Below the pieces are notes generated by a model that did no database searches, was not told the origin of the DNA, and was given only the letters and a program-made list of their open reading frames with translations. DNA of 42,872 nucleotides. Source: a virus. Its lineage: Duplodnaviria > Heunggongvirae > Uroviricota > Caudoviricetes. Where the stretch lies: the IMG/VR virus record IMGVR_UViG_2718217859_000008, positions 1 to 42,872 of that record. One strand, written 5' to 3'. Of this stretch, positions 1 through 42,872 are shown piece after piece. The stretch's first letter is position 1. The number at the start of each line of letters is the position of its first letter. The position numbers and the translations under genes are program-made.

Positions 1-588
1 TTAGCAAATGCCAAACGCTCGAATTGAAGCCAAGTCATTCAGATTATTCAGTTGTTCCTTCATCTCACGCTGGCGTTCGTGGATTTTAAAGCCCTCCGCC
101 ACCATGGCCACCATCATGGCATCGTTCAGCGCAATAAGTTTCTCCCTGGTCAGTACGACGTTATTATTATCCGCATCAGTCCAGAAAAATCCCTCCGGAA
201 GCAGTCCGGCCTGCGCTGCTGCAACCACGGGGGCAAGGCGTGACTGCGAGGTTTTTCCGCCATCAAAACGACGGCCATCAAACGTGAAAATAAACTCAAC
301 GTTTTCCTGACTGTCGCGCCATGCCTCAATTTCCCGCCTTTTTGCATCCTTTGCCGCTGCAATAAGTTCAGGCGTGACAGTGAACGGGGCGATTTCGCCC
401 CATTTCCCGCTTTGCAGCTCCTGCCAGACATGCTGGCCTGTCGGGGCCGTGTCATCCTGTATGGCGGTATACAGGGCAAACTCCGTTTCACCTTCAAATA
501 ACACCTCGCAGTCAACCGCACCATTTTCAAGATAATGTGCGTTTCTGATGCCTTTCACCGCTCTGATTTTCATGCCTGATTTCCTCAT
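1..588 (-). CDS. putative tail fibre assembly/chaperone protein (195 aa)
   Basis: Complete ORF (stop TAA at 1-3, ATG at 586-588); its ATG overlaps the stf stop (TAATG), the usual arrangement for a fibre chaperone downstream of stf; family not recognised from memory. Confidence 0.5.
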   Translation of the reverse strand: MRKSGMKIRAVKGIRNAHYLENGAVDCEVLFEGETEFALYTAIQDDTAPTGQHVWQELQSGKWGEIAPFTVTPELIAAAKDAKRREIEAWRDSQENVEFIFTFDGRRFDGGKTSQSRLAPVVAAAQAGLLPEGFFWTDADNNNVVLTREKLIALNDAMMVAMVAEGFKIHERQREMKEQLNNLNDLASIRAFGIC

Positions 589-2678
589 TACTCAATGCGT
601 ACAAAAAGACCGATAAAGCCACGCTGAGTACCATAATTGTTACCCAGGCCCGAAAGCGCCGTGTAACGACCGGGGAAGTTGTATTCACCGGCACCGCCAA
701 TCACAACCTGCGGTGAGGATGCGTATGTCCCTGTATCACTAACCGGTGCACTCATGGCCAGAGGACCAAGACGGGAACCCGGCACAGTATCACCGAGTCC
801 CAGAGAAGCATTTTCACCAAAACTTTCTCCCTGATATACCGCCATAATCGGCACACCGACGGCCGGGTATTGGTAATATGAGAACGGACCATTACCGGCG
901 GTTGAGGACATCAGATATGCCAGGGAGTTGCCGTCATACACAATAAGGCTTGATGTTGCATTCCAGCTGTTACCACTGTAGCGATAACGCATACAATGTA
1001 TGCTGTGCTCATCCTCGTAATACTGGTTGTAGTACAGCAGCGTTTTGAATTTACGCGCTGAGTCTGAACCATCGTTATCAGAGGGTGACCACATCACATC
1101 AATGATACCGTTAAATTTCGTGGTGCCCACCAGCAGCGTGGAGGAGTCCGCAATACTGACCGCATAACGCCCCGGGGTGACTGTCTGCAGCCATATAACG
1201 AAATCAGCCTGTCCGTTAAATGACAGAGCTTCGGCGCTGGTGAATGCCTGTCCAAACCCATACATCCCGGACAGGGCCAGCCTGCCCGGTGTGCGGTCAC
1301 GGATATCACTCTGGGGTTCCATCGTCGCAGCCGCGCTCAGCTCAAGCTCCGTGCGCATGGCTTCAGCCGTGTCATGCGCCAGCAATGCGCGGCCCTTCTC
1401 TGACAGCAGAGACAGTGAGGCATTCCCGTCCGTATTGAAGTACAGAAGATTATCTGCCCGTTGCGTCAGTGCGCTGATTGCCGTTAAGACGTCATTAAGC
1501 GGTTGTTTGCCTGCCAGCGCGTTTGTGATTGTCGTCGCAAAGTTCGGGTCATTGCCCAGCGCCGCTGCCAGCTCGTTCAGGGTGTCCAGAACTTCCGGCG
1601 ATGAGCCAACCAGCGCAGCAAGCAGTTTGCGCACAAACGCTGCGTTCGCTGCTTCCAGACCGGCGGCATCATCCGGTGGGGTTGGGGTGGTTGGGGTGCC
1701 GGTGAAGGCCGGGCTGTCCAGTGGCGCTTTTGTTTTCGTCTCGTCCATGACGGTTTTGACAGCCTTTGGCGTGGCAGCCAGTTCCTCGCTGTCGTTGTCC
1801 GTATCACTACACAGTTGCACCAGACCTTTTTCTGTCGTGGAGGCATTTGTTGCATTCAGGTCATCAACTATCTGCTGCGCCTCATCCCTGTACTGTTTCG
1901 CTTCCTGCGCATTGCCTGCACCTGCATCCTGGCTGGCTTTAGCCTGTCGGGCGTATTCAGCGGCGCTGTTTTCATGCCCGAGTGCAGCATTTGCTGCATT
2001 TTCCGCGCTGGTTGCAGCTGATGATGCGGCATTATGATAAAGGCGGGCACGTTCGGCGGCATCGACTGATTCATCCCGCGCTGTGCCTGATGACTGTGCG
2101 CTGTTTTCTGCCTCACCCGCAAAACGTTCCGCATCATCACGGGCCGTTGCGGTTGTCGTCACATCCTGTGCCGTCTGCTGTGCGTTTCCGGCTGCAGCTT
2201 CGGCGCTCTGCTGTGTCTGATTTTTTAGCTCTTCTGCCTCATCCTTACTAACCGCCGCAGATGTTGCTGCATTGATTGCATCATCAGCAGCTGTTTCTGC
2301 TCTCTCCCTGTCACTGACCACCTGCTCAGACAAGCGAAAAACGGTATTTATCATTTCCTCAAAACGCTTCATTACCTCAGGGCGTAAATCACCCTCCTTT
2401 GGTGCATCCAGAAAAGCATTCAGCGTATCCGGCTCATCTGTCGGTGCAACATAAATTTCCCCCGCCTTTACAGGAGGATGCCCTGAGCGGGACAAAAATA
2501 CATCATAAAATCCCGGCTCAGCATTAATAGTATACCCGCCATCACTTCCCGTAAGACAGGTTGCCACAATATTAACCACAACTGTCGGACTGGTTCTTCT
2601 GGCACGCAATTCAATCGCACAGTTTACGACAGGCTCACCCGCTCCGTCCTTCAGGACACCTGAAATCTTTACTGCCAT
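588..2678 (-). CDS. stf: side tail fibre protein Stf
   Basis: N-terminus MAVKISGVLKDGAGEPV matches the lambda Stf N-terminus as recalled; long Ala/Ser/Glu-rich shaft then Gly/Tyr-rich C-terminal domain; ATG at 2676-2678 with GGGGTG upstream (the track start at 2684 is GTG). Confidence 0.85.
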   Translation of the reverse strand: MAVKISGVLKDGAGEPVVNCAIELRARRTSPTVVVNIVATCLTGSDGGYTINAEPGFYDVFLSRSGHPPVKAGEIYVAPTDEPDTLNAFLDAPKEGDLRPEVMKRFEEMINTVFRLSEQVVSDRERAETAADDAINAATSAAVSKDEAEELKNQTQQSAEAAAGNAQQTAQDVTTTATARDDAERFAGEAENSAQSSGTARDESVDAAERARLYHNAASSAATSAENAANAALGHENSAAEYARQAKASQDAGAGNAQEAKQYRDEAQQIVDDLNATNASTTEKGLVQLCSDTDNDSEELAATPKAVKTVMDETKTKAPLDSPAFTGTPTTPTPPDDAAGLEAANAAFVRKLLAALVGSSPEVLDTLNELAAALGNDPNFATTITNALAGKQPLNDVLTAISALTQRADNLLYFNTDGNASLSLLSEKGRALLAHDTAEAMRTELELSAAATMEPQSDIRDRTPGRLALSGMYGFGQAFTSAEALSFNGQADFVIWLQTVTPGRYAVSIADSSTLLVGTTKFNGIIDVMWSPSDNDGSDSARKFKTLLYYNQYYEDEHSIHCMRYRYSGNSWNATSSLIVYDGNSLAYLMSSTAGNGPFSYYQYPAVGVPIMAVYQGESFGENASLGLGDTVPGSRLGPLAMSAPVSDTGTYASSPQVVIGGAGEYNFPGRYTALSGLGNNYGTQRGFIGLFVRIE

Positions 2679-2688
2679 ATTCACCCCA

Positions 2689-2715
2689 CAAAAAAGCCCG
2701 CCGGTTCCGGCGGGC
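2689..2715 (-). terminator. rho-independent terminator after the J-stf cargo pair
   Basis: 9-bp GC stem gcccgccgg/ccggcgggc (2696-2715) followed on the minus strand by TTTTTTG. Confidence 0.6.
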
Positions 2716-2768
2716 TGTGATTACATTCAGATTTTCTGTTTCATTTTGCCGTGATTTCGTTACAGCAC

Positions 2769-3560
2769 TTAACCGTTAACGTTCCTTATCTCCACAGGGT
2801 TATAATTCGTCGGTAAGCCGGATACATCCGCAACCATGACCTGGGTTTTCATTGAGCCAACCCAGCCTCCTGTCGGTGATATATCGAGATAAACACCTGT
2901 CGGTATTATGGATATATAGAGATTACCGTTACCGTCAAGATGACAACACTCATTATAGTAATATCCACCCTGTAAGGATGACTCAATCCAGCCCCTGCCC
3001 AGAGGCATTGATAATGCTGTGTTATTGACATCATCGGAAACATGCCCGACATTACTCCAGTTACTACCGCTCTCATGCCCTGAATGGTTTGGATATTGCG
3101 GTTCAAGCCATTTCACATCCCGTAATTTCAGAAAATACCACCCGGAATCAAATATAATTCCTCCTGAACCGTCAAACAGTTGCATACCGTATGAACTTCG
3201 CTCCGGCGGTATCCACTTGTCAAAAATATAATACTGAACCGTGCCAATATTTATATTCCACCATTTAAACACGTCTATACTTGTCACCGATATATATGTT
3301 CCGGGATTAACAAAATCAGGGGACAGCTTATTGACCCCGGTTTTTTGTGTCAGCCTCGAATTATTTGTATTCATCTTCAGAAACAATAAAGGACTGTTCA
3401 TTCCGGTTGTTATCAGACTGATTGCGCTCGTCGTGTTCCCGCCGGAGATAAAATGACCATTACTGAACTGACCGGCACTTCGCAAAACATAATTCACATC
3501 TTCCGCATCTGCCACTGTCAGTCCATAGTCATTAATTAGCTGAATGCCATAACCGCTCAT
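2769..3560 (-). CDS. hypothetical protein (263 aa), Gly/Asn/Tyr-rich, AT-richer than flanks
   Basis: ATG at 3558-3560 overlaps the stop of the upstream ORF (ATGA); the track start at 3578 is TTG; no recognised family. Confidence 0.5.
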   Translation of the reverse strand: MSGYGIQLINDYGLTVADAEDVNYVLRSAGQFSNGHFISGGNTTSAISLITTGMNSPLLFLKMNTNNSRLTQKTGVNKLSPDFVNPGTYISVTSIDVFKWWNINIGTVQYYIFDKWIPPERSSYGMQLFDGSGGIIFDSGWYFLKLRDVKWLEPQYPNHSGHESGSNWSNVGHVSDDVNNTALSMPLGRGWIESSLQGGYYYNECCHLDGNGNLYISIIPTGVYLDISPTGGWVGSMKTQVMVADVSGLPTNYNPVEIRNVNG

Positions 3561-3928
3561 CGGTGGTAAACCCCACAATGAACATCCACACCGCCAACAG
3601 CCAGGAGATACCCCAAATCATCAGGATATGAAACATGTCTTGCTGTATAGGTTAAGGTGACGCTGTTACCGTTGATGATAATATCCGGTGCCACCGGATA
3701 CCATACCCTGCCGGAAGGCACCGTAATCCCCTTCCGTGTCACACAATGTGTGAATGGGGTTCCATTGTTAAAACTGACACCAAATGTCACTGACCACGGG
3801 ATATTTGATGCCAGTGCTTCAATGATCGGAACATGATATGAGAATAAACGTCTGCACATAATTGCAGACGTATCCGTAACCACCCTGCCCGTTGCATCCA
3901 TGATTTGCCAGCCATATTGCAATGACAT
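3557..3928 (-). CDS. hypothetical protein (123 aa) immediately 3' of J
   Basis: Starts 9 nt after the J stop; stop TGA overlaps the ATG of the next ORF; no recognised family. Confidence 0.5.
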   Translation of the reverse strand: MSLQYGWQIMDATGRVVTDTSAIMCRRLFSYHVPIIEALASNIPWSVTFGVSFNNGTPFTHCVTRKGITVPSGRVWYPVAPDIIINGNSVTLTYTARHVSYPDDLGYLLAVGGVDVHCGVYHR

Positions 3929-3937
3929 ATTCGCTCC

Positions 3938-6900
3938 TCAGAATAACCTGCCCATTCTCACCCGAATGACATTGTTTTCATCATCGACCCTGAAGCAGTT
4001 CAGTTCCCGGCTCAGATCCCAGCCTCCCTGTCCCCTGACTTCAAATCCCGAAGAACGAAGAACCCCCGTAATTTCCGCAAAATCAATCGTCGCCCTGGAC
4101 ATGAAAACCTCATTCAGGAACAGCTGATCCCCCTGAGCCACAAACAAGGGTGTTGTATTACCATTCGCAGGATTAACCATCGCAATCCTGTCTGCCGCCA
4201 GCAGCACCTGGCTCTGCATACCGTCAGGGGTGTTCTCAATACCGGCACCGATACCCGCAATATAAAGGCGACCATCCTGCATCTGCTGCAGTTTCACGGC
4301 CCACATACTGTTCAGGTTATTACTGGTGTCCGTCTGAACCTTTTGTATCTGCTGGATGGTGGCCTCCTGATCTCCCAGCTTCTGGTCCGTTGTCGTCATG
4401 ATTTCACTGCTTTTTTGATCCACATACTGGCGAACCTGCGCTATCTGGCGTGCATTCTCCTCATTACTCTGACTGACCGTCTGCGTGAGTTCGCTGCTGA
4501 CGTTATCCACTCTCTGGCTCACCTGTGATATACCCAGTGACAGCTCATCATTTTTTTTCGCAACCAGCTGTGTGAGGCTGTTTTCTGTCTCCCCGATTTT
4601 TTGGGTCACTTCAGCAATATCACTCTCTATCTGCTGATTGATCTCATCCTCCAGTTGCTCAACTTCACTGCGCAATGCCGAGGCATTAATACGATCGTTC
4701 AGCTCCTGCCCCAGCAGGGTGCTGTTTATTTTCCCTTCAAAAAAATGGAGATATTTCTCAGCATCGTTACCCGGCTGGCCAACAGCCTCCACAAATGCCG
4801 ATTTGCCGACGGTATTCACACTGCGAACGTAAAAATAATAATTATTGCCCGGCTCAATATCCGGTCCGGAGGCTATCCAGTACAGCGCCGTACCAAGATA
4901 ACGCGCGCTGATTTCAACCTGCCTGATATCGATAATCCGCGTTTCCGATAACCAGAACTCAAACTGTACCGTCGGGTCATATACAGCCAGTTTCGGGACC
5001 GCCGTTATCTGAAAATACCCCGGTATCAGTTCAATAGTGACAGGCGCGGCCGGTGCCGCAATCCGGAACGATACCGACGCCGGATCGCCCTGCTGCCCCC
5101 ACGCATTTACCGCCCGGACTGTCAGCCTGTAGTTCCCTAGCGCCAGTTGCCTGAAGCGGTATGTGGTTTCCGTCGTCCGGGCCGTGCTGACCAGCCGCTC
5201 ACTGCCGTCATCCGCTGTTACGGTCAGACGGAGCAGGAAGCTCACGCCCTTCACCACCTTCGGCGTGTCCCAGCGCGCCAGCACCTGATATTCCCCGCTG
5301 TCTGCGGTGACTTCGGCGGTCAGGTGCTGCACCGCTGGCGGCGTGACACCATTCACCGTGCCGCTCTGGTCGCCGTCAAAGTACGCCCCGTTATCCACGA
5401 TGGCCTCTTTTTCCGGTACATGCTGCACGGCGGTGATGGCATACGTGCCGTCGTCGTTCTCACGGATACTCACGCAGCGGAACAGGCGCTGGCGCAGCGT
5501 CGGCAGCTTCAGCCCCCACACGCTGTATTCTGCAACGCCGTCAGGAACACGGCTCACTTTCACCTTCATGCCGTCGGTGACGGACTGAACCTCCACGCTG
5601 ACCGGATTGCCATTTCCGTCAACCAGGCTTATCAGCGTGGTGCCGGAGGATGGCAGCGTGATTTCACGGTCGAGCGTCAGCGTCCGGGTCTGGCTGTTCA
5701 CCGCCAGCACGCGACCACCGATGCTGATACCCGCATAGTCATCATCGCAGATTTCAATGATATCGCCCGGCACATGGCGAAGCCCTTCGGCACCCACGCT
5801 GAAGTCCACGGTCTGCGTTTCCAGCAGTTCCGTTTTAATCAGCCACAGCCCGGCGCGGTGTGCCTGCCCCCGGCTGGTACAGCCAAAGGCATCCATCTTC
5901 GTGACGTTACGACCGTAACGGGCAATGGCCTGCGTGTCCTCCACAAGCTCTGTCGCCGTCTCCCAGCCGTTGTCCGGGTCAATCCAGTTCACCTCAACAG
6001 CATTATGGCGGTCCTTCAGGGCGCTGAAGCTGTAGCGGAACGGCGCGCCGTCATCCGGCATCACCACATTACTGCGGTTATAGGTCCACACCTTATCCGA
6101 CGGCCGGTCCTGCACGAACGTCAGCGTCTGCCCGTTCCATACCGGCATACAGCGCATCGCCGAGCAGAAATCACTGAGCACATCCCACGCCTTACGCTGC
6201 GTGGTCAGGTAAGCATTACAGGTGATGCGTGGCTCCGTGCCACCAAAGCCGTCAGGCACCGACTGGTCGCAATGCTGGCCGATGACATACAGCGCCCATT
6301 TATCCACATCCGCCGCACCAAGACGTTTCCCCATGCCGTAGCGCGGATGGGTCAGCATATCCCACAGACACCAGGCCATGTTGTTGCTGTATGCCGGTTT
6401 AAACGTTCCGTCCCAGATACCGCTGTATTGCCGCGTCTGCGGGTTATAGTTCGACGGCACCTGCAGAATGCGCCCGCGAAGATGATAATTACGACTCACC
6501 TGCTGGCTGCCGAACTGCTCCGAGTCCACCTGTACACCGACCAGTGCCGTGTTCGGGTAGCCCTGTTTCACATCGATGATTTCGGTGTATGACGACCAGA
6601 GCGTTTTGTTCTGCAGCTGGTCTGTAGTGCTGTCCGGCGTCATCCTGCGCATCCGGATACTGAACGGGCGCGGCGGCAGGTTACCCACCACCACCGAGGC
6701 CAGATACTGTGAGGTGGTTTTTCCCTTAATGGTGATGTCTTTTTCCGTCACCCAGCCACCGTTACGTTGTATCTGAACCAGCAGGCGGACTTCCGACGGA
6801 TTCCGGTCCCCCTTTGAGGTGGTTTCCACCAGTGCCTGCACACCGAAGGTAAAGCGCAGACGGTCGATGTTTGCAGACGTGATGGTCCGGGTAATCGGCG

Positions 6901-7192
6901 TGTCGTACTTCACTTCCGTACCCAGCACCGTCTCGGAGCCGGAGGATTCAAATCCCTCCGGCGGTGTCTGCTCCTGCTCACCTGCCCGGAACACCACCGT
7001 GACACCGGAGATATTGGTATTCCCCTCACTGTCCAGCACCGGCGTACTGTTCAGCAGCACGCTTTTTAATCCATCCACCGGACCTTCAACCGGCCCTTCG
7101 CTGATGGCATCGATCACACTCAGCAACTGCGTGGACTTCAGGTTATCCTTCGCTTCGCGCGGGGTATGCCCCTTACTGCTTCCTTTACCCAT
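3938..7192 (-). CDS. J: tail tip / host specificity protein J (1084 aa)
   Basis: N-terminus [34 protein letters not shown] and long stretches match lambda J as recalled; the C-terminal ~250 aa carry a heptad-like segment and a short distinct end. Confidence 0.95.
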
Positions 7193-7204
7193 TCCTCACA
7201 CTCC

Positions 7205-7234
7205 ATAAACGACAAAGCCGCCCAAAAGGCGGCT
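7205..7234 (-). terminator. rho-independent terminator after the lipoprotein gene
   Basis: Stem agccgcc/ggcggct (7216-7234) with loop caaaa, followed on the minus strand by TTGTCGTTTAT. Confidence 0.5.
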
Positions 7235-7258
7235 CATGAGTTACGGCAGGATTAACTA

Positions 7259-7597
7259 TTATTTACATGCATTAACACTATCAGCAAAAATTTTTGGCGT
7301 TAATGCTGGTACGCGTTCATAAAGAGTAAAACTACTGCCATTTCCTGCTTTTTTGATATCAAGCACAACATCGTACCCACCCATAGCCTGTGGAACTAAA
7401 AGGCTTACCCCATTCTCAATAGGAAGGGATGTTATAGGTGTTCCATTACCAGCCCATTGTCTGGATATGCAGCCTGACAATTCATCAATATTTTTTAATG
7501 AATTACCTTCCATTACAGGTTTTCCGGATTTTACGTAATCCAAAGATTTACATCCTGTTAAGGCAATAATCGTGCAGAATAAAATCGTTTTGTTCAT
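7259..7597 (-). CDS. putative lipoprotein (112 aa) inserted between tail genes I and J
   Basis: ATG at 7595-7597; N-terminus MNKTILFCTIIALTGCKS has a hydrophobic signal and an LTGC lipobox; AT-rich 72-bp upstream spacer; terminator downstream. Confidence 0.6.
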   Translation of the reverse strand: MNKTILFCTIIALTGCKSLDYVKSGKPVMEGNSLKNIDELSGCISRQWAGNGTPITSLPIENGVSLLVPQAMGGYDVVLDIKKAGNGSSFTLYERVPALTPKIFADSVNACK

Positions 7598-7669
7598 ATA
7601 GCTAACCAACAGAATAATTATCAGTATTCGATATAAATATTAAATCAGTTAAAACATGAGTAAATAATA

Positions 7670-8311
7670 TTACCGCCCAATTACCACAACCTGACCACCA
7701 TCCCCTTCATCTGCCGTGCTGATCTCCTGAGATGCCACACGTGACCCCACGCGCATTTCACCGTACAGAACAGGCAGGACATTGCCCTGGGCAACCATGT
7801 TATCCAGCGAGGAGAAATAGGTGTTCTGTTTGCCGTTATCCGTTGTCTGTGTACGTGGAGTTTTGGGTTTAGGGGCCAGCATCTGTGCAACACCACCAAG
7901 CGTCATCGCTGCCCCCATAGAAAAGAGAATGTCACTGAAAGCGATACTGATTCCCGGCATCCAGATTGCCGTAGCAATCAGCGCCGCACCCAGCACTGCC
8001 TGAAAAACACCGCCACTTTTGGCACCCGCCAGACGCGGTACGATGTGGATCACGGCACCATTTGCCAGCGGCTCATTAAGACGGGCAGATAATTCGTTTT
8101 CGCCTGCATCACGCCCGGCAATGCGCACCTGATACCAGCCCTCATTCAGTTTCTGGCGAAACGACGGTAGCTGCGTGGCCAGCGCCCGGATGGCTTCGGC
8201 TCCCGTTTTCACACGAAGGTCGATGCGGCGGCCAAATCGTTGCAAATCCCCGTAAAGGCAGATGCGTGCCATGCCCGGTGACGCCAGAGGGAGTGTGTGC
8301 GTCGCTGCCAT
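7670..8311 (-). CDS. I: tail assembly protein I
   Basis: MAATHTLPLASPGMARICLYGDLQRFGRRIDLRVKTG and C-terminal EISTADEGDGGQVVVIGR match lambda gpI as recalled. Confidence 0.9.
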   Translation of the reverse strand: MAATHTLPLASPGMARICLYGDLQRFGRRIDLRVKTGAEAIRALATQLPSFRQKLNEGWYQVRIAGRDAGENELSARLNEPLANGAVIHIVPRLAGAKSGGVFQAVLGAALIATAIWMPGISIAFSDILFSMGAAMTLGGVAQMLAPKPKTPRTQTTDNGKQNTYFSSLDNMVAQGNVLPVLYGEMRVGSRVASQEISTADEGDGGQVVVIGR

Positions 8312-8952
8312 TTGTCGGTATACCTCTCTCGTTTGCTCAGTTGTTCAGGAATATGGTGCAGCAGCTCGCCGTCACCACAGTAAATGGCGGCATGATTCGG
8401 CACAGATGAACCAAAACAGCACAGCAGCACATCGCCCGGCTGCGCCGCTGACAACGGCACCTGATACAGCCCTGTGGCCTCCAGATTATCCAGATAGAGA
8501 TTCTGACCGTTACGCCACCAGTCATCCCCGCGATGAAAATCCGGCATCTCTATCCCCGCCAGATGATAAGCATCCCGGAACAGCGTGTAACAGTCCGTCA
8601 CCCCGTGCTCAAAGAGCCGCCCTGTAAGATGCGGCACACAGCGGAACTTGTGAATCGCCCCCCGGCAGACCAGCCACCACGGCAAATCACTCTGCACCTG
8701 CAGCCGTCTGTCAGCCTCGCTCAGCCAGGGCAGGCCACCGGGGTGGCTGTGGACCAGCGCCATAATCTCACCCTGCATCTCTGCCCGCAGCCAGTCCTCC
8801 GGCGACATCCGGAAATACGCCTCCGGCTCACCGGAGATATTCACGCAGGGAAGATACCTGTCTTCCTCCGGCGTTCTCACCACGAAGCCGCACGATTCCG
8901 CAGGCGCACACCGCCGGGCGTGCGCCAGAATCGCTGATTCTGTCTGTGTCAT
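8209..8952 (-). CDS. K: tail assembly protein K
   Basis: MTQTESAILAHARRCAPAESCGFVV and HSHPGG motif match lambda gpK as recalled; the ORF end overlaps the I start by about 100 nt, so the 3' limit is uncertain. Confidence 0.85.
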   Translation of the reverse strand: MTQTESAILAHARRCAPAESCGFVVRTPEEDRYLPCVNISGEPEAYFRMSPEDWLRAEMQGEIMALVHSHPGGLPWLSEADRRLQVQSDLPWWLVCRGAIHKFRCVPHLTGRLFEHGVTDCYTLFRDAYHLAGIEMPDFHRGDDWWRNGQNLYLDNLEATGLYQVPLSAAQPGDVLLCCFGSSVPNHAAIYCGDGELLHHIPEQLSKRERYTDKWQRRTHSLWRHRAWHASAFTGICNDLAAASTFV

Positions 8953-8957
8953 GGGAT

Positions 8958-9656
8958 TTACTGCGAAAGTTTGTTAATGGAAAGGAAGCCGCCAAAGTTG
9001 CCGACGTTATTGCGGAACTTACAACCGCTCAGGCATTTGCTGCATTTATCCTTCGTGATATCGGACGTTGGCTGGTCATATTCATCCGCGACCGCCGGAC
9101 CGTGATAACCGCACTCATCGCCGCGATAGGTCCAGGTGCAGGTGTTGGCCAGCATGATACGTCCCGGAAAAACAGCGCCGTCCGTTTCCGTCGGCGTGGA
9201 CAGTACAAAAGAGGCACTCACCGCGCTCAGTTCGCTGCACTGCTCAATGCGCCAGCGGCTGATCACCTCCTGCTCCGGATCGGCGTCACTGTTTCCGTTG
9301 ACGAAGTTCACCGCATCCAGAAAACGGGCGTAAACCTTACGCCGGACCACCGTTCCGCCGACCAGACTCTGCAGATCTTCCGCCATCCCGGTGACCATAC
9401 CGTACAGGTTAGAAACCGTCAGCGTGGGGCGCGTACTGGTGCCTTTGCCATTCAGTTCAAAACCACTCCCCTGAATGGGATACGGCTGATACTGTCGCCC
9501 CTGCCAGGTGACCGGCTCACCTTTTTCGTTCTGCTCATTACAGAAAAAATAACGTTCACCACCGACCTCTGTCAGATCGATTTCCCAGAGCACCACGCTG
9601 GCCGACTGCTCCGCACGGGTGCATTCATTCAGTGTTTCCTGCCGGATATCCTGCAT
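8958..9656 (-). CDS. L: minor tail protein L
   Basis: 232 aa, MQDIRQETLNECTRAEQSASVVLWEIDL, lambda gpL-like, in the canonical M-L-K-I order. Confidence 0.9.
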   Translation of the reverse strand: MQDIRQETLNECTRAEQSASVVLWEIDLTEVGGERYFFCNEQNEKGEPVTWQGRQYQPYPIQGSGFELNGKGTSTRPTLTVSNLYGMVTGMAEDLQSLVGGTVVRRKVYARFLDAVNFVNGNSDADPEQEVISRWRIEQCSELSAVSASFVLSTPTETDGAVFPGRIMLANTCTWTYRGDECGYHGPAVADEYDQPTSDITKDKCSKCLSGCKFRNNVGNFGGFLSINKLSQ

Positions 9657-9985
9657 CAGTTCACCACCTGTTTAAACTCTGCGCTGAACTCAACACGCAA
9701 CATACTGACCCGCGACGTCCATTTTGCGCAGGTCACCTTTATCTGCCGCCAGTCATAAGGCGGCGTCCACAGAAAGGCTTTCCAGCCTCCGTGCTCTGCC
9801 AGAAACGATTCCAGCGCCGTGGCCTCCCAACGGGGGACAGAAATCGTCACGCTGTACGTTTTCAGGTTGGCATTCAGCCCGGCAGGCGCGCGCTGGGAGT
9901 AACCATCACCAAAGCGCACCTCCCTGACGGAAGGAGCCGAAGCCACATCCATACCCGGTTTCACTTTCCAGCGGAAGGTTTTCAT
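9656..9985 (-). CDS. M: minor tail protein M
   Basis: 109 aa, MKTFRWKVKPGMDVASAPSVREVRFGDGYSQRAP, lambda gpM-like. Confidence 0.9.
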   Translation of the reverse strand: MKTFRWKVKPGMDVASAPSVREVRFGDGYSQRAPAGLNANLKTYSVTISVPRWEATALESFLAEHGGWKAFLWTPPYDWRQIKVTCAKWTSRVSMLRVEFSAEFKQVVN

Positions 9986-12525
9986 CGCCCACCTCCGGAG
10001 AACAGACCACCATCACGCATCTGCCCGGTCACGACATCCATTGCCGCCTTACGGGCTACGTCATAAACAGCCTTCAGCGCCTGTGGCCCTATCTGACCGT
10101 TCGTGCCGTCGTTATTAATCACCACATGGTTATTCTGCTCAAACTTCCCGGACGCCTGCGACCGACTGTCCGCCATGCTGCCCGGTGTACCGACATAACC
10201 GCCGGTGGCATAGCCGCGCATCAGCCGGTAAAGATTCCCCACGCCAATCCGGCTGGTTGCCTCCTTCGTGAAGACAAATTCACCACGGTGAACAATCCCC
10301 GCAGGCTCGTATTTGCCGCCAGTACCTGTAAAACCACCACCGGCAAACCCAATGGCACTACCGATACTCCCGACAATCCCCACCATTGCCTGCTTAAGCA
10401 GAATTTCTGTCATCATGGACAGCACGGAACGGGTGAAGCTGCGCCAGTTCTGTTCACTGCCGGTCAGCATCGCCGCCATATTCTGTGCAATACCGTCAAC
10501 GGTCTGCGTGGCCGCGCTTTTAACCTGCGAAAAACTGTCCATGGCACTTTCCGCCCACTCACCCCAGCCGGATTTCAGCCCGGCCATCCAGCTTCCACGA
10601 AGCTGCTCCTCCGCAGACCAGGTGTTCTTCAGTGCAGATGTGGCCTTCGCCAGCGCATCCGGATTATCACCGTACACGTCACGAAGGCGCTGCTCTTCCG
10701 ACTCCCGCTGCGCCTGACGGTCGGTGAGGCCGCGGGCTTTTGCGCTGATGGCGGCCTGCTTCGCGCTCTGCTGCTGTTCAAACCGCGCCGCCTGCTGTGC
10801 CAGCTCATTCAGCCGTTTCTGATGTTCAACCTTGTCGCCCAGGTCAGCCAGCTGGCGTTTGTACTCCAGCGTCTCGTCTTTATGCGCCAGCAGGGATTTC
10901 TCCTGTGCAGACAGCCGGCGACGTTGCGCCGCCTCCTCCAGTACCGCGAACTGACTCTCCGCCTTCCACAAATCCCGGCGCTGCTGGCTGATTTTCTCAT
11001 TCGCACCGGCATGCTTCTCCAGCGTCCTGAGCTCAGTTTCAAGCGCCAGCATGGCTGCATGCGCCCGGTCTTCCTGACGCTCCCCGGCTGACACTTTGAC
11101 ACCTGACGACTTCGGTTTTTTCAGCGTCGATTCATAATCCTTTTTCGCCGCCGCCATCAGCGTGTTGTAATCCGCCTGCAGGATTTTCCCGTCTTTCAGG
11201 GCCTTATTCAGCTCTTCCTGCCGGTCAGTATATTTCTCCAGTGGCGTCAGCAGGCGCTCATACGCCTTCTGCGCCTCTCCGGTATACTTCAGCTGTGACG
11301 CCTCACGCTCAGCCCGGTCCCTTGCCGCCAGTTCACCGGCTTTTTCCATATCCGACTGCAGCGTGGCTGCCGCCAGCCCCAGACGGGCATTTTCACGGTC
11401 ATCCCATGCACCCTGAAGGTTGGCACGGAAAGAGGAGGTCTTTCCCCGACGCTGACTCCGGCTCTGGTACCACTGCCATTTTTTATCCGCCTCATCAAAT
11501 GCCTTCTGCGCACTGGCGAGCATATCCGCTGAGGATTCAGGACGACCGATATCCAGGATGGCATCCCACATCAATTTGAATGCCTTCCCGGTTTTATCCG
11601 CCCAGGTTTCCAGCGTCCCCATGTTTTCTTTCAGGCGACGGGTCTGCTCATCAAAGCCTTTTGTGGCGATATCGTTCGCCGCCTGTAAGGCCCCTGCCTC
11701 ATCCCCCGAACGCTGCAGCTGCGCAACATACGCAATCTGCTCTGCCGTCACGTTACGGAACTGGCGCGCCATAGCCATCAGTCCCGACGTCGGGTCGGTG
11801 GTCAGCTTTCCAAAAGCCTCTGCAACCTTGTCCACTTCCACACCGGATGCAGAAGCAAAACGCGCCACACTCTGGTTGATGGCATCAAACTGTTCACCAC
11901 CACGCACACCGGCATTCACCAGGGCTGCCAGTGACTCACTCGCCTGGTTAAACGTCAGCCCTGCTGCCTGTCCGGCTCTGGAGAGCGTCAGCATGCGATC
12001 GGCAGTCAGTCCGGACTGATTACCGGAAAGAACCAGGGTTTTATTAAACGCTGAAAGCGTGGAATCCCCCTGGTACCAGGCATACGCCAGCGCACCTGTC
12101 GCCACCGCCAGCGAGGTGACCCCGACCATCGGCAGGGTGATCGCACCGGCAAGCCCCCTGAACATGGGGATCATCCCGCCGAAGGCGTCCTTCACCTGAC
12201 CGCCCTGTTGCAGCAGGATCAGCCAGGGATTCTGACCACCGGCAAGCTGCGTGGCGATATCCGTAAACTGTGCAGGCAGGGTACGCATGGCCGCTTTATA
12301 CTGCCCGACGGAAATCCCGGCTTTTTGTGCAGCCAGCGCCTGACGGCTCAGCCCCTGTTCAACGGCAGTGGCCTGTTTCTTAAAAGACTGGCTGACACGC
12401 CCGGCCATCAAATCCGCAAGGTCACTGGTTTCACCCAGTTCTTTCTTTACCCGTGCAGCCTCTTCAGAAAAACGGGTTGAATCCAGTGTAAGAACAGCTG
12501 TCAGATCGGCAAAATTACCCGCCAT
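9982..12525 (-). CDS. H: tail tape measure protein H
   Basis: About 850 aa, largely collinear with lambda gpH as recalled; ATG at 12523-12525 preceded by AGGAGG (the track start at 12534 is GTG). Confidence 0.95.
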   Translation of the reverse strand: MAGNFADLTAVLTLDSTRFSEEAARVKKELGETSDLADLMAGRVSQSFKKQATAVEQGLSRQALAAQKAGISVGQYKAAMRTLPAQFTDIATQLAGGQNPWLILLQQGGQVKDAFGGMIPMFRGLAGAITLPMVGVTSLAVATGALAYAWYQGDSTLSAFNKTLVLSGNQSGLTADRMLTLSRAGQAAGLTFNQASESLAALVNAGVRGGEQFDAINQSVARFASASGVEVDKVAEAFGKLTTDPTSGLMAMARQFRNVTAEQIAYVAQLQRSGDEAGALQAANDIATKGFDEQTRRLKENMGTLETWADKTGKAFKLMWDAILDIGRPESSADMLASAQKAFDEADKKWQWYQSRSQRRGKTSSFRANLQGAWDDRENARLGLAAATLQSDMEKAGELAARDRAEREASQLKYTGEAQKAYERLLTPLEKYTDRQEELNKALKDGKILQADYNTLMAAAKKDYESTLKKPKSSGVKVSAGERQEDRAHAAMLALETELRTLEKHAGANEKISQQRRDLWKAESQFAVLEEAAQRRRLSAQEKSLLAHKDETLEYKRQLADLGDKVEHQKRLNELAQQAARFEQQQSAKQAAISAKARGLTDRQAQRESEEQRLRDVYGDNPDALAKATSALKNTWSAEEQLRGSWMAGLKSGWGEWAESAMDSFSQVKSAATQTVDGIAQNMAAMLTGSEQNWRSFTRSVLSMMTEILLKQAMVGIVGSIGSAIGFAGGGFTGTGGKYEPAGIVHRGEFVFTKEATSRIGVGNLYRLMRGYATGGYVGTPGSMADSRSQASGKFEQNNHVVINNDGTNGQIGPQALKAVYDVARKAAMDVVTGQMRDGGLFSGGGR

Positions 12526-12919
12526 AGCGTACACCTCCTGGAATTCCCTCAGACACCATCATCAGCATGGCTTCATCCTCTGTACTGCTCCGCATGTCAT
12601 CACTGACCGTAACGATTTCCTTCCCGTCAGCCCCAAAGCGGACACCACCAGAAAGTCCTGCCGCTTTCCGCATCAGCATATCGTCCTCATCCGGCATCTC
12701 CGTCTGCTCATCATCACGTCGGGGTGCAAGCAGACTGAAATCCGCCGGATGCATATCCGGATCGCAAAAAAACAGGCTGAGTACGGTGTACGTCAGCCCG
12801 GAAAAATGCATATCCAGCTGGGTATCGTGAAAATAATGCGTGCGGTAAAAACGGTGCCAGTCGGCATATTCGGTGGATGTCATCCCGGCAAGCATGGTGC
12901 GCCAGTCAGGCCTCCCCAT
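12515..12919 (-). CDS. T: T reading frame of the G-T tail assembly chaperone, reached by -1 frameshift from G
   Basis: Frame continues from the slippery heptamer GGGAAAG at the 3' end of G; translation MGRPDWRTML follows in the -1 frame. Confidence 0.8.
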   Translation of the reverse strand: MGRPDWRTMLAGMTSTEYADWHRFYRTHYFHDTQLDMHFSGLTYTVLSLFFCDPDMHPADFSLLAPRRDDEQTEMPDEDDMLMRKAAGLSGGVRFGADGKEIVTVSDDMRSSTEDEAMLMMVSEGIPGGVRYGG

Positions 12920-12945
12920 CTCACGCGCCAGTCTGAGGGCAAAAT

Positions 12946-13377
12946 TCAGCTCGCCGTCGAAGACTTTCCCGCAGAAAAATCATCATCAGTAAGCGCATTA
13001 TTTTTCGCCACTTCGGTGATATCCGTATCCACATGAACAGGCTCACTCATCCCGGACAGGCACAACACCACTTCTTCCGCCCGGGCAACGGCATCGGCAG
13101 GCCAGGTGGTGAGCACTTCCTGCTCTATCTTCATCACGGCCTCATTCATTGACGGTGACTGCGTTTTCTGTGGATGGTTATGCCACAGGGACATCGCCAC
13201 CAGAAACGCCCCGGTTCTGACAAGGTCTTCCACGCTCACCTGCAGGTTGCCGCTGACTTCAGCCTCTTCTGCCCGCCGTTTCAGGAGGGCAAGATGCTCA
13301 ATACGCTGCAGCGCAGACAGCTCAGAAAGCGTGACAGACACACCGTTATATTCAAATTGTTCTGTTTTCAGAAACAT
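12946..13377 (-). CDS. G: tail assembly chaperone G
   Basis: 143 aa, MFLKTEQFEYNGVSVTLSELSALQRIEHLAL matches lambda gpG as recalled. Confidence 0.9.
   Translation of the reverse strand: MFLKTEQFEYNGVSVTLSELSALQRIEHLALLKRRAEEAEVSGNLQVSVEDLVRTGAFLVAMSLWHNHPQKTQSPSMNEAVMKIEQEVLTTWPADAVARAEEVVLCLSGMSEPVHVDTDITEVAKNNALTDDDFSAGKSSTAS
12964..12970 (-). other. programmed -1 ribosomal frameshift slippery site GGGAAAG (G to G-T)
   Basis: Minus-strand GCGGGAAAGTC immediately before the G stop; the same heptamer and position as lambda G/GT. Confidence 0.8.
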
Positions 13378-13392
13378 GCTTTATCTCCCCTC

Positions 13393-14142
13393 TCAGCCTG
13401 AAGCGCCATCCGTGACGGTGATCTCCGCCACCGCCGCAAACTCACCATTGCCGGTGACAACAGGGATCTGCGCTTTACCTGCCGCAATACCTTTCACCGT
13501 GATCGTGTTCCCTTTCACAGTAATGGTCGCAAAATTCTGATTCGCCGACGTGGCGCGGAAGGTTTTATCCGTCGCCCCTTCCGGCTGAACAGCCACGGTC
13601 AGGGTGATATTCTGACCTTTTGCCACATTGCCCGTTGGTGGCGTCACGGTAATACCGGTGACCGGTGTGATGTCCCCCTGATCTTCCGCCAGCGACGGAC
13701 GGCCGATATTGGTGATCTTAACGGTACGGGTGATCACCTCTCTGGCGGTCACCGCTTTACCAATGGCGCTCACCCAGCCACGGAACACATCCACCGTGCC
13801 GTTCGGGAAACGGATTTTGTAGGCCCGGGTCTCACTGCTGTCAAACCAGGCGATCAAATCGCGCTGCCCTTTCTCGCCCGGCTTCCAGGCCAGCGTAAAA
13901 CTGGTGTCACCGGCAGATTTCTGCCCCTGCCCGGTGGATACCCAGTCAGCATCCTCATCATCCAGATAGTTATCATCGTAGGATTCTGCCGTCATCTCGC
14001 CGGGGGTCAGATCCTTTATTTTTGCCAGGCGCGTCCACTCATCGTCTGACAACGGGTTGGCATAAGCATCACCAGTGCCGGTGTACACCCATAGTGTGGT
14101 GCCGGAACCTTTCACCGGCTCAAGAGGATTTGGTATTGCCAT
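13393..14142 (-). CDS. V: major tail tube protein V
   Basis: 249 aa, lambda gpV-like; C-terminal Ig-like region ([20 protein letters not shown]). Confidence 0.9.
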
Positions 14143-14149
14143 ATCGTCC

Positions 14150-14548
14150 TCACATCTCGTAGGTAATTTTCCACAGGAGATCTGCCGATCCCCACATCAT
14201 AAACTCATCATCCCGGCGGTAGTCATACCCCTGAAGATTCATCTTCAGCAGTAACGCACTGAGGCCGGGAACCGCCTCCAGCGCAGGAAGGATTTTCTCT
14301 TCCATCCACATATCCAGTGCCGAGTCCGGTTCTTTTGCCCTGAGAAAAACTTCAATATGCAGTGTCGCCTCCCAGGTCCCCTCATCAACGAACTCGTCAG
14401 CAGCAGACGCATCAGTCAGGTAAACAGCAACAGCAGGTAGTTCCTGTTCATCAATAAAAACCGGGCGGCCGTCAAACCAGCTCACCCGCTCAGAAATATT
14501 TTCTTTCAGGGCAGACAGAACTGCCGCCCGTATTTCACGGTGTTTCAT
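14150..14548 (-). CDS. U: tail terminator protein U
   Basis: 132 aa, [29 protein letters not shown], lambda gpU-like. Confidence 0.9.
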
Positions 14549-14560
14549 ACACCCTCCCTG

Positions 14561-15184
14561 TCATTTTCTTTTCAGCACCAGGCGTAACTGATGCGTCATG
14601 GCTTTCATCATCTGTTCCGGTAATTTCTCCCGGTACATCCGGTCACGTTCGCGCTCAAAGGTTTCCGCCAGCGGTCTGGCCGTCGGTATTTTCACCACTT
14701 CGATCGGCAGACGGTGGCGTTTCGGCCTCCCTTTGCTGTCCGCGCCGGTGGACGATGATGCCCACGGCATACGCTGCATCACATGCCACCGGCCATTTTC
14801 CAGCCGGGTAATAAAAGCATTCGGGATCCGCCGTTTCCCGACAATCAGCACACTGCCACCGCCTTTCGTGACCGAACGCTCACCTTTCTTTCGCCGCTTT
14901 CTGCGGGAAAGCCGCACGCTGGCCGTCCCCAGTTTTATGACGGGCAGATTACCGGTGTTGATGATGACCTTCGCATAAACCCTGTCTGCGCTGGCCCGTT
15001 GCAGGCGGATACGCTCACGGATGAGACGGCGTGGGACCGCCAGCTCCCGGGCAACCGAAGAGGCCGTTTTCGCGATGATGGACTCCGCCACACGATTAAG
15101 CGTCGTGGCGGCAGCCCGGGGAACGGCACGGCGGTTAATCGCATCCAGATTTTTCATGGCCTGCGCCAGACCTTTTATCGCCAT
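14561..15184 (-). CDS. Z: tail completion protein Z
   Basis: 207 aa in the gpZ position between FII-like and U; MAIKGLAQAMKNLDAINRRAVPRAA. Confidence 0.8.
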   Translation of the reverse strand: MAIKGLAQAMKNLDAINRRAVPRAAATTLNRVAESIIAKTASSVARELAVPRRLIRERIRLQRASADRVYAKVIINTGNLPVIKLGTASVRLSRRKRRKKGERSVTKGGGSVLIVGKRRIPNAFITRLENGRWHVMQRMPWASSSTGADSKGRPKRHRLPIEVVKIPTARPLAETFERERDRMYREKLPEQMMKAMTHQLRLVLKRK

Positions 15185-15186
15185 AC

Positions 15187-15468
15187 TTATTCCTGTTCGA
15201 CAAAAATCCGGGGATTACCGTTGTACGTGTCATAACGGGTCACCACCAGTGAGCGACCGTCAAACACAACCACATCATCGCGGGCCGGCCGGTACTGCGC
15301 TGAAAACACCACCAGTGACAACTGACTGCCGGAAAGCGCCCCCATATCCGCAGACTCATACTCCGGTATCACGTCATACACTACGCCGTTAATCTCCGCC
15401 GTTTTCCCCATCATGCGTACGGTCGCCAGGTCCATCCGGCTGCACATTCGCGCAAACAGATCAGGCAT
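15187..15468 (-). CDS. putative head-tail joining protein (FII position, 93 aa)
   Basis: ATG at 15466-15468 overlaps the stop of the upstream gene (ATGCCTGA); positional assignment only; not lambda FII-like by recall. Confidence 0.45.
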   Translation of the reverse strand: MPDLFARMCSRMDLATVRMMGKTAEINGVVYDVIPEYESADMGALSGSQLSLVVFSAQYRPARDDVVVFDGRSLVVTRYDTYNGNPRIFVEQE

Positions 15469-15787
15469 TGATTTTAACCGCCACCGTGGTGGTGCCTGAC
15501 GGCGCATGCTCCCATGCCATTCCCGCCGCCACTGCACCGTCTGCGGCAGGCTGCACAGTCCCGTCCTTCAGATAAACCGCCACACCGGCCTGAATATCGT
15601 CGGCAGACTGTTTGGGCAGCAGGAACACGCCTTCGGCGAACCCGTCACCGGTCTCCCCGGCAGGAATATCGGTAATGGTCACTGCCACCATGCTGCCAAC
15701 CACCACAGCGGCACCGCTCAGAATGGTCTGATCCCCGGCATTCACCAGCTCAATGGTGGTGCCGTCCTGTACAAAATTTTTAGCCAT
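15461..15787 (-). CDS. putative head decoration/cement protein (108 aa)
   Basis: ATG at 15785-15787 (MAKNFVQDGTTIEL); Gly/Ala/Val-rich small protein directly 3' of the capsid gene; family assignment (DUF2190-like) is from memory. Confidence 0.45.
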   Translation of the reverse strand: MAKNFVQDGTTIELVNAGDQTILSGAAVVVGSMVAVTITDIPAGETGDGFAEGVFLLPKQSADDIQAGVAVYLKDGTVQPAADGAVAAGMAWEHAPSGTTTVAVKINA

Positions 15788-15873
15788 AATGCTGTCTCTC
15801 CGGACAGCCCCCGGGGGGCTGTTTTCAGGCATAAAAAAAGCCCTTTCGGGCAGTGATTGTGATAACGCGGTTA

Positions 15874-17853
15874 TCAGGCCACCGACGAACGCACCAGTCC
15901 GCGCCAGTCAAGTGGTGCCACACCGGCATCAATACGGATTTTTGTGGCAATACCGTCAGTGGTGAAACCTTCCTGCTGATCAATGTATGGCGTGTCCACA
16001 CCATCCAGCCAGGCCACTTCAATGGTGTCGGTGCCCTGTGCCGCCGCCAGATACCAGGTTTTCGGATCTGCCGCATCAAGACGCGCTTCCGCAATCACCT
16101 CAGCAAAGTTCTGGATAGGGTTAATGACACCGGCGTTTGCATCCGCCCCTTTCACACTGGCCGATTTGATGGTCTGGTTCGCCACCGTCTCCAGTGCCAC
16201 CGGTACCAGCATAAAGGACGGACGGATATTCAGGGCGCGATCGCCTTCTTTCTGCAGGCGCATCATCTGACGGGCCGCATCCAGTCCGGAAACGGAGATC
16301 CCGCCGGTGGCAATATTTTTGTGATCGGCATGGAACAGCGCCTTACCGTCTGACAGTTTCGGGTTATCCGTCAACACCTTGTAGACCAGGTCACCAATCG
16401 TTGCCTTCGCCGCACGCCCCATCTTCATCGGCACGTCAACCAGCATATTCAGGTCATCATTGATAATGGCCTGGCGGGTGATGGAGAAAATCTCCCCGTA
16501 AGTGGCCAGAGCAATGGTCTCCTTGCGATCTGAGGTGGTGATGTATTTATACTCCGCCCCTTCACGAACCTGACGCAGAGAACCAAAACCGCCCATCCCC
16601 ACGCGATACGCTGTTTTGAAGTCTGACAGGCGTCCCTTACGGGTCCACTTCTGGAAGGTTTCTTCTGATTCCTCCCAGCCCTGGATCAGCCCCTTGTTCG
16701 ACACATCCAGCAGAATATTGCCAAAATCAGAGGTGCTGTGCGTCAGCGCCAGCCCGACCATCTGCATGGGGTTATAACTGGCCACCCCAATACCACGCTC
16801 GGTCAGTGACATGCGAGCCCATTCACGCAGGGTCATCCCGTTATAGACATTATCCTTCTCGACATTTTCAAATCCGGCACGGGCCAGCATCGCCTGGCGG
16901 ATCCCGTCTCCCACAAAATTGCCGTTTCCGGCATAAATATGGGCCGGTGTGTTTTTGTTGGTCGGCGAGGACTCCTTGCCCATTTCATTCAGAAGGCGCT
17001 CGCGGGCCATTTCCAGCGAACAGTCAGGATCGGCCACACACTGCGCCTGAAGCGCCTGATAGCGCCCGCCAAACATGGCAAACAGATCGTTAATGCCTGA
17101 CATGCGGGCTTTCTGCTCAGCCATAACGCGGGCGCGAATGGTCGCCTCATCAGACACTGCCGGTACCGGTGATGGTTCTGTTACCGCCGGTGCAGGGATT
17201 GTCACTGTGGTATCACGCGGGGCACTGTTGTGTGGCTGCGTGATCATATTTCGGATGGATTCCGGCATCTTTTTAAATTCCTCTGTACGTTTTGACTGAA
17301 TACATGCCATTGCCTTAACGGCTGGCGTCACCTGGTCAGCAAATCCGTGTGCCAGACACTCGGCACCGGACATCCAGGTCTCATCCGCCAGCATGGCGGA
17401 AATTTCATCGGTGGTTTTTCCGGTTTTCTGCGCATATACCGGCACCATAACCGACTCAAGTTTGTCCAGACGTTCGGCATAAGTGCGCATTTTCTCCGCA
17501 TCACCACCGCTGATCCCCCAGGGTTTATGGATCATCATGAAGGCATTTTCCGGCATAATGACCGTGTCACCGGCCATCGCAATCAGGGATGCCATCGAGG
17601 CGGCAACGCCATCCACATACACGGTAATGGCCGCACCGTGATTTTTCAGGGCATTAAAAATGGCGATGCCTTCAAAGACATCGCCACCCGGTGAGTTGAT
17701 GTGGAGATTAATGTGGGTGATATCACCCAGGGCATTCATATCGCTGACAAACTGCTTCGCGGTGACGCCCCAGAAACCAATCTCATCATAAATATAAATA
17801 TCCGCCTCACCCTGACCACCCGCCTGCATCCTGAACCAGGATTTATTCTTCAT
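15874..17853 (-). CDS. fused prohead protease (ClpP/S49-like) - scaffold - major capsid protein
   Basis: Single ~659-aa ORF; N-terminal protease-like region (GGDVFEGIAIFNALK, VDGVAASMASLIAMAGD) and long C-terminal capsid-like region; ATG at 17851-17853 overlaps the portal stop. Confidence 0.7.
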   Translation of the reverse strand: MKNKSWFRMQAGGQGEADIYIYDEIGFWGVTAKQFVSDMNALGDITHINLHINSPGGDVFEGIAIFNALKNHGAAITVYVDGVAASMASLIAMAGDTVIMPENAFMMIHKPWGISGGDAEKMRTYAERLDKLESVMVPVYAQKTGKTTDEISAMLADETWMSGAECLAHGFADQVTPAVKAMACIQSKRTEEFKKMPESIRNMITQPHNSAPRDTTVTIPAPAVTEPSPVPAVSDEATIRARVMAEQKARMSGINDLFAMFGGRYQALQAQCVADPDCSLEMARERLLNEMGKESSPTNKNTPAHIYAGNGNFVGDGIRQAMLARAGFENVEKDNVYNGMTLREWARMSLTERGIGVASYNPMQMVGLALTHSTSDFGNILLDVSNKGLIQGWEESEETFQKWTRKGRLSDFKTAYRVGMGGFGSLRQVREGAEYKYITTSDRKETIALATYGEIFSITRQAIINDDLNMLVDVPMKMGRAAKATIGDLVYKVLTDNPKLSDGKALFHADHKNIATGGISVSGLDAARQMMRLQKEGDRALNIRPSFMLVPVALETVANQTIKSASVKGADANAGVINPIQNFAEVIAEARLDAADPKTWYLAAAQGTDTIEVAWLDGVDTPYIDQQEGFTTDGIATKIRIDAGVAPLDWRGLVRSSVA

Positions 17854-19345
17854 GCTGGCTGTCGGTGGCCTGCTGACGCTGTTGTTCAGTTCCGGCACTG
17901 TTGCCTCCTTTGTCGTTAGCGGGGTCAGTATCAAAGACCAGCCCCAGCCTGCGGTTTTCCTCAGTTTCAGCCTTACGGCGACGTTTGACCTCATCCGGGT
18001 TGCGCCCGCCTGCGCGGATCCAGTCGGATTCCGTCGCGGCACCCCCCCGGATCTGTATCCGCCAGGCTTCAGCCTCCTTAACCGGGTCGATCCACGGCAT
18101 CACCGGACCGGAATACGTCGCGTTATATAGCGTCTTCATCTCCACATCCGCCGGAATTTTCAGCAGACCTGCCGCAACCACCATATTCAGCCATGTCCGG
18201 TACACCGGGCGGGTTACCGCGCCAATAAAACAGTCCTGCAGGATCAGGTAACCATCCGTGGACTCGACCAGCTCCTGCCGCTGGGCGCTGTAGGTGCCGT
18301 TATAGTTACGCGCCGCACTGGAAAAACTCAGACGACTGCCAGCTGCCACTGCACGCAACTGGCCGTTGCGGAAAGTTTCAAGGTTGGGATTGGGACGATC
18401 GGATTTGACCATGCCGATATCCTCGCCCTTGCGCAAATCGTCATAAATAATCCCCGGGGTGATATGGACTTCCCGCTCGGTTTCTTTGATCCCCGGATCT
18501 TCATAGTCCTGTCCGTCACCTTTACGGATATACAGTCCCAGCGCCGCAGCAATACGCGCCGCTGTCAGTTCCGCATCCTCATACTCCTTAAGGGCACTGA
18601 TCCGCATCAGCACCCCCGATAACATGGATGAGCCTCGCGTCTGATGCAGACGACGAGTGAACTTCAGGTGGATCATTTTTCCGGCGGCGATTTCTTTCGT
18701 ATCACTCTGCCGGCCGCTGACCGGATAATTTTTATAAACCAGATATTTTTTCGGCCTGCCCCACTCATCAAGAAAAACCCCCTGATTCAGCCCGGCGGAT
18801 TCATCACTGCGCATGGGAACAAAATCCGGCTCCATCGCTTCAAGCCAGAATGGCACTCCCGCCGTCCGTTCCAGACCGTTTCCCGCACCGCTGACCATCT
18901 GCGCAAACACTTCACCATCCCGCAGCCAGGTCCGCAGCAGTAAACGCTCAAGCACGGGACGGGTATACTGCCCTGTCACATCCGGACTCACGGACCATTC
19001 AGCCCACAACCGGCGGATATCCGCAGCCAGCTCTGCCGCCATTTCCCCATTTTTTCGTAATGGCTGAGGCTCCACAGTAATTCCTCTGGCACCAATCACC
19101 CGCTCTTCAAGCTTGTCAAACACACCAATCACCAGGTCATGATTGATATCCAGAAAACGGGCCTGCTCCCGCAGGGAAACCGCGCCATATTTACTGAGTT
19201 GATCAGCAGATCGATTTTCACGCCGGGCTTTATGTGTCCGGGTCGGTTTCACCGCCTCATAGGCCATGATTAACGCCCTTGAACGCAGTCTGGCCGCTTT
19301 CCAGCCTGGAGAGAACACGCCTATCACATCATCAATAATTGCCAT
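17843..19345 (-). CDS. portal protein
   Basis: 500 aa between W and the protease-capsid gene; ATG overlaps the W stop; lambda-family portal by position and size. Confidence 0.85.
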   Translation of the reverse strand: MAIIDDVIGVFSPGWKAARLRSRALIMAYEAVKPTRTHKARRENRSADQLSKYGAVSLREQARFLDINHDLVIGVFDKLEERVIGARGITVEPQPLRKNGEMAAELAADIRRLWAEWSVSPDVTGQYTRPVLERLLLRTWLRDGEVFAQMVSGAGNGLERTAGVPFWLEAMEPDFVPMRSDESAGLNQGVFLDEWGRPKKYLVYKNYPVSGRQSDTKEIAAGKMIHLKFTRRLHQTRGSSMLSGVLMRISALKEYEDAELTAARIAAALGLYIRKGDGQDYEDPGIKETEREVHITPGIIYDDLRKGEDIGMVKSDRPNPNLETFRNGQLRAVAAGSRLSFSSAARNYNGTYSAQRQELVESTDGYLILQDCFIGAVTRPVYRTWLNMVVAAGLLKIPADVEMKTLYNATYSGPVMPWIDPVKEAEAWRIQIRGGAATESDWIRAGGRNPDEVKRRRKAETEENRRLGLVFDTDPANDKGGNSAGTEQQRQQATDSQHEE

Positions 19346-19581
19346 TAAAACCTCGCCAGTTTAAATCCCGGTTTTCCCCGCCTGCGGCTCACCATCGCGG
19401 CAAGCCTGCGTTCCCACTCCTGACGTCCGGCGCGGATCTGAGAAAGGCTTTCCAGCGTCAGTTGCTGTCCGTTGAAGGTGACAGACTTCCCCTCCAGTAC
19501 GGCCATTTCCGCTTCACGGTACCGCTGTATCATCTCTCTGGCTTCTTCTGTGCTCACAACCAGCCTCCTGATGTTATCCAT
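19345..19581 (-). CDS. W: head-tail connector protein W-like
   Basis: 78 aa between terminase large subunit and portal; C-terminal RRRGKPGF resembles lambda gpW as recalled. Confidence 0.65.
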   Translation of the reverse strand: MDNIRRLVVSTEEAREMIQRYREAEMAVLEGKSVTFNGQQLTLESLSQIRAGRQEWERRLAAMVSRRRGKPGFKLARF

Positions 19582-28512: not shown

Positions 28513-28868
28513 TCACTTTCAATTTTGTAAATCTTCACGCCCAGCCGCCCACCAGGAACGAGCTGACCGCGCACAATATTGATTTCATCAAACTGCTCGT
28601 CGTCGATAAGCAATCCCGCATGTATCAGTGCATCCAGTGGTGCTTTCAGGATATTGTCCAGGTCACGACGGCGCTTATCCGGTGGCTCTGCAATAATCTT
28701 TATCGCCAGCCTTCCGGACAGATTTAATTTCAGCCGCTGCTGGCGAACAATAAGTGCCACATCACGGCGATAACGCTTACCGGCTTCCGATATAAAATAC
28801 GTGCTGCCACGGCGTCGCCAGTAGGTGTTCACCGTCGGCGGGTAAGGCAAAACAAATTCTATACGCAT
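28509..28868 (-). CDS. rusA: Holliday junction resolvase RusA
   Basis: 119 aa; PPTVNTYWRR and RRDLDNILKAPLDAL match the RusA signature; AAGAGG 7 nt upstream of the ATG. Confidence 0.85.
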   Translation of the reverse strand: MRIEFVLPYPPTVNTYWRRRGSTYFISEAGKRYRRDVALIVRQQRLKLNLSGRLAIKIIAEPPDKRRRDLDNILKAPLDALIHAGLLIDDEQFDEINIVRGQLVPGGRLGVKIYKIESE

Positions 28869-28880
28869 CAGTAACCTCTT

Positions 28881-29930
28881 TTACCCGAGCACGCCGGTTG
28901 CAAAGGCGCGATCAAGAAAACGAAAAATTAAATCAATCTGGGAACCATGCTTTTCTTCGAACGCCAGCGGATCCGCATGAAGCTCGTTGTGATGCTCCCG
29001 ACACAGCGGTAGCGTGAAAATATCGTGGGATTTTGTTCCCATTCCACCCTGACCATGACCAATCAGGTGATGGGGATCGTCGGCTGGCTGACCACAACAC
29101 GCACACGGCTGTGTCTTTACCCAGCGAGTGTATTTCTCATTTACCCAACGGCGACGTTTAGGTCGCTTCATGAAAGATTCCGGAGACTCCGGATCAACAG
29201 CAATGCTGACAACCGCCTTTTCCTGCGGTGAGTTCTGTTGCTGGTGGACGTGAGGCGATAGCACAATATTTTTTGTGCGCTGCTTCAGTATGCTGGTGGC
29301 TGTCTGCTCTCCCGGTATGATGTCGCTTTCGCGGTACACCGAGCGAATTTTTTCCGCACGTAACCCCAGAGAACGACGTAATACTACCTCCGGTAGTGCG
29401 TCCGCCACCTGATTGCAGACAGCCCACCAGGATAATTCAGCCAGCGATAATTCCCGCTCCTGCGCACCGCTTATTGCGTGACGGATGACGTCAATCATCC
29501 ATGCTGTCAGGTTTTGTTGAGCAAGTTGCTCAAGTGATTCTGAGGTCTGGTCACGCAGCTGGTTGTCGCAGTGCCAGCACAACACCATCGCGTCGGTACC
29601 GTAACGATGTATGACGGTTTCACTGTGATGGTAGTCACCATGAGGCCACTGGCAGGATTTAACATGACGCAGGAGCCAGTCAGACAGTGCACCAGCGCCG
29701 CCGGCAGCACGAATCACCCGTTCGTCGCTGAAAAATGGCAGCAATGATTTATCTTCCGCCAGCGGCTGGCGAACGGCAGGAACAACTCCGGACGGCAGAC
29801 CGCGCATGCTTTTCGGTTCCGGCTCCACCAGCACTCGAGGGTTATGAAATACCTGCATGGATTCACGGCCCGGCTTAAGGACCACCAGCCCGAGTTCCGG
29901 CACCGGAACAGGTCGAAGTAATACCCGCAC
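28881..29930 (-). CDS. DUF968-family protein (YdfU-like, 349 aa)
   Basis: Size and position as for Qin YdfU; C-terminal Cys/His cluster (CACCGQPADDPHHLIGHG...CREHHNELH); GTG start at 29930 with GGAGG 5 nt upstream. Confidence 0.6.
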   Translation of the reverse strand: MRVLLRPVPVPELGLVVLKPGRESMQVFHNPRVLVEPEPKSMRGLPSGVVPAVRQPLAEDKSLLPFFSDERVIRAAGGAGALSDWLLRHVKSCQWPHGDYHHSETVIHRYGTDAMVLCWHCDNQLRDQTSESLEQLAQQNLTAWMIDVIRHAISGAQERELSLAELSWWAVCNQVADALPEVVLRRSLGLRAEKIRSVYRESDIIPGEQTATSILKQRTKNIVLSPHVHQQQNSPQEKAVVSIAVDPESPESFMKRPKRRRWVNEKYTRWVKTQPCACCGQPADDPHHLIGHGQGGMGTKSHDIFTLPLCREHHNELHADPLAFEEKHGSQIDLIFRFLDRAFATGVLG

Positions 29931-29931
29931 G

Positions 29932-30210
29932 TTACCTCCAGATCCGTTGCTGGAATGTGCGGGATGGACGCGGCGGGCGTTCGGAATAAGGGAGTCTGAC
30001 GTAGATTATCCAGTGACGATAATCGAGACTGAGGGCTTTCTTAAACTCATACCCACGTCTGCGGTAGTTATGAATCAGCCATTCGGCCTGTTCTTCAGTG
30101 CAGGGATCGTGCTGATACCAGTCATATTTGAATGCGTGAGAACGCAGCCCGTGCCTGCTGGCAAAAACGGCAGAATCATCAGAATTGTGTAATTTGGTAT
30201 CGTGCGCCAT
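29932..30210 (-). CDS. hypothetical protein (92 aa), Rem-like position
   Basis: ATG at 30208-30210 chosen because the longer track ORF runs through the hok terminator; sits where rem lies in Qin (between hok and ydfU). Confidence 0.4.
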   Translation of the reverse strand: MAHDTKLHNSDDSAVFASRHGLRSHAFKYDWYQHDPCTEEQAEWLIHNYRRRGYEFKKALSLDYRHWIIYVRLPYSERPPRPSRTFQQRIWR

Positions 30211-30280
30211 CGGTTGTCTCTGCTGGCGCAGCAGGTGCCAGTTGTTCAGGCTGGCGTGCGAATTGTAAACCAGAATGCAC

Positions 30281-30309
30281 AGAAAAAACAAAACCCGCCG
30301 AAGCGGGTT
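30281..30309 (-). terminator. rho-independent terminator after hok
   Basis: Stem aacccgc/gcgggtt with loop cgaa (30292-30309), followed on the minus strand by TTGTTTTTTCT. Confidence 0.7.
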
Positions 30310-30377
30310 AAGTGCGGGTGCGTTGAGGAAGCCTGACACATCAGAGGTGGCGAGGGATTTCTCCCCCGCCAGGTCTC

Positions 30378-30533
30378 TTACTCCTCAGGTTCGTAAGCTG
30401 TGAAGACAGCGACCTCCGTCTGGCCGGTTCGGATTCGTACCTCGCAGAGGTCTTTCCTCGTTACCAGTGCCGTCACTATAACGGTTAAACAGATGACGAT
30501 CAGGGCGATTAACATCGCCTTTTGCTGCTTCAT
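30378..30533 (-). CDS. hok: Hok-family type I toxin (51 aa)
   Basis: MKQQKAMLIALIVICLTVIVTALVTRKDLCEVRIRTGQTEVAVFTAYEPEE matches HokD/RelF as recalled; AAGGAG 9 nt upstream of the ATG at 30531-30533. Confidence 0.9.
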   Translation of the reverse strand: MKQQKAMLIALIVICLTVIVTALVTRKDLCEVRIRTGQTEVAVFTAYEPEE

Positions 30534-30726
30534 AGCCTGCTTCTCCTTGCCTTTCGGCACGTAAGAGGCTAACCTACGTGTGCAAGTCATAGATATGGCC
30601 TCAGATTAATGTTAAGCGTCTTGCAGGACGCGTAATGTTAACTGGGGCTTTTCTCTGTCTGCCTTACGGCGGCATGCCCGAGGCAGATAGCCTCAAGCAC
30701 CCGCAGCAATTCTACTTAACTCTCGC

Positions 30727-30882
30727 TTTACAGCAAACCGTTTTTGCCCGATATGGGAATTCCCATACGGAATGAATTCAGTTCCCCAGGCGATCCATCA
30801 AAAACACAACCAGGCAGTAAACACCCACAACAGCAATAACAGCCAGAGCGCCTTCCATTACCAGTGAAATATCATCCGACAT
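30727..30882 (-). CDS. small membrane protein (51 aa)
   Basis: Hand translation MSDDISLVMEGALAVIAVVGVYCLVVFLMDRLGNLNSFRMGIPISGKNGLL; GGGAGGG 5 nt upstream of the ATG at 30880-30882; below the ORF-track cut-off. Confidence 0.35.
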
Positions 30883-30991
30883 ATTCCCTCCCTTGGTGTG
30901 AATTCCGGCGAACGTTTTTACCCCCACCGACAAATAACATATACTAGAAAAGCAATAGCTATAGCAACGCCTGCAAATGCATCGGGCCGGC

Positions 30992-31825
30992 TCATTGGTG
31001 CGCCCCCTGTATCGCTTCTACTGCGATCTGACTGGCGTATTTGTTAATGGTAACGATAAGTTCTTGCTCGGCCTCATCCAGACAACCACCGATACCTCGC
31101 CTGTCACCTTCAGAAGCATCGAAATCTGCACGAAGCCTGGCGACCTTCAGGATTGCGGACAACACCTCATCAGGGATTGCCGGAGAGTTGGTTGACGTTT
31201 CCGAGGTTATCCGAAAATTATTGGTTGACGAATTCTTATTTTCCCGAAAGTTTTCGGCATGAAGCATGGCGGTGTTATACCCATCCGCGAAAATCTCTGC
31301 TTCTTCGTTATTCAGTTCGGCACCAAGTTTAAGCGCAATAGCTTTTGCCATTGAGGCGGTAATTTGATGGCATGGCTGACGTCCATGAAGCATGGCGTCG
31401 CTCCGCTCTATGCCATCCAGCGCAATTCGAAGCGCATGAATTGTAGTAATGCTATCGTTTGGGGTTATTCCGTATCGTTCGAATACAGCGATATGGTTGC
31501 GCATAATCGCAGGTGTAAGCTCTTTGTAAGCAAGAGCAAGAGGTCCAGATACATCGTTCAGCACTACCGTCATCGGTGAGGCGGCGTAGACTTCAATAAT
31601 CCCAGTATCAATAGGCCATTCCCCATCCTTGATATAGTAACTTGTTCCGTCAACTTGCTGTTCTACAATGTGGAAAGTACCTATTGGTTCTGCTTCCAGC
31701 GATGCCAGTGCAATTTTGAATAACTCGCCCTCTACCTGTGCCATCCCTGAATTTGGGTGGCATTTCGCAATCGCTATTTTTAATTTGGCTTCTTCGATTA
31801 ATTGCTCTTTGGTTAATTCTGCCAT
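30992..31825 (-). CDS. hypothetical protein (277 aa), nin-region
   Basis: Long ORF with a hairpin (ccgccc/gggcgg, 31833-31850) just upstream of the start; no recognised family. Confidence 0.5.
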   Translation of the reverse strand: MAELTKEQLIEEAKLKIAIAKCHPNSGMAQVEGELFKIALASLEAEPIGTFHIVEQQVDGTSYYIKDGEWPIDTGIIEVYAASPMTVVLNDVSGPLALAYKELTPAIMRNHIAVFERYGITPNDSITTIHALRIALDGIERSDAMLHGRQPCHQITASMAKAIALKLGAELNNEEAEIFADGYNTAMLHAENFRENKNSSTNNFRITSETSTNSPAIPDEVLSAILKVARLRADFDASEGDRRGIGGCLDEAEQELIVTINKYASQIAVEAIQGAHQ

Positions 31826-31920
31826 TTTTATTACCGCCCTTTCGGGCGGCCTCCTGATGATTGAGGGTGCAGGGTTCCCTCCAGTAAAGGATTAATCTTT
31901 ATTTACAATGCTGAATTTAA

Positions 31921-32226
31921 TTATTCAGATTTGGATTCCGCTTTCAGAACAGCCTCTGCCATTCTGATATCTGAATTTTCTGAAATCATCTTTTCTGGTG
32001 AATCGCAGTCACCACCACATTCAGTAATGCGTTCGTAACCAGAACGAATTGTGATTTTATACGCATTAATCATTTGCATAAGCGCGTCTGTCAATTCTAC
32101 AATGCGTTTGTCTTTATCTTCCAGTTCATCAAGAACCTTCTTTATGGCTGGTGAATGTGTCATATAACTCGCAGCCGGACCAGCAAGCATTATCCTGAGC
32201 TGTGCTTTCGCTTTTTCTATTCTCAT
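31921..32226 (-). CDS. hypothetical protein (101 aa)
   Basis: Tightly packed with neighbours (starts 1 nt after the upstream stop). Confidence 0.45.
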   Translation of the reverse strand: MRIEKAKAQLRIMLAGPAASYMTHSPAIKKVLDELEDKDKRIVELTDALMQMINAYKITIRSGYERITECGGDCDSPEKMISENSDIRMAEAVLKAESKSE

Positions 32227-32538
32227 CTATGCCATCACCTTGTTTCGCAACCAGACACAAACCGGACCATCTTCAGTATCATGAATGGAGCCAATAAACC
32301 AGCCTTCGCCCTCTGGTCGTTCCGGTTCCCAGGCGGAAATATCGGGGTCATCTGCAACCGGATTTAAATAATCTTCATCCATGCTGCAAATAGTCCACTG
32401 AAGATTATTTGCCTTCATCCAGGCGTTAAACTCTTCCGTTGAAATATATTCCCGACCGTCACAGAATTTTTCATATTCTGGATGTATCCAGCAGCCATAT
32501 TCATCACGTTCTACTGGTATTTCTCTAATTTCATTCAT
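32227..32538 (-). CDS. hypothetical acidic protein (103 aa)
   Basis: ORF overlaps the upstream gene by 8 nt (operon packing). Confidence 0.45.
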   Translation of the reverse strand: MNEIREIPVERDEYGCWIHPEYEKFCDGREYISTEEFNAWMKANNLQWTICSMDEDYLNPVADDPDISAWEPERPEGEGWFIGSIHDTEDGPVCVWLRNKVMA

Positions 32539-32785
32539 TTCTGTTCTCCCACGTTTTCAGACTTTCACCGCAGAACGGGCAAAATGAAACCCGAACTGGT
32601 GATTTAGAAAATTCACCGGATCGCAACATCACCAAATCAGGGCCGCGAGTTAAACTCTCATTCCAGATTTCGTATATCAGCAGACCTTTTCGCGTCGTGT
32701 ATTCAGCATCATGCTCAAGGGAGTTTGCCAGTGCCGTACACGGTTCTATCTTGTTGCCATAAACCTGGCATTTTGATTTACCCAC
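32531..32785 (-). CDS. hypothetical protein with Cys4-like motif (84 aa)
   Basis: C-x...C at the N-terminus and CPFC near the C-terminus suggest a zinc ribbon; overlaps the methyltransferase gene by 8 nt. Confidence 0.45.
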   Translation of the reverse strand: MGKSKCQVYGNKIEPCTALANSLEHDAEYTTRKGLLIYEIWNESLTRGPDLVMLRSGEFSKSPVRVSFCPFCGESLKTWENRNE

Positions 32786-33266
32786 TGGTCGCTTCCTTCA
32801 CAAAAATAATCCAATGTGTTTTATCGTTCTTACCGGTGCGCTGGCTGATGATTGGTTTCGCGTCGGTTAGTGCCAATATCTGGCGGACAGGTATTTGCGT
32901 TTCATTCCATTTAAAAATCAGAACACCGTGTGGCCACAACACACGAAAGGCTTCTTTAAATCCCTGCCGCAAATCATCACGCCAGGTATCTTTATTCAGC
33001 CGTCCATATTTCTTTCCCATCCAGGCGTTATCACCAACACGCTCAAGATGCGGAGGGTCGAATACAACAACCGGAAACGATGCGTCTGCAAATGGTAATG
33101 CACGAAAATCTGCTATCAGGTCAGGGCTAATTATCAGGCGTCGTCCATCACATAATGTGTGCTCTTCTTTTCTGATATCGCTAAATATCGCCCGGTCGTC
33201 ATTCTTATCGAACCAGAACATACGACTGCCACAGGACATATCAAGAATGGTTGCCGATTCGCTCAC
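32778..33266 (-). CDS. putative small SAM-dependent DNA methyltransferase (162 aa)
   Basis: Motif I-like ILDMSCGSR and motif IV-like VVVFDPPH (DPPH); no cognate endonuclease gene nearby. Confidence 0.5.
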   Translation of the reverse strand: MSESATILDMSCGSRMFWFDKNDDRAIFSDIRKEEHTLCDGRRLIISPDLIADFRALPFADASFPVVVFDPPHLERVGDNAWMGKKYGRLNKDTWRDDLRQGFKEAFRVLWPHGVLIFKWNETQIPVRQILALTDAKPIISQRTGKNDKTHWIIFVKEATSG

Positions 33267-33486
33267 TGTTTACCTCCTGCAACGCTACCCGGTACGCCTT
33301 CTTTATCCACGCTGTACTGCCATATAACTTCGTCTTCATAAAAAACACACCTGCACGGCTCGCCGATATCCCCGGACAGGCTAACAGCACTGCATCCACC
33401 ACACGGTTATGCTTCCGGAACTCCATTACAGTACTGCTGATAACCACCTGTCCCACCGGGCCGTAATCCTGATACAGGATTTTCAC
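33241..33486 (-). CDS. hypothetical protein (81 aa)
   Basis: GTG start overlaps the upstream stop (GTGA), with AGGAGGG 8 nt upstream. Confidence 0.45.
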   Translation of the reverse strand: MKILYQDYGPVGQVVISSTVMEFRKHNRVVDAVLLACPGISASRAGVFFMKTKLYGSTAWIKKAYRVALQEVNSERIGNHS

Positions 33487-33791
33487 GCAGACACCCTCCT
33501 GTCGAAATAAACGTAGTTATTCACTGTGCGCAGCGGCATTCCAAATTTTCTGGCGATTTCTCTCCTGGACACGCCACGCTGATGCAGCTGTCGCGCCAGC
33601 TCAATATCACTCTGCGGATATTTTGCTGACTGGTGATAATCACCCCGTAACATCATACTAATACCCAGTTCCCGCGCTTTCGTTCTGACCGCAGCCTCAC
33701 TACGACCAATAAGCATCCCGATGCATTCCACCGTCATTGTTCCCGCACACTGCCGTAGAATCAGTATCTCGGCACGCACCCACTTTTTCAC
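33483..33791 (-). CDS. HTH DNA-binding protein (102 aa)
   Basis: Two HTH-like segments (TVECIGMLIGRSEAAVRTKARELG; VSRREIARKFGMPLRTVNNYV). Confidence 0.45.
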   Translation of the reverse strand: MKKWVRAEILILRQCAGTMTVECIGMLIGRSEAAVRTKARELGISMMLRGDYHQSAKYPQSDIELARQLHQRGVSRREIARKFGMPLRTVNNYVYFDRRVSA

Positions 33792-34189
33792 GATACGAGC
33801 TCCTGAAATCCACCCCTGTAAAAAGCCAGTACCCGCTGCATTGATTCGCTGTTACGACATTCCCGGCAAATTACGTTCTGGTGCCGGTCGTAGGGTTGTA
33901 CTCCGGCCTTACCCTGTTTTTGTGCTGGTTTGCGGATAACCCTTGATTTTTTTGCCGAACTTGCCAGCCATTCACGGTAAACTCTCTCTGAAAGGAATAC
34001 CCCTTTTCCGCTGACAACATACACTTCGCCCTGGCTCACCAGCATCTTCAGGTACCGGCGAATGGAATCATGTGAAGCATATGTTGCCGATGCCAGTTGT
34101 GGCATTGTCATACGCCCGTTTTTACGTACAAGGTCAACGATGTGACGCTGTAACCTTTCCCGCTGTTCTTCGGTATAAATAGCCCCCAT
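33788..34189 (-). CDS. hypothetical winged-helix-like protein (133 aa)
   Basis: ORF directly 3' of the replication initiator gene; no Walker motif, so not a DnaC/P-like loader. Confidence 0.4.
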   Translation of the reverse strand: MGAIYTEEQRERLQRHIVDLVRKNGRMTMPQLASATYASHDSIRRYLKMLVSQGEVYVVSGKGVFLSERVYREWLASSAKKSRVIRKPAQKQGKAGVQPYDRHQNVICRECRNSESMQRVLAFYRGGFQELVS

Positions 34190-34231
34190 AAACTCTCCTG
34201 AGAAAATAACTTCATGACCTCAAATCAGCAC

Positions 34232-35200
34232 TTACCCCCTGAACCCCGGCGGAATTTCGGTATCCGGTTCAGAAATGTGATTCACGCAACGCTGTACAGG
34301 CGAACGCCCCAGACGAATAACCAGCTCATCCCATTTTTCCCGGAGTTTTGCCGGACTCATGATGTTTTTTACCCAGAACGAATCCCGCTGGACACGCCCA
34401 AACATTTCACAAATCTGCCGGTGACTACGTCCATCCAGCATACGCATCATGCGCACATCATTCGCCCAGGTCGTCCAGTTAGGTTCTCTGGGGCGTGATA
34501 CCTCACCATCATCACTGGCGGCCTGTTCATACAACGCAACAACCCGTCCCCAAATCCACTGCGCACAGGCGACATCCTCACGGGTACCCCACTGTCGCTT
34601 CTGCACATTCCAGGTATGCGCATCCGGGTGTTTCTCCAGAAATCGCTCAACTGGTGATGATTGTTTTTTGTCCGGCAGTGAAACGTCAGGACAAGAAGAT
34701 CTTTTATCTGACGGATCAGGTTTTAATACTGACGGATCGGGGTCAATCATCGCCCCCCTAATCGGCAGTTTTTTATCAACCGTTGATCCATCAAAATTTG
34801 ACGGGTCAACCGTTGAGGGGTCAATATTTGACGGGTCAACTGTTAACGGGTCATTTTTTGCCGGGCTAATTTTTCTTTTCGGTTTATATGACTCACGCGC
34901 CGCCGCAGCTGCTGCTTCGAGTTTTTCCACATTAAGCCGATAGATATTGCTTACATTACGCCCACCGACCTTACGCTCTTCCTTCGTCAGCCAGCCCTCT
35001 TTCGCCAGTTCTGCAATAGCCGATTTCACTGTGGATTCACTTCTTGCACCGATCTGACGCCGGATAGTTTCAATAGCAGGCCATGACACGCCCTCGTCAT
35101 TGCTGTAGTCTGCAAGACGGGCCATCACTGCCACCCGGGATAAGATCATGCCGGTGAAGGCGCATCCTTCCCAGACAAGACCATGAAGCTTGCTGCTCAT
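34232..35200 (-). CDS. replication initiator (O-like replisome organiser) with internal origin
   Basis: N-terminal HTH region; central DPS/VDP peptide repeats encoded by DNA iterons; ATG at 35198-35200 with GGGGG upstream (track start 35215 is GTG). Confidence 0.65.
   Translation of the reverse strand: MSSKLHGLVWEGCAFTGMILSRVAVMARLADYSNDEGVSWPAIETIRRQIGARSESTVKSAIAELAKEGWLTKEERKVGGRNVSNIYRLNVEKLEAAAAAARESYKPKRKISPAKNDPLTVDPSNIDPSTVDPSNFDGSTVDKKLPIRGAMIDPDPSVLKPDPSDKRSSCPDVSLPDKKQSSPVERFLEKHPDAHTWNVQKRQWGTREDVACAQWIWGRVVALYEQAASDDGEVSRPREPNWTTWANDVRMMRMLDGRSHRQICEMFGRVQRDSFWVKNIMSPAKLREKWDELVIRLGRSPVQRCVNHISEPDTEIPPGFRG
34706..34860 (-). repeat. origin iterons inside the initiator gene
   Basis: At least five direct repeats of TGACGG(A/G)TC/GGGTCAA (e.g. 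34709, 34730, 34797, 34816, 34831, 34848) followed by an AT-rich stretch (34850-34890). Confidence 0.6.
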
Positions 35201-35222
35201 AAAACCCCCGAACACCGTGCTG

Positions 35223-35648
35223 TTAGTGCATCACCACGGCATTTCCTGCCGGGCCGCCGCGATTCATCTGGTCATACAAAACAACCGCTGACGCAACAAA
35301 ATCGTCGACATCTTTCACCAACCGATCCCTCCGTTCGACAATCTCACGGTAATACTCAGAACTGTGGCTGCGCATACGGGCCACCAGCAAAGGCGGCATC
35401 GCCTTTTCGATCGCCGGTAACAGAGCCTGCATTTTTTCAACAGCATCAGGGGTGTCTTTATCCAGCCAACGGAAAATTTTCTGGGTATTACGGGCCAGGG
35501 CTTCCGGATGGCTGTCGTCGTACAGTTCCGGGAACGTCATTCCCAGTTCGAAATAAGTCCGGGCTATTTCAGCTGCAGGAACTTTCTCACCATCAGGGTA
35601 TGCCCAGGCATTCATCGCCATGCGGATATGCTCATGTTTGATTTTCAT
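35223..35648 (-). CDS. ydaT: YdaT-like protein (CII-like / reported toxin)
   Basis: 141 aa; N-terminus MKIKHEHI as in Rac YdaT (from memory); directly 3' of the Cro-like gene. Confidence 0.65.
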   Translation of the reverse strand: MKIKHEHIRMAMNAWAYPDGEKVPAAEIARTYFELGMTFPELYDDSHPEALARNTQKIFRWLDKDTPDAVEKMQALLPAIEKAMPPLLVARMRSHSSEYYREIVERRDRLVKDVDDFVASAVVLYDQMNRGGPAGNAVVMH

Positions 35649-35955
35649 GAATCATTTGCCTCTTGATGCTTCGGGTATGATCGTTTTCGTCATTTGGTTG
35701 CTTCATCGACATATTCTGCGAATAACATGACGAGCGTCGTAAGTATGTCCAATCAACATCAGGACGAAGTTCTTCACACAGGACACCACCTTTTGTTGCT
35801 CGTTCAATCGCAGGACATCTCTCAGCAGGCAACTGACGTACACCTTTGATCCATTGATTTACGCTTGGAGGAGATACACCTAAAAGCCTAGCCATTGCTG
35901 ATTGCCCACCGACAACAGCACAAGCTCGTTTGAATGAATAGTTATCTTTTTTCAT
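35632..35955 (-). CDS. ydaS: Cro-like HTH regulator YdaS-like
   Basis: MKKDNYSFKRACAVVGGQSAMARLLGVSPPSVNQWIKGVRQLP matches YdaS as recalled; divergent from the repressor gene. Confidence 0.7.
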   Translation of the reverse strand: MKKDNYSFKRACAVVGGQSAMARLLGVSPPSVNQWIKGVRQLPAERCPAIERATKGGVLCEELRPDVDWTYLRRSSCYSQNMSMKQPNDENDHTRSIKRQMIHENQT

Positions 35956-35982
35956 CGAATGAACTCCAAAAAACACACAATA

Positions 35983-36051
35983 ATATTAGGCTTAGCCTAA
36001 TGTGATTGTCAATAGGCTATGCCTAACGCTTCGAGAGTAGGTATTGCCTAA
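35983..36051. promoter_or_regulatory. OR-like operator cluster with divergent promoters
   Basis: Three sites of form TTAGGC-N3-GCCTAA (35986-36000, 36012-36026, 36038-36051); minus-strand promoter TTGACA (36007-36012) - 18 nt - TAATAT (35983-35988) aimed at ydaS. Confidence 0.6.
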
Positions 36052-36079
36052 CGCGATGCGCATAGGAGACTATTAAGCA

Positions 36080-36556
36080 ATGCTTAGTGGTAAAGACTTA
36101 GGCCGAGCGATAGAGCAGGCCATTAACAAAAAAATTGCATCAGGAGCCGTCAAATCAAAGGCGGAAATCGCACGTCATTTCAAAGTCCAACCACCATCAA
36201 TCCATGACTGGATTAAGAAAGGTTCGATAAGTAAAGACAAACTTCCAGAACTATGGCGTTTCTTTTCTGATGTGGTTGGTCCAGAGCATTGGGGGCTTAA
36301 CGAATACCCCATACCAACCCCATCCACTTCAGATACAAAAAGTGAACTTTTAGACATAAACAGCCTTTATCAAGCCGCCTCTGATGAAAAAAGAGCAATT
36401 GTGGCTTTCCTCTTATCTGGAAATGCTACGGAGCCTAGTTGGGTTGATCATGACGTTCGCGCCTACATTGCCGCAATGGAAATGAAGGTAGCTAACTATC
36501 TGAAAAATCAAGAATCAAAACGGAAAAGCCAGAACATCACCAAGACAGGAACTTAA
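36080..36556 (+). CDS. prophage repressor (CI/RacR-like HTH, 158 aa, no S24 peptidase domain)
   Basis: HTH (KAEIARHFKVQPPSIHDWIKKG); flanked on both sides by the same operator sequence; AGGAG upstream of the ATG; no Ser/Lys autocleavage module evident. Confidence 0.6.
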   Translation: MLSGKDLGRAIEQAINKKIASGAVKSKAEIARHFKVQPPSIHDWIKKGSISKDKLPELWRFFSDVVGPEHWGLNEYPIPTPSTSDTKSELLDINSLYQAASDEKRAIVAFLLSGNATEPSWVDHDVRAYIAAMEMKVANYLKNQESKRKSQNITKTGT

Positions 36557-36650
36557 ACTTATATGGTCCGACGGGAAATTCCTAGTTCCCGTTAGTTAAC
36601 TCCTACTACCTCTCCCACAAACCATCACCTATTAGGTCGCACCCAAATCA

Positions 36651-36693
36651 TTAGGCATAGCCTATTGACAAGCAATTAGGCATTTCCTATAGT
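36651..36693 (+). promoter_or_regulatory. OL-like operators with early-left promoter
   Basis: 36651-36669 is the exact reverse complement of 36008-36026 (19 bp); TTGACA (36665-36670) - 17 nt - TATAGT (36688-36693), with a second operator-like site in the spacer. Confidence 0.65.
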
Positions 36694-36874
36694 TTTCCCA
36701 TACCAACCCATCCCGTCCCACACAATACAGGGCAATACCTAGAGTTACCCGGTAGTGGTCAGGGATTAAGTAGCCAGCCCGAGGCGTATGAACATGACGG
36801 CGGGAACACTTTGTATAACAGCGCAGCAGGTTTTTAGTTCCGCTACCCCAGCGTTAAGGGGAAATGAGGTCAAC

Positions 36875-37030
36875 ATGGATACTATCGATCTTGGCAACAA
36901 CGAATCTCTGGTGTACGGCGTGTTTCCCAACCAGGACGGCACATTCACCGCGATGACGTATACCAAAAGTAAAACGTTTAAAACCGAAACTGGCGCTCGT
37001 CGCTGGCTGGAAAGAAATTCAGGTGAGTGA
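36875..37030 (+). CDS. ydfA: YdfA-like small protein (51 aa)
   Basis: MDTIDLGNNESLVYGVFPNQDGTFTAMTYTKSK; GAGG upstream; first gene after the early-left promoter, as in the Qin dicB operon. Confidence 0.55.
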   Translation: MDTIDLGNNESLVYGVFPNQDGTFTAMTYTKSKTFKTETGARRWLERNSGE

Positions 37031-37031
37031 T

Positions 37032-37160
37032 ATGGATTTCGACGCAATCATGGAAAAGGCTTACGAAGAATACTTCGAAGACCTTGCCGAAGGCGAAGAA
37101 GCTCTCAGCTTCAGTGAGTTTAAACAGGCGCTTTCCAGTTCGGCAAAATCTAACGACTGA
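37032..37160 (+). CDS. ydfB: YdfB-like small acidic protein (42 aa)
   Basis: Hand translation MDFDAIMEKAYEEYFEDLAEGEEALSFSEFKQALSSSAKSND; ATG 2 nt after the ydfA stop; below the ORF-track cut-off. Confidence 0.45.
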   Translation: MDFDAIMEKAYEEYFEDLAEGEEALSFSEFKQALSSSAKSND

Positions 37161-37189
37161 TAAGCGAAGCGGCACCGCGAGGAATCAGT

Positions 37190-37405
37190 ATGCAGAAACG
37201 AGAACCCGTCATCATCGCACCAGACTATACCGAGGATGAAATTTACGAATGGATGTGCGGAAAGATACGCGCCATTAATGACCTGAAGCAGGCCGCTGAC
37301 TACAAAGAGCGCCTCTCTAAAGAACTGGTGTCAGCGGAGCAGGATATTACCACTCTGGCAAAAAGCGCGGCATTAAACGTTTCGCGAGTGATTGAAAACT
37401 ACTGA
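37190..37405 (+). CDS. ydfC: YdfC-like protein (71 aa)
   Basis: MQKREPVIIAPDYTEDEIYEWMCGKIRAINDLKQAADYKERL; GAGGAA upstream. Confidence 0.55.
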   Translation: MQKREPVIIAPDYTEDEIYEWMCGKIRAINDLKQAADYKERLSKELVSAEQDITTLAKSAALNVSRVIENY

Positions 37406-37494
37406 CCAATGAGCTCAAGTAGTTCTCCGCAGATGAAGTGCGTGCGCCGGACACGGATAAACCTCCGGCATGCTCTTTAACAATCTGGATATTC

Positions 37495-37941
37495 CTAACC
37501 ACAAAGAAATCGCATCAATTTGGATTTTGTGGGCAACTTCTCTTGTTGTTCGATGGAGACGCCTATTTTGATCTGTGTTTTTAAGATCGCAATATCTTTA
37601 AGTGATGACCAAATATGATCATCTGTTTTTTCCAGAGTTTTTAACTGAATTTTCAATTCCGAATCAGAATATTTTTCTGCATCATCAAAAAGCTGCAAAT
37701 ATTCTGCGGATTTTCTCATGGCATTACCTGACTTTTGTCCGAATCCATAAATCGTTTGGACGGTTGCGATCACAACAATAAAAACGCCAGAAATTTCCGG
37801 AATGAATCCGCCAATGACAGATGAACCGAGGATAATACTCACTACTGAGAGAAGTTTATCGAGACGACCAGTCGCTACAGAAAACAGTTGCTCAAGAAAA
37901 TAGCCATATAAAATTCTGTCAAGAATATCATCCCGGTCCAT
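37495..37941 (-). CDS. two-TM membrane protein (148 aa), antisense to the early-left operon
   Basis: ATG at 37939-37941 with AGGTGA 7 nt upstream; two adjacent hydrophobic helices then a charged helical tail; resembles SLATT/Abi-type 2TM effectors by architecture only. Confidence 0.6.
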   Translation of the reverse strand: MDRDDILDRILYGYFLEQLFSVATGRLDKLLSVVSIILGSSVIGGFIPEISGVFIVVIATVQTIYGFGQKSGNAMRKSAEYLQLFDDAEKYSDSELKIQLKTLEKTDDHIWSSLKDIAILKTQIKIGVSIEQQEKLPTKSKLMRFLCG

Positions 37942-38007
37942 ACACCATCACCTGTTTGTGCTCTTTGCTCTGTCATATGATTTCCTTGGATCGTTGGGGA
38001 TATCCAG

Positions 38008-38013
38008 ATTATA
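38008..38013 (-). promoter_or_regulatory. candidate -10 element (TATAAT) for the 2-TM gene
   Basis: Minus-strand CTGTATAATCTGG about 65 nt upstream of the start codon; no good -35, but a perfect -10 with upstream TG. Confidence 0.4.
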
Positions 38014-38271
38014 CAGATTTCCTGTCGTTGGGGAATGACGGAAACCACCTCGCCTGACGTGGTTAAAAGCAGGCACACAACACGAAAGCGCACGGCGAAG
38101 TTCGTCTCACTGTACGGTGTCGTTAAATTTAATTCGACCGTGCGCTTCCGGTTGTGGCAATCCGCGAAATGGCGCGGCGGTAAGTATGGCGAGGCTATCC
38201 TTTCCTCGAGATAACACCGGGTTGCCAGGTTGACCATACGCCTGAGTGACAACCCTGCTGCAACAACCCAT

Positions 38272-38328
38272 GTTGATTACCTTTTGGCGGGTATCCGTTT
38301 TGCTTTCCCCGTGATACCCGCCCTTTTT
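38272..38328 (+). ncRNA. dicF: DicF-like sRNA with intrinsic terminator
   Basis: TTTTGGCGGGTATCCGTTTTGCTTTCCCCGTGATACCCGCCCTTTTT resembles E. coli DicF (UUUGGCGGUAUCAGUUUUACUCCGUGACUGCUCUGCCGCCCUUUUU) as recalled; 10-bp terminator stem 38286-38322 plus T5; directly upstream of dicB; 5' end approximate. Confidence 0.6.
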
Positions 38329-38511
38329 AAAGTGAATTTTGTGATGCGGTGAATGCGGCTCAGCGCACGCGGAACAGTTAAAAAGGCCAGTTGACTTCCG
38401 TATTGGTTCTTATGGGTGGGTTCTCTGTATCCGGCGTTAATTATTAACTGGTTAACGTCACCTGGAGGCACCAGGCACCGCATCACAAAATTCATTGTTG
38501 AGGACGCGATA

Positions 38512-38694
38512 ATGGAAACGTTATTACCAAACGTCAATACGTCTGAAGGTTGTTTTGAAATTGGTGTCAGAATCAGTAATCCTGTATTTACTGAAGATGC
38601 CATTAATAAGAGAAAACACGAACGGGAGCTATTAAATCAAATATGCATTGTTTCAATGCTGGCCCGTTTACGCCTGATGCAAAAAGGACGCTGA
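38512..38694 (+). CDS. dicB: cell division inhibitor DicB
   Basis: 60 aa METLLPNVNTSEGCFEIGVRISNPVFTEDAINKRKHERELLNQICIVSMLARLRLMQKGR near-identical to K-12 DicB as recalled; GAGGA 8 nt upstream. Confidence 0.85.
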   Translation: METLLPNVNTSEGCFEIGVRISNPVFTEDAINKRKHERELLNQICIVSMLARLRLMQKGR

Positions 38695-38696
38695 CA

Positions 38697-38900
38697 ATGA
38701 ATACAACATTTGCACTCGTTCTGACAGTTCATCTTGTTTCCGGCGAATCTCTTGAGCTGGTGACAGGCTTATACGGTTCAATGAAAGAATGCATAGCTGC
38801 CGCAGATGAACAGAAAATTCCCGGTAACTGTTATCCGGTCGATAAAGTTATTCGCATGGATAATAACGAAATCCCGGCAGGACTTAAAACAGCACCGTAA
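38697..38900 (+). CDS. ydfD: YdfD-like small protein (67 aa)
   Basis: MNTTFALVLTVHLVSGESLELVTGLYGSMKEC; AAGGA upstream; immediately follows dicB as in Qin. Confidence 0.6.
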   Translation: MNTTFALVLTVHLVSGESLELVTGLYGSMKECIAAADEQKIPGNCYPVDKVIRMDNNEIPAGLKTAP

Positions 38901-38979
38901 TTAATATCCGGTTTCATTTTTATATGCCAGCAATGGCAGGGATTTGTTCACCCTTAAATCTGTAATGAGGTAAAACAAA

Positions 38980-41454
38980 ATGAGTAAAGTCTTTATTTGC
39001 GCCGCCATTCCGGACGAACAGGCAATAAAGGAAGAAGGTGCAGTTGCTGTAGCCACTGCCATTGAAGCCGGTGACGAACGCCGCGCCCGTGCCAAATTTA
39101 CCTGGCAATTCCTGGAGCAATATCCGGCTGCTCAGGACTGCACTTATAAATTTCTTGTCTGCGAGGATAAACCCGGCATGCCCCGCCCTGCCATCGACTC
39201 CTGGGATACCGAATATATGCTGGAAAACCGCTGGGATGAGGAATCCGCTTCCTTTATTCCGGTCGAACCAGAGCCGAATACAGAAATTGTTAACTTTAAT
39301 CAGTTGTCCGACGACAAGCAGGCCGCTGTTCTCGTTAAGTTCGGCGCACATGAAAACGTCACCGTGGATATGGTCATCAACGCAAGCGGGCTTCTCGGCG
39401 ATGACGACATGATGACTTTTGACGGGCACCTCGCAGAGGCAATTATCCGGACTAAAGAAATTAACGCCATGTATCCGGAACGTCAGATTGAATACATCAA
39501 CGATGCCAGACGTGATTTAAAACCAACCACCAAATGGCCAGACATTCAGGCATATTTTCTCGACCGTAAAAAACGCCTGGAAAAGGAGCGCAAAGAAAGT
39601 GGTGCATATACTTCTGTTGTTGATCTTTCCCACGCCAGAGTCAACCGGCAGAACACTGAAAACTCAGTAGCAAAAATCAACCTAGTCACTGCCGCCATTC
39701 GTCGCGAATACAAGCAGACATGGAAAACGCTGGATGAAGAACTGGCCTACGCTCTGTGGCCTGGCGATATTGATGCCGGATACATTGACGGCAGCATCCA
39801 TCGCTGGGCAAAAAATGAAGTTATCGACAAAGATCGCGAAGACTGGAAGCGCATTTCCGCATCAATGCGCAAACAACCCGATGCCGTTCGCTACGACCGT
39901 CAGACTATTTTTGGCCTTGTCCGTGAGCGTCCGATCGACATTCACAAAGATCCCGTAGCATTGAACAAATACATCACTGAATACCTGGCGACAAAGGGCG
40001 TGTTTGAGGATGAAGAAACAGACCAGAACACTGCTGATATTCTCCAGCCGTCAGCAGCACAAACTGATGCAGTGGAAACTGAAGTATCTGATACCCAAAA
40101 AAATGAAAGCACGCTGGAAACTGAACCATCTGTAGAGCGTGATGGGCCGTTCTACTTCCTTTTCACTGATAAGGATGGCGAAAAATATGGTCGTGCAAAC
40201 AAACTTTCTGGTCTGAATAAGGCGCTGGCTGCAGGGGCTACTGAAATCACGAAAGTAGAATATTTTGCTCGCAAAAACGGTACATACTCAGGTTCACAAC
40301 AAAATACTGGTGCATCTGACACGACCGCACAACCAGAGCCGGTAAAAGTTACCGCTGACGAAGTAAACAAAATTATGCAGGCAGCCAATATCAGCCAGAC
40401 TGACGCCGATGAACTGCTTGCAGTATCACGTGGTGAATTTGTTGCAGGGATTAGCGATCCGAATGATCCGAAATGGGTGAAGGGGATTGAAACCCGCGAT
40501 TCTGTGAACCAGAACCAGCAAGAAACGGAACAGAACGACCAGAAAGCGGGACAAAACAGCCCAAATACGCAACAAAACGAACCAGAAACGAAACAGGTTA
40601 AACCAGTAGCGCAACAGGAGCCGGAAAAAGCCTGCACCGCCTGCGGTCAGACCGGCGGCGACAACTGCCCTGATTGTGGTGCGGTGATGGGTGACGCAAC
40701 ATACCAGGAAATATTCGATGAAGAGAATCAGCCTGAAGTTCAGGAAAATGATCCGGAGGAAATGGAAGGCACTGCGCATCAGCACAAGGAGAACACTGGC
40801 GGCAATCAGCATCATGCCAGCGATAGTGAAACTGGCGAGGCGTCAGATCTCTTAATTAAGGCGAACGGTCATCATAATCTCACATCCACCAGCAGAGCGG
40901 GGATTCATCTGATGATCGACCTTGAAACCATGGGAAAAAATCCTGATGCCCCGATTATCTCAATAGGTGCAATATTTTTCGATCCGCAAACCGGAGATAT
41001 GGGACCGGAATTTAGTAAGACTGTCGATCTGGAAACTGCTGGCGGAGTCATTGATCGGGACACCATTAAATGGTGGCTGAAGCAATCACGTGAGGCGCAG
41101 TCTGCCATTATGACCGATGAAATCCCGTTAGATGATGCACTACTGCAATTGCGGGAATTTATCGACGAAAACTCCGGTGAATTTTTTGTTCAGGTCTGGG
41201 GTAATGGGGCCAACTTCGACAACGTGATTTTACGCCGTTCATACGAACGACAGGGTATCCCCTGCCCGTGGCGCTACTGCAACGATCGCGATGTACGCAC
41301 AATCGTTGAGCTGGGGAAAGCCATAGACTTCGATGCCAGAACTGCTATCCCATTCGAAGGTGAGCGCCATAATGCACTGGATGACGCCCGTCACCAGGCA
41401 AAATACGTTTCAGCTATCTGGCAAAAACTGATCCCGAATCAGGCTGATTTTTAA
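38980..41454 (+). CDS. large early protein (824 aa) with C-terminal DEDDh (DnaQ-like) 3'-5' exonuclease domain
   Basis: C-terminal motifs MIDLETMG, NGANFD and HNALDDARH; acidic, Gln-rich middle region; Cys cluster (CTACGQTGGDNCPDCG); occupies the recE/ydfE position. Confidence 0.7.
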   Translation: MSKVFICAAIPDEQAIKEEGAVAVATAIEAGDERRARAKFTWQFLEQYPAAQDCTYKFLVCEDKPGMPRPAIDSWDTEYMLENRWDEESASFIPVEPEPNTEIVNFNQLSDDKQAAVLVKFGAHENVTVDMVINASGLLGDDDMMTFDGHLAEAIIRTKEINAMYPERQIEYINDARRDLKPTTKWPDIQAYFLDRKKRLEKERKESGAYTSVVDLSHARVNRQNTENSVAKINLVTAAIRREYKQTWKTLDEELAYALWPGDIDAGYIDGSIHRWAKNEVIDKDREDWKRISASMRKQPDAVRYDRQTIFGLVRERPIDIHKDPVALNKYITEYLATKGVFEDEETDQNTADILQPSAAQTDAVETEVSDTQKNESTLETEPSVERDGPFYFLFTDKDGEKYGRANKLSGLNKALAAGATEITKVEYFARKNGTYSGSQQNTGASDTTAQPEPVKVTADEVNKIMQAANISQTDADELLAVSRGEFVAGISDPNDPKWVKGIETRDSVNQNQQETEQNDQKAGQNSPNTQQNEPETKQVKPVAQQEPEKACTACGQTGGDNCPDCGAVMGDATYQEIFDEENQPEVQENDPEEMEGTAHQHKENTGGNQHHASDSETGEASDLLIKANGHHNLTSTSRAGIHLMIDLETMGKNPDAPIISIGAIFFDPQTGDMGPEFSKTVDLETAGGVIDRDTIKWWLKQSREAQSAIMTDEIPLDDALLQLREFIDENSGEFFVQVWGNGANFDNVILRRSYERQGIPCPWRYCNDRDVRTIVELGKAIDFDARTAIPFEGERHNALDDARHQAKYVSAIWQKLIPNQADF

Positions 41455-41515
41455 TGTTCAACCGTCGCCAGTTGTCGTTGATATTCTGCAACTGGCGCGT
41501 TCCGGAGTGATAGCC

Positions 41516-41785
41516 ATGAGCGAACAGTACCTGATAACGCTCGACGAGTGGAAACCAAAACGGTTCAGTCTCCCAATAACAAACACTACCCTGGTGAAAT
41601 ACGGAAAACTAGGATACATCGTTCCAAGACCACAAAAAATTCGTGGGCGTTGGCTGATAGATCGCCGAGCAGTATTTGTTGGGCCTGGTGAAACAGGAAT
41701 TGCGCCGGTAATTCATACTGGCGATGATGATGCACTGAAGGAGATTTTAACTCATGTCACCGAGGCCACGAAAAAACAGCACTGA
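41516..41785 (+). CDS. xis: excisionase-like protein
   Basis: Small basic protein directly upstream of and overlapping int; GGAG 9 nt upstream of the ATG at 41516 (track start 41507 is GTG). Confidence 0.6.
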   Translation: MSEQYLITLDEWKPKRFSLPITNTTLVKYGKLGYIVPRPQKIRGRWLIDRRAVFVGPGETGIAPVIHTGDDDALKEILTHVTEATKKQH

Positions 41786-42872
41786 CGTAGCCGGACTTTA
41801 CGAAAAATTTGATCGCAGAACTGGCAGAGTTTACTACCAGTATAAAAACCCTGTGACTGGAAAATTTCACGGGCTCGGAACAGACAAAGGTAAGGCAGAA
41901 AAAATCGCTTCCACAGCCAATCAGCGAATAGCTGCAGCAGAGGCTGAATATTTCATGCGCAAAATTGATGAAAGTCCGTCAGCAACAAAGCGTCGGGGTA
42001 TCAGATTAAAGGCATGGGTTGATCGATATCTGAAAATACAGGACACGCGACTGAAAAATGGAGATATTGCAGCTACAACTCACAAAGAAAAAGCCCGAAT
42101 GGCTGCATACCTGGTTTCCCGTCTGGGTAATCACCCATTGAAAGAACTGGAAGTAAGAGACTTTGCATTAATACTGGATGAGTGGCTGGATAAAGACATG
42201 GTCAGCACAGCGAGAGTAAATCGTGGATTATGGGTTGATATTTATAAAGAAGCACAGCATGCAGGGGAAGTTCCTCCTGGATGGAATCCTCCGGAGGCTA
42301 CCCGTAAACCGATCCCTAAAGTAACTAGAGCCAGGCTCACCCTGGAAGACTGGCAAAAAATTTACAACGCAACGCCTGAAAAACACTTTATCCGTAACGC
42401 AATGCTTCTTGCGATTGTTACTGGTCAGCGCCGTGATGACATTTGCCACATGCGTTTTTCAGATGTGTGGAACGAACACTTGCATATCACCCAGGGAAAA
42501 ACCGGAATGCGCCTGGCGTTACCGCTTACACTACGCTGTGATGCCATTGGGATAACGTTAAAAGAAGTTATTGATGGGTGCCGAGACAGAATATTAAGTC
42601 CATATCTAATCCATAGTAGGCACCAGAAACAACCAAAACCGATGAGTAAAGACAACCTGAGCGATTACTTCGCCAAAGCGCGAGATCTGGCTGGAATAAT
42701 TCCACCAGCAGGAAAAACACCGCCAACATTTCATGAACAACGCTCCCTGTCAGAACGGTTGTACCGCGCACAGGGTGTCGATACAAAAACATTACTGGGA
42801 CATAAAGTCCAGGCTACCACCGATCGCTATAACGATACCCGAGGTCAGGAATGGGTTAAGTTGGTTATTTAA
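41754..42872 (+). CDS. int: tyrosine integrase (lambda family)
   Basis: 372 aa; C-terminal catalytic region matches lambda Int as recalled (PTFHEQRSLSERLY, LLGHK...RY); overlaps xis; stop at 42870-42872, so the att site should lie just beyond the window. Confidence 0.9.
   Translation: MSPRPRKNSTDVAGLYEKFDRRTGRVYYQYKNPVTGKFHGLGTDKGKAEKIASTANQRIAAAEAEYFMRKIDESPSATKRRGIRLKAWVDRYLKIQDTRLKNGDIAATTHKEKARMAAYLVSRLGNHPLKELEVRDFALILDEWLDKDMVSTARVNRGLWVDIYKEAQHAGEVPPGWNPPEATRKPIPKVTRARLTLEDWQKIYNATPEKHFIRNAMLLAIVTGQRRDDICHMRFSDVWNEHLHITQGKTGMRLALPLTLRCDAIGITLKEVIDGCRDRILSPYLIHSRHQKQPKPMSKDNLSDYFAKARDLAGIIPPAGKTPPTFHEQRSLSERLYRAQGVDTKTLLGHKVQATTDRYNDTRGQEWVKLVI

Follow-up and report, generated by a model that had tools for sequence, protein, structure and literature searches.

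A phrog_914 lipoprotein gene as an accessory insertion between tail genes I and J of a lambdoid Escherichia coli prophage

The DNA analyzed here (the window; 42,872 nt, IMG/VR record IMGVR_UViG_2718217859_000008) is a lambdoid E. coli prophage in which all tail genes lie on the minus strand. By sequence comparison, we show that positions 7236-7669, between tail genes I and J, represent an accessory cassette that the late tail operon acquired horizontally and that is composed of one ORF and a terminator-like hairpin. The ORF is a genuine, well-delimited accessory lipoprotein gene, and the family to which it belongs, phrog_914, is uncharacterized but widespread. By analogy with phage lipoproteins of tested activity, the most likely function of its product, which we put forward tentatively, is phage exclusion or a block to re-adsorption, exerted through a fixed target in the cell envelope.

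The lipoprotein gene and its neighbors

The tail module of the window is ~87% identical to the tails of lambda-like and Stx phages. J carries five J-specific Pfam domains, and its N-terminal 800 aa are lambda-like and 96% identical to the J proteins of UTI89 and PhiR68_2. In strain 06-00048, 571 bases around the lipoprotein locus are 100% identical to the window, and the site adjoins potAB. The prophage of that strain is otherwise near-identical, with its tape-measure gene split by the IS21-family element ISEc10 (L001 12353-14604 versus window 9982-12534). The mechanically called I ORF of the window encodes 213 aa from its ATG, compared with 191 aa in the RefSeq call (L020 7413-7988), and it overlaps K by ~100 nt; the true I start is therefore uncertain.

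Table 1 Features of the tail region discussed in the text (window positions).
Feature	Position	Strand	Details
Tail gene H	9982-12534	-	Tape measure, intact, 850 aa
Tail genes M, L		-
Tail gene K	8209-8952	-
Tail gene I	7670-8311	-	Upstream neighbor of the lipoprotein ORF; Pfam Lambda_tail_I, E = 1.3e-23; junction alignments
AT-rich spacer	7598-7669	-	72 nt between I stop codon and lipoprotein ORF; 20.8% GC
Lipoprotein ORF	7259-7597	-	112 aa; WP_001332187.1; phrog_914; ATG start
Signal peptide (residues 1-15)	7553-7597	-	MNK, then hydrophobic core; PS51257-type pattern; alignments
Lipobox L13-T14-G15-C16	7550-7561	-	PS51257-type pattern; alignments
Conserved Cys43	7469-7471	-	In lipoprotein ORF
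Conserved Cys111	7265-7267	-	In lipoprotein ORF
Terminator-like hairpin (7215-7235) and T-rich tail	7205-7235	-	Just before the J ribosome-binding site
Tail tip gene J	3938-7192	-	Downstream neighbor; FNIII-A_GpJ, Phage-tail_3, Ig_J, and Phage_Tail_Tip domains

The first-pass annotation had described a 112-aa gene with an LTGC lipobox between I and J, an AT-rich spacer upstream of it, and a hairpin before J, and all of these features are present, the hairpin with a T-run behind it (Table 1). The protein begins MNKTILFCTIIALTGC and continues KSLD. It fits the PROSITE PS51257-type lipoprotein rule (N-terminal positive residue, hydrophobic core, [LVI][ASTVI][GAS]C, and Cys at position 15-35) through K3, a hydrophobic core, L-T-G-C, and Cys16, leaving a mature lipoprotein of ~97 aa. 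The lipid Cys is followed by Lys rather than Asp, which predicts sorting to the outer membrane. A TTG four codons upstream lengthens the mechanical ORF, and homologs begin at the ATG; the Shine–Dalgarno sequence of the ORF is weak. The ORF is 36.9% GC with a GC3 of 0.26, compared with 57% GC in I and J and a GC3 of 0.68 in J, and the interval 7236-7669 as a whole is 34% GC versus 57% in I and J. Among 13 E. coli alleles, we counted 10 synonymous and 6 nonsynonymous polymorphic sites, giving a pN/pS of 0.17 (binomial p = 6e-4); by this measure, the alleles are under purifying selection. On sequence grounds, the ORF is a genuine, selected gene.

The I-J junction, its hairpin, and other insertion sites

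The lipoprotein gene is present in 336 of 5426 complete E. coli genomes (~6%), whereas its I/J flanks are present in more than 4000. Carriers include UTI89, EAEC 042, O104:H4, and APEC strains, as well as commensal and environmental isolates. Close relatives of the same J are among the prophages without the gene. The I-J spacer is 59 nt in the lambda-type phage PhiR68_2; a different one, of ~240 nt, is found in phage 1720a-02 and strain 09-00049, and neither spacer contains the lipoprotein gene. These gene-less junctions bear out the proposal that the gene is an accessory insertion between I and J, a proposal for which comparison with related prophages had been suggested as the check; they do not agree with the accompanying statement that I and J are normally contiguous. 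When the window was aligned with the gene-less lambda-type junction, homology ended at the I stop codon and restarted at the hairpin, which places the insert at ~7236-7669. The junction is thus a hot spot with three states, namely spacers of 59 nt and ~240 nt and a 477-nt interval that holds the lipoprotein gene (window 7193-7669; L004 4768-4826; L005 5302-5542; L028 6919-7161). In strain c1-17, an IS1 lies inside the region matching window 7150-7720, which extends from the end of I across the lipoprotein gene into the start of J.

Homologs of the gene occupy several other positions. Those with 48 to 59% identity sit at K|I in Klebsiella and Kluyvera prophages, at T|H in HK97-like Enterobacter prophages, and immediately upstream of I where a 4-kb antirepressor-type insert precedes the gene. 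Homologs of ~30% identity are found at K|I in phages Fraca and LMessi. One member of 28% identity is encoded within a tail module on the opposite strand, and another is at a prophage end beside integrase genes. In many lineages, the gene comes directly after K, which carries JAB and NlpC/P60 domains. The ~4-kb block between K and the lipoprotein-I pair occurs in metagenomic and genomic prophages (L014-L016, ~1400-5950); it encodes Arc-like repressors together with Bro-N, KilA-N/ANT, or pRha proteins of antirepressor type, and so represents a regulatory module inside a tail operon.

We considered whether the protein might be a component of the tail and ruled this out: its gene is polymorphic and varies in position, and export of the protein is predicted. 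Tails assemble in the cytoplasm, out of reach of an exported lipoprotein, and a role in the virion is therefore not expected. The earlier view that the gene is not a conserved tail component of this phage lineage agrees with these data.

The window hairpin has 9 pairs, 6 of them G-C, followed by TTTGTCGTTTAT, and its fold energy has a z-score of -2.66 relative to shuffled sequences. It reads GAGCCGCC-TTT-TGGGCGGCTT, then TGTCGTTTATGGAG. The spacer of the gene-less lambda-type junction contains a homologous hairpin, AAACCGCC-TCC-GGGCGGTTT, then TGTCGTTTATGGAG, and all three junction states keep a hairpin and T-run just before the J ribosome-binding site. A G+C-rich hairpin and T-run also follow the gene within ~40 nt in all nine phage-borne loci examined, with hairpin sequences that vary between lineages. 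In the gene-less phages examined, K and I overlap or abut with no spacer, so that at the K|I site the hairpin must have arrived with the gene. At the I-J site, either the gene would have been inserted just upstream of a pre-existing hairpin, or the short spacer would be the remnant of cassette loss; the short lambda-type hairpin may accordingly be an insertion target or a scar. A firm claim that the insert brought its terminator to I-J was rejected, as the gene-less junction has the same hairpin. The description of the gene as having its own terminator consequently stands insofar as a hairpin and T-run follow every phage-borne homolog examined, but not insofar as the window hairpin is homologous to that of the gene-less spacer.

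A standard scan found no sigma-70 promoter on the coding strand. In a lenient scan of the spacer, the best candidate scored 8/12, and 71% of shuffled sequences scored as well or better; no conserved motif was found upstream of homologs. The classical lambdoid moron, a concept of Hendrix and Juhala, consists of a promoter, a gene, and a terminator with deviant composition. Like a moron, the lipoprotein gene is a single extra gene among late genes, has low GC content and a terminator-like hairpin behind it, and is polymorphic among relatives. Unlike a moron, it has no promoter recognizable above chance, and its hairpin is common to junctions without the gene. The moron designation in the first-pass annotation is thus apt for an extra low-GC gene absent from relatives, but no promoter stands out above chance and the hairpin is shared.

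The phrog_914 family and its predicted fold

The window protein is a full-length match to phrog_914 (PHROGs v4, 'unknown function'), with residues 1-112 aligned to positions 1-118 of the 118-position profile (E = 7.3e-33, 114.5 bits), and RefSeq labels WP_001332187.1 a 'hypothetical protein'. The identical protein is encoded in strains 06-00048, UTI89, and O104:H4 2009EL-2071, and close homologs occur in Escherichia, Klebsiella, Enterobacter, Kluyvera, and Jejubacter. When 1.84 billion representatives were searched with a profile, ~125 homologous clusters were returned, nearly all about 112 aa in length. The lipoprotein pattern is present in 119 of 127 aligned family members. Asp occupies the +2 position in none of these 119, and 114 of them contain exactly three Cys residues: the lipid Cys, one usually 27 residues on, and a penultimate Cys. 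Searching 50,697 phage records with the window protein by tblastn gave only the two ~30%-identical matches in Fraca and LMessi. A profile search of genome contigs with a narrow family alignment gave one locus, and IMG/VR scans using three distant family members found no loci.

No Pfam family matched the window protein at E ≤ 1, and NCBIfam and PADLOC scans of the protein returned nothing matching. A Pfam scan of all 127 members yielded five single-member chance matches and no recurring family. In the literature, we found no paper mentioning WP_001332187.1; phrog_914 has no described function, structure, or paper.

An AlphaFold2 model built from the 127-sequence alignment (pLDDT 90.6, pTM 0.80) consists of the signal helix followed by a beta-alpha-beta4-alpha fold. 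Cys43 and Cys111 lie in the two helices of the model and probably form a disulfide. In a Foldseek search of the PDB, no match reached E ≤ 0.001, and the best was Flpp3 (E = 0.011). This Francisella lipoprotein of the DUF3568 family (PDB 6pny, 2mu4, and 9nlt) has the closest fold, at a TM score of ~0.48 and 6 to 12% identity, and TBP-like, KA1, and DUF302 folds resemble the model as well as Flpp3 does. Pfam DUF3568 was matched neither by the window protein at E ≤ 1 nor by any of the 127 members. The best BFVD matches were an uncharacterized Pseudomonas phage protein and an uncultured-phage 'lipoprotein'.

Some family members are chromosomal. The Shimwellia blattae member (CP001560, L022 5001-5339; 38% identity) lies between a yidB-like gene and ecotin, and the P0045 member (L099 5001-5342; 24% identity) lies among housekeeping genes; both have host-like GC content. 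Such members show the phage gene to derive from, or to be shared with, a cellular lipoprotein family. Since these members are ordinary chromosomal genes, they point to a general envelope role.

Possible functions of the lipoprotein

Known exclusion lipoproteins are generally inherited together with a matching receptor-binding protein. We examined linkage to the receptor-binding end of J in 58 IMG/VR and RefSeq loci with a near-identical, ungapped lipoprotein allele (two or fewer amino acid differences). M, L, K, I, and the N-terminal parts of J are >~90% identical in most of these loci, and the tape measure is of two types. The C-terminal 230 aa of J vary across the 58 loci and comprise a UTI89 type, a PhiR68_2 type, ~70%-divergent types, and the unrelated window type. 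The latter, found in one IMG/VR locus and strain 06-00048, is unlike the type in most other lipoprotein carriers. An identical lipoprotein (99 to 100%) hence accompanies at least four J C-terminal types, and the window J type also occurs without the lipoprotein gene, in strain 09-00049 and others. For both reasons, the gene does not track the receptor of its own prophage.

The unrelated C-terminal 230 aa of the window J are followed by two minus-strand ORFs, at 3557-3928 (123 aa) and 2769-3578 (269 aa). Positions ~2832-3703, covering most of both ORFs, are ~70% identical in DNA to the small siphophages vB_EcoS-IME253, ZL19, TR3, phiA2-1, and Rao1, and 2769-4630 looks like a swapped receptor-binding module. 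RefSeq annotates the window-type J as a pseudogene.

T5 Llp, which acts on FhuA (PMC9586334), and the ~6-kDa Rtp45, which acts on LptDE (PMC12685063), are phage lipoproteins that exclude other phages. The temperate coliphages mEp021 and mEp010, of the mEpimmI group, encode Lpp proteins within their structural gene clusters; experimentally, Lpp021 excludes the OmpA-using phages mEp021 and mEp515, and Lpp010 excludes lambda and other LamB-using phages (PMC11893012). Like T5 Llp, Rtp45, and Cor, the window protein is a small phage lipoprotein of the tail or host-recognition region, predicted to reside in the inner leaflet of the outer membrane and likely to contain a disulfide. Its location inside the structural gene cluster of a temperate coliphage is shared with Lpp021 and Lpp010. 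Unlike Llp, Rtp45, and Cor, it has a globular alpha/beta mature domain of ~97 aa (versus ~6 kDa for Rtp45), and its family is not tied to one receptor-binding module and has cellular homologs. It also differs from Lpp021 in placement, as the window gene is upstream of J and co-oriented, whereas the mEp021 gene, which encodes a 72-aa precursor, is downstream of J on the opposite strand.

The first-pass annotation had proposed a receptor-blocking protein, Cor- or Llp-like in function. By homology, the likeness covers the signal peptide and goes no further than the first residues beyond the lipid Cys. In hhalign comparisons, the family profile aligned with Fraca Cor over 30 columns only, comprising these segments, and with mEp021 Lpp over 20 signal-peptide columns only (40% probability). 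A profile search of PDB sequences matched T5 Llp (8a60 chain B) over the lipobox region only (E = 0.5), and structure searches returned no solved exclusion lipoprotein among the matches listed. Also counting against the proposal are the occurrence of an identical protein beside at least four J receptor-binding ends, the absence of a promoter above chance, and the chromosomal location of some members.

Our leading guess nevertheless remains exclusion. Arguing for it are the anatomy and composition of the locus, the lipoprotein features, the accessory status of the gene, selection, a confidently predicted fold, and the precedents: because the tested lipoproteins from siphophage tail or structural regions, Llp, Rtp45, Lpp021, and Lpp010, exclude phages, a similar role is suggested here. 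Several observations suggest otherwise, namely similarity restricted to the signal-peptide region, the lack of a PADLOC match, a larger size, and no co-inheritance with J; the absence of a promoter above chance and the existence of chromosomal members point in the same direction.

In the mechanism that we propose, the lipobox would direct processing of the precursor by signal peptidase II. The lipobox, the +2 rule, and the Cys pattern together predict an outer-membrane-anchored, periplasm-facing, disulfide-bonded alpha/beta domain of ~10.5 kDa. The minus-strand orientation of the gene ensures its transcription with the late genes in lytic growth; retention of a terminator after every phage-borne homolog examined suggests separate transcription in the lysogen as well, insulated from J. 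By analogy, the protein would act in the envelope, either to stop incoming phages or to keep progeny from re-adsorbing. Because the gene is not linked to the J end, its expected target is a fixed outer-membrane or periplasmic component and not a receptor matched to the J of the same prophage.

Nearly as likely as exclusion through a fixed target is a non-phage envelope or virulence role. Here, the protein would have no part in exclusion but would alter the envelope as a factor of lysogenic conversion, in the manner of Bor/Iss or Lom, and benefit the host through, for example, stress or serum resistance, colonization, or ligand binding in a Bet v 1-like fold. The chromosomal contexts of cellular homologs are consistent with such a factor, as are the failure of the gene to co-vary with the phage receptor-binding end, the pathogens among its carriers (UTI89, EAEC 042, O104:H4, and APEC), and the identity of the closest solved fold, that of the Francisella virulence lipoprotein Flpp3/DUF3568. 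That fold similarity is weak, however (TM ~0.48, 6 to 12% identity), and commensal and environmental isolates are carriers too. Conversion would also leave unexplained the repeated placement of the gene in tail modules, near host-recognition genes, in unrelated phages.

A stronger form of the exclusion reading is rather unlikely: that phrog_914 is a new class of outer-membrane lipoproteins excluding siphophages independently of the primary receptor. Such proteins might act on a conserved periplasmic step in the passage of the tail tip or tape measure, or on a fixed envelope partner. Such action would account both for the association of the gene with the conserved M-L-K-I-J(N) block, as opposed to the variable receptor-binding end, and for its capture by phages from a cellular lipoprotein family.

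Somewhat less probable still is a Cor/Llp-type blocker that binds, from the periplasmic side, the receptor for the prophage's own tail tip. An outer-membrane-sorted lipoprotein encoded beside J is what such a blocker would look like, and T5, Rtp, phi80-type Cor, and the mEp phages provide precedents (PMC9586334, PMC12685063, PMC11893012). Against it, the same lipoprotein (99 to 100%) is found beside J C-termini of the UTI89, PhiR68_2, ~70%-divergent, and window types, the window J type is found without the gene, and neither homology beyond the signal-peptide region nor, among the structure matches listed, fold likeness to Cor, Llp, or Lpp021 was detected.

We regard as improbable a helper that serves the lytic cycle only, whether by modulating the envelope at lysis or as an inhibitor of, or immunity factor for, the NlpC/P60 domain of K. 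Both here and in the enterobacterial tail-module loci examined, the gene lies within the late operon and reads in its direction; a promoter of its own was not found, and in many lineages it comes directly after K. However, the gene is absent from the majority of phages that have these K, I, and J genes and is thus dispensable for growth; one homolog is opposite in strand to the tail genes, a purely late gene needs no terminator behind it, and structure searches show no likeness to known peptidase immunity proteins. A decaying or selfish passenger without current function is very improbable: occasional frameshifted or truncated copies occur, and one copy adjoins an IS1, but the gene is under purifying selection (pN/pS 0.17, p = 6e-4), the protein is identical across mosaically different prophages, and 125 clusters preserve the lipobox and the Cys pattern.

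Small lipoproteins from siphophage tail regions are a classic route of phage receptor masking. Llp, Rtp45, Lpp021, and Lpp010, the solved or tested examples considered above, are tiny and tied to particular receptors. phrog_914 differs in that it is larger, confidently folded by prediction, common to cellular genomes, and uncoupled from the receptor-binding end of J. The family is widespread in prophages of Enterobacteriaceae, including those of UTI89, EAEC 042, and O104:H4. Either outcome, a new exclusion mechanism or a lysogenic-conversion factor, would give a function to a gene carried by ~6% of complete E. coli genomes.

A search for other RNA features of the window found no tRNA genes. 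A paper on an sRNA of prophage NC-SV was considered and set aside as unrelated, since svsR lies in cI. Two Rfam matches scored above the gathering threshold (30528-30702 and 25992-26166, both on the minus strand); they are the sok antitoxin RNA of a hok/sok-type module and the sRNA STnc100.

Follow-up and report, generated by a model that had tools for sequence, protein, structure and literature searches.

A probable Rac-type immunity switch with matching operator-promoter modules on both sides of racR in a lambdoid prophage

Introduction

In the virus record IMGVR_UViG_2718217859_000008, a single repressor gene is flanked by two inverted copies of one short sequence, which raises the question of what these copies do and how a prophage governed by such a repressor might be induced. 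We have approached both points by a computational analysis of the whole stretch of 42,872 bp, hereafter referred to as the window; all positions are 1-based window coordinates. The window holds a lambdoid prophage of full length whose immunity is of the Rac type.

Genes of the immunity region

A preliminary description, made from the sequence alone, had read the part around position 36000 as an immunity region. This reading is well supported, as an orthologue of RacR is encoded divergently from ydaS-ydaT and lies between this gene pair and a DUF1391/ydfA-like gene. The following genes and associated elements are found:

35223 to 35648, minus strand: ydaT, encoding a CII-like activator (Pfam YdaT_toxin)
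35632 to 35955, minus strand: ydaS, encoding a Cro-like HTH protein (Pfam YdaS_toxin 3.8e-30, P22_Cro 1e-8), 85% identical to K-12 YdaS
35638 to 35655, minus strand: YdaT-box ATGATTCATGAAAATCAA across the ydaT start codon, exact and unique in the window
36080 to 36556, plus strand: racR (RefSeq racR), encoding 158 aa, 92% identical to K-12 RacR
36572 to 36593, plus strand: hairpin ACGGGAA / TTCCCGT, just past the racR stop codon
36694 to 36874, plus strand: untranslated leader of about 180 nt, part of the conserved immunity module
36875 to 37030, plus strand: DUF1391 gene (ydfA/ydaF-like), the first gene of the rightward operon
37032 to 37160: ydfB, the second gene of the rightward operon
37190 to 37405: ydfC-like gene, the third gene of the rightward operon

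Replication genes come after ydaS-ydaT, while beyond the ydfC-like gene dicB, an exonuclease gene, xis and int are placed by comparison with the near-identical genome NZ_CP015229. The YdaT-box at the ydaT start is an exact match to ATGATT-N6-AATCAA and is identical in sequence to the box that has been footprinted in K-12 (PMC11879457). Homology to K-12 Rac extends from 35625 to 36862 at 86% DNA identity and ends just before the ydfA ribosome-binding site; the immunity module thus takes in the right-hand promoter described below and about 170 nt of the leader. Two candidate functions of this leader were rejected, namely a structured leader RNA, since the fold of 36700 to 36880 is no more stable than that of shuffled sequences (z = +1.25), and a leader peptide, since the reading frame of the small ORF that begins at 36788 is not maintained in K-12. 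A search of 35500 to 38800 against Rfam returned no family at the leader and a weak STnc100-like match elsewhere. Judged by its sequence, the hairpin behind racR is possibly a weak terminator; its stem is kept in K-12 with one base pair fewer, and it was not called by the terminator scan.

An inverted repeat composed of operator and −35 sequences

The 19-mer GTCAATAGGCTATGCCTAA had been reported to recur exactly, in inverted orientation, on the two sides of the repressor gene. Both copies are indeed present (36008 to 36026, plus strand; 36651 to 36669, minus strand) at an expectation of 0 in 100 shuffles, and no further copy occurs in the 42,872-bp window with up to three mismatches allowed. 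The true exact inverted repeat comprises 21 bp (TTGTCAATAGGCTATGCCTAA, 36006 to 36026 and 36651 to 36671), from where the similarity extends at 90% across 29 nt. Only one other exact inverted repeat of at least 19 nt exists in the window, at 38333/38476. The accompanying claim that the 19-mer supplies a complete TTGACA holds for five of the six −35 bases, the sixth being contained in the 21-bp extension only. In both positions the repeat forms part of a larger arrangement of predicted promoters and RacR-type operators:

35983 to 36012, minus strand: predicted PR-equivalent promoter of ydaS-ydaT, TTGACA/18 nt/TAATAT, 10/12 matches
35986 to 36000: RacR-type operator, perfect palindrome TTAGGCTTAGCCTAA (0 mismatches) over the ydaS −10, O1 in K-12 naming
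36006 to 36026: left 21-bp repeat copy, in which operator ATAGGCTATGCCTAA (36012 to 36026) is joined to the −35 of the ydaS promoter
36037 to 36051: third operator-like site GTAGGTATTGCCTAA, 2 mismatches, in the racR promoter region
36073 to 36087: degenerate operator TTAAGCAATGCTTAG, 3 mismatches, across the racR start codon, O3 in K-12 naming
36632 to 36646: candidate third right-hand site TTAGGTCGCACCCAA, weak (3 mismatches) and doubtful
36651 to 36671: right 21-bp repeat copy, in which operator TTAGGCATAGCCTAT (36651 to 36665) is joined to the −35 of the rightward promoter
36665 to 36693, plus strand: predicted PL-equivalent promoter, TTGACA/17 nt/TATAGT, 11/12 matches, directed towards ydfA-ydfB-ydfC and on to dicB, exonuclease, xis and int
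36676 to 36690: second right-hand operator TTAGGCATTTCCTAT, 2 mismatches, over the spacer and −10 of the rightward promoter

Read in the direction of transcription, the two modules show homology along about 45 bp (TTAGGCATAGCCTATTGACAATCACATTAGGCTAAGCCTAATAT on the left, TTAGGCATAGCCTATTGACAAGCAATTAGGCATTTCCTATAGT on the right). In both, the end of the first operator is the first base of the −35, and a second operator follows 25-26 bp onward, overlapping the −10. Within the 21-bp repeat, 12 bases are constrained as operator half-sites and six as −35 hexamer, with one base shared between the two elements, which leaves four free bases (the 3-nt operator spacer and one flanking base) that match as well. 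The identity over 21 bp is therefore mostly forced, because both promoters share the same operator-plus-−35 design. A comparison of the K-12 copies and of distant lineages gave no sign of selection for exact identity between left and right; in the distant lineages, two or three positions distinguish the left copy from the right.

That two inverted copies exactly flank one gene would also be expected if the repeats were the ends of a mobile or invertible racR cassette and served as recombination sites, not as operators. However, the core of the repeat is the palindrome footprinted for RacR, each arm has further copies of this palindrome next to it, aligned with the −10 boxes, and no recombinase gene adjoins the repeats. 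In addition, 1085/1085 matches in E. coli are collinear over at least 80% of the query. A role of the repeats in recombination is thus hardly credible, and they are most readily understood as operators.

Operators of the RacR type

Footprinting in K-12 by the Mruk laboratory has yielded the RacR consensus (T/A)TAGGC-n3-GCCTA(T/A) within the racR-ydaS intergenic region (PMC9638921). A search for TTAGGC-N3-GCCTAA with up to two mismatches identified five sites in the window (35986, 36012, 36037, 36651 and 36676), where 0.99 were expected; no shuffle reached five, and all five sites fall in the reported immunity region. Further sites of this kind had been noted close to the repeats, which is correct, with three sites now located on the left and two on the right.

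On the left side, the sites at 35986, 36012 and 36037 fit the RacR consensus with 0-2 mismatches in the racR-ydaS intergenic region, and the site at 36073 spans the racR ATG. In DNase I footprinting, the K-12 counterpart of the 35986 site is part of the stretch that RacR already protects at its lowest concentration, and an O3 overlapping the racR ATG has likewise been described for K-12 (PMC9638921), in which RacR forms three complexes on the left side in EMSA (PMC5700373). The position of the 36037 site is kept in K-12 and in more distant loci, and the degenerate site at 36073 is kept in all related loci.

On the far side of racR, a second operator set as in a lambdoid OL, consisting of the sites at 36651 and 36676, lies over the outward TTGACA/17/TATAGT. 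Wherever a lineage has a right-hand pair, the 36676 operator and its partner keep a start-to-start distance of 25 bp. The doubtful candidate at 36632 has 2 mismatches in E. ruysiae and is not conserved outside Escherichia.

Two outward promoters

Within 35600 to 37100, a scan for consensus promoters returned exactly two sites, and both are the outward promoters named in the preliminary description. This count does not exceed chance (2 sites vs 2.6 expected), so that the case for a function of the two promoters rests on experiments in K-12 and on conservation. For the left promoter, hexamers and 18-bp spacing are those of K-12 PydaST, which was mapped by primer extension as a single promoter of the composition TTGACA/18 bp/TAATAT and is abolished by mutation of the −10 (PMC9638921; PMC11879457). 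The right promoter, which from its sequence is predicted to occupy the position of lambda PL, is suggested by conservation and by transcriptomics in K-12. There, ydaG, ydaF, kilR, ydaE and racC rise 40- to 70-fold while the expression of racR falls (PMC6765115; PMC11014345), and CRISPRi directed against racR leads to a similar de-repression of the same genes (bioRxiv 10.64898/2026.09.06.749655). To account for this increase, a separate promoter that RacR represses is required between racR and ydaG (PMC6765115), although the de-repression could be indirect in part.

It might be argued that the right-hand module arose by duplication of the ydaS promoter region, has since decayed or fallen silent and plays no part in regulation, the rightward genes being expressed from elsewhere. 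Its second operator does have 2 mismatches, and in the literature searched we found no mapping of RacR sites or transcription starts downstream of racR. Against this stand the near-consensus state of both promoter hexamers, the response of the downstream genes in K-12, and the pattern of conservation: in an alignment of seven lineages the module, with the right 21-bp repeat copy inside it, is the sole long invariant block (ATTAGGCAnAGCCTATTGAC...ATTAGGC...CCTA) in downstream DNA that is otherwise unalignable. We consider a silent duplicate very improbable, and the module is better explained as a working promoter under the predicted control of RacR.

Conservation of the two-sided module

The right-hand module of K-12 Rac is located between racR and ydaG and reads TTAGGCATAGCCTATTGACA...TATAGT, in full TTAGGCATAGCCTATTGACAATCAATTAGGCATTACCTATAGT. 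To cover more distant relatives, one genome per species was scanned, which provided 12 loci with relatives of RacR. An operator pair with 25-bp spacing that is joined to TTGAC(A) occurs downstream of the repressor in E. coli, E. ruysiae, Mixta, a Pseudomonadota MAG and Proteus, and at two Achromobacter loci the pair is found 1.6-2.3 kb downstream, past extra genes. No right-hand pair was present within the DNA fetched for a Klebsiella sp. locus (L010) and for the short-repressor loci L012 and L014.

Left operators, racR and right operators together were recovered with at least 80% coverage from 1085 of 5426 complete E. coli genomes (about 20%), 305 of the 1085 at an identity of at least 99%, O157:H7 strains among them. 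Among 50,697 phage records searched by tblastn, only six encode a RacR-like repressor, with ON470595.1 as the one close match; this record is a predicted prophage that includes host flanks, and thus it says nothing about inducibility.

The repressor lacks an S24 domain

The repressor had been stated to be devoid of an S24 autopeptidase domain. This is borne out by the HMM search, in which RacR gave no Pfam match to Peptidase_S24 (PF00717) at E <= 0.1, while the positive controls, the relatives P0101, P0102 and P0114 with a RacR-type N-terminal domain, were detected at E values of 1e-19 to 2e-21. It is also in line with an AlphaFold2 model based on 43 homologues (mean pLDDT 81.6), which is all-helical and consists of an N-terminal HTH domain up to about residue 73, a disordered linker at 80-90, and C-terminal helices at 93-99, 102-112 and 124-155. 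As the helical C-terminal domain takes the place of S24, RecA-stimulated self-cleavage of RacR is not possible. The C-terminal domain has no sequence match in the PDB at E <= 1, and Foldseek returned weak matches of RacR to XRE or lambda cI N-terminal domains (E > 0.3), which give no functional clue. K-12 RacR has been reported to be an octamer by size exclusion and to combine a lambda-CI-like N-terminal domain with an unrelated C-terminal oligomerisation domain (PMC11014345).

The S24-bearing relatives obtained by the homologue search consist of 226-235 aa and join a RacR-type N-terminal domain to a clearly recognizable S24 domain. P0102 shares 86% identity with RacR over residues 1-77; at its locus a ydaS-like gene is encoded divergently, and the repressor gene is flanked on either side by the same operators. 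A 366-aa relative from Achromobacter has an S24-like end segment containing GDSMEP. At the level of sequence, these relatives show that RacR-type DNA-binding specificity exists in SOS-cleavable and in non-cleavable forms.

Proposed switch and its induction

Taken together, it is very probable that the region serves a lambdoid prophage of the Rac type as its immunity switch and operates as follows. RacR would bind the 15-bp palindromes TTAGGC-N3-GCCTAA within two homologous promoter/operator modules, each about 45 bp long and directed outward from racR, and, since the operators adjoin the −35 and overlap the −10, bound RacR is expected to block RNA polymerase at both promoters. The left module, equivalent to PR, would drive ydaS, ydaT and the replication genes, and the further left sites over the racR promoters and the racR start codon may serve autoregulation. 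The right module, equivalent to PL, would drive ydfA-ydfB-ydfC, dicB, exonuclease, xis and int. Experimental demonstration exists, in K-12 only, for the left-side footprints of RacR and for the ydaS promoter (PMC9638921; PMC11879457); for the right side, we infer both binding and repression by RacR. By analogy to lambda, the two operator sets may in addition be bridged by a DNA loop, an idea that draws on the size-exclusion data for a RacR octamer. The sets are 645 bp apart centre to centre; measured from start to start, the distance is 639 bp here, 641 bp in K-12 and 614 to 2578 bp in the other lineages. The spacing is thus not conserved in helical phase, and the sequence lends no support to a loop.

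Without self-cleavage of the LexA/CI kind, de-repression must come from loss, dilution or sequestration of RacR, and zygotic induction, YdaS or another partner would be possible routes to its removal. It might be hypothesized that no dedicated inducer exists, and that YdaS locks the lytic state once dilution, noise or proteolysis has lowered RacR, with zygotic induction of Rac as an example. Such zygotic induction is a classical observation (cited in PMC5917428), and in K-12 either a lowering of RacR or over-expression of YdaS results in excision of Rac, albeit slowly and over generations (PMC11014345). However, these data come from a defective prophage, while the prophage studied here looks complete from the tail genes to int, and a temperate phage that is blind to damage of its host would be unusual. 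Moreover, S24 is found in relatives with the RacR-type DNA-binding domain, indicating that coupling to the SOS response is used in the RacR family. We regard induction without an inducer as a serious possibility, though one that probably does not apply.

A second explanation, in line with the antirepressor that the preliminary description had considered as one option, would be induction as in the Gifsy prophages, where a small LexA-controlled antirepressor, here possibly contributed by another prophage, removes RacR from the DNA. RacR fits such a scheme in lacking S24, and Lemire et al. (2011) listed RacR and DicA as short repressors that are unlikely to cleave themselves and are candidates for antirepressor control; trans-acting antirepressors do exist in Salmonella (PMC3121763). 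Within the prophage, however, an antirepressor gene under a LexA box was not encountered. The short pattern CTGT-N8-ACAG is enriched if one mismatch is allowed (30 vs 13), but the full 20-mer gave no credible LexA box, with two weak matches in tail genes where 1.8 were expected. Among 20 ORFs from the early, nin, lysis and left-operon regions, none belongs to an antirepressor family of the PHROGs, and an antirepressor pseudogene in the nearest genome is frameshifted and lies in a segment of about 1 kb that is absent from the window. Finally, RacR resembles Gifsy-2 GtgR at the HTH level only (pairwise E of 0.003 over 76 residues, hhalign probability of 3%). From what the window contains, induction of the Gifsy kind appears unlikely for this prophage, although an antirepressor supplied in trans may act on RacR.

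Implications

The region is an ordinary Rac-type switch, which is very common in E. coli, and its reading as such is the correct reading of an already known system. Switch, operator consensus, ydaS promoter and the missing cleavage domain of RacR have all been published for K-12 Rac, and the present analysis adds little to these points; on the right-hand PL side, it provides a strong case at the sequence level for the predicted control by RacR. The most useful by-product is the existence of S24-bearing relatives with identical operators, which offer a clean natural comparison for the induction signal.

As P0102 and the 366-aa Achromobacter repressor carry S24 where RacR carries a helical oligomerisation domain, it may be speculated that the RacR DNA-binding domain and its two-sided operators form a portable module that has been combined with varied C-terminal domains. 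If both types of repressor bind each other's operators, a RacR prophage, which is often cryptic, could confer an immunity to SOS-inducible phages of matching specificity that is itself SOS-proof, and the non-cleavable RacR could hold such phages repressed during DNA damage. If the proposed loop is real, octameric RacR may span the 645 bp around its own gene. We put forward portable module, SOS-proof cross-immunity and RacR loop only tentatively, as it is doubtful that all three are correct.

Comparison with known systems

The repressors of Gifsy-1, -2 and -3 are similarly short, at about 140-160 aa, and devoid of a cleavage domain, and RacR has been named within this loose group (PMC3121763). 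In contrast, similarity to GtgR is marginal and limited to the HTH, and no dinI-linked LexA box or antirepressor gene was found here. With respect to gene order, the rightward series of DUF1391/ydfA, ydfB, a ydfC-like gene and dicB behind a short repressor without S24 resembles the dicA/dicC region of Qin, the operon of which is ordered ydfA-ydfB-ydfC-dicF-dicB; repressor and operators are, however, of the RacR type here and not of the DicA type.

The lambda cI/OR/OL system shares with this region a repressor gene between outward early promoters, tandem operators over −35 and −10, further sites that control the promoter of the repressor itself, and a cro-like gene in divergent orientation with a cII-like gene behind it; for both systems, the repressor is reported to be octameric (PMC11014345). 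Past the HTH fold, no sequence similarity is detectable between the repressors, that of the lambda type having S24 and RacR a helical domain, and the operator sets are 0.65 kb apart here compared to 2.3 kb in lambda. Unlike in the lambda arrangement, K-12 YdaS is reported not to repress racR (PMC9638921).

In CP-933P of O157:H7 (PaaR2/YdaS/YdaT), the −35 and −10 of PL are identical to those of PR and are accompanied by the same type of operator, a precedent for the right-hand module described here (PMC8630535). PL of CP-933P has OL1-3, is repressed about 100-fold by PaaR2 and YdaS, and is governed by an octameric repressor (PMC8630535). That repressor belongs to another family, the operators are repeats of the GTTTAGTAA type, and a toxin-antitoxin pair is part of the repressor operon.

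The most similar system is K-12 Rac, with orthologous RacR and YdaS and with the operator consensus, ydaS promoter, YdaT-box and right-hand module in common. The differences concern details of the switch and its surroundings: the two 19-mer copies, exact here, differ at one spacer base in K-12, and the −10 of the leaderless racR promoter is GAGACT instead of GAGAAT. Behind the leader, the mosaic joint at about 36862 leads into the Qin-like ydfA-ydfB-ydfC, whereas in K-12 ydaG-ydaF follow. K-12 Rac is defective, while the prophage described here carries a full set of late genes.

Repressors sharing the RacR DNA-binding domain

The N-terminal DNA-binding domain of RacR was also found joined to a Peptidase_S24 domain, in repressors of 226-366 amino acids whose identity to RacR over residues 1-77 reaches up to 86%. 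These S24-fused relatives are:

proteins P0101, P0102 and P0114
locus L015, 3934-5511
locus L011, 2501-3601

At the P0102 locus, TTAGGC-N3-GCCTAA operators, the same as at racR, flank the repressor gene on both sides. Because this S24-bearing repressor lies among RacR-type operators, a single operator specificity is, as judged from the sequences, found with cleavable and non-cleavable repressors alike. RacR itself (36080-36553) had no hit in PHROGs v4 at E <= 1e-5, and none of the Pfam families scored above its cut-off, even though one complete E. coli genome in five carries racR. RacR is also encoded on a contig of 5.2 kb (L005, JARKOR010000130.1) from a 'Candidatus Nanosynbacter' bin; the identity of this RacR to the query (92%) equals the E. 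coli value, the operators are exactly the K-12-type sequences and their offsets are identical. Most likely, this contig is mis-binned or a contaminant.

Antirepressor pseudogene of the closest genome and CTGT-N8-ACAG sites

Between its lysozyme and spanin genes, NZ_CP015229, the closest genome, has approximately 1 kb that is absent from the window (at 23001-23065); this segment contains a frameshifted phage antirepressor pseudogene. Sites of the form CTGT-N8-ACAG with one mismatch number 30 across the whole window, where 13 are expected, and none of them resembles a LexA box. None of the dinucleotide shuffles used as the null reached 30; such shuffles do not preserve codon or trinucleotide bias, which probably accounts for the excess.

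Small RNAs

Three matches to small RNAs were obtained with Rfam:

30528-30702, (-) strand, sok antitoxin RNA (110.6 bits, above the gathering score)
25992-26166, (-) strand, sRNA STnc100 (93.7 bits, above the gathering score)
38335-38489, (+) strand, second, STnc100-like match (33.5 bits, E 7.7e-5, sub-threshold)

The sok match belongs to a hok/sok module adjoining the nin region. The STnc100-like match sits upstream of dicB, at the position that dicF occupies in Qin, and it includes the only exact 19-nt inverted repeat of the window (38333/38476) other than the pair flanking racR.

The racR gene and the rightward leader in comparison with K-12 Rac

Several further features accompany racR and the rightward promoter:

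36064-36079, region with the -10 element of the leaderless racR promoter
36308-36320 and 36697-36709, the two identical copies of the 13-nt direct repeat CCCATACCAACCC
36572-36593, hairpin ACGGGAA/TTCCCGT directly 3' of the racR stop codon
36694-36874, leader following the rightward promoter (~170 nt), conserved with K-12
36862, joint with K-12 Rac

One copy of CCCATACCAACCC lies within racR and the other where the rightward transcript is predicted to begin, possibly by chance. The hairpin, preceded immediately by a short TGGTC motif that is invariant across seven aligned lineages, may act as a weak terminator shielding the rightward promoter from racR read-through; it is retained in K-12 with one base pair fewer. 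The -10 element of the racR promoter reads GAGACT, whereas GAGAAT was mapped in K-12, a substitution that could alter racR expression. Within the rightward leader, neither a significant fold nor an Rfam match was found. Homology to K-12 Rac stops just 5' of the ydfA ribosome-binding site; the leader is shared with K-12, although the first gene after it is ydaG there and ydfA here.

Follow-up and report, generated by a model that had tools for sequence, protein, structure and literature searches.

Two kinds of gene that bear on the locus described here are already known: prophage-encoded membrane exclusion genes and SLATT effectors. The RexA/RexB pair of phage lambda, encoded by the prophage and expressed in the lysogen, is an exclusion system of two genes whose membrane protein is regarded as being controlled by a soluble partner; RexB has four transmembrane (TM) helices, and RexA is about 279 amino acids (aa) long. 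The rex genes are part of the immunity and early-left region, where accessory loci are known to cluster, and prophage genes that run antisense to the lytic genes and have a promoter of their own are typical lysogen-expressed accessory loci (PMC7067206). SieB, which is found in lambda, in P22, and in the Rac prophage of Escherichia coli K-12, is a small prophage membrane protein with a documented abortive phenotype, halting macromolecular synthesis midway in superinfection (PMC10461980). P22 SieA and HK97 gp15 are small inner-membrane proteins, likewise expressed from the prophage, that protect the lysogen and act at DNA entry (PMC10461980).

In CBASS and DRT systems, SLATT proteins serve as effectors that are predicted to form pores; they are found as effectors of type I CBASS, and in DRT10 the SLATT protein is needed for defense (10.64898/2026.04.29.721553; PMC11381338). 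The SLATT effectors, among them SLATT_4 (PF18186) of type I CBASS, SLATT_5 of DRT10/UG17, and SLATT_1 (DUF4231), share a layout of an N-terminal helix, two adjacent TM helices, and cytoplasmic helices, and they have a CD-NTase, SLOG, TIR, or reverse-transcriptase partner. The way in which SLATT effectors become activated has been described as an open question (10.64898/2026.04.29.721553).

Here, we analyze a 148-aa membrane-protein gene of an E. coli prophage, which a sequence-only reading of the DNA had described as a SLATT-like gene with its own promoter, inserted antisense between ydfC and dicF. What is new in the present analysis is a stand-alone protein of predicted SLATT-like architecture with a proline-rich micro-protein as its putative partner, and a view of the sieB position as a probable payload slot behind a shared module. 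We found no description of the 148-aa gene, of the micro-ORF, or of the pair in searches of the literature or in PADLOC v2.

RESULTS

A lone minus-strand gene in the early-left block of a lambdoid prophage

The window (the whole stretch of 42,872 nucleotides [nt] that was analyzed) is identical to positions 1328224-1371095, reverse strand, of E. coli 08-00022 (CP013662). It contains a lambdoid prophage of the Rac/Qin-like type whose integration site adjoins potC and which has holin, lysozyme, and spanin genes of its own. On the plus strand of the window, the early-left block consists, in order, of racR, a DUF1391 gene, ydfB, a ydfC-like gene, a dicF-like RNA, and dicB, followed by a DUF1482 gene, an exonuclease gene, xis, and int. 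The 148-aa gene had been called the only minus-strand gene of its block, and this was borne out from racR to int. The landmarks on either side of it are as follows.

36080-36556, plus strand: racR
37190-37405, plus strand: ydfC-like gene, the left neighbor of the slot
~38270-38328, plus strand: dicF-like RNA, a divergent copy, on the right side of the slot
38512-38694, plus strand: dicB, on the right side of the slot, beyond the dicF-like RNA

The naming of dicF as the right neighbor needs some qualification: a dicF-like RNA is present, but aligned with K-12 Qin it lacks 9 nt and is substituted at many positions, the terminator hairpin being kept (38286-38322), and the Rfam DicF model matched it neither at the gathering score nor at an E value of ≤10. 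An Rfam scan of the cassette and its leader returned no known RNA, only noise of the snoRNA type in the AT-rich open reading frame (ORF).

The 148-aa gene is under strong purifying selection

The gene and the signals around it are listed here, numbered on the plus strand of the window.

37495-37941, minus strand: gene of the 148-aa SLATT-like inner-membrane protein (ORF list, PGAP coding sequence, hydropathy, AF2, dN/dS)
37948-37953, minus strand: Shine-Dalgarno (SD) sequence AGGTGA of the gene, six nt 5' of the ATG at 37941 (sequence)
38008-38013, minus strand: putative −10 hexamer TATAAT (sequence)
37991-38000, minus strand: downstream copy of the direct repeat TCCCCAACGA, in the 5' untranslated region (repeat search)
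38025-38034, minus strand: upstream copy of the direct repeat TCCCCAACGA, spacing 34, over the −35 position (repeat search)
37482-37499, unstranded: 3' arm of an inverted repeat bracketing the cassette (18 nt, 89% complementary), overlapping the stop codon
37993-38010, unstranded: 5' arm of the same inverted repeat, overlapping the −10 hexamer and the likely transcription start

The ORF is annotated by PGAP in E. coli 08-00022 as a hypothetical protein (WP_000373329.1), and the protein matches a PHROGs family of unknown function (phrog_6315; E = 6e-24). Between the E. coli alleles of the gene, dN/dS is 0.07-0.11. Compared with the second E. coli allele group (L020), the window's copy has 31 synonymous and 12 nonsynonymous changes (dN/dS of about 0.09); compared with its closest intact relative, it has 4 nonsynonymous changes and 1 synonymous change, which are too few to argue relaxed selection. 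A profile search of 1.84 billion representatives returned relatives in 146 clusters at 50% identity (E ≤ 0.001), nearly all of them stand-alone proteins of about 150-180 aa. The low dN/dS and the 146 clusters of relatives establish that the ORF is real rather than a chance frame, and that it is under strong purifying selection.

Of the expression signals that had been claimed for the gene, the ribosome-binding site is present as the AGGTGA listed above. The claimed promoter, a perfect TATAAT with an upstream TG, held in one half: the hexamer is there, but the TG, at −14/−13, lies one base off the canonical extended −10 (TGnTATAAT), and the −35 is poor, the best candidates agreeing with the consensus at 2-3 of its 6 positions. 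A consensus promoter scan of 37200-38500 reported no promoter at its threshold, and we regard the promoter as plausible, though not strong on paper. E. coli and Providencia phage copies keep the hexamer, which is degenerate in those of Salmonella and Enterobacter. The two copies of the direct repeat co-vary, appearing as CCCCAACAAC twice in Salmonella and Enterobacter and as CACCACAACG twice in the Providencia phage. No intrinsic terminator was found 3' of the stop codon. The bracketing inverted repeat is present also in the L020 copy of E. coli and in a Salmonella copy (L010); the idea that the cassette is a mobile element resembling a MITE was not adopted, as the flanking inverted repeat is missing from distant loci and the conserved unit reaches beyond it.

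The predicted protein has a SLATT-like layout

Two adjacent TM helices followed by a charged helical tail had been expected for the protein, and both hydropathy and structure prediction agree with this. Kyte-Doolittle peaks lie at residues 30-48 and 41-61/50-68; residues 30-68 lack lysine and arginine, and the tail (residues 69-148) has 14 K+R and 12 D+E. An AF2 model built from 7 sequences was unusable (pLDDT 53); a rerun with an alignment of 79 sequences gave an all-helical model (pLDDT 87.7, pTM 0.77) with helices at residues 3-44, 48-65, 67-86, 93-105, 113-126, and 138-147. In this model, a long N-terminal helix runs into TM1 and is followed by a three-residue turn, TM2, and four cytoplasmic helices. 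With a predicted periplasmic loop of only about 2-3 residues (hydropathy and AF2), the protein most likely forms a tight two-helix membrane hairpin with both ends in the cytoplasm.

SLATT proteins are characterized by a pair of neighboring TM helices with only a very short loop between them and cytoplasmic helices on either side, and hydropathy and AF2 show this layout here. The window protein itself gave no match in Pfam at E ≤ 10, matched no NCBIfam family, SLATT included, and scored significantly with no defense model of PADLOC (v2). Curated SLATT HMMs were tested (Pfam SLATT_1-6/DUF4231; NCBIfam NF033632, NF033634, and others), and none reached its cutoff with the window protein or with ten relatives inspected singly; in the latter, SLATT_4 scored at most 25.2 bits against a cutoff of 55 bits, and SLATT_1 scored 17 against 41. 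When 79 relatives were scanned one by one, NCBIfam SLATT_4 matched 29 of them (best E = 1.2e-5), and these matches were colinear over profile positions 4-104 of 154. NCBIfam SLATT_1 matched 10/79, unrelated families matched at most 3/79 each, and Pfam SLATT_4 matched a single relative (1/79). PADLOC gave weak matches among the relatives to RTasSLATT (4+2 members) and to a CBASS 2TM effector model (4 members).

A structure search of the AF2 model with Foldseek against BFVD, a set of predicted viral structures, was led by annotated SLATT proteins (TM-scores of 0.47-0.68), which took 10 of the best 22 places with weak E values (1.1e-2 to 0.33), at a probability of ≥0.96 in 8/10 and with TM-scores mostly of 0.43-0.68; no Foldseek E value was better than 5e-3, and the fold itself, a two-helix hairpin with further helices, is a simple one. 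Nothing comparable to the model was present in the PDB. Word-indexed family-profile searches, the second of them at E ≤ 10, brought up no SLATT-annotated or otherwise named protein beyond the family. SLATT is, then, the sole recurrent family signal for the 148-aa protein. The earlier proposal of a SLATT-like architecture stands for the layout and for the signal that recurs among the relatives, but no SLATT model matched at threshold; the protein may be a remote relative or a look-alike, and its membership in the SLATT superfamily is unproven.

A proline-rich micro-ORF precedes the gene at eleven related loci

Eleven related loci were compared: E. coli copies, including the L020 allele group; the Providencia phage PSTNGR2lys, phage EKP1, and a P2-like metagenome contig (L023); prophages of Enterobacter, Salmonella, Klebsiella, and Yersinia; and two Polynucleobacter-type loci. 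At all eleven, a proline-rich micro-ORF of 26-53 aa with an SD sequence of its own ends 4-16 nt before the main ATG. The main proteins at these loci are only 20-60% identical to the window protein, and despite this divergence the micro-peptides share a core resembling [IVM]P-x-K-x-x-RP-x-P-x-P; their N-terminal halves vary freely between loci. The pairing with the micro-ORF, and its loss in the window's copy, had been missed by the sequence-only reading.

In intact E. coli copies (GB089 and 1303), the micro-ORF encodes 48 aa, MTEQRAQAGGGNSTHKTVWDHIPEKNIRPKPSP(T/A)PSEERGNSNNQTSR, and the product reads MTEQRAQAGGGNSTHKTVWDHIPEKNIRPKPSPTPSEERGNSNNQTSR. Its TGA stop codon sits within the SD sequence AGGTGA of the main gene, an arrangement that would be typical of translational coupling. 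Over the core, the two E. coli allele groups differ by 4 synonymous changes and 1 nonsynonymous change in frame, against synonymous:nonsynonymous counts of 1:5 and 0:6 in the other two frames; the numbers are small, and the pattern is consistent with coding sequence.

The E. coli, Salmonella, Yersinia, and Enterobacter micro-peptides are absent from a collection of 15 billion proteins; these four versions have, therefore, never been called by gene callers. The Providencia phage and EKP1 micro-peptides are present in that collection under the name hypothetical protein, and the micro-ORF of the P2-like contig, left out of the look-up, is called as a 53-aa gene. The micro-peptides had no match in Pfam.

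None of the eleven loci has a SMODS/CD-NTase, SLOG, TIR, or reverse-transcriptase partner; at each of them, the neighbors are ordinary early phage genes on the opposite strand. Since no nucleotide-signaling or reverse-transcriptase partner is present, the activation logic of the known SLATT systems would not apply. The 148-aa gene has the proline-rich micro-ORF where SLATT effectors have such partners, and its trigger must therefore differ from theirs.

The window's copy has lost most of the micro-ORF

Most other E. coli copies are, in the alignment, 118 bp longer than the window's copy just 5' of the main start codon. Two features mark the loss.

37949-37959, minus strand: junction of the 118-bp deletion, ACAAACAGGTG (alignment columns 188-305 missing in the window)
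37875-37976, minus strand: micro-ORF remnant, an ORF of 33 aa running across the start codon of the main gene (alignment with GB089 and 1303)

In the intact copies, the segment that the window has lost is flanked by two 11-nt direct repeats, ACAAGCAGGTG. As 118 bp is not a multiple of three, the deletion is out of frame: the remnant keeps the first 7 native codons (MTEQRAQ) and is frameshifted past the junction. Because the micro-protein is lost and the remnant frame crosses the main start codon, the window's copy is probably crippled, that is, weakened or deregulated, although its 148-aa ORF is intact. The deletion occurs together with an intact 148-aa ORF in at least five complete genomes, the window's included, and this tolerance speaks against the micro-protein as an essential antitoxin. 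Strain 06-00048 carries both an intact and a deleted copy.

A candidate slot for membrane-protein genes, shared with sieB

The segment in which the gene lies and the hairpin at its edge have the following positions.

37469-38064, unstranded: low-GC segment without a counterpart in K-12 Qin (alignments, base composition)
38043-38064, unstranded: hairpin AACCAC-N10-GTGGTT at the right edge of the segment, part of the shared upstream module

That the gene would prove to be an insertion relative to K-12 Qin was confirmed by alignment insofar as the segment is absent there: roughly 600 bp with a GC content of 0.40 (window, 0.51) replace ~33 bp of K-12 Qin. A plain insertion with its own promoter is nevertheless too simple a description, as the DNA upstream of the gene belongs to a module that is shared with Rac sieB and with another payload. 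In K-12 Rac, the interval from ydaF (DUF1391) on one side to the small RNA kilS and the FtsZ inhibitor gene kilR on the other contains a single antisense gene, sieB. Upstream of Rac sieB are a stretch resembling GCGCTTTCGTGTTGTG, a hairpin ACCAC-N10-GTGGT, and a short direct repeat whose two copies flank the −10, with ACCCCTACAG/ACCCTTACAG as the counterparts of the direct repeat described above. Compensatory changes in the hairpin stem are seen from locus to locus (ACTAC/GTAGT in Salmonella, AACCTCA/TGAGGTT in Providencia). The 148-aa gene thus lies in the antisense slot equivalent to that of sieB, in the same orientation and behind a homologous upstream module.

The two proteins are both small membrane proteins of prophages, but homology between them was rejected: hhalign of the family against Rac SieB gave a probability of 0.4%, and the window protein did not match PF14163, which Rac SieB matches at 1.5e-31. 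The micro-ORF was not found 5' of Rac sieB; as sieB stands behind the same kind of module, the micro-ORF would therefore belong to the payload of the 148-aa gene.

Window positions 38040-38100 on their own, that is, the module with the gene absent, match ~2000 of 5426 complete E. coli genomes. In one such module-only genome (E308), the module is followed by a different, unannotated antisense ORF of 82 aa with two hydrophobic segments. K-12 Qin has neither payload and keeps a short stretch containing GGATATTTCC; because this stretch resembles the DNA just past the stop codon of the window's gene, K-12 Qin may be a deleted, emptied state of the slot. The picture suggested by these comparisons is one of a shared upstream module with exchangeable membrane-protein payloads, rather than of a unique insertion. 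Three payloads have been seen in the slot: sieB, the 82-aa ORF of E308, and the pair of micro-ORF and 148-aa gene.

Of the 5426 complete E. coli genomes, 89 carry the pair in whole or in part, and the cassette is interrupted by an IS3 element in O145 strains and in some strains of O103. At all eleven related loci, the pair runs antisense within the early operon of a temperate phage, lambdoid or P2-like. Presence or absence between collinear relatives and a deviant GC content, two traits of prophage accessory genes ("morons"), are thus both seen here.

DISCUSSION

The reading that we propose, and to which we would give about an even chance, is that the locus is an abortive-infection cassette expressed in the lysogen, with an inner-membrane effector in the sieB slot, and that the copy in the window is crippled or deregulated. 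The 148-aa gene would be the effector of a small moron cassette that, when complete, would consist of the hairpin, a promoter inside the co-varying direct repeat, the micro-ORF, and a gene of about 150 aa. Transcription of the cassette would take place in the lysogen, with the lytic operon around it under repression, and the membrane protein would be inert until a superinfecting phage triggers it. Once triggered, it would disturb the inner membrane, by depolarization or by a pore, and the infection would be aborted. We infer an effector of the abortive-infection or exclusion type that acts on the inner membrane, with the micro-protein as its possible regulator, sensor, or neutralizer.

It is conceivable, and we suggest it tentatively, that the micro-protein and the SLATT-like protein together form an unrecognized, self-contained two-gene anti-phage system, carried as an exchangeable payload, in which the micro-protein would be the sensor or gatekeeper. 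Such a pair would resemble lambda RexA/RexB in being prophage encoded and lysogen expressed and in holding a membrane protein in check through a soluble partner. It would differ in that the partner has only 26-53 aa, and no search revealed a sequence relation to either Rex protein.

Among the other explanations, the one that fares best is nonlethal superinfection exclusion, in which the protein would block DNA entry as P22 SieA, HK97 gp15, and T4 Imm do; we consider it unlikely. An inner-membrane protein of small size, encoded in an accessory slot of the prophage, would fit it, exclusion proteins of the SieA type being prophage-expressed inner-membrane proteins (PMC10461980), and the loss of the micro-ORF that several genomes tolerate would be easier to understand for a nontoxic blocker. 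SieA and gp15 are, however, unrelated in sequence to the 148-aa protein, whose periplasmic loop of ~2-3 residues would expose almost nothing to an injection apparatus. The sole family signal points to SLATT effectors instead, and SieB, the known occupant of the slot, acts late rather than at entry (PMC10461980).

The tight coupling of a small upstream ORF to a membrane-protein gene, at eleven of eleven loci and, in intact E. coli copies, with the stop codon of the first gene inside the SD sequence of the second, could be read in two further ways, both of which we consider improbable. On the first, the two genes would be an addiction pair similar to a toxin-antitoxin system, with a membrane toxin and a labile proline-rich antitoxin, which stabilizes the prophage and has no dedicated anti-phage role. 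The window's genome and at least four other complete genomes are without the micro-ORF, yet their 148-aa ORF is intact; an essential antitoxin would not be dispensable in this way unless translation of the effector were lost at the same time. Pfam and NCBIfam scans, moreover, showed no similarity to known toxin-antitoxin families.

On the second, judged about equally improbable, the micro-ORF would be a regulatory leader, acting through translational coupling or proline-dependent ribosome pausing, and the effector system would consist of a single gene. Besides the overlap of stop codon and SD sequence, the free variation of the N-terminal halves would fit a leader, as would the RPTPPPP-type runs of the Salmonella and Providencia copies; runs such as RPTPPPP are classical EF-P-dependent pause sites. 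Consecutive triple prolines are absent, however, from the versions of E. coli, Klebsiella, and Yersinia, and the motif lies anywhere from 3 to about 15 codons ahead of the stop codon, a spread in distance that is incompatible with a fixed geometry of stalling. A proline-stalling leader is ranked low because neither the triple-proline run nor this distance is conserved; what is conserved, across very divergent DNA, is the peptide motif.

Least likely is a role in the lytic cycle of the phage, as a holin-like, kil-like, or lysis-timing factor: a small membrane protein beside the cell-division inhibitors dicB and dicF might suggest it, but the gene is antisense to the lytic operon, sporadic (89/5426 complete E. 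coli genomes versus ~2000 with the flanking module), deviant in GC content, and found in unrelated phage types, lambdoid and P2-like, and the prophage already has its holin, lysozyme, and spanin genes.

If the proposed cassette should prove to be without a phenotype, the finding would shrink to one more conserved hypothetical membrane protein of prophages. A stand-alone SLATT-like protein whose only partner is a peptide of 26-53 aa would, on the other hand, be a minimal and genetically tractable case, for which natural variants are at hand: peptide-deleted, intact, and IS3-cut copies, along with strain 06-00048. The slot and its shared module may serve as a simple guide to further prophage exclusion genes and to unannotated micro-ORFs. 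If the two-gene system is true, it would represent a route of SLATT-type activation that is independent of nucleotide second messengers and of reverse transcriptases.

Repeats and a hairpin around the putative promoter

A repeat search placed a direct repeat on either side of the −10 of the cassette that carries the 148-aa membrane-protein gene, with a hairpin immediately upstream of this repeat/−10 region:

37991-38000 and 38025-38034, direct repeat, two copies
38043-38064, hairpin

Comparison of loci showed that the two repeat copies co-vary from locus to locus and that the hairpin stem has undergone compensatory changes between loci, and both elements also occur upstream of sieB in Rac. This points to a regulated promoter module formed by the repeat and hairpin.

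The cassette is also bracketed by an inverted repeat (core TAATCTGGATATCC), with one arm at the −10/transcription start and the other at the stop codon:

Window, arms 37482-37499 and 37993-38010
L020 (second E. coli allele group), arms 2532-2553 and 3171-3192
L010 (Salmonella copy), arms 4820-4833 and 5449-5462

This repeat was found in E. coli and Salmonella cassette copies and was not found at more distant cassette loci. It may allow the 5' and 3' ends of the mRNA to pair, serve as an operator, or be left over from past movement of the cassette.

Alternative and missing payloads

In the Qin-like prophage of E. coli E308 (L024), the slot of the window gene, downstream of the same hairpin module, is occupied by another reading frame:

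L024 2217-2465, minus strand, unannotated antisense 82-aa ORF

The predicted protein has two hydrophobic segments (its sequence includes MSQPPINPLKNMKIDCWYKALTVVGAALFVF...), gave no Pfam match, and showed no similarity to SieB. The hairpin module preceding it was matched in about 2,000 E. coli genomes. In K-12 Qin (L002), where the site is empty, a 33-bp filler (3130-3165) includes GGATATTTCC in a context that resembles the DNA directly past the window gene stop codon. Judged from this likeness, K-12 Qin may once have carried a payload that was later lost, as opposed to having always been empty.

Small RNAs of the prophage

A divergent dicF-like RNA adjoins the 148-aa gene:

38270-38328, plus strand, dicF-like RNA

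Its alignment with K-12 DicF revealed a 9-nt deletion and many substitutions, and an Rfam search returned no match for it, even at E ≤ 10. The terminator stem is kept (38286-38322; a perfect 10 bp, GGCGGGTATC/GATACCCGCC) and is followed by a T-run. Between the dicF-like RNA and dicB lies a subthreshold STnc100-like element (38335-38489, plus strand; 33.5 bits versus a gathering score of 47), which K-12 Qin also keeps in this interval. Elsewhere, the prophage carries a complete copy of STnc100 and, adjoining hokD, a sok antitoxin RNA (25992-26166 and 30528-30702, both minus strand).

Distribution of the cassette

The record named Elizabethkingia phage EKP1 (L004, OM284015) has lambdoid genes typical of enterobacteria (Rz, DUF4222, and a Q-type antiterminator). 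It also has a homologue of the window protein, whose family is centred on Enterobacterales. Its host assignment may be worth checking.

An IS3-family element interrupts the cassette in E. coli O145 RM9872 (L021), where about 310 nt remain (promoter, micro-ORF, and start of the main gene), and in O103:H2 FWSEC0007 (L025), where the match is limited to the promoter region and an antisense 86-aa ORF adjoins. E. coli 06-00048 (CP015229) carries deletion-type and intact copies in different prophages of one genome (1398698-1399398 and 2631842-2632506), which makes them a natural comparison pair for the two cassette types.

Follow-up and report, generated by a model that had tools for sequence, protein, structure and literature searches.

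The non-coding block in front of dicB in the window (the whole stretch of viral DNA that was analysed, 42,872 nt) contains a hairpin followed by U5, which is probably a divergent allele of the dicF locus, both an intrinsic terminator and the source of a ~52-nt Hfq-type sRNA with changed specificity. Both segments through which K-12 DicF recognizes its targets are lost from this allele and, therefore, ftsZ is probably no longer silenced by it. As judged from predicted pairing, repression of ftsZ, xylR, pykA and manX through the known interactions is most likely absent. The main value of the result lies in the correction of presence/absence calls for DicF and in a set of natural seed-swap alleles for experiments.

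The surroundings of the element are those of a lambdoid early-left operon. The hairpin and U5 are found 185 nt upstream of dicB, inside a non-coding block of ~390 nt; between dicB and the preceding ORF, which is on the opposite strand, the non-coding stretch measures ~570 nt. The features of the region are as follows.

35632-35976, minus strand: Cro/YdaS-like gene.
36080-36556: repressor-like gene.
36665-36693, plus strand: strong promoter-like site TTGACA-17-TATAGT between the repressor and ydfA-like genes, found by a consensus scan (11 of 12 matches).
Downstream of this promoter-like site: DUF1391/ydfA-like gene, then ydfB-like and ydfC-like ORFs.
After the ydfC-like ORF, opposite strand: 148-aa ORF, phrog_6315.
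38119-38264, plus strand: conserved non-coding block preceding the sRNA; its K-12 homologue is the 5' portion of the 190-nt DicF precursor that RNase III generates.
38265-38285, plus strand: variable 5' module of type 5B, AACCCATGTTGATTACCTTTT, in place of the K-12 module with the xylR-pairing seed UUUCUGGUGACGUUU.
38277-38328, plus strand: predicted mature sRNA of ~52 nt, its 3' end being the U tract and its 5' end placed to within several nt.
38286-38322, plus strand: terminator hairpin of type HB, with a 12-bp stem that has a single bulged U and a loop of 12 nt, rich in U and C, UUUUGCUUUCCC.
38323-38328, plus strand: terminator tail of C and U5 (U5 at 38324-38328), CCCUUUUUAAAG, identical to that of K-12 DicF.
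38331-38496, plus strand: structured leader between the sRNA and dicB, predicted by folding, with a 21-bp stem (38331-38351/38476-38496) closing a multibranch domain.
38512-38694, plus strand: dicB, cell-division inhibitor of 60 aa (Pfam PF05358, 1.5e-37).
38697-38900, plus strand: ydfD-like gene, DUF1482 (Pfam PF07358, 2.7e-20).
Downstream of the ydfD-like gene: 824-aa exonuclease, then xis and int.

A sequence-only reading of this DNA had proposed a dicF counterpart beside dicB and ydfD. The Pfam matches and the alignment of the flanks bear this out: the genes form a ydfA/ydfB/ydfC-like ... dicB-ydfD-like early-left operon, and the element has the location of DicF, in a dicB-type operon between conserved flanks. 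As for DicF in the Qin prophage of K-12 (Rfam RF00039), the slot comes after the ydfA/B/C-like genes and ~175-185 nt before dicB, with the 21-bp leader stem downstream.

The sole source of K-12 DicF is the dicBp polycistron (10.1101/2023.04.14.536235). Its 3' end is formed by Rho-independent termination, RNase III generates a 190-nt species and RNase E a 53-nt species, and no transcripts continuing into dicB were detected (10.1101/2023.04.14.536235; PMC5069750). In the window, the consensus promoter scan gave no promoter-like site adjoining the hairpin. Because the element thus has no promoter of its own, like K-12 DicF, its RNA is presumably made by termination and RNase III/RNase E processing. 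The promoter-like site at 36665-36693 would likely be the equivalent of dicBp or pL and the source of the precursor transcript. The processing context of K-12 is kept, namely the upstream precursor block, the terminator tail and the 21-bp stem, which closes the multibranch leader just ahead of the dicB ribosome-binding site; from its predicted fold, the leader is likely a substrate of RNase III. We place the mature 5' end near 38277, where the 5' end made by RNase E in K-12 aligns and where GA↓UUA fits the motif RN↓WUU; a start at 38272, as in the sequence-only reading, is just as possible.

On relief of repression, transcripts would start from the pL/dicBp-like promoter and run through the ydfA/B/C-like genes into the conserved ~390-nt block. 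Most of them would stop at the hairpin and U5 (38286-38328), resulting in attenuated expression of dicB and ydfD. Prerequisites for Hfq binding and processing are visible in the sequence in the form of the U-rich lead-in, the hairpin and the U tail, together with the stems of precursor and leader, which are conserved. The first three of these, with GGCGG...CCGCC in the hairpin, make up a frame that would fit the Hfq-binding module of U-rich stretch, hairpin and U tail, a description that PMC4104026 cites from Ishikawa et al. 2012. If the RNA acts in trans, it would act on other targets, through its U/C-rich loop or its short 5' tail.

The terminator hairpin reported by the sequence-only reading at 38272-38328, upstream of dicB, is real. 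Its strands, GGCGGGUAUCCG and CG(U)GAUACCCGCC, enclose the 12-nt loop, and ACCUUUU directly precedes it. For the 57-nt stretch, the folding energy is -19.7 kcal/mol, whereas 200 dinucleotide shuffles gave -8.2 +/- 2.2 (z -5.2; 0 of 200 as good), the U5 follows, and the position is the dicF slot of K-12. From its fold and sequence, GGCGG...CCGCC with a U tract is predicted to be a Rho-independent terminator. The 12-bp stem is near-perfect, whereas that of K-12 DicF is interrupted, and the hairpin is more stable than its K-12 counterpart (-19.7 versus -15.9 kcal/mol), so that less of the RNA would be free for pairing.

We compared the window with the Qin prophage region of K-12 (locus L001, with dicF annotated at 3383-3435). 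Identity was 88.5% in the 130 nt upstream of the RNA, 59.5% in the RNA body (44 of 74 columns, four indels) and 96.7% in the 60 nt downstream; it was 96% in the 3' part of the leader and 89.9% in dicB. Besides these flanks (88-97% identical), the two loci have in common the GGCGG...CCGCC stem base, the U-rich lead-in and the CCCUUUUUAAAG tail, and the segments common to the two bodies are UUUGGCGG-UAUC-G-UUUU, CCGUGA and CCGCCCUUUUU. Most of the K-12 5' tail and seed, UUUCUGGUGACG, is absent from the window, where the seed is shortened to about UUACCUUUU. Also absent is the 3'-strand segment CUGCUCUG of K-12; the 3' strand of the window has been rewritten, resulting in perfect pairing with its own 5' strand. 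The loop and 3' strand used by K-12 for pairing with ftsZ and pykA are thus replaced by a more stable stem and the UUUUGCUUUCCC loop. The sequence-only reading had noted that the 5' part differs from K-12 DicF, which is correct but understates the change, as the ftsZ-pairing loop and the 3' strand of the hairpin differ too. Its suggestion that such differences could change target specificity is supported, since the changes are of a kind that alters specificity.

By the standard of the Rfam DicF model (RF00039, gathering score 48 bits), the element is not DicF. The whole window gave no match at the gathering score and a search over 801 nt gave nothing at E<=10; when 71 nt were searched alone, the score was 9.8 bits (E 5.3), compared with 76.7 bits for K-12 dicF as a control. 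A poor covariance-model score, which the sequence-only reading had taken as a sign against a DicF-like RNA, was thus indeed obtained. The score fell by allele class, from 76.7 for K-12 (hairpin class HA) to 43.5 for HD, ~34 for HC, and none or 9.8 (window) for HB. We also searched with a covariance model, R1, built from six HC and HD sequences only and without flanks; its E-values are rough because of a short calibration. R1 matched the window at 38279-38328 with 30.6 bits (E 2.6e-7, about 3e-7), the sole significant match there, the next best having 11.7 bits (E 0.54). It also detected K-12 DicF (37.1 bits, E 1.7e-9), the allele of Stx phage POCJ13 (42.8 bits, E 2.2e-11), each of the two copies in phage vB_Apl-pPE4 (30.8 bits, E 2.1e-7) and the HE allele (18.2 bits, E 0.0036). 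As a model of intermediate alleles recognizes it, the window element is a true but divergent homologue of DicF, and the alleles form one family joined through intermediates. An earlier model, A3, with K-12-type rows was dropped, as MAFFT put their 3' strand one column off. RNAalifold on a MAFFT alignment of 18 alleles gave 7 pairs with one compensatory column and register shifts between classes; because of these shifts, we relied on per-allele folds and R1.

Loci for a comparison of alleles were collected by a flank-anchored pattern scan of IMG/VR (120) and by DicB-anchored retrieval (87), giving 204 loci with 40 distinct bodies. In these ~200 prophage loci, at least five alternative 5' modules and six hairpin/loop modules are combined as a mosaic. 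The variable 5' insert, of 2-13 nt, lies between conserved (C)TGTT(G/A) and AC(C/G)TTT. The 5' modules, each given as the sequence before UUUGGCGG, and the hairpin modules are as follows.

5A (K-12): CUCUGUUAUCAAUUUUCUGGUGACG.
5B (window): CCAUGUUGAUUACC.
5C: ...GAUUUGUACC.
5D: ...GAGGCUUGUGUGAGACC.
5E: ...GAGUAUUGACC.
HA: the hairpin of K-12.
HB: the class of the window, with loop core GYUUUYCCC and variable U runs.
HC: GGCGGCAUCAG-UUUCAUUGCUGG-CUGAUGUCCGCC.
HD: found in IMG/VR and E. albertii loci, with a 5A tail.
HE: a short hairpin, with UUC before GGCGG.
HF: the hairpin of Stx phage POCJ13.

Only AC(C/G)UUU(U)GGCGG ... CCGCC(C)UUUUU was invariant across alleles, apart from rare single-base variants and HE; the stem base GGCGG/CCGCC was the same in nearly all sampled alleles, again with rare single-base variants. 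A stable terminal hairpin was predicted for every allele, with energies of -10.7 to -21.0 kcal/mol, and a G-UUU at the 5' side of the loop was kept in all. The upper stem shows a compensatory change between classes, U-A in HB versus C-G in HC and HD. Within HB, U-run length and C/U positions of the loop vary and only the GYUUUYCCC core is kept, a weaker conservation than that of a typical seed. Between HB and HC alleles the 5B tail was the same apart from a single variant in the sampled loci, while neighbouring parts vary. In 65 distinct DicB-anchored regions, a sample enriched for DicB proteins near that of the window so that frequencies are not unbiased, nucleotide diversity (pi) peaked in the RNA body (38272-38311, 0.30-0.39) and was 0.25-0.47 in an indel-rich part of the leader (38372-38411); it was mostly 0.07-0.17 in the rest of the non-coding block and mostly 0.02-0.06 in dicB.

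The modules are shuffled, with no dependence on leader or DicB. 5B was found with HB or HC, 5A with HA, HD and HE, and HC with 5B, 5C, 5D and 5E (5E in locus L087). The exact DicB protein of the window was downstream of HA (2 loci), HB (13) and HC (3). The leader segment AAAAGGCCAGTTGACTTCCGTATTGGTTC was downstream of 5A/HA (4), 5B/HB (27), 5B/HC (8) and 5D/HC (1). As a test of cis-regulation, we asked whether the sRNA allele co-varies with DicB or with the variable leader segment; it does not, the modules being shuffled. A single genome can contain different alleles: one 96-kb contig carried 5A/HD (L008) and an HA variant (L030), and of the four dicF-region loci in the strains nearest to the window, only one is window-type. 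The cassette is also found away from dicB. In POCJ13, N, two ORFs and the sRNA cassette are followed by kil in place of dicB; the cassette precedes kil, not dicB, in some phages, and vB_Apl-pPE4 carries an HB-type cassette as a tandem duplicate.

These combinations might mean that the dicF slot of lambdoid prophages holds a modular, recombining cassette rather than one sRNA, with an Hfq/terminator frame ahead of dicB or kil and interchangeable tails (at least five) and loops (at least six). We regard this as a possibility, with the balance somewhat against it. If true, the regulators brought into the host would differ in their targets from prophage to prophage, Rfam-based annotation would miss most non-K-12 alleles, which would have been taken for losses of dicF, and in the window allele a natural seed-swap would have parted the DicF scaffold from its ftsZ function. 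In the searchable literature we found no description of such a theme of scaffold and variable ends at the dicF locus; the preprint on Pas sRNAs (Zhu, Shabalina & Storz 2026) does not cover this locus, and earlier surveys considered only dicF copies >99% identical (PMC5069750).

For target pairing, we used an accessibility-aware duplex score with 88 shuffled leaders as background. With K-12 DicF, this score recovered the published sites, in agreement with PMC5069750 and PMC5861419, as follows.

ftsZ: -29..-1, DicF nt 26-53.
xylR: +9..+20, DicF nt 6-15.
pykA: -19..+1, DicF nt 26-43.
manX: +34..+50 in the coding region, DicF nt 37-54.

The sequence-only reading had called for target prediction on the ftsZ, xylR and pykA leaders and expected repression of ftsZ and other targets, as in K-12. 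In silico, this was not retained. Neither the 5'-seed pairing with xylR nor the 3'-region pairing with pykA and manX was found for the window allele, all three being within background. The z-scores of K-12 and the window were -3.7 versus +1.45 for xylR (totals -12.7 versus -2.0), -3.5 versus +0.06 for pykA (-12.3 versus -5.1) and -2.3 versus -0.6 for manX (-10.0 versus -6.5); for ftsZ they were -0.9 versus -0.27 by this score. When 28 host initiation regions (dcw, min, zipA, man, xyl and pyk neighbourhoods) were scored, the best was the zipA 5'-UTR with a total of -9.1, where -75..-62 pairs with GUUGAUUACCUUU in a 12-bp duplex with three G-U pairs, requiring a 5' end at or upstream of 38272. 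As this total is at about the 5th percentile of background, the chance expectation for 28 tests, the zipA site is only a lead. Inside the window no target stood out, the top scores being -22.7 and -27.5 against shuffled-seed means of -20.6 and -26.5, with the antisense strand set aside as trivial.

With no predicted target above background, the element might be nothing but a terminator or attenuator that stops early-left transcription before dicB and releases an RNA without function in trans, its variable parts being unconstrained. The invariance limited to the stem base, the U-rich lead-in and the U tail, with loops varying even within HB, agrees with this, as does the high diversity of the body between constrained flanks, which is also expected under relaxed constraint; compensatory stem changes are expected of any terminator. 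The HB-class loop polymorphism and the very stable stem likewise point towards a by-product. However, the homologous RNA of K-12 is a proven Hfq-dependent regulator (PMC5069750), and the 5B tail is the same in HB and HC alleles in spite of variable neighbours. Neither the 12-nt loop with its conserved GYUUUYCCC core nor the conserved U-rich lead-in would be required of a simple terminator, the conserved processing context is retained on both sides, and the tandem cassette of vB_Apl-pPE4 would be of little use for termination alone. An active RNA is suggested by the invariant 5B tail, the conserved loop core and processing context, the independence with which modules are shuffled, and the tandem copies in one phage. 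We therefore consider a mere terminator rather unlikely, about one chance in a few, and prefer the divergent dicF allele with changed specificity.

A functional equivalent of canonical DicF, which would still repress translation of ftsZ, for example by kissing of its loop with the Shine-Dalgarno sequence, and block division together with DicB, is improbable. The synteny with dicB is kept, all alleles have the G-UUU at the loop, and the GUUUU and C-rich run of the window loop can form ~6 bp with the ftsZ Shine-Dalgarno region (CGGAGAGA with GCUUUCCC, duplex -8.0). Against this, the extended complementarity of the K-12 3' strand to ftsZ, ACUGCUCUGCCGCC with GGCGACAGGCA, is gone from the window allele, and its accessibility-aware score with ftsZ (-5.8/-5.9) equals the background mean. 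The ensemble binding energy to the ftsZ leader (-60..+30), obtained by cofolding and compared with 200 shuffled leaders, was -16.1 kcal/mol for K-12 DicF (z -3.84; 1 of 200 shuffles as good) but only -3.1 kcal/mol for the 57 nt of the window (z +0.69; 75% of shuffles as good) and -1.9 kcal/mol for its 52 nt (z +0.45). Other HB alleles and the 5B-HC allele were similarly weak (-3.2 to -3.4). In the window allele, the 3' half was thus not found to be antisense to the translation-initiation region of ftsZ.

That the stretch codes for protein is hardly credible: mechanical ORFs can be drawn (plus strand, 38230-38352, 40 aa, TTG start; minus strand, 108 aa and 54 aa) and a minus-strand hypothetical protein is annotated over the homologous spot in vB_Apl-pPE4, but allele bodies of 42, 50 and 57-70 nt, with indels that are not multiples of three between conserved flanks, would disrupt any reading frame (range 42-70 nt), which argues for a non-coding element, and no RefSeq CDS is at the spot in close relatives or K-12.

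DicF, a textbook prophage sRNA, is usually called present by near-identity or by the Rfam model. We searched 5,426 complete E. coli genomes with bodies of 67-69 nt. The K-12-type body was found in 4,010 genomes (74%), with about all records at >=90% identity. The window-type body was found in 204 (3.8%), with 156 records at >=90% identity, none at 100% and a best of 98.6%. The 5B-HC body was found in 264 genomes, partly shared with the window-type matches, with 113 records at >=90% identity. The exact window body was in two IMG/VR contigs, and a window-type copy was in only 1 of 50,697 deposited phage genomes. No relatives of dicB were found outside Escherichia and Shigella except on one MAG contig that is probably mis-binned.

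Presence and absence of DicF are thus currently misjudged, as the alleles that the matching genomes have at this locus are not recognized by the Rfam model. For example, Skippington & Ragan 2012 (PMC3318445) counted dicF as lost in E. coli SE11, but a 5B-HC allele is present there, located between ydfB-like genes and dicB; at least one genome deemed to lack dicF does have such an allele. A broader seed alignment would be needed for the Rfam DicF model and for annotation pipelines. Lack of RefSeq annotation in close relatives was considered as a sign of an unrecognised element and rejected, as exact K-12-type copies are also unannotated. If expressed, the alleles would be natural experiments on how far the toxicity and physiology of DicF depend on ftsZ pairing, and would illustrate how prophages rewire post-transcriptional control of the host by swapping seeds on a fixed scaffold.

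A precedent for this theme is provided by the anti-sRNAs AsxR and AgvB of EHEC lambdoid prophages (Tree et al. 2014, PMC4104026). Like the dicF-locus RNAs, they are short (51-60 nt), of Hfq type and at a conserved prophage position, and related copies have a common 3' scaffold and variable target-recognition ends. Unlike the dicF-locus RNAs, they occupy a moron site downstream of PR' and have their own promoters, and the two groups are unrelated in sequence; the RNA of the dicF locus is processed out of an operon transcript, and its terminator loop varies as well as its 5' tail. Two other sRNAs from the Hfq-CRAC data of Tree et al. 2014 were considered as support and rejected, as neither is in the dicF slot: EcOnc20 (Sp5) is between cI and N, upstream of N, and EcOnc33 (Sp6) is in the late region.

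The likeness to STnc100/PasD prophage RNAs concerns the neighbouring leader and not the sRNA. The STnc100 model (Rfam RF02076) scored 33.5 bits on 38335-38489, below its gathering score of 47, and a similar weak match was downstream of every dicF allele examined, including that of K-12. From this match, the leader (38331-38496) may be a distant relative of STnc100. Another part of the window, the minus strand at 25992-26166, contains a full copy of STnc100 (93.7 bits).

Downstream of the DicF-like sRNA, the spacer leading to dicB is itself structured. The following further features were identified in the window:

38331-38496, plus strand: the sRNA-dicB spacer, a highly structured domain with a closing stem of 21 bp (38331-38351 paired with 38476-38496).
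25992-26166, minus strand: full-length copy of STnc100 (Rfam RF02076) with its own terminator, 93.7 bits against a gathering score of 47.
37495-37941, minus strand: ORF of 148 aa, phrog_6315, located after the ydfC-like gene and before the sRNA block.
30528-30702, minus strand: sok antitoxin RNA (Rfam RF01794), 110.6 bits.

The end of the spacer's closing stem is 15 nt away from the start codon of dicB. The spacer matched STnc100 at 33.5 bits, below the gathering score, and a sub-threshold match of the same kind was found in the equivalent spacer downstream of every dicF allele, including that of K-12. No DicF-like hairpin precedes the full-length STnc100 copy. A second diversity hot spot lies within the spacer (38372-38411, pi 0.25-0.47). 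This structured RNA is likely a substrate of RNase III, and it is possible that it also controls dicB translation. The DicB protein of the window (38512-38694) has 60 amino acids and ends in ...LMQKGR, whereas that of K-12 has 62 and ends in ...LMPKGCAQ; the window protein lacks the final two residues of the K-12 protein. C-terminal variants of DicB are numerous among the relatives.

In some phages the sRNA cassette stands ahead of kil. In 'Actinobacillus phage vB_Apl-pPE4' (PP818812.1), the window-type sRNA cassette is present twice in tandem, as identical copies each about 93 nt long and each with a hairpin and U tract (comparison locus L214:2527-2693), and the downstream gene is kil, not dicB. 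Actinobacillus is an odd host label for this phage, given an early region of the kind usual in lambdoid prophages of E. coli. The Shigella Stx phage POCJ13 carries a further allele of the dicF locus, GGCGGACAUCGG-UUUGCCGAUUG-CUGAUGUCCGCC (L215:1500-1600), with N and two ORFs on one side and kil on the other. It follows that N-antiterminated pL operons of Stx phages also have the dicF slot, joined there to a division inhibitor other than dicB.

E. coli SE11 was counted as a dicF loss in a survey of 27 genomes (PMC3318445). Its genome has an allele combining the window-type 5' module with hairpin module HC (L216, NC_011415.1:1781401-1781467), in the intact context ydfA-ydfB-...-dicB-DUF1482. In RefSeq E. 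coli genomes other than K-12, no feature was annotated even at copies 100% identical to K-12 dicF; whether an E. coli genome has DicF can therefore not be read from database annotation.

The 148-aa ORF had no Pfam match. Because it lies on the opposite strand, the putative precursor transcript of the sRNA would be antisense to it. The content at this position differs in K-12 and in the closest relative, L002, and the position looks like a moron insertion point. The sok match points to a hok/sok-type toxin-antitoxin locus in the window.

A 22.9-kb contig of a metagenome-assembled genome labelled Veillonella parvula (L131, JAGZPX010000007.1) encodes a DicB with 88% identity and carries a dicF variant of the K-12 type; the explanation is almost certainly that a prophage contig from Escherichia was mis-binned.
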